From Orbicella franksi (taxonomy: Eukaryota), in contig OZ116704.1 of NCBI GenBank assembly GCA_964199315.1, positions 30,504,001 to 30,568,000 on the forward strand: a DNA stretch of 64,000 nucleotides, written 5' to 3'. Shown piece by piece: positions 1-64,000 of this stretch. Under the pieces are notes generated by a model. That model worked only from the letters and a program-made list of their open reading frames with translations, had not been told where the DNA came from and made no database searches. Position numbers and translations under genes: made by a program. The stretch's first letter is position 1. The number at the start of each line of letters is the position of its first letter.

Positions 1-361
1 TGATCAGGACTGTTGTAAATCAGTAGGGTGGGTAGCCCAGATGGGAGGGCACCTGACTCCCTAGCTCCAGAACAATGACTTCGTAGAATCTCAATCAAAC
101 TTCAACTTAGGTAAGTTTCGTTTAATTTTACAATTCTACTTCGTCATTGGTCAATGTCGCTAAGGAGTCACGTGAGACTTTAAAGCGTCATGATCATGAG
201 CAAAACCATGAACATCAATCTATTTAATGCAATATAGATGACAACAGGGTGCTGTAACAAGGTACACACCACATCAAAATGTCATGTCTCTTCAAGTAAC
301 CTTACAGTAACAGTAACAATATGGTAAACAATTCTGGTTGAAACAGCTGTGTAAAAAGCAT

Positions 362-1591
362 TTAACGGTGACTATGCAGCAGTTCATGTCCGAAGTTTGC
401 GGCAGTGTCTTGGATAGGCTTATCATAAAACCGAGCAAAGGTGCTCACACTACTCCAACCTGCCGCAGACAAGATAGTGTCAATAGGGACCTGTTTCCCT
501 TTTGCAGCTGATGTGGCGGCTGCTCTTGTGCTATGTGCTTTATATACACCAGTGTCAATTCCTGCTTTGGCCATGACATTCTTGATCCAGCGAGCGATAG
601 TGTCAGTTGACACAGGCTTGTGAGGCTTCTGATAGCCAATCAGCAACTGGTCAGTTTCTCCTCGTAAGTGAGATGTTCTATCGATATAGGCGTGCAAATG
701 TTGTACAACACACAGGTTCCGGTCAGCCTCGTATGCCAAAAACTCAATTCGACCTAGGTGCTTGCCCGGCCGAGTGGTCTTCAGTGGTGTTTCAATGGTA
801 AATACACATGTGTTTGCAGTTAAATTCATTGAGGTCAGATTAAGCGCCTTCAGCGTCTGTGCTCTCTGGCCAGACAAGAGGGCAAGCAACATGGTAAGCT
901 TCCAGGACAGATCTCTCAGACTTAAATCCACTCCAAGAGTCCAGGTGGCAAGTACCTTTAGGACAGAGTTTACATCCCATATTTCTTTGTATCGTGGGAG
1001 GGAAGGCCTACTTTCGAAAACGCCTTTCACAAACCTGGTAACGAGCGGATGGCTGCCAAAATGAACACTCCCAGGAAGCACAATAATAGAGGACAGGGCA
1101 CTACGTGCAGTGTTAATACAGCTGTATCCCACACCAGTAGCAAAGAGGTCTCCAAGGAAATTTATGCCATCCTGTAAAGTGGCCTGAAGGGGATTAATTT
1201 TCCGTCGACAGCAGAATGATTCCCACTTCTTGTAGTAAGTTTGTTACTGGGTTGTGGTGCCCGGTCTCCAGGACTGCATAATGATTCTGGAAGCTGCTGT
1301 CGAAATTCCTTGGCTTTCAAGGGATCTCCAGACAAGTGGCACATCAGCAGCTCCAGTTTTGGATACAGAGGGTGAATCTTTTCTGGACTGCTCGGAAGAA
1401 ACAGCAGTTTCTTTCTTTTGGGTAGTAGTACTGGATTGTCGATCAGCATTCTCATCAAGACAGGCCACCACGTTTGGGTTGGCCATTTTGGCACAATGAT
1501 AATTCCTTGAACTTTCTCTTGTTGGAACTTCTGCAATACTCTGGAGATAAGAGAAAATGGAGGGAACATGTAAGGCACATATTGCTTCCAT
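362..1591 (-). pseudogene. DIRS tyrosine recombinase ORF interrupted by one in-frame TAA at 1244..1246
   Basis: ORFs 1244..1591 and 362..1132 are in the same frame, and the 37 codons between them are open (QTYYKKWESFC...FLGDLFATGVGYS). Catalytic R (SGQR), HSTR, W (AGW) and Y (RFY) are present. Confidence 0.85.
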
Positions 1592-3351
1592 GATAAATGA
1601 AATGCATCAATTGCCACAGCCCCTGGGTCAGGATGCCAGGATACATAGGGCTGAAGCTGGTGGTTTATTCTGGAAGCAAATAAGTCAATGTTGGGCTCAA
1701 CCTTTGCTGCATTGATGCAGTCCCTGAAAATAGTTCTGTCTAGTGTCCACTCAAGTTGCGAGTGAGACCGTCTAGATTGTCTATCAGCTTCCACATTCTC
1801 TACACCAGGGATATGGACAGCTGTCAGGCAAATATTTCTTTGGGCACACCATAACCAAATTTCTTTGGCTAGGTCATTTCTTTTTTCAGAGCTACTAGTA
1901 CCCATATGGTTAATATCAGACAGGGCAGTCATATTATCCACCATGACCTTCACATGCTGCCCATTAATGATAGGTGAAAAAGATTTAAGAGCCAAGTATA
2001 TGGCTAGGAGCTCTAAATAGTTTATGTGGTTTCTGGCTTCCTCTGCAGTCCAATGTCCACCTGTACTGGTATCGTTTAGGGCGCAGCCCCAGCCAGTGGA
2101 TGAGGCATCAGTTGACATGACAACAGTAGGCTCACCATGACTAATGACATTGTAACTGGCTTCAAGGTGTGTGTTCCACCACGATAATTCTGTACCAGCT
2201 TTGTCTGATACTACCATACAAGCATCATAATCACCCTTGCTATATCTTAAAGCAAGAGTTTTCTCCCTCTCTAACTGACGGAAATAGAGCGGGCCATACA
2301 TGACACCTGGGAAACTAGATACCATATACCCAAGGGCCCTTGAAACCTCCCGTATAGTGGTTTCTTTGGCCTTGATAAGCTTGGTACAAATTGATTTGAG
2401 CTTGTCGACTTTTTCATTGGTCAAATAAATTTTCATCTGGACTGAGTCCAAGACAAACCCCAAAAATAATAAGTTTTGTGAAGGGATAAAAACTGACTTT
2501 TGAGGGTGAATAATGAAACCCAATGAGAGGAACATTTTCACAGTGTCTAGAACATTAGCTAGGCATTCCTCATAACTTCCACCTTGTAGGTACGAGTCAT
2601 CAATATACGGTGAGTTTATATGCCCAAGTTGTCTCAAAACAGAGTAGGCTGGCTTCATTAGTTTAGTAAACTTCCTTGGGCAGAAAGCTAAACCATTAGG
2701 AAAACAGGTAAACTGATACAATTTGCCACCCCATTCAAACTTAAGGTACTTCTGGTCTGAAACCGCAATAGGTACGCAGTAATATGCGTCCTTGAGGTCA
2801 ACAGAGGCCATATAGCAGTTAGGGGTAATAAGACTTATTACACTTTGAAGGGTATCCATTTTAAAGTGGTTGTATTGCACATGCTTATTCAGGTTTTTAA
2901 GGTTCAGGATCATTCGGTGAGAGCCATCTTTTTTGGGTCGCACAAAAACAGAAGAGATAAACTCCCCTGGTTCATGACTGGTTTCAACAACAACTGCCTT
3001 CTGAAGCAAGCTTGCAACCTCTTTGGAAATAATAGCATTTTCTTCTACACTAAAACATTTCACTGCAGGGGGGCGTGTTTGGCAAGGCTTAGTGTCAAAT
3101 TCAATGTATTGTCCTGACACCATTTGAAGAATCTCAGTGTCTGAGGTGATTCTTTGCCAACAATGGACAAATTGTGCCAGCCTACCGCTTTTGAAGCAAC
3201 TTGTTTGGGCAACAAGGTAAGCTATGAGTGTAGGAATAAAGCCTTCAAATTGGGTTACCTGTAACATGTGGAGCTTGGACATAATGTCATCGGCAGTATT
3301 TATTTCTTGCTGGTTTCCTCCTTTTTCTTCCAGGTTTTCTGGGGCTTCCAC
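1162..3351 (-). CDS. DIRS pol: reverse transcriptase, RNase H and a C-terminal Dam-like methyltransferase domain
   Basis: RT motifs DLKDAY, FPNGLAFCPRKFTK and YIDD; RNase H motifs TDASSTGWG, HINYLELLA and VDN; MT-like motifs IDLFAS...FPPF...VPKWPTQTWW. The frame is uninterrupted; the start codon is uncertain (ORF opens at GTG). Confidence 0.95.
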   Translation of the reverse strand: MEAPENLEEKGGNQQEINTADDIMSKLHMLQVTQFEGFIPTLIAYLVAQTSCFKSGRLAQFVHCWQRITSDTEILQMVSGQYIEFDTKPCQTRPPAVKCFSVEENAIISKEVASLLQKAVVVETSHEPGEFISSVFVRPKKDGSHRMILNLKNLNKHVQYNHFKMDTLQSVISLITPNCYMASVDLKDAYYCVPIAVSDQKYLKFEWGGKLYQFTCFPNGLAFCPRKFTKLMKPAYSVLRQLGHINSPYIDDSYLQGGSYEECLANVLDTVKMFLSLGFIIHPQKSVFIPSQNLLFLGFVLDSVQMKIYLTNEKVDKLKSICTKLIKAKETTIREVSRALGYMVSSFPGVMYGPLYFRQLEREKTLALRYSKGDYDACMVVSDKAGTELSWWNTHLEASYNVISHGEPTVVMSTDASSTGWGCALNDTSTGGHWTAEEARNHINYLELLAIYLALKSFSPIINGQHVKVMVDNMTALSDINHMGTSSSEKRNDLAKEIWLWCAQRNICLTAVHIPGVENVEADRQSRRSHSQLEWTLDRTIFRDCINAAKVEPNIDLFASRINHQLQPYVSWHPDPGAVAIDAFHLSWKQYVPYMFPPFSLISRVLQKFQQEKVQGIIIVPKWPTQTWWPVLMRMLIDNPVLLPKRKKLLFLPSSPEKIHPLYPKLELLMCHLSGDPLKAKEFRQQLPESLCSPGDRAPQPSNKLTTRSGNHSAVDGKLIPFRPLYRMA

Positions 3352-4295
3352 CTGGACTGGAAATGGCCCTTGCCTAAAAAAGGCTGGCCCTGTTTCTGGC
3401 GATAAGGAGGTTTGGTGAAAGATTTATTAGTGCTATTGTGCACTGCCGTGTGACTAATTCGGTTTGAGGCTCGAATTGCAGTAAGCTGCGACTGAAGCTC
3501 GTCGCCAAATAACAAGTTGGTAACCGGCGTTTGCGAAGAACACAGCGAGCCGTATTCCTTGTTAAGGTTGGGTTTGATAGCTTCCCGTCTACGAAGCGAG
3601 AGCTCGTAATTGGTGTGACCCAACAGGGCAATGGCATCAATTTGTGCTGTGACTAAGGCGCCCGTGTCGAGCTTGCCACTTTGCGTGCCCTGGCCTCGAA
3701 AATCCATGAGCTTCTGGGTTGATTGAGCAATAATGGCTCCAACCTTCACTATCATGTTCTGAATAGCGGACAATCTGAGGTCCTGCTTTTTCCCATGATG
3801 GGTTAATTTTCCCCAAATCTCTGGGTTCACTTTGGAGGCAACAAGCTTCTCGCAGTTTTCAGGGCGAGCGTATTTCTCGACCGTCTCTTTGACCTTGTTC
3901 TCACTCAGTTTCGAAGCCCATCTCTTATTGATAATATCTGCAAGTTGCTTGGATGTTGGGCTGCTCACCTTGTCATCTTTTGAGAAGTCAAGGGCCAATT
4001 TCTTTAAAAGATCGTCTTCGCCTTCATTGTTGCAGGAGTCCTGCGTTTTGGCGGACGACGTTTTGGCGCCTTCGGAGTCGTTCTCAGCGCTGGTTGCAAG
4101 AAGCTTTTGAACGTCCGAATCATCGCTTTCACCGCCAGTTTCAACAGCATCACCGGCATCAACTCTAGGTTTCTTTGTTTCCCCATTTAAAGGGTCTAAA
4201 GTCCCAGAGCGAGCGTCTCGCTTCGCTGGGCGCTGCTTCGACAAAGCAGCGAAAGCTTCGCCCATGGCGGACAATGAACCCGCCGTGTGATCCAT
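3300..4295 (-). CDS. DIRS ORF1, gag-like protein
   Basis: Long open frame (ORF track 3300..4388). The first ATG inside the element that fits is at 4295 (MDHTAG...). It lies upstream of and overlaps pol, and contains a typical DIRS ORF1 stretch (RPENCEKLVASKVNPEIW...LFGDEL). Confidence 0.8.
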   Translation of the reverse strand: MDHTAGSLSAMGEAFAALSKQRPAKRDARSGTLDPLNGETKKPRVDAGDAVETGGESDDSDVQKLLATSAENDSEGAKTSSAKTQDSCNNEGEDDLLKKLALDFSKDDKVSSPTSKQLADIINKRWASKLSENKVKETVEKYARPENCEKLVASKVNPEIWGKLTHHGKKQDLRLSAIQNMIVKVGAIIAQSTQKLMDFRGQGTQSGKLDTGALVTAQIDAIALLGHTNYELSLRRREAIKPNLNKEYGSLCSSQTPVTNLLFGDELQSQLTAIRASNRISHTAVHNSTNKSFTKPPYRQKQGQPFLGKGHFQSRWKPQKTWKKKEETSKK

Positions 4296-4565
4296 GTTTC
4301 GGTCCAAATTAGTGACCGCTCTGGTTTCGCGCGCATATCTCACGTGACTCCTTAGCGACATTGACCAATGACGAAGTAGAATCAACACGGTGTCGTTTTA
4401 ATATTATATAGCGAACTGGTTCAAGACAAAAAGGTGAAATTTGATTGGTTCCTGAGCGTTCCAAGTTTTAGAATATGGACTGCAAAAATGGCTCACTGAC
4501 GAGTTAGTTTCGGGGAACTGCTTTTTAAATAAAAACATTGCGTAAAAGAATACAGTTTGTTGTAG

Positions 4566-4569
<4 letters not shown>

Positions 4570-4642
<73 letters not shown>
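4570..4642 (+). repeat. (TTA)n microsatellite
   Basis: About 24 perfect TTA units. Confidence 0.98.
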
Positions 4643-5094
4643 TTCACATTTGGCGCACAATTCTTGTTCACATAATAACTTTCACGAAAGCAACTCGCGC
4701 GGTGCGCGTCTACCGAGAACGGATCGTTAGGCCACAGTAATTTTTAAGCAGAGACTTTCTAATTAATACTTTCGGTCTGGCAGTTGGACAATATTGGTCT
4801 CGTAATTTTTTGCAAGTTTCTGGATCGAGCTGCAGGCTTTGCAACTAAATTGGCAAAATAGAACTTGGTCAATACATTGCCCAGTCGGGTTCTCAAGCTA
4901 AATCAATAGCAAATATTGATTATTTTGCTTGCAACTCAAACATCCTCGAAGCGGAGGCAGGGGTTTTGGATGGAATGAAAAATCAATCGCAAAAAAAACA
5001 ACAATAACAACAACAACAAAGCATGCAGCGGACTGTTCAAAGAGTAGGCAAATGCTACAAACTAAGAGAAACGAGAAGAGCAAGCTTTAGATAC

Positions 5095-6622
5095 CTTTTG
5101 ATCCAGTAATGCCTCGAGGTCCCGCGGGACCTTCCCTTCCGTCTCTACCGTCCCGTCCTGAAAATTTCAACATCCTCTCTGTAATTTCAAACTGACGAAC
5201 ACATTTGACAATTTGTAACAATAGCGATAGATTCAAGCCAATTGAGAGGCAACAAGATACCGAATCTTACACTGTAATGACTGACTCCCATCTAGAAAAG
5301 CGTAAATTGCAGATATTCTAACAAGCCAAGAGGCTAAAACCATTAATTATGATTATTTACTTAATTTCTTTTGATATAGTACTAGTATGCACTGACTATA
5401 TTTATATTTCAAGAGGCGGCTGATAATTATATATGGTAATCATACCATGTAGCCGAGTGTGGTCGCTTAGCTTCAGGTCGTAGTGTGTCCGACAGGCACT
5501 GTTTGATAGCTTAGATACCTGAGAGGAAACTTAGGACTGGGATCAGTCCCCTCCCCTTAACCCTCCCACCCCTCCCCACTCCTAAAAGTAGTAGTATTTC
5601 CGACGTGTAAAGCAAACGACTGAAGCAAATACATCTAAACGCAACGTTTTTTTTTTTTATATCTCCCAACTCAAATACGTGTCACGTGTCACGTGTCGTG
5701 GGTCAAAACCCACTAACTCGATCCGTAAGGAGACAACGACTTGAACCTTGGACTTTAGACTCGTGATCAAGTGGTGACAAAAATTTGTGTAACAGCCGGC
5801 ATCAAGCAAACGATTTTTCGCAGCTTTTATTTTTATTTTTATTTTTATTTTTGAGTTGGAAGGTATGACTGGCCAAAAGGGAAACTGTGAGTTGCTTAGT
5901 CTATTGAGAATTCAACATTGGGGTGACGTACAGGATTCTCCTGCTGTGAGTGCATGTACCTGGGTAGAGTCACATCACCTTTGTACAGTTATATCCAATA
6001 TTCAAAGTTGCGTCAATACAAACAAATGTAAAAGCAAAGAAACAAAAACAAACCAAAAAAGAAGGCTATTCTGAACAGAGGTAAACAAAAGTTTGTTCAT
6101 TACCAGCAGGTCCGGGGGGCCCTGGCATGCCATCTCTTCCGTCTCGACCTAAACGAAATTCCAGACAATCAATAATCACAGCTCTATCATCGTCGGGATC
6201 GGAGGTCGAGCTATCCCAGCCTTTAATTTTCACAAAAATAATAAAACAAAACATAGACACAAAAACTGAAAAAATGTTTTCTTACCTCGGAACGAGGACT
6301 TGCTTTCTAGTGCGATAATCCTCTTTGTAAGGTCAGCCAAAGTTGTTGTGGGGTTTGCATTTCGCCCATGTCTTACGTGTACAGCGCTGGGCGATTCTTT
6401 AGCCTCATTCTTGGACCGGAGTTGTTTCATTTCTTCAGAAATCTCAATGAGCGTGTTTTCTACTAAAACCATTCGCCTTTGCACAGAGACCAGTGAAATA
6501 AACAGAACTACGATGCAAGAAATCATGCACGTAATTGCAACGAAGTACACGAAGCAACGAAATCGCTCCGACAGCAAGCGATTCGCAGGTTTTCGTTCCT
6601 TACTTAATTCTTGCTGATCCAT
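5095..6622 (-). CDS. Type II membrane collagen-like protein (short-chain collagen/CTHRC-like), first three exons; 3' part not in window
   Basis: Exons 6622-6286, 6148-6104 (45 bp) and 5157-5095 (63 bp), all GT-AG and phase 1. They encode a cytoplasmic N-terminus, a TM helix (FVYFVAITCMISCIVVLFISLV), a coiled coil, RHGR, then GRDGRDGMPGPPGPA-GRDGRDGREGPAGPRGITGSK. Confidence 0.85.
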
Positions 6623-8056
6623 TTAACCTCAGTAGAATTCAAACCCCTAAATCAAAATTAGGCAAAATTGGACTTCGACGGCAGAGATGCTCCGTGTTTG
6701 CGGAGAAGTCAGCCCCTAAAAGACCCTTCACTTATTACGTGCAACTTTCGAGAAAGGCCTTTATATATTGTAGTTGTTTCAGTTGGATTCGATTTCATTT
6801 TACAGTAAGTGTCTTATCGTTCTGATTATTGTATGTCTAAAGCCGGATAATATGATGTAAATCGAACGTAAAGGAAATAACCCGATTTCCCTTTTTGTGG
6901 GGTTTGCATGCACCCTTCCTAACAGTCACTCTAGCCTGCGTTGTACGCCCTGAAGGATGCTACTAACATGTACATGTGAACAGTCAAGTACATGCACATG
7001 CAGTAGCTTATCCCCGCGGGCCATATGCGCTTCCCGCGACTAATTTATTTATCTGAATTTGTGAAATAAGGTCACTGTTGTTGTTGTTTTTATAAATATG
7101 TTGATGTTTATGAAACGTGACAGAGCACACGGACGAGAGATATCGATCCGTAAGAGAAAATTGCCACAGGTCATGGGGCTCACGTAGCAAGCTTTCGTTA
7201 ATTATGCTGACTCATAGTTCTTTTCGTTTGGAAAGGCAAAGTAGGTCAAAGGTCAAATGAAATGCCTTCAGAGAGGAAGCTTTCTAAGCGAGACACAAAG
7301 TTTCGAGGTGAAATGAGAGAAACCAGCTTTACGTGTTTCATTCAGCAGATCAGAGCCTACAGTATTAGGCGGATTTTTTTCAGCATTCAACGTTAAATGT
7401 CTTTCACAACATGCATGAACAATGGCGCTCAATGAGCAACAGTTAGACAAAGCTGGAAATTAAAGAAGATAGTTTTGCATTTCAAAGGCTGGTTTTTCAC
7501 TAACTTATAAGCAAGAAGGCGGCCTTAGGAAGATGCTCTACGTGTCAATTATCGGCTTATGCTGCTTGTGTTAGGGAATTCTCCTAAAAACAGCCGCTAA
7601 TGATTATCAACAGGTTATTACGCCTGCCCATTTGATTGGCTGGAATATATTATTGGACATGCCTACGTGCTATTAGGTTTAGCTAAGGTTTTGAGCTACC
7701 GCTGAAAGAGACGAAATTTCACATATTTCTTAGTTTGGGAAAAATCTCTCTCGGGGGTCCATAAAGGAGCAAAAAACATTAAGGCCAATAGCCAGCCATA
7801 TTAATATCGACCAAACAGGTATGGTCAATCTAAAGGATTTATTAGGGCACCATTTTCTTGCGGGATAGAGCGGGCAGTCCCGAGCGAGAATGATAGCTCC
7901 ATCTTGCCGGATCGCGCGAGTAGACGATCAAAGCGCTAGACTTCACTCATACCGTAGGCTCGCGGAGCAAGCCATATATAATAGGTAAACTTCGGGTCCT
8001 AATTGAGATTTGCCAGTTTTGTCGCAAACTGATCGTCGCCTTGGAAAAAATCGAAT

Positions 8057-8219
8057 AGGCCATTTCCGAGTTGCCCCATTGCGTTTATGTTAAAACGAGT
8101 CTTCGGGCGAAAATGCGTCCTATCTGTAAGTTCATTTTCATGCAAATTTTTGTAAGAAACGTTTTTCGCGAGGTCGACTCGTTTTGAAACAGAGGAAAAA
8201 TGCAACTCGGAAATGGCCT
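8057..8219. mobile_element. MITE with TIR aggccatttccgagttg (related copy at 28506..28687)
   Basis: Inverted termini aggccatttccgagttg / caactcggaaatggcct. Confidence 0.8.
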
Positions 8220-8543
8220 TTTAAATAAAGACGAATATGTATACACACGCAGTGTTTACATATCAGTACAGTTCACCGTACAATAGTCGTTCGTTGATCA
8301 AGGAAACAAGATGCTGTTTGCAGGTCATTGAATCGATTCTGCCCAGTGATAACACCGTGAGCAATGTTACATTTATAAAGCGATCAGATGACATCGTGAA
8401 AATACACGGGGATGCTTATCCTCACAAGTGGAAATAACATAAATGGATACATACCGTTGGCCGCGCGGAATGGTTTTTCATGGCTGCCGCTAAAACATGC
8501 CTTGAGGCTCTCAAATTTGGTTAGTATCCTGGGGGGGGGGGGG

Positions 8544-8920
8544 GGGGAATTCCTACATGAAAAGGTCGGGAATGCTCGTCGGAAAATTTGAATTAAACTC
8601 TTAAAGGCGACCTATTTGGGCATAGCTCAAGCTTTATTTGATCCCTAAAAGATACCACTCAAAACGGAATAGGCTGGATCACCAGCTGCTGATCAGGAAA
8701 GGGGCTTGTGCCAGTAGACCGGACTCAAGTTTAAAAAACGACAAAGACTGAGCATTTCTTTTTTAATTACTATTTCTTCAAATGCATCCTAAGAGATACT
8801 GTGGCAGCTGAAAATATTGGCGTTATGTCATCGACACCCTAAGTGAGACCAAAATCCTTGATTTACATCCGTAAGCGAGATGACGAGAATCACCGACCTT
8901 TTCATTTGGGAGTTTCCTCC
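8544..8920. mobile_element. MITE-like non-autonomous DNA element
   Basis: Imperfect TIRs ggaattcctacatgaaaaggtcgg / ccgaccttttcatttgggagtttcc. Confidence 0.65.
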
Positions 8921-9801
8921 TAGGGATTGGCATGTCATACCTGTAGCTTTCATAACGTCTTAACACAGAAGACAACGAGTTGAATATTATTAAAATAAAT
9001 ACTGTGATAATGCAACTCAGTATCTACTAATGGGAAAGAATTCATACGTTTCCAAATTTGCTATTACGCGAAGTGCAAAGGTTACTCTAAACGGCAGGTT
9101 CATGAAGTTTGCTTTTCACTGTAGCGTTCAATAACATTGCGCCTTCATCGGCCTGTACTAAAATCACTTAGAATATTTCATCTCTGAATAAACCGTTTAA
9201 AATCACTGTCGCATGTAGTTACAGTTATTTGGAAACCTTTTAGGGCTGGCAAAAAGAATTTTACAAAATAAAACGTAGCGTAGCTTTTAATAACGCTTGA
9301 AAAACCACAAGAGATTGAAAACAGTTCAAAAGTAAACAGGAAGGGATTGTTTTAGTACAAAGTTAAGCGCTTCAGTGGAGTGGAATCTAAACTAATTATA
9401 TATTAACAAAGTGGGCAAGAAAGGCCAAACGGTTTTAATTATCATTTGTGAACACCTTTGTCGAAAAACTGGTGCTTTTGTTGAAAAAAGAAATTACTTG
9501 TTACTAAAAGCCAATTGGTCCCTTGAATTTAACTGTCATTACGGAAATAAAGCAGGTTTGTTTCAATTTTAATGCTTTTCAGTAATTTGGCGATGTGTCT
9601 GTGACCGCGAATCGAGGTATAGAAGCGTGTAAGATTAAACCCCTTCACTAATTTAAAACAAATTACGAAATTTTCAAACCAAACATTACAGAGAAGAGTG
9701 AAGTGGCGAACACATATTTTTAACATGGAAACAGTATTACACGTTTGGCCAGAACCGAGTAGAAAAAAATAGCAGTACTGTTTATCCTCTCGGAGTGAGA
9801 A

Positions 9802-10740
9802 ATGGCCGCCGTGCTTTTCAAGTACACCTTCGCTAAGGCAAAATCTTCAAGCAAGGATCATAGCTCTAATTACCAGAGGAGATCAGTCGAAGCATTTTTG
9901 ACAGGTAATGGCTGGCATTCCGCTGGGAATCAAGTGTTTCATTCTGACCCCTCGTTTGGCACTGCTAAAGAACAGGTGCTTTCTCAAGCTAAAGCACTCC
10001 AAGACATCGAAGAACTGATAAAGTGGAAACCATCGCTAAAGGAAAGTTTTAAGGACACCCTGATAATGGTCGGCCAGGTTTACGATATCGACTCCTTGTT
10101 GAACACGCCCGAGGTTGTCAATGACAAGAAACGCGCAGCAAAAAGTCAGAATGGCAAGAAATCACTGCTGCTCGATTTGAAATCCCCTCGAGAATACTCG
10201 GCCACAAAGAAGCCCGTTTCTCCACACTGTTGTAAGCGCGAGTTCGATAGCACTAACATAACGGCAAAACCCACAAAACTCGGTCAGTCAAGCGTCGCTC
10301 CAGAAAGCCCGAAGCTCAAGGTGTCCCGTCCCGCGAGTACTCGCCCGATGGGTTCAGCGTCGAAAGTGTCAAGTCGGCCAATTGTAAACTACCCCAAAGC
10401 ACCTGTCAAAACCGCAAAGAACACCACGGCCACAGGTATGTTGATCTCCGGTCGCTGCTCAAGCGATATCAACTCCAATCTGTTATCCGCACTAGCACAC
10501 CGGGCCGACACGGCGTGCGACGAGGACGATATGACACCGCTCTATCTCCCTTGCCTGGAAGAGGAAGACGAAGGGGAAGCTGAAGACAAGCTGGGCGTAA
10601 ACAGACGCCAGGGACAGGCGTACGGATGTCGCAGGTACGGCAGCTATCACGTAGAGACATTCGTCAAGATGGACAACTGCGCCAGGAAACTCTGCTGCAC
10701 GAATATCAACGTGGATCCGTCGGAACGTGTCTTGGTCTAA
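9802..10740 (+). CDS. Intronless 312-aa protein of unknown function
   Basis: 939-bp ATG..TAA ORF with a purine at -3 and G at +4. It is visibly more GC-rich than its AT-rich flanks. No family is recognised with certainty. Confidence 0.8.
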   Translation: MAAVLFKYTFAKAKSSSKDHSSNYQRRSVEAFLTGNGWHSAGNQVFHSDPSFGTAKEQVLSQAKALQDIEELIKWKPSLKESFKDTLIMVGQVYDIDSLLNTPEVVNDKKRAAKSQNGKKSLLLDLKSPREYSATKKPVSPHCCKREFDSTNITAKPTKLGQSSVAPESPKLKVSRPASTRPMGSASKVSSRPIVNYPKAPVKTAKNTTATGMLISGRCSSDINSNLLSALAHRADTACDEDDMTPLYLPCLEEEDEGEAEDKLGVNRRQGQAYGCRRYGSYHVETFVKMDNCARKLCCTNINVDPSERVLV

Positions 10741-10959
10741 GCACGCTCTATCTCCATCGGAAAGGGAGAATGAAGGCAATATGGGTTCTTTGATTGGTTA
10801 ATTTTCAGGATCGTGGCGTACAATACGGCCGCTATCCAAGTGCTTGGCCTTAAAAGTTTTTCTTCTCTTGAAGGAGAGATACGCATTTCAAAAAACTTGT
10901 AAGCTTTCTTTTTTCGTAAGATACGGATCTTACGAAAAAAAAAAAAAAATCGCATCTTA

Positions 10960-11094
10960 GGGTGCGTTCCTTTGGGGTGATCTGGATCAGGATCAGTGAT
11001 CCAAGATTATTTAGATCAGGGTACATCAAAGGAACCCATGAATCCACTCTGCTCACGGATATCCTGATCCAGATCAGCCCTAAGGAACTCACCC
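10960..11094. mobile_element. 135-bp MITE (PIF/Harbinger-like GGG termini)
   Basis: gggtgcgttcctttggggtgatctggatcagga ... tcctgatccagatcagccctaaggaactcaccc; preceded by TTA. Confidence 0.8.
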
Positions 11095-12240
11095 TTCCCA
11101 GTACGGGTCTTAAATTTTTAAGTCAGTTCTCGTCACGAACTGTAGATTACTTTACGAAACTCGATCAATAAGAAACATTTAATATTCCTTCTCTAAGCTC
11201 TTAGACTAGCAGTGGAGTCGGCAGTCGCAGTGGTACTACTGCATGGCAGGAGCAGTAGCGGTAGCAGTGGTAGTGGCGGTGGTAGTTACAGTGGTTGTAG
11301 TCGTGGTATTGGCAGAATATACAATAATATACAATTACTGTATACAGCATACAAATTACTTAACGCGGTTATACAAATTGCCGGACCTTAAAGAGAATTA
11401 GACACTTCGTACCTTTATTGTATCATTACTGAGTTATCAAATAAAGACAGTGTAAAACACACAAATCACGCACGATTATTTACTACTACGTATTTACAAG
11501 TCTATATATATAAGATTTTATGAGCCCGTGTGAAATAAATATTGACTTCACAAACGGGCGATCAAATTAGCCAGTCTGAGACACTCTTCGAGATATTGTA
11601 CAAACCACGAACCCTCACAATCAAGTTAATAAACAGCCGGTTTCTCTTCAGAGTAATTTTTAGTGGAGTATCGATAGTAATTCAAAATTGCTTTCATTGG
11701 TTTTGCTTTACTACAAATGTGAGTGGTTTAGAAACCTCGCGATACTTATCTAACCAATGAGATGCAAAACAACCTTCCCCCTCGACCATCAATCGCGACT
11801 TGATCGCTCCCGTTCTGCCGCGCTTGACGCTGGTATAGTGTATTTGTTTCATGTTTTCATTGGTTTGTTGTATTCTGTACGTTAATCGTGATTGGCTATG
11901 GCTTAGCATTCGTTTTATTTGGACTTAGTCTGTCAAGCGAGGCTGTAAACAAACCGCAAGGAAAAAATGGCAGGATTACACGTGGCTATATTTTTTCTTT
12001 CGCGTCACGCAAGACGGACTGAGCGAAAGTGGGACCGTACTCGTTGTCTATATTCGAACTTCATATTTCAAGCACAAAGGTGATAAGGAGGAAAAATTAA
12101 AACCGTGTAGCCATTGGTACACAGGCCAAAAGAAAGACCACAACATTCAAACAACTTTTTGCGTACAAAACATCAATCATCACTATATACAGGGAAAGAA
12201 GATTTCATAAATATTTGAATATATTTTTTTATGTGATCGT

Positions 12241-20781
<8,541 letters not shown>

Positions 20782-21057
20782 ATTGATATATTTATACACC
20801 GATTTTCAAGGATCAAGGAAAAGCATCAACATTCGAACATGGCGGTCTATTACAACAACTCCTGTTGCCATGTCGAACCCCGCTGTCCACAAAAACAGCA
20901 AAGCGGCTCAACTTCCTGTAATACTTTACATTTTCGGTTGCGTTAAGCCAATCGCGTTGCAGTATTTCAATTGATTTCCGCGCGAATGATTACGAGGCTT
21001 CTGGAACTTCGCATCCAGCTCGTGAGCGACAATATAGACGTGACTTAGCTACAGAAA
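20782..21057. promoter_or_regulatory. Bidirectional promoter / 5' UTR region between ANKRD42 and calpain A
   Basis: Only 276 bp separate the two divergent ATGs. YY1-like aacatggcgg at 20836..20845 and a partial RFX X-box gttgccatg at 20864..20872. Confidence 0.7.
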
Positions 21058-24000
21058 ATGGTGAAGTTGTATTATTATAGAAATCAGCGTTTCAGCAGGC
21101 TCAAGGCGCAGTGTGAGAAAGATGAAAGACTATTTGTGGATCCTGAATTTCCGCCAGAGACGAAGTCTTTGTATTTTAGCCGTGCGACACCTCCGGAGCC
21201 AGTTGAATGGAAGAGGCCAAAGGTAAGCTGAGCTTGATCACACCGCTCCCATATGATTTTCGTTTTGATTTTGTATTCCTCAGTCGTTTTCATTTCCTAA
21301 CATATCGATCGCAAAAGGCACAGAAATTATATCATGATGAAACCAAGCGGGATTTCAATTTCACTGCAAGTAATTGTGATTTGAACCATTTTCTTGCGGT
21401 TGCTTTAGTGCGATCAGTTCTCCGAAGCCTTTGGACGCTTTATATTCGTTCTTTGTCTCGTGTAACAAGCCATTCATCAGCTTAAATCCTTCGTATTTGG
21501 ACGGCGATAACTGTATTTACGTTAGACATCACTAAGCTTTAGGTTAATGTGCGGGATTTAATCGTTACAATATTGCCCTGTTGTGGCGGAGCTGTTTGAA
21601 AATCAGTGAACACCCTAATTTCATAAAAGCTGTCATTAAGCTTACTGTCTCTCTTTTGGCAAGTCTGATGGCTGCATTCTAGACGGAAAATTTTAAATCG
21701 TTTATTTCGCTCATTTGTATCTCATTAGAGTCGACTGTGGGGTCGACCTACTTCTTGCGGAGAAAGGCCCATATCATAAACGTAAACATGTTATGCTATG
21801 CGTTAATTAGGTTGTCTTTTTATTTTTGGTTATTAATATTTAATTTTTTTTTTGAAAGCCGTGCGTGGGTGATGCTCTCTCAAGCTGTTTAAATTCTTGA
21901 CACCAAATTGGAATTCTTTTGATGTATTTCTAGATGAAATCAATAAATTCTAAATTTTGACAGGTCAAAAACGCAGAGAGGAAAAAACATAAAGTAAGTC
22001 AGTAAATGCATGATTATTTCAGACAAGAGTTCTCATCAGTAAGCTTACTTTTCTGCTCATTTTTTTTAAAGTAATAATAATTATGCATATATGTTATTTT
22101 CCTCCTTTATCATCAATATTGTATTATCATTGAAACAATGCTGCAATCAACTGATCTTTTACCTTCAGTTGATATTCTATTCTGAAAAGAAAAGTTGGGA
22201 TAAATACTAATTTGTATTGTGCTCTTGGGAATTTTACTTAACACAATGATTGTAGGAGGACCATAGCCTTTAAGAGCTCGTCCAATAACCATCAAGACAA
22301 GGCATAAAAATAGCATAGTATAAACAGCAAGTGCAAAGCTGGGAAGCCCCAAGTTGCATTCTCGTCGCTTTCATGTCTGCTCGTCATACAGTGAAATTTA
22401 AGGCGTAATATAAGTTCAAATGTCAAAAGTAGCTTCAGGACTTCATTTGTTATTTGCTTTCTTGTTCTGCTCTGCTCTCCTCAACTTTCAACTGCTAAAC
22501 AAGATGGTGGCAAATTATGCAAACACGCATAATGCATCAATGATTATTTCAAGAGGCATGGATTCATGCACGGTAGAATCATAATATTATCAGTGGTGAT
22601 TTGCAGCCCCTTGACGAATGTGACTGTGAAATAATGATAAATTATCATGCTTCTTTAATGCATATCCACGAATGTGTATGTTCAGTGGCAAAAGGAAGAA
22701 CCACTCTTATATGAAGGTCCAATTGTCTGAATAAACGAGTTTGTAAATGGCTAACTGCCTGGTTAAGTCAATCTTTTGCCATAATTTTTTGCGTCCCCTC
22801 AATTGAAAATAAGAAGAATGAAAATGAAAATTTGGTATTAATATCAATATATTGCAGAGTAAAGAAATTTCAGGGAAATCTTATAGTACTGTTAAGTCTA
22901 AGATGTTTATAGCCTCTAAGGCATAAATGACACTACATGTAAGACTTAGACTGAAATTGGACTCATTCCTAGGTAAACATAATCATTGAATGATATGCTC
23001 AGTAAATGAATTGTATTATTGTAATAATTATTTCCCTGTAGGACATTTGTGCTCCTGATCCTCCAAAGCTGTTTGTGGATGGAATGAGCAGCCATGATGT
23101 AACACAGGGGAAGCTTGGTAACTGCTGGTTTGTGGCAGCATGTTCGTCGTTGGCCCTGGAGCCATCTTTGTTGGAGAAGGTTTGTGTTGCTCTATACAAT
23201 TTATATTTGAGGTTCATGCATTTGTTAGGCCTTGGAAGAGGCGAGATGTACAGATGGGGATCAAAATGTGGACTTTTTGTTCTCTCTAATTAAAAACTAA
23301 GATTACTTGAAATCATTCTCACAGTGCCTTTCTCTACCAAGGGGTGTAAACTTAGGGCTACTGGACAGTTGTTTGGGACTCCTGGGCATCATTTCATATG
23401 TGTACGCGAATGTACACATTTTCGGCTGACGCAAATTACGGGTAAATTTTGGCTCGCTTATATCTGAGCTGCACTCTATGCATAAATGCATACATGTCTA
23501 TATTAATACACTAAATGTGTAGATCTACAAGTCTTGTAGATTTTTTGTGGTTACATATTCTTATAATATCCTGTTTTGTGTTTGTTTAGGTCATCCCAGA
23601 AATGAAGCATCAGGAATGGGACCCAGAGCATGTTGGGAACTATCAGGGAATCTTTAGGTTCCGGTTCTTCCGGCAGGGCCAATGGACTGAAGTCGTCATT
23701 GATGATCTGTTGCCGACAATAGGTGGCAAATTGGTGTACGTCCACTCCACTGAGAAGAATGAATTCTGGAGTGCTTTAATTGAAAAGGCATATGCTAAGT
23801 AAGATGAATAGCTACATGTATGTTCATATTTTTAGTTTGTCTTTCCTTAGGAGGTGTTTAACAGAATGCTTTCAGCATGCTGGACTCTGAGCTCAGAAGT
23901 CTTTAGTTGGGTACTTGACTTTCACAGTGCCATTCTCTGCCAAGGTTTATCAAATATGGCAGGCTATATTTGCATTCTCAATATCAGACTAGAACTAGCC

Positions 24001-27000
24001 TGCAATGGAGACTCGTGATGGGCAATATCAATATAAAGAGATTCAAATGTCATTTGCATTTGAAAAGACTCCCCGCATTAGCGTCAGTTGCAAACTAGTT
24101 TCAGTCCAATAACAAGAATACGGGTATGGCCTAATACTTGAATGCTGGCAGTACAGTACTGTTTTTTACACCCATTTTTTTTTTTTTGGCGGGGGGAGAG
24201 GGTTGAAATACCCAGTGCCCACATAATAGTTTAATACTTCATGTACATATAAGCTTGGATGCCAACTCTTTGCTTTTACCACCTTTTTCTCTTTTATTAA
24301 GTTTTTTAGTGTACGAAATCTGTGTAACGCTATCAATTCTTTCCCAGGTTGGCTGGTTCCTATGAGGCACTAGAGGCAGGTAACACTGGTGATGCCTTGG
24401 TAGATTTCACTGGGGGAGTGTGTGAATCGATTAATCTCAAAGATGGAGGCTACAGTCAAGATACAGAAAAGAGGCAAGGCTTATTTAAGAGTATGGAGAG
24501 AGCGATGAGGGAAAAGTCGCTGATCAGTGCTTCAATAAGGGTATGTTCTCTGCTTGCTTGTGCAAACAAAATGTACATCTCACAGGTATATAGAGTGCCG
24601 GCACCCGGTGTTTGGGAGGTCATTGGTTCAATTCCTGTTGGGGACTCAGATTTTTTCTCAGTTGCACGCTTGTGTCATGTTGATCAGTTTACCTTTCACA
24701 TCTTATTGTTAGTAATCAGAACTGTATGTACAGTTGTATGGGTTAATTATTGCTCATGGATAATTGGATATTGGCCAATTTCAAGGACAGGTCTATTAAT
24801 CAATACACAGAAAAAGGGATAAAAAACAAGGCCAATATCCAACCTGCTTGACATAACAAACTTTGACATTGAAAGGAATTGCTATTAATGTGACACGAAG
24901 AATTACATTTTTGTACATGCAAAACAGGGCATAATCCTAAGGGGGGAGATAGCTCCAACTTACCCACTTGGTGAGCCAATCATAGGGCAGGATTTGGTTC
25001 ATCTTGCATACTCAAAGAGCAAGCTTTTATCAAACAAATAGTAGTACTAACTGTATCTCACATTTTTTACCTTCCTCACCTGTAGATCAAAAACAGGGAT
25101 GAGATGGAAAAGCGCACACAAACCGGCTTAGTCATGGGACATGCATATGGTGTAACAGCCGTAAAGAAGGTAAATTTGTGTATACATTATTGTACTCCCT
25201 GAGGGGCAGTACGTGTACATTTATTTTTATTTTTCATTGTCACATCATATGTGTGTTGTGTCCTCCTCCACCCTCCATGCTCCCCAAAATAAATTATTCT
25301 GCTTTAAATTTTGTAAATTGTGTAGAAAGTTTTGAGGTTTTGAGGTCTTGACTAAAAGAATCAGTGTACATCCGTACATTTACATTACATGTAATACATG
25401 CATGTCAGTTATTTCCACTCTCTCTAGACTGTTACATTTGGCCATAAAAGTTTTAACGATTGCTACACTGTGCATATGATTGAAATTGTTGCATTTTATT
25501 GCTTCTGTCCTTCAGGTCACTATTGGTGACGGTCTCCTCAGTTTGTTCAATCGGCAGCATTTGTACATGATTCGTCTGAGGAATCCCTGGGGACAAAAGG
25601 AGTGGAATGGAGCATGGAGTGATGAGTAATTATCAGTAAATCAATTATGCATTGCACTTTTTCCTACACTGCGTTTGTCATGAATGCTCTTGACAGTACA
25701 GTCAGAGACCAAAACTGACTGGCTACCAGCTTGCAAGGATGGTTCAATGAATTGTCACTAAAGTATACAGGGGTTCCATTAACATTTTCCCCAGGAGGGC
25801 AACTGCTTTTCAAAGGCAGGCAAAACTATTAGAACTGAACTTCTAGACTTCTTGTAGACAGTCAATTTGCCCGGTGTTCAGCCCTTAATGAAACCCCTGA
25901 CAGTACATTATTTTCCTGTTAGTCACTTACATATGAGCCAGGAGCTCAGTGTTAAATCACAGAACATGTACATGTATGTGTAAATTGTTCTTAAGTTCCA
26001 CGGTATCATTGCTAGTTTCTTTGCTTTTGTCGATGTTGTTGTCAGTGGTTTTCCTGCCCTTAAAATGCTTGTTCATGTACAGTGTACGACTAAGTGCAAA
26101 TCAAAATCAGCTTTTCTCAATCCTGTCTTCTTTGGATTCTCTGTTTGTTAGCTCAAGTCTAATTATGCATTATGTGAAATTAACCTTACTTTTTATTTTC
26201 CTGTTTAACAGCTCAGAGGAGTGGAAAAGACTAAAACAAAGTGACAGAGAAAAGCTTGGAATTGTCTTTGAGAATGATGGGGAATTTTGGTAGGTGTAAC
26301 ACTTGCTGCAGTCTGAGTCACGACATTTTAATCATTTTATATACACTGTACAGTAACATTCAAAAGTAATTATTCACCCCCTTGCGAGACAAGGTTCTCA
26401 TCTCGCGAAACAAGTTAGACTCTTGTCTCCATTTGGGAGATGAGACTCTGATATCATGAATTTACACTTTCATCTCTTGAGTTAAGACACTTGTCTCGTG
26501 AGAGCTTAAAAAATTGTAAGTACAACTGCTTGAACTTCTTTCAATTGGAGATTTTCAGAATATGATGGCCTCATGGTTAGTGGCTCCACTCCAGAGCCAG
26601 CAGTCCAGGTTCGAGCCCTGGTCAAGGACATTGTGTTGTGTTCTTGGGCAAGACACTTTACTCTCACAGTGCCTCTCTTTACCTACGTGTATAAATGGGT
26701 ACCAGCAAATTTAATGCTGGGAGGTAGCCCCGCAATGGACTAGCATCCCATCCGAGGGGAGAAGAAATACTCCTGGTCACTTCATGCTACTGAAACTGGG
26801 ATAATCTCCGGCCTGATGAGCCACTTGGCTCATATGCAGACTTTACCTTTACCTTACGACAGTGTGCCTCACGCTCTGAATTCTTGTTTCTGTAGGATGT
26901 CATTTGAAGATTTCTGCTCACATTTTACCAATGCTACCCTGTGCCATGTGATCAACACATCATTCTTTTCATTGTCAAAGAGATGGCGCGTTTTCAAGCA

Positions 27001-28005
27001 CACTTATCGATGGACTCCAGGTTCCAATGCTGGAGGGTGTGTTGAAAATAGAAGCACTTTCCTTAAGAATCCTCAGGTACTGTCAAGCACGCCAATACGG
27101 ATATGATATATCAATATTATTTATGTATCGCTATTCGTGGTGTAATTATTTCATATGCCAAGGTGATGTTGCATAAGCCTTGTCACAGATCAAGCAGTAC
27201 GGATGTTGATGCTGTGTTTCTGCCGGACTAGAAATGCAAGGAATTCATACGGCCTTAAGCCCCCTTTATAGGGTGTTGTTTCACTTTCAACTTTCTGTTT
27301 CCATAGCACAGATCTATCGCGCAGGCAGCTCTATTCTCTCATTTCTGATATCAGTTACATACTTTTGTCGCTCCTTTTGATTTGGTTACTACATGATGGT
27401 AAAAATATCTCGGACAGGAGACATGCATAACGGTTTGACCTCCTTACTGACCCTCATGGATTACCCCTTACAGCACATCTGTTGTAATTAGTTAGAATAA
27501 AATGAGATTAGTGTGCGTTCGGCGTTACTATAACCTCCCACGCAGACGCTCTTAGGGTTCGTCACTCGTTCCTTCCCCACGAACGCGTGACGAGCCCGAA
27601 GAGCGTCTGCGTGGAAGGCTATAGTAACGCCGAACGCACACTAATCTAGCGTTGCTACAGTTTTGTTTGATTCTGGAAAACATCTGTATATTATAATTTC
27701 TCTTTCAGTATTCCTTCACTGTCAAAGAGGAGGGTGAGGTTATGATTTCTCTGATGCAAGAAGACACAAGGAAAGAAAAAGAGCGTGGAGTGGAGAATCT
27801 GACCATCGGTTATTTTGTTATGAAGGTACATGTTCATTGTGCACTTGCTACGATGAATTAAAAAGTAACGCCACAACGGCAAGCGTTAGAATAAACGCAA
27901 AATACAGCACAGTAGAACTTTCCGTTTGCCTTGTTAGGAACACTTCGCTATTGTCTTGACCTTTTGGCGACCTAAGACCATGAGTGTACAATCGACATCA
28001 GTGGA

Positions 28006-28056
<51 letters not shown>

Positions 28057-30829
28057 GATCAGTCTGTCCGTCTGATTCAGTTTGCTTGTTTGCCTGCCAG
28101 CCAGAGTACCTGTCTGTCTGAACGTCTGTCTGTCAGTCCGAATCAGTCAACCTACCTACCTGTTTGTTTCTTTACCTGTTTGTCTATTTGTTTGTTTGAT
28201 TCTTTCTTTGTTTATGGTTGCGTGTTTCTCCTTAGGTCGAGGAGAACAGAAAGTACCGTTTGCACACAATGTTTGAAAAGGCTGGCGACTCCATTTTCAT
28301 CAACGCACGAGAAGTGGTGAACAAGTTCCATTTGAACAAAGGCAGATATGTAGTGATTCCCTCGACATACGAACAAAACAAAGCTGGACAATTTCTGATG
28401 AGAATATTCACTGAAAAGTCTTCTAGTGCAATGTAAGAAGTAGACTGAAAGACTGTTTTATTTTCCTCCGCTGTATTCTCGAAATGTTGCTTTGTAACGC
28501 ACGAACAGGCCATTTCCGGTTCGCGTTTTGCCTCTGTTTCAAAACGATTCCTCGTACAAAACTTTTCTTATGAAGATGAGTTGATATGCATGAAAATGAA
28601 CTTAGATACGAAAAGCATTTTCATTACAATGGTTCGGCACGAAGACTCATTTTGACATGGAGACAAAGGGCAACTCGGATGTGGCCTAAGGTGCCGATAG
28701 GTTCACATTAATTAGTGTGTTTGTGTTATTATTTTAATTAATAATAATAATAATATTCTTTTTAAAAAATAAAAATAAAAAGGAGTGTTTATTGTGANNN
28801 NNNNNNNNNNNNNNNNNNNNNNNNNNNNNNNNNNNNNNNNNNNNNNNNNNNNNNNNNNNNNNNNNNNNNNNNNNNNNNNNNNNNNNNNNNNNNNNNNNNN
28901 NNNNNNNNNNNNNNNNNNNNNNNNNNNNNNNCTAAAATGTTTAGCTGAGGGGAAGCGTCCCCTCTACTAATTGTGGACACCTACCTAAAAAAATTACAAC
29001 TATTGCAATGATAAGAAAAATTTATGTGATAAAAAAAGCTATATACATGATTATTATTAAAATTCACAAAGGCGGCAATTGCATCTTTCATTGTTTAAAA
29101 AGTTACTGAAGTCGCGTTTCCGAATTGTTTTCTTAAATGTATTAAGAGACTGACAGTTTCTTTCATCGGTCGTCAGGTGACTCTAGAGCTTTGGCCCCAG
29201 GTATCTGATGGAATGTTTTCCGTACGTTACTGTAGCAAAGCGAGGAAAACCGCAAAAGATTCATTTTCGTAAACCAGTCGGATATATCGTGTCCCGTGAC
29301 CAAAAGTCAGCAACAGAAATGTCTGACGGATTGCATTTGACAGTTTTTTTTTACTTCTCAATTAGCTATTTTGGAACGCTTCTTGTTTCTTATATATCTT
29401 GTGTGTTTAATTTTCAGGTTTCTGAGCCAGGAGCACTCGGTCGGAAGTAAAATCTGGTGTTGCTTCCCTCAATGTCGTACCCCCGTCTGCGTCATTTCCG
29501 TTACTGTCAGGTCAGCGGGCGGACTTCAGAAAACAAGCACGCTATCAATGAGTAAGAACAACCAATTTCTTTGTTGTTGTCCAAAGTTAAACATTTACCG
29601 AACTCACTCGGAAGGCCTGTTGTAATGGTAGCTGGTAAAGCGATTAAGAGCTGGTTACATGTACTTCACAAAACAGGGCTCGAGGAGTCCGTACCTTTCT
29701 AGACCGTCACTTTCAGATGTTTTTGTTAATAATGAAAATGTCAATTGCGTCACAGAAACTAAGGTTTCACTTCATCACTTATTTACATTTTTAACCGCTT
29801 CCGCAATCCGTCAGACATTCCTGTCGCTGGCTTTTGGTCACGGGACACAATATATCCGAATGGTTTACGAAAATGAATCTTTTGCGGTTTTCCTCGGTCT
29901 CCCAAAACGCGCACTTGTTGGGCGTGTAATCAACCAAGCGACGTTAAAACGAAGCCATTTCAAAGAAGTACCGAATACCGAGTTGTAACCTCGAAGGTCA
30001 GAGGTTGCGACGAAATTTGCAGTCTTCTCCTTATTACAGCACTGAAAATAAGCTGGTATAAATTGTCATGTTCTATTATTTCAGCGCCCGATCCTTACGC
30101 CTTGATAAGCTGCGAAGGACGAAAAGTTAGAACCCCTGTAGAGAAGGACTCACTCAATCCAAAGTGGAACACAGGTGCCTTGTTTTACGTCAGGAGACCC
30201 CAGAAAACGCGCTTGGTCGTACAGGTAAGTTTGTTAAAAGGTGATCTGTTCGATCTGAGAATGTTTAGAAACTCCTGGGCTTGTATTATTATTTTTTTTA
30301 GGAGGGAGGGCGGAAGTGGTATGGATGAAGGAGAGGGGGGGGGGGGGGCGGGCGGGGAAGGGGGAATAGATTAGGAACCCATCATGTAGCAAATGCAGAA
30401 ACCAGATTCGATCACTGGTGGGTGCCGATGGGTTACTTCCTCCGACCCCCTTCTCACCCCTTCACCAATACCTACCATAAACCTGTAATATGAAAACCAC
30501 CATGTTGACTATCGTAAATGTGTGCCTCTGTTGCCCCTTGGGTCTGTACTTCAGCCGATGTTTTCCAAGATGGCGAAATTTAATCAAAACGGTTTAATGT
30601 TCAACATTGTTCAACATTGACTCCAGAGTGGTTCTGTTTCACTTAGGTATGGGATTCCAACTGGTTCTGGGACTCATTTATGGGCCAAGCCAAGATAGCT
30701 ATTGATATCAACAACAAAGCCGTGGTCGAGACTCACCAGCTGATGGGACGGAGACGGAACCACCAGGTCAAGATGCCGGGATCTGTTACGGTGGAAGTGA
30801 AATGCTACCAAGACCTTATGGCCATCTAA
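21058..30829 (+). CDS. CAPN5: Calpain-5-like protease, copy A (642 aa, 13 exons; CysPc, CBSW and C2 domains)
   Basis: Exons 21058-21222, 23042-23179, 23590-23798, 24348-24540, 25086-25169, 25516-25625, 26212-26289, 26896-27076, 27709-27825, 28236-28432, 29418-29551, 30085-30224, 30647-30829. Triad QGKLGNCW / GHAY / RNPWG. C-terminal C2 domain and no EF hands. Confidence 0.95.
24585..24701 (+). mobile_element. tRNA-derived SINE fragment
   Basis: B-box-like ggttcaattcc followed by a typical short SINE body, in calpain A intron 4. Confidence 0.6.
26563..26855 (+). mobile_element. tRNA-derived SINE with central conserved domain and (CTTTAC)n tail
   Basis: A box tggcctcatggttag, B box ggttcgagccc, body gtgttcttgggcaagacacttt...gcaatggactagcatcccatcc, and 3' repeat ctttacctttacctt. 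Confidence 0.8.
27505..27647. repeat. 143-bp fold-back (MITE-like) palindrome
   Basis: Perfect 28-bp outer inverted repeat enclosing a near-perfect inner inverted repeat. Confidence 0.9.
28006..28054 (+). repeat. (TGTC)n microsatellite (others at about 36660-36750 and 37560-37625)
   Basis: Direct reading of the sequence. Confidence 0.9.
28506..28687. mobile_element. MITE of the same family as 8057..8219
   Basis: aggccatttccgg ... caactcggatgtggcct, with shared internal segments (catgaaaatgaactt / aagttcattttcatg). Confidence 0.7.
28798..28931. other. Assembly gap (134 N) in calpain A intron 10
   Basis: Run of N. Confidence 1.
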
Positions 30830-32729
30830 TAATTTACAATTCTAAATTAATGATCCGTGTGAATTCGTATCGGTAATGGTGCTTAACGTCTTAAGAAAGT
30901 GAAAGGATGTTTGGCTAAATGGTTAGCTGCGATAAACAGGCCTGCCCCCTTCGCATACTCAATATCATCCCCGTTCAAGGAAGTCTGAAATTCTTGGCGT
31001 AAAATTCCAAACTGATGACGTGATGCATCCGGGATCCCTCGAAGAGAGTCTGGTTTACTTAAAAGATCTTGCCAATGAAATGTAACTGGCAATAAAATTG
31101 TGTGTAGGAATATTAATCCTTAAAAATAGGGCGATCTAGCTCATTAATTAATTAGGTAATTCTCTAGATAGATTTTCAGGATCGTAGAGCAATGAAACAA
31201 ATAGTATTTTTACAGCTGTCGGCATTTGTAAAATTTTGGACCATGAAAAATTTTTAGTAACACTTTTCGCGTGTGCTTTCCACTATTTGCTTGTGTAAAG
31301 CTCAAGCTGGTAACCATAGACTACGGTGCAGAACGCAGTTATTTATTATACAGTTTGTATATTCTGCTTATAGCTTCCCTTCATTCAGGAATAGAGAACT
31401 TTATTATACATATTTCACAGCTAGTAGTTTATTTAAAGGCCAACTTTAAATCCGAAGACCCAGTAAGAGGACACCTTGGGAAACTAGGCCTCTTTTGGTA
31501 GTTAACACTGGGCGAGGCAAGAAACGTCTTCAAAACAGGAATAAAGCTCGCCTGACGTGAAATAATCTTTAGGAAGACGAAATTTTACAACCGGTAATAT
31601 GCCCCTGTTTACGAAACTCCAAACCTGCGTGATCTAGGCAATTTTGGTTGGAGAAATAGGGGTTACAGTTGTACGTAATAGCGCAATCGGAGAACTAACA
31701 AGTAGAATTCAAATAAGATGGCGTAGAAATTTACTTGGAAGAAGGAACTCTTGTTGTAGCTGGCCGTGTTGTTTGAGAAAACGACAGAAAACTGAAAGCC
31801 TTCATTTTAAACATGTTCCACATTGGTTTCGTTATTGAAACGTCAAACGATTAATTCCCAGTGAGCAACATTTTAACCTGGGTTTAACAAGCTTAAATCG
31901 TGGTGTGAATTTATAAAGACAATTTGTCTTCGGGAAATATTCTATGAATGCGTTAGAACTGTAGCTATTTCTACTTAATTGACCAGTAAGAGAGAAGTTT
32001 ACAGTGTATTTTTAAATTGCGGCTTCTATTTTCTGCTTGTGTGAACTGAAATATTTAGTGTGGCTTGAAAAAGGTCGAAAATATTCTTAGATTACAGGAA
32101 AGTCTCAACAATAATGGTTCGATTTTGCAGAACTGGAGGAGGTTATTGGAAAGAAAGGATAACTTAAAATGAAGAGTATTGAAATAATATGTGAAATTGT
32201 CTACAACGCAGTCATTTTCAAGAGCAGTTGACATTGTTGTGGAACTTTGTAAAAGTAAGGTGTTAATTCTAGAAATTTAGAGTCATTTGTTACAATTTCC
32301 TATACTTTTGTGCAACTATTTTCAGATACAGTGCTTGCAAATTAAATTTTGTAACAGTAAGGGGTTTGTAGGTTTTCCTGGTAATCAATAAAAGTAATTA
32401 AACTGTTTTTAGAGCTAATGTTTCGTGTTATCAATGTGAACTGTATGCGAAACAGCATAGAAGGGATATAAAGATACGGACGTTTTGGAGTAATCGAAAA
32501 ATATTCTTGATCTTTACTTTAAGCTCTAAAAACAAAACAAAAAAAAGAATTATGGAAACTGAAAATGATGTTTGGATTTTCAAACAAATCTGCTACGGGG
32601 TCGTAAAAGAACCTTGATTTGAAGTTCATCAAACGTCTACACTAGCAAAGTAAAGAAATTTGCCTGCAAACCTTAGACAAGGGCTAATTGTAACTGATTA
32701 TAGCTTTTATGTTGAGCCATCGTCGGAGG

Positions 32730-32862
32730 CCTAGGGACAGCTAGTCGGGATGATGCGATATTTGCTAGCGACGCGATATTTTGTGGGGAAAGTTTACTTC
32801 AAGAGCAGGGTTGTCAATTTTCGCTTGAAAACATCGCATCGTCCCGACTAGCTGCCCCTGGG
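32730..32862. mobile_element. MITE
   Basis: TIRs cctagggacagctagtcgggatgatgcgat / atcgcatcgtcccgactagctgcccctggg. Confidence 0.8.
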
Positions 32863-33076
32863 ATTATGGGCAGGCAAAGTCACCAAACTTTAGTGGAAGC
32901 GGAAAATAGGCGTGCATTGTTTTGATTAAATCCGTAGCCTCTCTTCCATGTTCTAGCCCCAGACCTTTACCGCGTGTCCACCACTAGGATGATGTTACTT
33001 GTTTTCAAAAATCTGCATTTTTTATGCACGGTCGAAGCTTGCACTTACCAGGCGTGGAATCTCGCCATTGTAAGCG

Positions 33077-36000
33077 ATGGTAAAGCTTCATTACTTCAAA
33101 AACCAGCGCTACAGCAAGCTCAAGAAACAATGTGAAAAAGAAGAACGATTGTTCGTGGACACCGAATTCCCTGCGGAAAAGAAATCTTTGTTTTTCAGCC
33201 GAGAACTGCCGCAAGCAGTCGAGTGGAAACGACCTCAGGTAAACTTTTAGTTTTGTTTATCAACAGCTGGTAAATTTTCAATCTTTTCACTGATAGGTAA
33301 GTATTGAAATCACGCATTTTCAAAGGTATTGCTTTCGAAAACAGGTATTTGCTTCAAACTTTTGATTTCCATTCCGTGTAAGAACTGTTGTCAACGCAAC
33401 AAAGAAATTATTAACATGTAAATCGCGTGATTGTATCAGGTTAACTTATAATTAAATTAGCATAATTTTACCCTGATCAGGTAGAAAAGAAAAATATATC
33501 TAAATTAACGCACTACTATATAACGTCGTTTATACCACATCCTCCAAGCTACAAATCCTATTTGTAGTTCCTTTTTCGTGATTTTTAACCTTCTGTTGCT
33601 TTTGAGTAGTGGTTAGATTTGTGGTTTGTTTTCAGATATGATTTACTTAAACTTATATCTCAGTTGATATAAATGTTGCAATTAAAAATGATATCCAATC
33701 GTATATAACAGATATGTAACTAAGTGACTTTTAAGTCGCAAAGCCTATTTTGCGCCACATCGATCGGACATAACGAAAACTTACAACTTATTTTACTTAG
33801 TTTTCTGTTTATATTAAATCAATTTTCAAAAATATTTTGCTACATGCATTCGATCATCCAAATATTTATCTCCCGTTCAGTGTAGTAAACTGTGTAACCA
33901 TCAAAACAGTTTTTGTCATAAGATTACGTTACATATAGAAAGCAAGAGGGCAAAAGTACCCTGTTGCTTCGGTTGTTTCAAAGCTGTGCAAAGATTTCAT
34001 CCAAGTTTAAACTAATTCATCAATCAGTTTAGTGAGTTTGTTATTCATTCGGTGTAAAACGCGTGACCGAGTACTTAAGTCAATGGTATTTAAATAAATA
34101 TATTTACAAGCTTCCGTACAGCCACCCGTTCGATAAATCAAATATTGACTTTATCCACTAGGTAACGCGAATGTCGTGAGCTGATCTATCATGTTATTAT
34201 GATTAAAATGATAAATGAATGATTTGAATAGAGAAAAAAAATGAGTCTGGGGTTTGAATGAAAGGTTTGAACACGTTTTGGAATCGCGGGTTACAGAAGT
34301 ACTTGCCCTACAAAAACAGAGATACCCTTCTCTTTCAGCAGAAAGAGAAGAGAATTTTTGTCTCGCAAGGTGAAAATTAAATAAAGCAAATGACGAACCA
34401 AATATATTGTTTTTATATCACTAGGACTGTATTGCTGTTTAAGCTTATTGGTTTTTATTTTTCTTTCTAAATGGGCGTTGTATATTTTTGTTTACCAAAT
34501 GATTCATTTCACAGGCGGTTGTGTGAATTGTTTCAAAAAAGGCGCAAATGTGAATACTGAACGATTAAAAACGAAAAAATTAATCCTAAGTCAAAATAAA
34601 AGTCAGCTTCAAGGTGTGCCGCTCAAACAAAGGAAACAAATCTATCCAACAAAAAAGAGGGCTTTTCATTTGATTATTGAAAGTACCTCGTTTGCTTTGC
34701 TTTTGTTTGGTCTAAAAATCGATATCTTGTACCATTTTCTCCGGCAACCCATGGGAAGTAAAAGCAAAACCAAACCCCACGCTTAGGCGACATCGGACGG
34801 TCTGAATTGTCATTTGAAACTTCTAGCTGAGGAAACACGCTCGTCAGCTTCAGCAACAATTTTGAGTTTTTAAAGTCAAGTAGCTTTCCTATCCTCTTTT
34901 TAGTCTTCTTAGGAATTCAATTGTCCAGCAATGTTTCTGAATGTTCTTCAGAAAGAGGCTCGAAATTTCTGAAAAACAAGAAAGGAGAATCCATTATAGG
35001 GGGGTCGTACACTAATACGTTTCGAAAATCGCCATATTTTGCTCCTCCGAAACTGCAGCCCGCTTTATTTTTCTCCTAAAACCAAAGCCGCCCTACTAGT
35101 TGGACGATTCTCATCATAACCGATCTTTTAACGGAGCGTAACAAATTCCTCACTATATTTTAGCTCAACAATCGTATTTCGCCTCACACAAAGACCACAA
35201 AATCTTAAGAACAGTGAGAACAAATTGTTTCTAACTCCATTCAGCAACCAGCAAACAAAACGCAAACACAAAGATTGCTCGAGATGTTTGACTGACCACC
35301 ACAAAAGCAAGCAATGCAAAAACTGACAACCGCCAGCTGAATTTATAATTTCTTAACCGTAAACCGCCAGGTAAATTTCCCGCAAACCGACTCTCAAAAT
35401 TAGCTTCAACCGCCAAACCAAATAGACCCTCAGAAAACGTCGCGCGCGCGTGCGCCGATAGTGTATTATAGCTCAGCCAATTAGATTGCAGCCTGTACAA
35501 GACGGGCAGACACGTGAGACATACAAAAAGAAATGTATCGCGGACATCCTGCGAATTGGTTGAGCTGTCGTCTTGTTGAATTCATTCAATCTGTCTTCCT
35601 ACAGGATATTTGTGCCCCTGATCCTCCAAGCCTATTCGTCGATGGATCTAGCAGACATGACATTACTCAAGGCTTGCTGGGTAACTGTTGGTTTGTGGCA
35701 TCCTGTGCAACACTGGCCCTGGAGCCGTCACTTTTAGAGAAGGTGTGTGCAAGTGTTGACAAAAGCAGCAAATAAATAAACAAACGAACAAGCAAAACAA
35801 AAAGGAAAAGAAAACAAACGGCAACTAACACAAACAAACTAGCTATAACCTGGTTATATTCTCAAAAATCGTCTTTCTCAATCGTTGATGAGTCATAACG
35901 TAGTGGAAAAGTTGGCATCAGGAAATGTATGTGAAATTCAAGCATATGATACGCTGATTTTGTGTTTACTATCAAGAGGCCGGTTTTTAGAGAGAACCTC

Positions 36001-39000
36001 CCAGTTTTAATAGTCAAATCCATGCGCAGATTACAATTGATTGAAAAAAAAAGCTGATACTACGGCAGAAGGGCTGGTTTATTGAGGTCATATTTCGACT
36101 TACAAGGGAAGTCTTTCTCAAATCATGCACAAGGACACAAAATGTCTCAAATTTGAATTTTGAATTGAAATTTAAGGGACTGTCATAGTAAATTATTTTT
36201 ATCCTCCCATTAGGTTATTCCCGACATGAAGAAGCAGGAGTGGGACCCGAATGACGTAGGAAATTACCAGGGAATATTCAGGTTTCGGTTTTGGCGCCAG
36301 GGTGAGTGGACGGAAGTTGTAATCGATGATCTACTGCCTACAATTAATGGTCAGTTGGTCTTCATCCACTCCAAGGAGAAGAACGAGTTTTGGGGATCGT
36401 TAGTTGAGAAGGCATACGCAAAGTACGTTAATGACTAATGCTTCATTATTAATTCATCGTAAATAATTCTTAATCAATCGTGTAAAATTGGTAATGAATT
36501 GCGCCTTAACCTTACTGTTTTGAACTTCTAGATTGTAATGATTTATCACTTAATATTTGATGTTCCAAGGTTTCTTCCTTCCTTTCTTTCTGCCTTTCTT
36601 CGTTTGTCGGTCTCTCCATCTACATGTCTGTCTATCTTGCTGTCTGTGTTTCTGCCTTCTGTCTTCTGCCTGTCTGTCTGTCTGTCCGTCCGTCTTCTGT
36701 CTCCCGGTCTATCTGTCTCTGTTTGTCTGTTTGTCTGTCTGTCTGTCTGTCTATTGTTTTTTTTTTTCCTATCTTTCTTTTCGCCTAATTCCTTTTTTTG
36801 ATAATTTAAGCTGATGTCCAACTCTAAGGAACCTTCGTTTAGACTTAATTAATGTTAAGTCTAGCACTAACGGCATATACTGTAAAATGTAATGTTCTTT
36901 TGTTTCCATTTCTCTCTGCATCACTCTGCATGATATTTTATTTGCTTTCACCTGACCAGCACGGACAATAACTAAACAAAGGAGTGGTAGTGAGACAACT
37001 TTTCGATGAGAGTAAATGTGGGATCAAATACAATGTGTGAATGAGAGTCATATTCGAAACTTTGAATAATGGCAATCAGAATATCACTAACCATTATGCC
37101 TGTGCATCTAGAAAGCTCCTTATTCACTCATGTCATCTTCACATGCAAGACTGCTTAACAAAAGGGTAAATAAAATTCGTTAATTTACTTCAGGTTAAAT
37201 GGAAGTTTCGAGGCATTGGAGGCAGGAAATATCGCGGATGCCCTGGTGGATTTCACAGGCGGTGTGTGCGAGTCAGTCAACCTAAAGGATGCTGGCTTCA
37301 ATGATGATGAAGAAAGAAGGCTGGCTTTTTTCAACAGCATGCGAAAAGCAATGAGTGACAGATCGCTAGTCGGTGCTTCTATCACGGTAAATGTTGCTTT
37401 ATTTGTCGTACAATTCGTCAGATTTAAATTTAGGATTGTTTTCTTGCTCGTATAAGCTCGCTAACAATTGTGTGTTTGTTAGTTCAGTTACTGTGCGTCT
37501 GTTCTTTTATAACTGCTTTAATTAAGATATCTTGGCTCCACATCACCACAAGTCTATGTATGTCTGTCTGTCTTGTCTGTCTGTCTGTCTTGTCTGTCTG
37601 TCTGTCTGTCTTTTCTGTCTGTCTGACTCGCTGTTTTATTCCTGAGGCCAAAAAAAATGAAGACATGGAGAGACGCACCGAAACTGGCTTGGTAATGGGA
37701 CATGCTTATAGCGTGACTTCAATGAAGAAGGTATGCTAGCATGTTGCTTTGTTTCATTCCGCGAATAATGACCACGATTTTTAATAACAAATCGTTAACA
37801 TGATTTGTTTATTTTGTTTTCAGATCACCACTGGCGAGGGCTTGTTCAACTTGTTTAACCGTGAGCATCTATACTTGATTCGACTGAGAAATCCCTGGGG
37901 ACAGAAAGAGTGGAACGGCGCTTGGAGTGATGGGTAATTTCTCAACATTTTACTGAAGTGTGAACAAAAACAGAAAAACTGAAAGTACAGACTGAAATTC
38001 TGGCTTTGTTTCTGAACTATAATTTCTTCATGTTTATAGGAAATTCAAGTTCGTGACAAAAGCGTAACTATCCCAGGATCAGATAGTGTCCCAGAATATC
38101 TGACACTGTGATGCTAAGGGTGAACACGCTACGTCACAACACAATGTTGTGATATGAATGAACAAACGAACCAACGGACTGTCCAAGATGCTTTTTAATT
38201 AGTTTGCATTGTCTTAAATATGACGATCCGAGAAGACCTTCCCAATAATGTGGGTACAGTAGAAGCAGGTAAAAACTGATGAGACGAAGAACATAAAACG
38301 AATTTGTCGCTTGTTTGTTTTCTTCCGTAGTTCAGCAGAATGGGAAAAGCTAGATGCAGATGGAAGAAAAAAGCTTGGACTAGATTTTGATGACGATGGA
38401 GAGTTCTGGTTAGTTCATTGTGGGCGTATTTATAGAAAACTAACGACTAAAGAAAAATCAGACATTCAGGAGGGTCTGGATGGGCGGGAGCAATTGCCAG
38501 TTATCAGATAGAACTTTCTCTATTTGCCAGATGTCAGTTTACGCTTTGGCCATCTAAAACCTCTCCTATTTGAACAGAAATGATATATACGGTTGATCAT
38601 ATAGTTAAGGAAGTTATGAATTGGCAACGAATGATTTAACATTCCATCTCTTATAATTGCTTAGGATGGCGTTTGAAGACTTCTGTCGTTACTTTTCCAA
38701 AGCCACCATATGTCACTTGATGAATACATCAGTGTTCTCGATTTCAAAACGCTGGCATCTTTTTAAACACAACAACGAGTGGAAGCTGGGTTTCTCTGCT
38801 GGTGGATGTGTTACTAACCAAGACAGCTTTTTTAGGAACCCACAGGTAATGGAAATCACTTAGTGAATATCTTTCGTTCCTTTCTCCCTCCCTCCCCCAA
38901 CCCCCCCCCCCTCCCCCTCAAAAAAAAACAAAAAAAAACTCTGTCTTCCATATCTGTATTATTTTCTTGGGCTAGGGCATTGTTAAATATTTCCTCCTGA

Positions 39001-42000
39001 TAACTCGAACCTTCAAAGGAGATTGAAAAAGGTCTGAGTTATCGGGAGTTCGAGTTGTCGGGAGTTAAGAACAGATGACCGGAAATGAAGAAAAAAAACG
39101 ATGTTTACTGTTACTGTTTCTATTCACACAGAGTACATTTTAATCAAATTTAATTATACTGAATGCTCTTGCAGGCTGCCGAGGGTAAAATTACAATAAA
39201 TGTATGACGGAAATCTAGGGGAAATTGACTTTGGTTCGAGTTACCGAGGGTTCGAGTTATGGGGAGTACACCGTAATGAAATAACTCGTTAAGACCCGGG
39301 TTAAGAGTAGTAAAGCGGCCGACCCCTATGCCAACCTACCTGCATTACTAGGTATAGCGTTCTTAGACGTAGACTCACCGGGTCTCTAACGCCTACCCCT
39401 CCATTATTGGTACCTTCCTACCCAAATGGACTTATCTGTTTCTTGCTAGTATGCTTTCAGCATCAAAGACAAGGATGATGGAGAAGTCATGATTGCTCTG
39501 ATGCAAGAGGACACGCGCATCGATAGAGATGAAGGTGGAAAGAATCTAACTATTGGATATTTCATCATGAAGGTACCGTGTTAAAAAACGGTTTATCGGT
39601 GTTTTCTGATTGGCGCTTCTTTTTTAGCTTCGTTACTTTATTTACGAAAAAAATAATAAATTCAATAAACGCAAGAACATTAATTGACAGTAAAGGTCTG
39701 CTCACACCTGAGGCTAGAGGGCAAGTTAATAGACATGAAGCGGGAACGAACCCCAGTGTTGCAGGGACAGTGCGCAATGTAGGGCGTACGGAGCGGATAT
39801 TGGTTTATTTCTGTGTTGAGCGGGGACAGTTTGCATAAGCAGGTACACGATGCGACATTGAAACATGAGGTCATTTTGCTCCCGCCTTTAATATGACGCA
39901 CACATTTAAACCAGCTGAATTTCATGCGGCGTGTTGCGGAGACAAACTTTTTTCCCGCAACAGAACTTTGCAATTGTTGCATGGCATTTCACACGAGGAA
40001 AAGTCTCGCTGCAACATGTCCCCGCAACACGTACCATAGTATGTGCGGACCTTTCATGTGATTTCTGGTCTTGGCGCTGGACCTAGTCTATTTTACGTAA
40101 TGCTGACCGTGTTTTAGTTTAGCGGTAACTGATTATCTAATGCCGATGTTTTAAAGGTGGAAGAGAATCGTACTTACCGCTTGCATTCAATGATGGAAAA
40201 AGCTGGCGACTCGATCTTCATAAACATGCGTGAGGTGGTGAACAGATATCAGCTGAAACAAGGAAGATATATTGTCATACCATCAACCTACGATCCGAAC
40301 GAGGCGGGAAATTTCATGATTAGAATCTTCACAGAGAAGTCTTCGAATGCAAGGTACCTGTATATATCGGCTGAGTTAACAACTAAGTTCCATTTTAAGA
40401 GTCACCAAGAACAGTTCTGTTCAGAACCCTCACCGGACGAATCACATTAGCGTGCTTTGGAAATGAAAGCCCGCTTCATTTGTTTGTCCCACCCTCCCCC
40501 CCTGCTCCTTATTTTGTCACACCCGCTCGTAGTTTCGTCCTCTTTGCGTGCTTTTGGAAATAAACGATAACCACGCAGGCTGCCACCACACTAAGTAAAC
40601 TACTTCTATTCCAGTTATGCTTTGAGGCTTCAGTCTTAGTCTCTCTTTAAGCGAGCAAACGCCTTTACTCCTGAATGAAACTTAAACAATTTTTTTTCTT
40701 TTTTCCCCCTTTGTCATAAGTGTTCTGGAAAAGCACCATCCTACTGGCAGTAAAATCTTTTGCTGCATTCCAAGATTCCGCACCCCCGTGTGTGTCTTGT
40801 CTGTGTTGGTGAAGTCAGCGGTTGAACTTCAACAGAAGTCTGTGTTATTAGGTTAGTACTCTATTTCACTTAATAAAATATTATCTGCTGGAAACTCCAG
40901 GAAAAGAGAGGGTTGGTGCTGACGGCTGCTAATTTCTTCCATACCAGTCTTAACGCTCAAAATGTTTGCCTTTGAGAAGGGACTGGTACTGACAAGGGAA
41001 TTGACAGCACAAGGGTTGAGGTGAGGGAGGCGCTGGTAATGCCTTCCTCACCAGACTTCTCACTCAATTGTTCGCCTTGGGGTTTCTTACGTAAATGTAG
41101 ATTATGCTGCAAAGAAACCTCGACACTTTGCAAATTTGTATTTAATATATTGTGTATAACATATTGTATTTGTAACATATTTTTGTTGGTACTTATTTGC
41201 TTATCGATCTCACAATTAAATGGTTATTTTCAAATGTACATCAATTCTGGATTGTCACATTCAGCCCTCTTAAGATCCGATGGATTTTTATTCTTGTGTT
41301 CTTTTTTTAGCCTACAATAGCATTTCACACTAGCAACCTAACGACATAAGGTCGCTTATGTCAGGAAAAGATCAGGGTTTTTTCCTTATGTCATTATGTT
41401 CATGCTGTTATGTCACTTTTGTCATTATGTCAGGATGTTCACACTGGAAACAGAACGACATAACATACCTTCTTATGCCGTCATGTCGCTAGTGTGAACC
41501 AACGTTTCCTCCATGTTCTGTATCAGGTGTGGATCCTTATGCTCTGATCATGTGTGAAGGAAAGACAGTTAGAACTCCTACACTCCAAAACACACGGAAC
41601 CCAGAATGGAATTCTGGAGCGCTGTTTTATGTCCGTAGGCCCAAGAAAACCCACTTGATAGTGCAGGTAAGAGCTTTGCAGCAGCGAGAAGGATAGTAAA
41701 GGCCACGCTTAAAGAAATTTGGGTTAGGTTTTAAACCAAATGCTGTCAAATACAATAAAGTGCTATGATCACAGTAGAGCCAAGACTAAATATAAGTTCA
41801 TTTGCTTATTGCGGCTGATACATTTTTGGAGGTTTTTATTTTGTTTGTTTGTTTGTTTGTTTGTTGCACCCGAGACTCACTTTGCGAGAGATGGGAGGGT
41901 TGGAAGAATTAATCTGAACATTTCGGTATTTATTCTTCCTTTCAGATATGGGACAGCAATGTCTTTTGTGATACCTTCCTGGGTCAAGCGAAAATGACCA

Positions 42001-42128
42001 TCGACATCAACAACAGAACTGTGGTCCTACAACATCAACTGAGGGGCAGAAGGCGACAGCACAATGAAACGATGCCTGGCGCCGTTACATTGGAGATTGG
42101 TTGTTATCACGATCTCATAGCGGTCTAG
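33077..42128 (+). CDS. CAPN5: Calpain-5-like protease, copy B (642 aa, 13 exons)
   Basis: Exons 33077-33238, 35605-35742, 36214-36422, 37194-37386, 37647-37730, 37824-37933, 38331-38408, 38665-38845, 39450-39572, 40157-40353, 40721-40851, 41527-41666, 41946-42128. Triad QGLLGNCW / GHAY / RNPWG. Intron positions and phases match copy A. Confidence 0.95.
38990..39275. mobile_element. Degenerate Tc1/pogo-like MITE
   Basis: ctcctgataactcgaacc ... ggttcgagttatggggag inverted ends. Confidence 0.6.
39692..40054. mobile_element. Harbinger-like MITE
   Basis: aaaggtctgctcacac ... gtatgtgcggaccttt inverted ends. Confidence 0.55.
41324..41498. mobile_element. Harbinger-like MITE
   Basis: ttcacactagcaac ... 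gtcgctagtgtgaa inverted ends. Confidence 0.6.
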
Positions 42129-45037
42129 TCAAGACCTCTTTGCTTTGTAATGAAGAATAGCGACAGAGATTGCAGCGGGTAGATGTGCGACAGATATTCT
42201 GTTTTCCTCCGCAATAATGTGGGTGTCACTTATCGATACGCAATCACAAAGTGTGCTTATTAGCTTGCTTGGCAAAATCCGCGGCGAAAACGTGAGTCGA
42301 AAGTTTCAACAACACTATGATGAAAAATAGACAGGACGTTTGCTTGTTTGGCAACAACGATGGACGACCATGATGTTAAAATAGTTCACTGACGTACCAA
42401 ATGTTCATTTACCTCCTTACAACAGACAAGCTATGAAGTATGCTTATTGTGGCTGATTTGCAAGTTATCGTCCCGATCGCCTCGAAGGTTTCGAAGCATT
42501 TTGATACGACGGGAGCCATTTCGATTTCCATATATGTGCCTTGATCATCTCAAAAAGTTAGACTGCTCTGTAACTGCCATGAGCCTTTAAACAAAAAAGT
42601 AGCCGTACGAAGAGTAGTGACTTACAGAATACGACAATACGTTTTGAGATGTATTTCTATCAATCTAGCTAATCGCGGACGCCTGCGAGCAGTTTCTCAT
42701 AAGGCGATTATGATTTGTTTGGATTGAATTTCAATCCGACAGGCGATCTTGTCTAGTGTCGTATCGAACGTCCTGTAGTCGACAATCCCGATTGCTCGCA
42801 CCTATTCTGAACGAATGGGGATATCAATCGACTACATGGAAACCAGCTTTAAACAATTGTTACAGGGATATCATAAAAAATACAGAGTGTAAAAAAACAC
42901 ACCAATTATAAAATACGTAGAGAAAATACCATAGCTAAAATGCCATGTGCTACCTATTTGGGGATACGATCAATTTAACACACTCTATTTTAGTACATAT
43001 ATATTTTTCTCATTTGTACTGATAGTGACATAATTTTCTAGATTATCCTATATTTTTAAATTTTGAGTATGTTAATTTCATCAGTGAGTACTATAAGAGC
43101 CATCCTCTATAAATAAAGCTTCTACTTACTTCATTACTTAGTATTTTCATTTGGTGCATGAAACGTTTTGGAGAAGTCATGAGTGCTATCTATAGTTGTA
43201 AACCCAACTTATATACAAGAAATGTCTTCTGTAATTCCCTCTTCTCTCTCCCCAAAAATTAAATGTTCTTCTCTGACAGCAAGCATCTCGAAAAGATACT
43301 AATAGAATACGAATGTAAGTATTGTAATTAAAAAGATTCTTCTAAATGTTAAAAAAATAATTCCGAACGGATTGTGACATTTGTCCAACTTTCGAGCAAA
43401 AAAAACAAAACATAGTTATAAAACTTTTTTTTCTCCAAACGCTGAGAAAAACAATTTTTGAAATAGCTTCTATATATACGTAGCTAACACTCTAAAAACT
43501 TTATAATTTGAATCCCAACTGTGAGAGTCGGTATAGATTTGCAGCAAACGCTAACTGGTTGATTAGCCGCTGCCCGTGCTTAATCGAGGAATTGAAACGA
43601 TAAAGGTCGATATCATTTAGAAGTGAAAATAACACACAAAATCGTGCACGTGCACAGAAAAAATCATTTAATTTACTTCATTTAATCTGAAAAGTGTGTC
43701 TTGTCCAAGCTAACGAGATTAAACGTGGTTACATTTGTTAAGGTAGTCATATACCCAGAAATATGTCGTTGTCCTTAGCTTTTTACGTAGTAACAGGAGC
43801 CCATCACCCGGAGCCACCATACGCACTATAACGTAGAGTCAACCCTTTCCCGTACTATTCTATTTTTAGAACTGTAATTAGTGCGAGAGAGTCTCTTGGT
43901 TACACGGATAGAAAATGCAAAATAGAGGGCAAAAGTGGGATCTTAATCTGCTTTGTAACAAACAGTGATCTTAGCTGGGGTATCACTGGGTATTGACAGG
44001 GGTCGTGTAAAAGCTCCCACAAGAGCTGTTTCTAAAAATAGAAAGATACGGAAAAGGGTTGACTCACAGGGTTAGTATGGGAGATGGAGGCTCCCGGTAA
44101 TGGGCTCCTGGTAGTAATCAGCCTTGCTTCATTGTTATTTCTATTTTTGGCTGATCAGATCTTTTACAGATCCTACGTATACATGCAACACCCTTGTATC
44201 ATTGCATTTTCCATTAAACCATTCTTCGGAAACATGAACATTCAACATCGGTAAGCATTTTAAAAAGGTATTTTGAAACGATTTTGTTCTAATTACGCCT
44301 TGATTTACGTTTATATTAAGAAATCTGCACACTTTTAGCTATATTTTACCATTACAACGTCCATTGCAACGGTTGCCTACAGTCAAAAAGTGTTTACAAA
44401 ATGAGTTCAGCTCAGTACATTTAAATTATACTTTACAGCAGTATTTGAATTTTATATTTATGTGTCTTAACAAACTCCGATTTATATTATCAAAGAAATA
44501 TGAGGACATTATATAATTGTATAGATCGTTTTCGCATGACGTCATCACTTTCTAAAATCCAAAACTAAAGAGCCACCAAAGTTTTTATCCTCATCAGGCA
44601 TAATGGGCAGTATATTTATATCTGTTTACAATTTTAAAGCTCAATAGCGAGCTTCGTTTGGAAACCAGAGCATTTTTAATTTCAGGGTTATGGAGGTGCG
44701 ATAGAGTTTGTTGAAAAATGTAAACTTATCTCATGATTTTGAGCCGTTTTAGAAGTTAAAGCATTAAGAATTCTGACAAAAGAGATCAAGCTTGGCTTTT
44801 ATGGCACGTCAAAATACGTTTACTATGGGAATGTCAAAAGGCACCGAGGAACAGTTGACAGATCAAAATTTCCGTTTGAGACGAATGAACATATATTAAA
44901 GGGGTAACGGTTCCCTTTGAAAAAACGCCAAAAACCCTCAATGGAGATGGCATCCAATCCGAAAAAAGACGCCTGGTTTGAAAGCAGGAAGTTGTCCTTA
45001 AAACGTCAGATATATAATAAATAACTATTATGCGTGT

Positions 45038-48000
45038 CTACAGCCTGCTGTCTCTGTTTTGAACGTCCTTGGTTGTGTCATTTTCTTGTAATGTACAAGC
45101 AGCAGCCACTTCTTCCACATTTGTGTACAGGCTCGATTCATACTTTGACATGTCCAGGTCAACGTAATGCTAAACAAAAAATGAAATAAAGAAATTATTG
45201 CAGTATGACTCAAAACTGTTACAAGAGTATTTACTTCAAAACTCTCTTCATGTGCCAGACAACGAAAGAGAGGGGCTAGCTGTCGCAGACTGAAATCTTA
45301 TGCCTCGCCTTGTAATCTAAAAAGCATTAAGTCTCAGTGAAGATCCCCAAGAGCTTAAAAGGGATGAGCCCCTGGGGTGGGGGGAAGGGAGATTCAATTG
45401 CGTAAAACTGGGCTAACAATCCGTCAGTGGGAGATGGTATGTACTCCCCCCCCCCAGCTCCTGCGTCCGAGTGTTAATATAACGTTAGACTATTACTTTT
45501 GAATTCCGGGGGGTTTTAGCAGCAGACTTCTTCATTTCAAAAATTTACTGATCCGATGAGAGTAAATTATCGTGATGCTAGTTTTTTGCGTGCTTGTTTA
45601 AGAAGCTACCGTGCACCTGTATGAAGTAGGTTCAACGCGTAACGCGCGAAGCATTACCTCGTCTTCCACGAATCTGGTTGTTATTTCGTGGAGATGATCA
45701 AAGGTCGGACGGGTGCTCGGATCTTCATTCCAGCAATCCATCATTATTTGGTATCTGTGTATTAAATATATTTTGGAACGCAAATACTTGTGGTAGATCT
45801 TGGATATTTATGTGATGACAAAAGTTGCAACATCATGCATGAAAGCTTGGTCTTTACTACGAATTATGCACAAGCACAAGCATAAGCTTAACGGTAGAGG
45901 AGACACCCATGGCACAAGCCCATAGGAACGTAGGCAAGCGCACAATGGATAATTTTATTTTTGGCTGCAATCTCCTCAATACAGACACAGACATAGATAT
46001 CTTACTTGGTCGCACACTTAGCTATGGTAACGGTGAGTCATACAGACTTCAGTGATAAGCAGAGTCTACAAGACGCACCAGCTTGTTTACACATAATAAC
46101 AAGGTACATCGAGGTGGCGGATTCTCGCTTATGCTTATGCTTACAGCAGCGCGCGTTCTCACTTTACACAATCATAACCAGTGACAAGCGCAATAAGAAT
46201 AAAACATTGTTGCTCTGCTCGGGCTGGGGGCAACCTCGCTAACGTAAGCTTATGCTTGTGTTTGTTTGTGCTTATGTTGTAGTGAAAACTCACCAGGCCG
46301 GCTTAAAACAAGAATGTCTAAAGTACTAAAATCTTTTGCAAGAAATAGCATGAATATAGAATCCCTCCTCTGTGATGGGCGTATCAGGGACTACTTCTTG
46401 CAGCATTTAAGAATTGTCAGCTGGAACCATTCAAAACAATTAAAAGTTGACATTTAGAATAGAATATTTTCACTTACAGCTCCTCACTGACATGTTCTGG
46501 TTGAGGCATACGGTATTTGTTCATTTTTAATTCATACACCACTTTCCACTCATTCCATCCTGGATATGGCACGCCCCCTGCAAAAGCGAAAAGTAGAAAT
46601 ATAGTTGTACTTGTTATTCACGCGCATTTATTTGTGTGAACGTCTGGAGAGTGGCAGCAAACTTTTGGGGGAGGTGGGGAACAGAATAGCCGGGAGAAGG
46701 GAGAAATAGCCCCCCTCAAAAAAAGTTGGGAGGAGCGCGAAATAGGGGAATAAGTAGTTCGGAGATAGAAAAAGAAATGCTGGGAGTAGGGAAAACTGAA
46801 TGGACCTGGATGGGGAAATAATTTAATGGAATATTTAAAGTAGGGAGAGGGAAAAGTTGGATCAAAAAGTAGGGAGAAGGAGGGTTTACTCCCCTGCTCC
46901 CACCACTTCAAACTGAGCCTTCCGCCTTCAAAAATGAAGTTAAGAACGAACAGTAGAAAAGTCTGGTAAATTAATGTTGCTTGTTCCGATAACATCTAGA
47001 ATATGCATGGGGAATAAAATAAATTACAAAGCTAAGCTGACTTTCGTCCAAAAAGAGATACCAGAGTTGAAGATTCGTTAATCCAAAGGTAGAACGAACT
47101 TAGTGATTTTTAACGCTTGAACTAGGAAATTATCATAGTCTCTTGTTGAAACCTGATTCGTTTACTGGAATTAATTGAGAGAAACGTTTGAGAGATACAA
47201 TTCCAAAAGAAGAATCCAATAACACTGAACGAGACAAAGCAAATCTACAAACGAAAATAAATAATAAAATATAGGAATAAACGAACGAGCAAGCAAGCAA
47301 GCAAGTAGGAAATGCTAAGTCATTTTAACTTGCAATAGAAAGAAAGTTCACCAATAAGTAGCGAGTAAGTGATGATAAATATAAAACTAACCTAATGTAA
47401 ATATCTCATACAAAACAACTCCATAAGACCACCTGTTGGTGCAATTAGATAGAACAGATCGTCAGTCATAAGGAAAAACAACAATAACAAGAGAACGAAG
47501 GCAACGGTTTTCTGCTAATGGCTTTTGTTGAACAACGATCATGTCAATTACAGGCCAAAAACGGGTGCGCAAATAACCACTTTAAGAAACAATCTGAACT
47601 CAAAATGATAGCCAGCTACTGAGGAATCAGGAGGGGGCTGGGAGGGGTTGTGGGGGTAGGGAAGAGAATACATGTCTCGTTGATCCCTGGATATTGGGCA
47701 TTTTCTCCCTTGTTTGTCATAAAAATATTCATTTTTCCCTAAAATAATTCGCAAAAATTCCTGTTAATAGTAGAGACATCCCTTGTTCCCTTGAATTGAT
47801 ACAAAAGATATCTCTTGTTCCCGTAAAATATACGATCCTGTTCTTTTGTTCCCTGAAACCCCTGGAAGGCCCTCTAAAACGAGGACGGGAAAATTAACCT
47901 AAGCCAGGAAACGCGATTGATTTTGTCGTTGCTCCCGATAGGTTGAAAAAGGTATTTGTTTCCTTTTTTCCTGGTTAGGTATACCACGTTTCGTGATCTT

Positions 48001-51000
48001 ATTTAATCTGAGTGGTAGATAGCAAGGGAAATATCATCGAAAATGCAAGTTTATGAAAAGAATTATCCGAGTAGCAAACTTTTCCCGTTGCTTCCATTTT
48101 ACAAGATAAAGAAGTTCATGTCACTTACAGCGTAAAAAGCAAACGTTTATAGCACATCTGCATTGTATGTAGATATCGACAGCTTTGGGTTTGTAATCCG
48201 CGCAGGTTGAAGGTCTGGTATTCATGGCTTGAATTTGAATAGCTAAATGATTCCGAGATCTCTTTTGTCCTAGACCACGCAAGTGGTCAGATTTATGACC
48301 CTTGAGCACGATAAAATGAATCTCTTGCCCTCGGGATATTTTACCATGTTGGACAGTTTGTTTCATACACGCGACAAACGATTTGTTTTTATATCTTAAG
48401 CAGGTCAGGCATATCATTTTTGTGGCCTGATGATGTTAAATAATGTCCGGGTCAAACACCGTACTTCACATGAGCCGAACCCAATTCAACCAATTAGGCT
48501 CATGTGAATTTCGGCGTTTGACCCACTAAGTTCGACTGATTTTATTTGGCCAGCCGTGAATAACGCCTGAAGACCGACTTTGGGTCAAACGGCGATCTTC
48601 ACATGAGCCTAACCAAACGCATAATCAAAGGTCTAAAGGCGCCATTTTGACTTTACCTTGAAAAACCACTGACCAACAAGACCGCTTTTGTTATTTGTTT
48701 GGTGCATGCAGCAGTTCGGTTCTACTTCTGACTCAAACAGGGGTATTTTTAATTATTTGACTCGACCCAAACTGTCATTAGGTTCGGCTCATGTGAGGTA
48801 CGGCGTTTGACTCGGGCTTAAGGTATCTGAATTTCGTCTGCAAATGTTCTTGCGAAGTTTCATGTATGTAGGAGATCACTTTAAGAATGAGCTATGATTT
48901 ATTAGCTTGACTTACACATCACTTTTCTCTGACACTCTTACGTCCTTTTCTTCTGATTCAGTAAACAAATGTTCAGGAGCCGTCCATTTGATTGGCAGGC
49001 GGCCCTGTAACATGATGAACAAAAGGGTATCAGGGTCATGTCTATCTTACACTCTGATTACGGATGGAAAGGTCTTGACTTGCGCTCTTGCTTTGGTAGT
49101 TTTGTTATAGACAAGAGAGAAATTCCCCATTCCCTGCAGCTAGTACTGACAATTTTCTTAAGAAATCTTGACAAAATAGACCTTTTTAGCTTGGGCAGCT
49201 TGTTTCCTATTACAGACCACGTTGCATTTTCTAGAGACCTGTTCTTTTATCCATCTAAAAATGACTCACTCATCCAGACGCGACTATTTGAAAATTTTAA
49301 AGCTAGAATTCTCGAGAGTATCATCATATGGTATGAAATGGGGTAACAAACCACCCAAGATAAAAATGTCTGTGCTAGTTGAGGGGGAACCTTTGACGGT
49401 CCCGCTCGGATGCTTTATTTAGGCAGACGAAAATTCGAACAAGTGGATTTTTGCTCGAATTTTGAACGCCCGCGAATCTAAGTCGCGCAAACTTTCGATT
49501 CGTTCGAAAGTTTTGCCCAGGAGAGCGAAATTATGATAACTATAGCCTTTCAAAATTTCGGTGAAATTTAGTCCAAACCGAAATTTTCTTTATCTTCGTC
49601 GAAAAAACCTGATCATAAGAAACTCCGCATTTCGCCAAAATTCATTTCAGGACTTTTTTGACAGTAAGGTAGTAGTAGATAATGAACCTACTGGCCATCC
49701 TGCAGGCTAGACGATAGCTTGGGAAACCTTTGATGAGGAATTAATCTTCCCATGCACAGTTTCAAACCTTGCCTTTCAGTGTTAAGCCTGTGGTGCCTTG
49801 TTAAAATTCCATATATAAAGTTCTCAAATTCGATTGAGTTCTTTCTCCTGTTAGTTGCTACATTTTATTTGAACATATTTATCTTTTCTATTCCACTCAA
49901 ATCGACTAGCCCTTGGTATTTTCAGAAGGGGCTATATGTCCTTGTACGTCTGCAGTTTGAAACGTATCGTTGGAGTCAGAATTATTTTTCATACCTTGTT
50001 GCTATTCCCTTCCGTCAGTGATTTTCATTCATTTGCCAAGTAAACCATATGTCCTCAAGGGTAAATTAAATCTCAGACAGCTTCATCTCTATAACGTGAA
50101 TTCCACCTTCTTATAGTATTGGTCCGCATTTCGGTTAGTTGAAATGCACACGCATTTGTCGATAATTTTAAAACTTACCTTTCTGATAGAAATGCAGTAA
50201 AGATACTGATATTTGTCTCTTATCAGCGCCAATCCAAAGTCTGTAATTTTACAAGTCTTGTCTACGCCCACGAGTATATTTCGGGCCGCCAAATCACGAT
50301 GAAGGATCTAAAAAAGGGAAACATATAAACTAAAGTTAAATAAATCACGGCATTACACGGACAACACGGGCTTAACATAACTCTAATATGACGTATCACA
50401 AATACATACATCATAAGAATGTGAAGGGATTGCTGCCTCAGGCTAGCTGTTAGCCACGTTTCTGCAAATTAAAATGGGATTTCTTGATACACCGTCTTCG
50501 CCGTTCTCCACGTATTTTTCAAACTCATCAATAATTCATCAAGTTTAAACAGAAGAAATCTTGACCACGACGATGTTTGGATATCTGATCTTAATTAGCA
50601 TAGATTTTTACGATTTTACTTCTCCGTCTTCTCCTTAGCTTTAGCTTCGATTGAGAAGATATATCAAATACTCAAAAACCTGTGACCACATTTCCAAACA
50701 CGTCGAAGTTCGCTGCGCATCGTATCTTTAACTCTTTTCTCGGTATTTGGAAATGTGGTCCAACACGGTCTTTCGTGTTTGATTTACTCACGATATGAAT
50801 GAATCCCAATACTGTAAGTTGTATCTCGCGTGGAAATTAAGTGGCCATTTTCTGATCATCTAAAAATATCAATACTCTCAATATATATGACACAAGGAAA
50901 AATAGTAATACGTGCAGCACGTTTTTCATGCAAATACCAAACAAAACGTCAAATTTTTAACTACCAATTCATTGGCAGTGTTAGTTGTGGAAATAGCTGC

Positions 51001-54000
51001 TAATGATGTTGTTGTTGTTGTTTTAGTACATGTTGAGGCTGTCTGTGGTTGTTGAGGTAGATGTTGTTCGTTGATGGCGTTCTTGTTGTTGTTCTGAATT
51101 TTGCTGCTGTTGTTGTTTTTATTGCAACTGATGGAATTTTTTCAGATTTATTAATAATTTATCGAGTTAAAACAAAAGTTACCATAACCATAACCATGTT
51201 TGGATATCTGAATATTTAGTTAGCGCAGATTTTATGCGATTTGATTTCTCCTGTTTCTCCTTGGTTTTGTTTTTGATTGAGAAGCATCAAACACGCAAAA
51301 CAGTGTTTCACCACCTTTCTAAACACGTCGAGATTCGCCAAAAATACTCCGCCGCCCGTCGTTTTTGAAATTCTCTTCCCGATCTGTTCATGTGATAAAA
51401 CAAGCTCCACCTTATTGCATATGTTACTTCAAGCATGAACACTACACTCTGCCATTTTTACGATTGGCACCTTTGTTTCTGCCACGCTATTTAAATTTAT
51501 TAGTTTAAACTCCTTGTGTAAGAGATGAACATGAATCACCTACCTTCTTGGATGCAAGAAAACTCATGCCGGCCGAAATCTGCTGTGCAAAAGAAAGCAG
51601 GTCGTATGACGTCACTTCCTGTTGACAACACTCGGGGGAACTGTAATACTTGTCTTCGAGACCTCGGCTTTTTCTTAGGTATCCTAGCAAATCCCCGTAT
51701 GGTGCATATTCCAAAATCAACATCATAGGAGCTAGAAATAAGTTAAGCTAATTAGGTCAAAAAACAAGGCATTCCTGCTGTGACGCAAGTGAGAAAAAAT
51801 GTCTAGGATGACACTATATTCTACTTTAATTAACCGATTTAGGTTGGTTGATTTTCTTTTCTTTTTTTTTTTTTTTTTCCTTATTGCCGTGGGTTTTTTT
51901 CATAAACTTTCTCAACCACCAGAATTCGCTAAACTGGCCGCTGAACTGGCCGACATTAAATGGGTAACTTTCCGATAAAATCATTTCCCTCTATTTTTGG
52001 TTATCCCATAATAATAATAATAATAATAATAATAATAGAGATAATAAAAATAGAGACATTTTATTCATTATGCAGCTTACGTAGAATTAAGGGTTTTCAC
52101 CATAGTCAACGGGTTACGCTCACGCGCCCCGTCATAATTACTGCACATAGCAATTAATGCATCTGATTTTACTGCTGATATAATAACTTCACTAATGTGT
52201 CGAGATTGTGTAGCCGAGGTATAACCTAATGGAGGACACCTAGCTAAAAAGAAATTACAAAACCTAAGAGTAACTTAAAATTTAGTCTATTTACGAGTAA
52301 AACAACAAATGGAGTTTTACACTAGGAGAGGAAAAACACAACTAATCAAATAACCAACCGCACACGTTGCTCAGCGTAAGACAACTCAAGAAACGTTCTA
52401 TACAGTTTTTTTTCTCGCAAGACGTGAAAAGATTGTGAAACATGCAAATTACGCGAAGCGTTTCGCATAAGCACCTTCTTACTAACTACTGGAATTTGGT
52501 TGAAAAAGTTTGTGGTAATTAGGTTTTCATTATTATATCTGACCTTCTGGGGTTAACGGCAAGTCGGTTTTTGTGCACTATGTGCATGCGCTGCCTCAAA
52601 TATCTTTGTCTCGGAGGATCTGCTACTTCAATTGTTTTCATTTTCGTCTTCTATTTTTATTTACTACGTTTTGTTAGTTTTAATTTCTTTCTCTTCGATT
52701 TATAATTGTCCCACAGTATGGTACAATCAATGTATCAAAAGGGAAAAAAATGCTATGTATTCAGTTTTGCAAATAGTATAATGCAGTTGTCTTAGTACCG
52801 TAAAGAATGTAAGTATCTGTATTAGTATCGAAAATAATGTAAAGTTGCTGTATGAATATTTTAGTACGACGAAAACAATGTAAGTATCTTTATAAATATT
52901 GCAAGTAATGTAAAGTAGCTATGTTGTATTGTAATCTGTGTATTCTAAGTAGATGTATTGTAATGTTAGCTACGTAAGTATCAGTGGTGTAAGTAATGTC
53001 ACTGGCTGTATTGCACACTAATAAAAGCTTATTATTAAAAGTCGGTTTTGTACTTATCCTATCTTACCGGATGTAGACACACAGGCCAGAAAGTTGACGA
53101 TATTTGGATGTCTGTCTCCCTCCAATGACTTTCCCAGCTCAATCTCTTGCGCTAAGGATTCTTTTTCCGGGTCGCTGCTGTTATCTGTTCACGAAACGAT
53201 ATTACATTGTAATTACAGTGAAACCTGTATTAAGCGGACCCCATATTAAGCGGACACCCTCTATTAAGCGGACACTAGCTTGCCTGAGTCCCTAAATTTT
53301 CCTCTCACATTTACTGTAAAATAAACCTGCATTCAGCGGACACCTCTGTTAAGCGAACGCGGACACCAATATTAAGTCAGTATGTTGCACAAAACCTGCA
53401 ATAAGCGGATATATACTTCAAGGGCATTTTACCTCTAAAAGTTCAAATGTGACTCCCTTAACATTGTTCAGCGATGTCGTTTTAAAGCTAAGTGATTATT
53501 CCAGATTGACGCATTGACTGACTGGATATTGTGCTATGAGCAGTTTTTGGAATTACACTGTGTTACACTGTGTTACAAAAGGGTTAACAACTCACTGTTA
53601 TTGCACAACATATTAGAACCTGTTAAGAGCGGACACCTGGTATTAAGCGGACACTAACAAGAGCCCTCAAGGGTGTCCGCTTAATATAGGTTTCACTCTA
53701 TACATAAAATAAATTAGAAGCTAGAGATTCAGTTGATAGTTAGTAATTTTGGGAACAAGAAATATGATGATTTATCTCAAAGAAACCAAGAGATTATTTC
53801 TCTGAGCAAAAGATATCTGCAGTATTAGCCAGAACTTTGAGAAGAAATCTCTCAGGATTATGGGAACGTGTATTTATCCATTCTATTCATGGTTTTTACA
53901 CAGTATGTTAAGTTAGATTTTCCCGACCAAGCTGACATTTTTTTTTTTTTTTTTTTGTCAGTTATTTTATAACCAGACATTCACAGTTTGTCCTTTGGAG

Positions 54001-54580
54001 GTTTGATCTATAAAAAAACAACAACATAAAAAACAAACAAATAAAAAAACAAAACAACAAAGTGGATCGTAGTTGAGTTCAAAGAATTGCACAAAATCAC
54101 CGAAATTTCGAGGATCAAATTATTAGAAAATTAGCACTAGCGCCACTTCCCTGCAGCAAGTAAAATCGTGATTAACAAGGACTTACGTTTGAGTTTTTTT
54201 ACAGCAACTGTTGTTTCCCCAGAGAGCCCTCTTAGTCCATAAGCCACAGCTTTCCACACTTCACCAAATGCGCCGCTCCCCAGGATGGTGTGGAGATCAA
54301 TTTGTTTTCGTGAAATTTCCCATCGCGACGGTGTTAACGAAAGGTAACGCGTGTCAGATTCGCTTTTAGAAAGAAACAATCAAGGAAAGAAATAGTGATA
54401 AGCTTGTTTGCAATATTTCCCTCATTAGCTCTTCAGTGTTTGCCGTGTTGTAATATCTGATACGTGTTCAGCGCGGGCAGCGACTCTCTACTTCTAACCG
54501 TACTAACTTTTGGTCTTTATTGCGTTAGCTTGATGCTTCGATCCGTTAATTAACGTTAATAGACCGTATTCGTATTCTCG

Positions 54581-54613
<33 letters not shown>

Positions 54614-57600
54614 CATCCGGGGAATATCACTAGAAAGAGAGAAGTGATTTGCATTTGAAGAGGATCCCCGTATTAGCCTCAGTTGCAAGCTAGTTCCAGT
54701 CCCATATCTGGAATAAGAATGTGGCCTATTGAAATAACTATACTAACAAACAAGAGCGCTAGGTTGTAAGAGAGTCAATCCCCCCATATAAGACTATATT
54801 CCTAAAGTAAGCCCTCCCAAGTTATTTTTAGATCCCTCCCGCCTTAATAAGAAATCCCACGAGGGTCTAGAAATAAATAGCCAATCCTGTCAATTTTACG
54901 CTCGTGGACAGCCCAAGCAGCTTTCCGGGAACGATTATGCTCTGCGAAAACGTTTTCTTATTGCGCGTTGTAACATCCTCTATTTTCCAATTGCCCATAA
55001 TTCACTCTGCTTGCCCCCCAAATTTTGCATAAACTATTGTTGTGAAATGCTCTTGGGAATATGCAGACCTCCCAAGAGTATTTCACAACAATAGTTTATG
55101 CAAAATTTGGGGGGCAAACAGAGTGAATTATGGGCAATTGAAAAATAGAGAATTGTCCGCGGGAAAGCTTGATACCATTTAAAAATAACTTGAGAAGGAT
55201 TACATTGAGATTAAGGCCTAAAACGGAGGCTAACTGTCTTATCTTTCGACTTCTCTTGTAATAACTTGAACAAAATGAGTTGCTTTACTTGGTCTGGGTT
55301 GATTTCTAACATTTGCTTTAACTGAATTCCCAGCGTCAGGGAAATGAAACCCCGTCCACGCCACGCCGGAGGAATTTGAAAACGGAGTTTTATTTCTACG
55401 GTTAGGCCTTCCGTTCACATTTATCCGTCACGAAAATGGAGCTTTTTGGAAAGGTTCTTCAAAGCGGAGGATTTTGAAAACGCCGGCCGGCCTTAGCGGC
55501 CTCCACGGCCTCCACGGCCTCGACGGTGTTTTAGTTTGGACGTGAAACATTTTAAAAATGAAGCTTTTCAAAAATGATGACCATGCGATCATCATGATAG
55601 TCCTCTGCGCTGCCCGAGCTTTACTCAAACACAAATCCAAAATGACCGGAGATTGTTGCTTTTTCAAATTTCTCCGGCGTAGTGTGGACGGAAAACATCT
55701 GAGGTGTTTCAGAGTGAAACCTTCGTTTTCAAATTCTCCCGGGGTAGTGTGGATGGGGCCTGAAACACATTCAATTGATCCAATACGATTACGACACTAA
55801 GGATATTTTAGTGGTTGCTTCCCGACTAAGGCGAAAGCTTACCTTTCAAGACCCAAATTTTCTTCATTTCCACGAGTATCGTCTTTCTGTAATGCTAGGA
55901 TAAAAATATCTAAACGTATAACCAATTCATTTCCTTATCAGATCTGTTATGGTTACTTGGCCTTTAACCATGCAGTATCAAATTAACTTGAATCACTTTT
56001 TATTAGTCCTCTTACTTTTAGAGAGCCCTAAGTCCCGGGGCCTATGTCCGTTTTTAGTACCGAAGTCCTTGATTAACAATTTATTTCTCTCCGATAATAA
56101 AATAGCCTTTCAATTATATGGGTCTGTTTCCGTGCTCCAAGATTTCCGTCTTCATGTTTTTGTTAGAGACTCGCCATTGTTGGGCGTGTGCCCTGGTCTT
56201 CTACCCAAAAGGATGTGTGCGTACATACTAGCCCTTTATGTCACTTATTGCTCACGAAATAAAATGATTTCATGGTTTGAATTACGTTTGGTAAAGTATT
56301 AAAGTCAAAACTCAGACCAAACTAAATAGAGAAATTCTTATACCCTTTTCCCCAACTAGTCGTAAAAGATCAGAGTCCTGTCTAGATAGAGTTAATAGGA
56401 ATTATCTTGGGACTGGAGTTTCATTAAGACACGTTGTTTAGTCACAATGTCAATGGTTCTTCGCTCGTACCTGAAACACGCCTCCTGTGGTGAACAAAGC
56501 AGACCATGATACTTAGGAAGAGGATACCAGAAATGACGCTCAAACTGATCACTGCAGCAGTATTGGTTCTTTCACTTTCATGGGCTATTGCAGTTGGGAA
56601 AAGAAAGACGTTACAATTAAAGAAAATCAGGCTTATGTTCAGTTTGATTCAGCTCTTTATCTGATACAAGCTGCTTTGCTACCAGTCTTTCCAACAAGCT
56701 AATAAGTGGACCCAATAAGCGTTAGTCAAAGAAGAAATACAGGTCGTAATAATGGTAGGTAATAGTAACTTTAAGTCAAAGAACGTGGGGAGTGAAACAT
56801 GCAAATCTTCCATACCAGAGGCACATAAATAGAAGAATTCCAAAGGCCCAGAAAGGTCCTACTTGAGAGGCTTTTCAACCTTCTGTAGCTAAGAAGGGGG
56901 TTAAAATGGGTTATCAAACAGAAATTGGAGGCGAAGTGTGCTTTAGTTCACTAGACTAGAACGGTCGCAAGTTGTTTGTTGCTCTCACTTCGCCAACTGC
57001 AGTTAACGGTTTTGGTTTAGCATCTGACAAAAGGGAGGTGAAGGAGAGCGACGTAATAGAGAAAGCTTTGGATGGCCTAATCTTGTAAGAGAACTATTTA
57101 TCAACATTTACCTCTCACTTGCAACTTGTACCAGGCATCTACTGGCCCATAATCGGAGAAATTAGCAATGCATCTGTAAATCCCTCTGTCTTTAGTAGAT
57201 ACTTTTTTGATTACATAGTAGAAATGATGGTCTTTTAAATCATTCGAGTGCTCATCAGAGCGGGAGAAATTAGCGGTCTCCAGGGTTTGCTTGGTCTCTT
57301 CTCGAATCCACTTTGCAGCAATGAAAACCCCTGTGTCTTGAATCTTGCATTGTAAATTCACTCTATCGTCAACGGCGAATGTAAAGTTGTCTGTTGCAAT
57401 GTTAACATGCGGTCTATCTTTGTCTGGGTCTAGGTATAAACCAAATAAACATTAGACATCTTTATATTGAGCACCAGTTCCCTAGGTGTACAATAGACCA
57501 TATTCGTATTCTCGGTATTGGACTGGAACTAGCTTGCAATAGAGGCTCATGCGGGGAAATATCATTAAAAAGAGATTAATGTCATTTGCATTTGAAAAGA

Positions 57601-60474
57601 TTCCTCACATTAACCTCATTTGCAAGCTAGTTCCAGTCTAATACTGAGAATACGGATATGGTCTATTAGGGAAGCAGGTCAGTGGCGAGTCCTAGGTTCA
57701 TTCAATAGTGAGGGTCTTCCTGCGATATTCGGAAAGGGCCCGCACTATAATGCAGTATACGAGATGTGCCGCCCAAACAAAAGAGGTACATTTCTCAGGT
57801 GGGACGCTTACAAAAAGGCAGTGATTTCATCATAGTTATGTAAAAGGACCTTCCAAAATATATTTAACCGACGAACCCTACATCAAGTACTTTCCGGGAT
57901 CACCCAGTTCCCATAGGTATAGGTGAGCCAGGGATGCAGTGTGCCTACTGTAAGTATATGGAAGGGGAACGTTTTTTATATCGAAGGTATATGAAAGAGC
58001 TGGATTTTTGGTCAAACCTGATATTTTCAAAGGTAAGGGTTTAGGCCACAGGACTAACTCTCCCTGACATTTCGTGTTGCGAATTCAACATCATGTAGCA
58101 GTTAGCAGATGCCTAACATTTCGTAAGTAATCCAAGTAAAAACTGATAATATCCCGTAGACTACCGCTTATAAGCCCTGGGCTTAAACAACCTTTTAAGG
58201 GCTTTTAGATAGGCTTACAAACGGAGGGGCTCATGAGAGGGGCGAGGACTTGTAGGCGGCAGTTTACGGTAGTCAGAAATTGAGAGTGAGGTTGCAATGA
58301 TCACTAGTCTATGAGCATGGTGTCATAGAACAAAGAGGTATTCTCAGTCTCATGACTGATTGATAGCTAGTTATTCAGGACACAGGAGAGAAGGATATCG
58401 TTAACCTGTCCTAAACAGCCCTTATTCTACGGTCAACGATCTAAAGTCAAAATAATTATTTGACCTCGCAAAATGGTTACCATTTTTACCTGGGGTAATG
58501 TAGCTCAACTGACAGAAGTCGCCGTGTTTTCCTTCAGGACACACGCACCCATAGCCATCAGGTGTAGAAAGACAGAGGTTTCCATGGTTGCATGAATTAT
58601 TTAAACATTCGCTAGTTTCATCTGATTGAAAATTATACTGTGATATATGTGAGACACACCAAAGGTGTAATGGAATTAATTTTGCGGAAAATTATTCAAC
58701 TCAAAAGTTGCCTCAAATAGGGGTGATGATATATACATAAAATATATTATTAGAAAGGCCAGGCTACTTTTTAAATTCCAAATGGAAAGGTAAAGATGTA
58801 GCTAAATCTCAAGAGTACAAGGCCCAGCTGAGAGAACCAGTCATCTTGAGCGGTGTAAAGAAGCGTTGAGGAAAGAAAAAGAACGTGAGAACTAAAGCTG
58901 CAGCTCGCATTTGTAAGTTAAGAACAACCAAGAAAAGAATAAAGGAGATGTACATGGATACAAGATCGAGTAGTGAAAAGAATTACACAACAAGAGAAGA
59001 AGTATTGAGGATAAAAAAAAAATAGCATGTAATGCTGAGAGAGATGGCACAAAACAAGGGGAACGGGGAACTGCATTGAGTAATGAAGGCACACAGACAT
59101 GCGGGCCAGAAGAACAAAACAAGTTCTGTTGCAGTACAAGATAAAATCAGAAGACTGATAAACGAGCAGAATAAAAGACTAAAGATCTGGAAATAAACCA
59201 TGTGCCTCTTACTTGCAACTTGTACGATGTATTTTGGCAACCATGACCATCGAAATTGACAACGCAAGTGTAATACGCTGCGTCATCAGTAGGTACTTTG
59301 TAGATCACGTGGGAGAAGTGATGGTAAGAAAATTTCGAATTCTCATTATAGGAGAAATTGGCGATCTCAGCTCAAGGATCTGCTTGGTGTCTTCTTGTAT
59401 CCACTTTGCAGCAGCGAACAACCGTGTGATTTTAATCTTGCATCATAATTTTACTTCCTCGTCAACGGTAAATGACATATTTCCTGTTTGGATGTAAAAA
59501 TCTGGTGGCTCGTGGCTTAGGTGGAAACGAAATTAACATTAGTTAGTTCTATATCAATCGCTAGTTTCCGCCGTTTTCCAATTACGGAAACTTCTATTGA
59601 CGAGCTGTAGGTTCTTTGAATACTTGAAGGTCTTTCCAGGATTGCACAAAAAGGGTATATTTTTCAGGATGGATATTTTTTAGGGCAGTCAATTCCCAGC
59701 GCAGCCAAGAGAAGCTGTCAATTCCATGAGCTACGCCGGGTGGGTGAGAGTGGAGGAAAGGAAGGGGGACAACCAGAGCTGCAGCTCGATAGCACAGGCC
59801 AAGAAAGAGTCAAGTAAAGAAAAAAGAGAGGTACACGGGGAAAACTAGAACTGAGGGGACTTCATCTGAAGGAATAAGGTGGTAAGAAAGGTGACAAATC
59901 AGCAGAAAACAGGAGATATTACATCGAATAGTGAGGACCTTGGCAGGTGAGAAGAGAAGAACAAGTACAAAGGTAAAGGAACAGCGTAATAGACTGGAGA
60001 TCAGGAAATAATATATCGATTTCGGCCAGCCTAAAAGTGTAGCTCCTGGGCCGGGTTGTTCAGAGCCCGATTAAGCTAACCTAGGGAAAGGTAGAATTTT
60101 GTTTTCATGTAACTTTGCGGTGACGTTTTCTGTATATATACATATATATATTTATTATATGGAGAAGAGTGTTTTACTGGGAACTAAACCACTCGTAGAT
60201 TCCATACGCCACTTCATCCGGGACCCGAGTGGCGTATTTTCCGTATGTCATCTTTGTGAGTGTCGTATCGTTCAATGAAGTCACGATTCCCGCCTTTTGC
60301 TTTTGTTGAATTGGTTTCTCCATATAATAAAAAGAACATTACACGTTGGCTCGAAGATATGAATTTTATGTTCGAGTGGCAAGAACGATATCTCACGAGT
60401 GAGCTTCGCTCACTCGTGAGATATTGTTCTTGCCACGCGAACATAAAATTCATATCTTCTCGCCACCGTGTAAT

Positions 60475-60556
<82 letters not shown>

Positions 60557-63500
60557 GTTTGGCCTACTGTTTTGAGTTTAATAATCACCAGATACACAAA
60601 GCAAAGCAGCAAAAAGCATTTGTGTAGAAGAATAAGCCATAATTCGGTTAACTTTTAATCCTGGGTTAGCGTTAACCGGCTTCCGAACAATCCTGCCCTG
60701 TTTTCAACAAGTTAACCTGACACGAGCCCGCGATCCAATCGAAAGCCAGCACTTGGTCAGCGGTCAACTTCAAAAAACACGTGACCTCCATGAGCTGTAA
60801 ACTTGAGCCCGTGATATGGTAATGTGTTACTGGTCAGCGGATACCTTGTTTTGACAGGTGTCACTTGATCATAACAAGTGCACGGTAAACCAAGGCTGCA
60901 TGTCTCTGTCAACCTATTAGGGAACTTAAGCACGCGCGTTTTTGAGACGCGGACGGTAACCGGAAGTGAGCTACTTTCACTTTTAACTTGTCCTCACACA
61001 ACCATATTCACATTGCTAAGTATCTTTTCTTCATTAGAGATGAGTAGTATAAAAAATCTGGGAGACAATACGGTCCTAGCATGCGAAATCTTCTCTTCCG
61101 GTTGCCGTCCGCGTCTCAAAAACGCGCGTGCTTAGGCTCCCTATTATTTGGAGTATGGACGCCATGCATACGCGCCCACGAGCAATACCGCTAGCCATGA
61201 TAACTATGAGAAAATCAACTCATGGGTTTCCTTTTCTTTCTTATATGAGTATGGGTCTCCGCTTGGCGGCCCTTCGGGCCGCCGGAGCTCCGCTAACACT
61301 TCCATAGAGTGGGAACAAATGAAAACTAAGAAAAGAACCACTTCAGGGGCCCAGAAAGTCATCACGACATAAAACGAGACAAACTGACAGATAATTTCTG
61401 ACATTGAAGCATCACGACAGACTAAAATGAAAACTGCTGCAAAATTAAAGAAAAAAGGGAAAAACCAGCTGGAAATGAAATCGTAGTGGGAAATCTCCGC
61501 AAAACAAATTTAGAAGAGAGAACGAAGGAGAAGCTGGAACCTGTAGTAAATTAAGTCAACCAAGAAGGGCTACCTCTGCAATGTATAAAACCGATTGAAA
61601 ATGGCATTGACAACATCAATCTTGGAGAAGTCACAAACATGCAGTCTTTCGAGAGAAAATAATTACCGTCGATTAGATTTATGCAGTAATTGCCCTATGC
61701 GATTTAGTAAAGCAAGTCAACGAATGAAACGCTACTCTGAACTTCTATATATTTTGCTAGACTTAAAAAAAACCGTTTGATTCTGTACATGGAGAGAGCC
61801 GCTTATGGAAGTCATTTCAGGAGTATCTCGGCAGAGCTGAAGGCAATGTACAACAACTCCGAATGCGACAGTATGAGGTCACAGGGGAAGAGAAGGACTG
61901 GACAACCGAACACAACATGGACGAAAAACGTAACAACAAATAGCAGCAGACGGAAAAAGAATGGCAAAGATTTATGTGTCTTGTGGCTGACGAGATATGG
62001 GTGAACACATACATGTTCTAGGGGTGGCGAACGATCATTTAAAAACTCTGGGTTTCGCAAAATTTTAGTCGAACTTCACGGGTCTGGCAGTCTCGATTTT
62101 TAGCGGTTATGTGTGTCCTTTTATACGAAGCAGGCTCGGCGCGGAGTCTGGATTTTCCGCAAGGCTAAGGGTTTCAAAGTCCCAATTCCTTGTTTATCGT
62201 TTCTAACTTCTCGTCACTTTATAGTGAATTTCAATGAAGTAAGTTACAATTTCCGAGAAAAAGTTAACCCTAACTTCTCGACCCCGGCTAAATTATCTGA
62301 ATTCCACAAAAAGGCCACAAAACCTATCGCAACGTCCGTTCTGGCGCCAGAAAAGCATTTATTTTGTTCTGGGATATCATAACGTAGTGTGCTGTAACCG
62401 TACTTCCAGTTCTAGACAGTTCGAAGAAGCTGGCTAAAAGCCTGCGCAAGATCGTTCTAGCTCTCAACTAAATCTGGGGCTCGAATTTTAAGATTCTGAA
62501 AGTCTAGGGCTCGCACGTGAAACCCTTTGAAGTCTTGGTCTCGCAATTTAAAAAGTCAAAATTTCTCGGGCTTACAGAGAAAAACGCTTGTATCACCGTC
62601 TCGCAAAGTCTCGCATTTACCATTCGCCTTCACCACCCCTGCTACTGAAATTCGCGTTTGGAGAACTTTATCTTTAGCGGATAACAAAAAGTATCTCAGA
62701 GAATCGTCTGCCCCGTCTTCTCCCCGTTCTCTAAATCCCCCAGCGTCGTTTGATAATGTGTTGTAGGAAAACAATGAGGTCATCAATTAACTGATGCTAG
62801 TTGAAGAATATTTGTTAGAATGAGTGGAAATGATATCCTTACAAGCTTATTCATTTCAATATAGCAAATTACCGAATTAAAGCCGGTCTTGATAAATGAC
62901 CTGTGAGAGATGAGAACTCATTACCTTTACCGTTGCTATCGATACAGGAGTTTCCAGATTCAGGGCCATCCTTTGTAGCATTACAATGTTGTCCACCCTC
63001 ACACGAAATATTTACACAGTTGCCTACAACATGAGAACTGTGGTTAGTCACCAGACTTATTAATTATAAGTGAGTTTAACTATAAAGAAAATATTGTGTG
63101 AATAATAGCAACGGATATCATTCGTCCCCGGGTCCACGCCAAATTTGTTTTCCGTCGTTGCGCAAACGGCCGCCAGTCAATAGAAGTAAACGTCAATAGA
63201 AGTATAAGTTAAGTTGTGATGTACATGTAGTCTTCAACAAGCTTACAAATATAGCATTAAGCGTTCTTTTTAAAGTTGTTGCCTACGTATATAAAGCGTG
63301 ATATGCAGAATTTTGAACTTTATTCTTGTTTTTAATGTGTATAAAAAATTGGTTCTCAAAAGATAAATTCCATAGTACATATCCAGTGCAGTAAAATACA
63401 TGTACGAATCCTATGGAATACAGTAAAATACCTTGATTATTTGACATATTGCTCAAAAAACACTGGAGCAACTTCTAAATGGCTATCATATCTGGTGCAT

Positions 63501-63863
63501 ATCGCATAAATGGCAAATTGATCTCTCACTGAAAGGGTATAAGTTAAGTTGTGATGTACATGTAGTCTTAATTATTACCTTTGCAAACAGCAACTGTTTC
63601 GTTCGAAACATTGCAGCTACTTGATGTCTGTTTTTCGAAAAAGTCACATGTGCTGTTATATTCTTGATTGGAGGCACAGGAATCATTTCCAACAAGTTTA
63701 TCTCCCTGAAGAACAGCTTCGGCCTCCGAAAATCCCTGAATGCGGCACACTGAATGAGCCATGTTAACGGCCCAGGCTGAATGGCAAAATGGTGTCCAAT
63801 TGCCAGATATGTTGATCTCAAGTTTGACTTTGGACGAGAATTTGGGATGAGGCGAAATGCGTA
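45038..63863 (-). CDS. Receptor tyrosine kinase (FGFR/RET-like kinase domain) with an SRCR / FOLN-like / EGF / Ig ectodomain; 5' end probably beyond the window
   Basis: Exons 63863-63579 (SRCR), 63023-62931 (4-Cys module, less certain), 58621-58490 (EGF), 57429-57112 (Ig), 56584-56471 (TM), 55894-55843, 54362-54187 (GSGAFG, VAVK), 53184-53068, 51731-51544, 50307-50179 (HRDLAARN, DFG), 49004-48916 (RLPIKWTAPE), 47432-47392 (WSYGV), 46577-46478, 45754-45658 (CW...RPTF), 45169-45038 (stop). All are GT-AG and phase-compatible. Confidence 0.9.
45843..46297. mobile_element. Harbinger-like MITE with internal GCTTAT/ACAAGC repeats
   Basis: aagcttggtctttactacga ... tgtagtgaaaactcaccaggc, with mirrored cacaagcataagc / gcttatgcttgtg subterminal repeats. 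Confidence 0.6.
48446..48817. mobile_element. Harbinger-like MITE
   Basis: About 35-bp TIRs ccgggtcaaacaccgtacttcacatgagccgaacc / ggttcggctcatgtgaggtacggcgtttgactcggg. Confidence 0.85.
50440..50790. repeat. Dispersed repeat, with a second partial copy at about 51195..51400
   Basis: Shared segments atgtttggatatctga, gattgagaag and ttccaaacacgtcga / ttctaaacacgtcga. Confidence 0.6.
53216..53698. mobile_element. Tc1/mariner (pogo-like) MITE with TA target site duplication
   Basis: TA|cagtgaaacctgtattaagcggac ... gtccgcttaatataggtttcactc|TA, with multiple internal aagcggac repeats. Confidence 0.85.
54558..54730. mobile_element. Palindromic MITE, copy 1
   Basis: aatagaccgtattcgtattctcggtattggactggaactagcttgcaa ... 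ttgcaagctagttccagtcc ... ggcctatt. Confidence 0.85.
54978..55150. repeat. Near-perfect palindrome (arms about 80 bp, 11-nt loop), MITE-like
   Basis: ctctattttccaattgccc...ctcttggga atatgcagacc tcccaagag...gggcaattgaaaaatagag. Confidence 0.9.
55348..55761. mobile_element. Harbinger-like MITE
   Basis: ccccgtccacgccacgccggaggaatttgaaaacg ... cgttttcaaattctcccggggtagtgtggatggggcct. Confidence 0.8.
57492..57667. mobile_element. Palindromic MITE, copy 2 (same family as 54558..54730)
   Basis: The first ~48 bp are almost identical to copy 1; TIRs aatagaccatattcgtattctc / gagaatacggatatggtctatt. Confidence 0.85.
59206..59515 (-). pseudogene. Decayed duplicate of the RTK Ig exon (pseudo-exon)
   Basis: Aligns codon by codon with 57429-57112 (AAKWIQEDTKQ vs AAKWIREETKQ; YKLQVR in both). 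It has TGA at 59443..59445 just before the first Ig Cys, a 5-bp insertion causing a frameshift, and a GC in place of the GT donor. Confidence 0.85.
60046..60700. mobile_element. TIR element containing a nested hairpin-ended repeat (about 60152..60477) and a (CT)n(AT)n tract
   Basis: The left end ctgggccgggttgttcagagcccgattaagctaacctagg matches the reverse complement of the right end cctgggttagcgttaaccggcttccgaacaatcctgccctg. Confidence 0.65.
60478..60555 (+). repeat. (CT)n(AT)n compound microsatellite
   Basis: Direct reading of the sequence. Confidence 0.97.
60919..61142. mobile_element. MITE with TIRs of about 48 bp
   Basis: agggaacttaagcacgcgcgtttttgagacgcggacggtaaccggaag / cttccggttgccgtccgcgtctcaaaaacgcgcgtgcttaggctccct. 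Confidence 0.88.
61595..61930 (+). mobile_element. Degenerate, internally deleted non-LTR retrotransposon (RTE-like) RT remnant
   Basis: Frameshifted remnants NNYRRLDL, LDLKK-FDSVH..LWK, KAMYNNSEC and KRRTGQPNTTW, which match LINE RT and RTE C-terminal patterns. Confidence 0.6.
62020..62640. mobile_element. TIR element (hAT-like AGGGGTGG ends)
   Basis: aggggtggcgaa ... caccacccct, with internal tctcgca/tctcga repeats. No TSD is recognisable. Confidence 0.5.
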
Positions 63864-64000
63864 CTTTGTAAGCTACAATGGTAGATATAGTAGGTAATAA
63901 ATAAATTTAATCTGCTAAATGTGTATCTTATAATTATATAGCTCATGGGAACGACAAAACAAAAAGCTTTTTTTGTTTTTCGGGAACTCAACAGTATAAG

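What the first reader, a model, noticed from the sequence alone, without database searches (positions are those of the whole stretch)
9802..10110. Intronless animal orphan gene with a VapD/Cas2-like N-terminal domain
Seen: the first ~100 aa read MAAVLFK...RRSVEAFLTGNGWHSAGNQVF...QVLSQAKALQDIEE...LKESFKD...QVYDIDSLL. Known: bacterial VapD (Cas2-like ferredoxin-fold RNase; the toxin of VapXD systems) follows the pattern M-Y-A-x-x-F-D...L-x-x-x-G-F-x-x-x-Q-G-S-V-Y...Q-V...L-x-x-I-E-W-F-K-K-S-V-R-D...D-F-T-E-I-V (recalled from memory). The order, spacing and hydrophobic pattern match by eye, but the catalytic Asp after the first strand is replaced by Lys. The gene has no introns and is more GC-rich than its flanks, in a neighbourhood where every other host gene is intron-rich. 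Inference: a horizontally acquired or deeply diverged Cas2/VapD-fold protein, possibly catalytically dead and RNA-binding, fused to a disordered basic region.
Basis: partly seen in the sequence, partly recalled or inferred. Interest (0 to 1): 0.78.

Follow-up and report, generated by a model that had tools for sequence, protein, structure and literature searches.

The report
Coral gene with VapD-like fold
A real, expressed, intron-free gene found only in stony corals and close kin encodes a protein whose first 100 residues are predicted to fold like the bacterial toxin VapD (a Cas2 relative) but lack its catalytic residues, which would be the first animal member of this prokaryotic fold if confirmed.

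Summary
Window 9802-10740 (+) is a 312-aa single-exon ORF. It is single-copy in a 497-Mb coral genome and is carried on an unspliced polyA transcript. It is conserved in robust and complex stony corals, kept in microsynteny, and under strong purifying selection (N-domain dN/dS 0.07-0.11).

Sequence evidence is weak. HMMER finds nothing. hhalign against a VapD profile gives P about 0.01 (probability 4%), while the VapD-Cas2 control gives P 2e-7. The catalytic Asp and Ser are absent (position 7 K/T/N/E, position 44 Q/E/T/R). The structural Phe6 and Phe46 are kept.

Best reading: an ancient, domesticated, catalytically dead VapD-type domain fused to a disordered tail with conserved short motifs. 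Homology and horizontal transfer remain inferred, and convergence is the main rival.

The parts
9556..10922 (+). Minimum extent of the unspliced mRNA (5'UTR at least 246 nt, CDS, 3'UTR at least 182 nt)
   Evidence: PolyA RNA-seq contig X1 record 3: 1,367 nt, collinear, 1 mismatch, 0 gaps, depth 25 against 2-6 in the silent stretch 9052-9439. The region is held by 14 RNA runs from 7 studies.
9802..10740 (+). Single-exon CDS, 312 aa plus stop
   Evidence: ORF list. Single copy in the genome. 35 homologues. Overall dN/dS 0.16-0.27.
9802..10101 (+). N-terminal VapD/Cas2-like modified ferredoxin-fold domain (residues 1-100), without the catalytic Asp/Ser pair
   Evidence: AF2 domain model with pLDDT 85.3 and pTM 0.75. 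VapD/Cas2 come first in six fold searches. hhalign against VapD aligns 83 columns in register with P 0.0097. dN/dS is 0.07-0.11.
10102..10326 (+). Variable, Lys/Arg/Ser/Pro-rich disordered linker (residues 101-175)
   Evidence: pLDDT 31-41. Poorly conserved in alignment A1. dN/dS 0.31-0.82.
10327..10575 (+). Disordered region with conserved short motifs (residues 176-258): a basic RPxRxRPMGSASKV...PVKT stretch, SDINSNLL, and an acidic (D/E)DDMTPLYLxxLEEED block
   Evidence: Invariant and near-invariant columns in A1. pLDDT below 50. dN/dS 0.13-0.20.
10576..10737 (+). Cys-rich C-terminal segment ending in an invariant-type ...N(V/I)DPSE(R/K)V(V/L)V tail (residues 259-312)
   Evidence: Conserved C276, C293, C299, Y282, V284, E285, T286, F287, N303 and P306 in A1. 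dN/dS 0.09-0.15. Not confidently folded by AF2. No family match.
9314..9801 (+). Conserved upstream non-coding sequence (putative promoter and 5'UTR)
   Evidence: The blastn block 9314-10739 against L063 (76% identity) begins about 490 bp before the ATG, although dS between the two CDSs is about 0.9.

Best explanation
This is a genuine, expressed, single-exon, lineage-restricted coral gene. Residues 1-100 form a VapD-type modified ferredoxin domain. It most likely descends from a bacterial or mobile-element vapD/cas2-superfamily gene that entered the germ line of an ancestor of stony corals. It then lost the Asp/Ser nuclease site, as the bacterial dead paralogue VapW did, and was retained as a non-catalytic binding module.

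That module sits ahead of a roughly 210-residue disordered tail. The tail carries conserved basic, acidic and Cys-rich short motifs and a C-terminal hydrophobic tail, which presumably recruit partners. The protein would therefore act as an adaptor or scaffold, possibly binding nucleic acid, rather than as an RNase.

Shown: the gene is real, constrained, expressed and syntenic; the predicted fold is nearest to VapD; the catalytic residues are absent. Inferred: common descent with VapD, horizontal origin, and the adaptor or binding function.
For: Real gene:
- 35 homologues including named Acropora, Stylophora, Oculina and Desmophyllum proteins.
- dN/dS is 0.07-0.11 in the domain.
- PolyA transcript contig without a gap.
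- Single copy in the genome.
- The same intron-bearing neighbour gene lies beside the orthologues in four other genomes.

Fold:
- Foldseek PDB top hit is C. jejuni VapD, E 2.9e-3, probability 1.00, TM 0.60.
- AFDB clusters are rich in VapD-named entries.
- 26 of the top 30 Swiss-Prot models are Cas2 or VapD.
- ESM Atlas 'VapD family' clusters at TM 0.62-0.66, rmsd 2.5-2.8 A.

Topology: it matches HP0315 element by element, including alpha2/alpha2' and alpha3 (against PMC3351183).

Sequence:
- The hhalign alignment spans the whole domain in register. Its score is reached by 2 of 200 column shuffles and 1 of 200 block shuffles, and none of those aligned 80 or more columns.
- The local Cas2 alignment uses the same register.
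- Structural F6 and Y45 equivalents are kept while the catalytic D7 and S43 equivalents are not.

Precedent and distribution:
- VapW is a precedent for a dead VapD fold (PMC11980593).
- The family has only 8 representative clusters among 1.84 billion proteins.
Against: - No HMMER-level similarity to VapD or Cas2.
- hhalign probability is only 4% (P 0.01). The accepted VapD-Cas2 link scores P 2e-7 with the same alignments, and coral against Cas2 gives P 0.24.
- Foldseek E-values are modest (about 1e-3 to 1e-2). The Z margin over generic ferredoxin-like domains is only 1-2 units, and that fold is common.
- The model is a prediction from a shallow alignment of 22 sequences.
- No bridging sequences were found.
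- GC content does not mark the gene as foreign: the domain is 0.46 and the neighbour's exons are 0.41-0.49.
- Function is entirely inferred.
Confidence: 0.5

Rival explanations
1. Convergence. This is a taxonomically restricted coral gene, either arisen de novo or diverged beyond recognition from an unknown animal ancestor. Its N-terminal domain independently adopts a small ferredoxin-like alpha/beta sandwich that happens to superpose best on VapD/Cas2. There is no bacterial ancestry.
Against: Six searches with three different engines and five libraries all rank VapD first and Cas2 second, ahead of hundreds of other ferredoxin-like families. The VapD-specific elaborations (alpha2/alpha2' break, C-terminal alpha3, strand positions within 1-2 residues through beta3) are reproduced. 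The whole-domain in-register profile alignment has an empirical P of about 0.005-0.01. The F6 and F46 equivalents of the VapD core residues are conserved.
Confidence: 0.38
2. The domain is still an active nuclease that uses different residues (for example the invariant S48, D68 and E70) in place of the canonical Asp7/Ser43 pair.
For: S48, D68 and E70 are invariant and Q58 and Q62 are nearly or fully invariant. The domain is the most constrained part of the protein.
Against: Both residues shown by mutagenesis to be needed in VapD (D7 and S43 in HP0315; D7N abolishes toxicity in other VapDs) are replaced by variable residues. D68 and E70 lie on helix alpha2 in the model, not in the beta1/beta2-beta3 cleft.
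Confidence: 0.06
3. A decayed retrocopy or chimera of ordinary animal genes (proteasome alpha-5 for residues 33-95, RNA polymerase subunit Rpb10 for residues 244-290).
For: phmmer against PDB sequences lists PSMA5 (E 0.3-0.8) and Rpb10 (E 0.3) as the only hits.
Against: The E-values are at chance level. The family profile does not recover them. The predicted fold is not the proteasome Ntn-hydrolase fold. The ORF is intact and under purifying selection in many species.
Confidence: 0.02
4. Not a host gene: bacterial contamination or a chance ORF.
For: Intronless, no annotation, no Pfam domain.
Against: Embedded in a 64-kb animal window and syntenic with a spliced neighbour in five genomes. Present on contigs from 278 kb up to 34 Mb in other corals. 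PolyA transcript present. dN/dS well below 1. Eukaryotic start context.
Confidence: 0.01

Closest known systems
VapD endoribonuclease toxins (H. pylori HP0315, PDB 3ui3; H. influenzae VapD, 6zi0/6zn8; C. jejuni VapD, 9kan; Xylella VapD, 5dyr)
   Different: No significant sequence similarity. The catalytic Asp and Ser are absent. It is eukaryotic, monocistronic and polyadenylated. There is no antitoxin partner gene. It is fused to a roughly 210-residue disordered tail. Dimerisation is unverified (one search gave no answer).
Cas2 (CRISPR adaptation scaffold/nuclease, Pfam PF09827)
   Different: No PF09827 match in the protein or anywhere in the genome. hhalign P 0.24. No Cas1 or CRISPR context. 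The beta1 Asp is absent.
VapW (catalytically inactive VapD homologue acting as antitoxin; PMC11980593)
   Same: VapD fold with the catalytic Asp and/or Ser mutated. It shows that the fold can be kept for binding alone.
   Different: VapW is encoded next to an active vapD and works by binding it. The coral genome has no detectable VapD and the gene stands alone.

Membership tests
VapD | Modified ferredoxin-like fold beta1-(alpha1/alpha1')-beta2-beta3-(alpha2/alpha2')-beta4-alpha3 (PMC3351183) | tested here: met
   AF2 model: E2-10, H19-35, E39-41, E45-47, H55-75, H78-82, E83-92, H96-100. All VapD PDB entries take ranks 1-5. This is a prediction, not an experiment.
VapD | Statistically significant sequence or profile similarity to VapD proteins | tested here: not met
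   HMMER profile against PDB gave no VapD. The VapD profile found nothing in the genome. hhalign score 19.2, P 0.0097, probability 4%, against 42.6 and P 2e-7 for the VapD-Cas2 control. The result is nominal only.
VapD | Catalytic Asp at the end of beta1 (D7 in HP0315 and H. influenzae; D11 in C. jejuni) | tested here: not met
   The aligned position 7 is K, T, N or E across the family.
VapD | Catalytic Ser in the beta2-beta3 loop (S43 or S46) | tested here: not met
   The aligned position 44 is Q, E, T or R.
VapD | Conserved core aromatics (F6, Y45) | tested here: met
   F6 is nearly invariant and F46 is nearly invariant, aligned to the VapD Tyr.
VapD | Homodimer through beta4/alpha3 forming the catalytic cleft | tested here: inconclusive
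   Complex prediction with two copies scored 0.20, below the 0.32 mark, and the tool's verdict was 'no answer'.
VapD | Purine-specific endoribonuclease activity or toxicity | not testable with these tools
   Needs a biochemical assay.
VapD | Prokaryotic or mobile-element context, often with a VapX/VapW/VapY antitoxin gene | tested here: not met
   Monocistronic polyadenylated animal gene. The neighbour is a spliced coiled-coil gene.
Cas2 | Match to Pfam PF09827 / Cas2 profile | tested here: not met
   None of 23 members match. No genome hit, although controls ring in 6 of 14. hhalign P 0.24.
Cas2 | Ferredoxin fold with Cas2-type arrangement | tested here: met
Cas2 | Association with cas1 and a CRISPR array | tested here: not met
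   Eukaryotic locus, with no PF09827 elsewhere in the genome.
Ordinary animal family (proteasome alpha-5; Rpb10) | Significant sequence match and matching fold | tested here: not met
   E 0.3-0.8 only. Not recovered by the family profile. The fold differs.

The most novel reading that the evidence does not exclude
Stony corals carry a horizontally acquired member of the prokaryotic VapD/Cas2 toxin/CRISPR-adaptation superfamily. It has been domesticated for hundreds of millions of years as a dead-nuclease module that still recognises nucleic acid or a nucleic-acid-handling partner, and it acts in host defence, symbiont control or RNA regulation. This would be the first animal co-option of this fold.
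Probability: 0.15. Interest if true: 0.88.

Novelty: new variant of a known kind. Interest (0 to 1): 0.66.

Why it matters
The papers I found and read treat VapD and Cas2 as prokaryotic families (PMC11980593, PMC3351183, PMC5303251). My literature searches found no report of a eukaryotic member. The coral orthologues in public databases are labelled only 'uncharacterized' or 'hypothetical'.

If the fold and ancestry hold, this adds a toxin-antitoxin/CRISPR-superfamily domain to the short list of bacterial toxin folds domesticated by animals (background knowledge, for example tick Dae amidases). It would also show the same toxin-to-binder route that VapW took in bacteria. And it gives a strongly constrained, coral-specific protein a testable structural hypothesis in a group of high ecological importance.

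If the resemblance is convergent, it remains a well-supported, conserved orphan gene with a folded domain and conserved linear motifs worth characterising.

Tried and rejected
- **Family libraries.** Pfam and NCBIfam scans of the protein, its halves and all family members gave no relevant hit. Pfam also gives no hit for genuine Xylella VapD, so those negatives say little about VapD.
- **PSMA5 and Rpb10.** The phmmer hits are chance-level and were rejected.
- **Language-model search.** The Atlas gave no usable hit for the whole protein, residues 1-105 or residues 170-312.
- **Domain-only search for short standalone or bridging relatives.** It found only a truncated coral copy. The full-profile search of 1.84 billion representatives found 8 clusters, one of them a spurious ankyrin match on the TPLY motif.
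- **Homodimer prediction.** 'No answer' (score 0.20 against a mark of 0.32). It is not evidence either way (searches failed because the machine was busy).
- **Nesting in a host-gene intron.** The idea was raised by an exon-like read pile at 8054-8147 with loose ends. The partner sequences are not in the window, so there is no support.
- **GC content as evidence of foreign origin.** Rejected. The domain is 0.46, within the neighbour-exon range of 0.41-0.49.
- **LxCxE (Rb-binding) reading of L249-E253.** The Cys is not conserved (G or A in several members, and the motif is absent in the most divergent ones). The invariant residues are T-P-L-Y-L-x-x-L, so I make no LxCxE claim.
- **Identity of the neighbour gene.** Only weak coiled-coil-type Pfam hits.
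- **Species identity of the divergent members P0035, P0036 and P0039.** It could not be established. The tree only shows long branches.

Full report
**Observation**

The window carries an ATG-to-stop ORF at 9802-10740 on the + strand. An in-frame TGA lies two codons upstream, and the ATG has A at -3 and G at +4 (sequence). The ORF is 51.1% GC against 40.5% in both flanks.

**It is a real host gene**

- The search for homologous proteins returned 35 proteins of about 300 aa at 40-99% identity. They include annotated but uncharacterised proteins of Desmophyllum, Oculina and Stylophora and of Acropora. The gene therefore predates the split of robust and complex stony corals.
- It is single-copy in the 497-Mb genome.
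- On large genomic contigs of four other species the CDS is again one uninterrupted frame.
- The same downstream, minus-strand, intron-bearing gene (exons near 12262-12399, 12995-13141, 13356-13526 and 15165-15275) lies beside the orthologue in all four. In one of them it is on the other side and inverted. This excludes contamination and shows long residence at this locus.
- Pairwise dN/dS (NG86) by region:

| Region | dN/dS |
|---|---|
| Residues 1-100 (N-domain) | 0.07-0.11 |
| Variable linker (101-175) | 0.31-0.82 |
| Motif region (176-258) | 0.13-0.20 |
| C-terminus (259-312) | 0.09-0.15 |

- The stretch is held by 14 RNA-seq runs from 7 studies.
- One polyA RNA-seq contig of 1,367 nt lies collinear on 9556-10922 with one mismatch and no gap. 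Its depth is 25, against 2-6 in the adjacent silent stretch. The downstream neighbour shows a CT..AC splice joint.
- Two deep raw-read polyA runs, each about 12% sampled, had no reads on the gene. Expression is therefore low or condition-specific.

**Sequence-level searches are negative**

- Pfam and NCBIfam give nothing for the protein, its parts or any family member.
- The only PDB sequence hits are chance-level, PSMA5 and Rpb10 at E 0.3. They vanish with the family profile.
- A profile of the whole family against 1.84 billion representative proteins finds only 8 clusters. Seven are family members or fragments, and one is a spurious ankyrin hit at E 8e-4.
- A domain-only search finds just one truncated coral copy.
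- Pfam PF09827 and a genuine VapD profile find nothing in the coral genome.
- Pfam also fails on authentic Xylella VapD (PDB 5dyr). Pfam negatives therefore do not test VapD membership.

**Structure**

AlphaFold2 on the full family alignment folds only about residues 1-90. It predicts the rest as disordered, with pLDDT below 50. The domain alone (22 sequences) gives mean pLDDT 85.3 and pTM 0.75. Its elements are E2-10, H19-35, E39-41/45-47, H55-75, H78-82, E83-92 and H96-100. Six searches agree on its nearest neighbours:

| Search | Result |
|---|---|
| Foldseek against PDB | C. jejuni VapD first (E 2.9e-3, probability 1.00, TM 0.60), then Cas2 and H. influenzae VapD |
| AFDB clusters | Many entries named VapD or Cas2 |
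| Swiss-Prot models | 26 of the top 30 are Cas2 or VapD |
| ESM Atlas | 'VapD family protein' clusters at TM 0.62-0.66, rmsd 2.5-2.8 A over 83-87 residues |

**Element-by-element comparison**

HP0315 is described as beta1(1-8)-(alpha1, alpha1' 21-35)-beta2(38-41)-beta3(44-47)-(alpha2 53-66, alpha2' 68-73)-beta4(75-87)-alpha3(88-93). The coral model has the same order and the same elaborations, namely a broken second helix and a terminal short helix. Strand positions are within one or two residues through beta3.

**Profile-profile test with calibration**

I collected authentic, diverse VapD cores from bacterial genomes and Cas2 proteins.

- hhalign of the coral domain against VapD gives one whole-domain, in-register alignment: 83 columns, score 19.2, P 0.0097, probability 4%.
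- That score is reached by 2 of 200 column shuffles and 1 of 200 block shuffles. No shuffle aligned 80 or more columns.
- With the same alignments, VapD against Cas2 scores 42.6 (P 2e-7). Coral against Cas2 scores 11.5 (P 0.24), though in the same register.

The sequence signal is therefore nominal, and far weaker than the accepted VapD-Cas2 relationship.

**Active site**

VapD needs a beta1 Asp and a beta2-beta3-loop Ser, and F6 and Y45 are structural. In the coral family the aligned positions are K/T/N/E at position 7 and Q/E/T/R at position 44. F6 and F46 are nearly invariant. This is the pattern of a fold kept without catalysis, as in bacterial VapW (PMC11980593).

The family's own invariant residues are W38, S48 and P50-G53 in the hairpin region, and Q58, Q62, A65, D68 and E70 along alpha2. 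They suggest a conserved binding surface. That is inference.

**The rest of the protein**

After a fast-evolving Lys/Arg/Ser/Pro-rich linker come three conserved features:
- a basic motif, RPxRxRPMGSASKV...PVKT;
- SDINSNLL;
- an acidic block, (D/E)DDMTPLYLxxLEEED.

The protein ends with a Cys-rich segment and a ...DPSE(R/K)V(V/L)V tail. None of these matches a known family. The LxCxE-like string is not conserved at its Cys, so I make no Rb-binding claim.

**Origin**

If the domain is homologous to VapD/Cas2, a prokaryotic or mobile-element source is the simplest origin. Three points favour that:
- the superfamily is otherwise described only from prokaryotes in what I found and read;
- the coral family is narrowly distributed;
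- the gene is intronless.

GC content does not help, because the domain at 46% falls in the range of the neighbour's exons. The acquisition would be old, since the gene is present and syntenic in robust and complex corals and in very divergent unnamed members. Convergence onto a common small fold cannot be excluded, and it is my main rival at about 0.38.

**Mechanism (committed, low confidence)**

I read this as a non-catalytic VapD-fold binding module, for protein or nucleic acid, at the N-terminus. It anchors a disordered, motif-rich tail that recruits partners. The protein would be an adaptor or scaffold rather than an RNase. The homodimer prediction gave no answer.

**Limits**

- The fold is predicted from a shallow alignment.
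- Structural E-values and Z margins are moderate.
- Homology, horizontal transfer and function are all inferred.
- The species behind the most divergent members are unknown.
- The scan's earlier notes hold only this same stretch.

Noticed in passing
window 10959-11095: A 137-bp MITE-like element lies just beyond the mapped 3' end of the transcript (about 37 nt past 10922). It has 35-nt terminal inverted repeats that are 91% complementary. RNA-contig depth jumps to over 3,000 here, so it is a high-copy repeat. A genomic A-run (10933-10948) just before it may cause internal oligo-dT priming, so the true polyA site is uncertain.
   Followed up: partly
window 8470-9051: Another high-copy repeat upstream of the gene, with RNA-contig depth up to about 1,800 and many loose ends.
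   Followed up: no
window about 11100-15275, minus strand: The downstream neighbour is a spliced gene (intron 12394-12997, CT..AC). It is expressed in the raw-read runs. Its exons are 66-84% identical at protein level across all compared genomes, with only weak coiled-coil-type Pfam hits.
   Followed up: partly
window 8054-8147: An exon-like pile of RNA reads with loose ends on both sides. The continuing sequences are not found anywhere in the 64-kb window, so it is probably a transcript from a paralogous or repeated locus.
   Followed up: partly
window 9314-9801: About 490 bp of non-coding sequence upstream of the ATG stays alignable (76% block) with a species whose synonymous divergence is about 0.9. 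This suggests a conserved promoter or 5'UTR.
   Followed up: no
L003:41319-41771 (Xylella pXF51): Authentic VapD (identical to PDB 5dyr) is annotated only as 'virulence factor' and gets no Pfam-A hit at E 0.01 or better. Pfam PF09827 catches only some VapDs, and only at the N-terminus. This is a coverage gap that can hide VapD-like proteins.
   Followed up: yes
L062:216-4484: A 1,422-aa uninterrupted ORF lies about 5.5 kb upstream of the orthologue in one related coral contig. It has no recorded Pfam hit and is possibly a transposon ORF.
   Followed up: no
window 56471-63863: Earlier first-stage notes on this window describe a multi-exon receptor tyrosine kinase with a duplicated dead Ig exon. 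I did not examine it.
   Followed up: no
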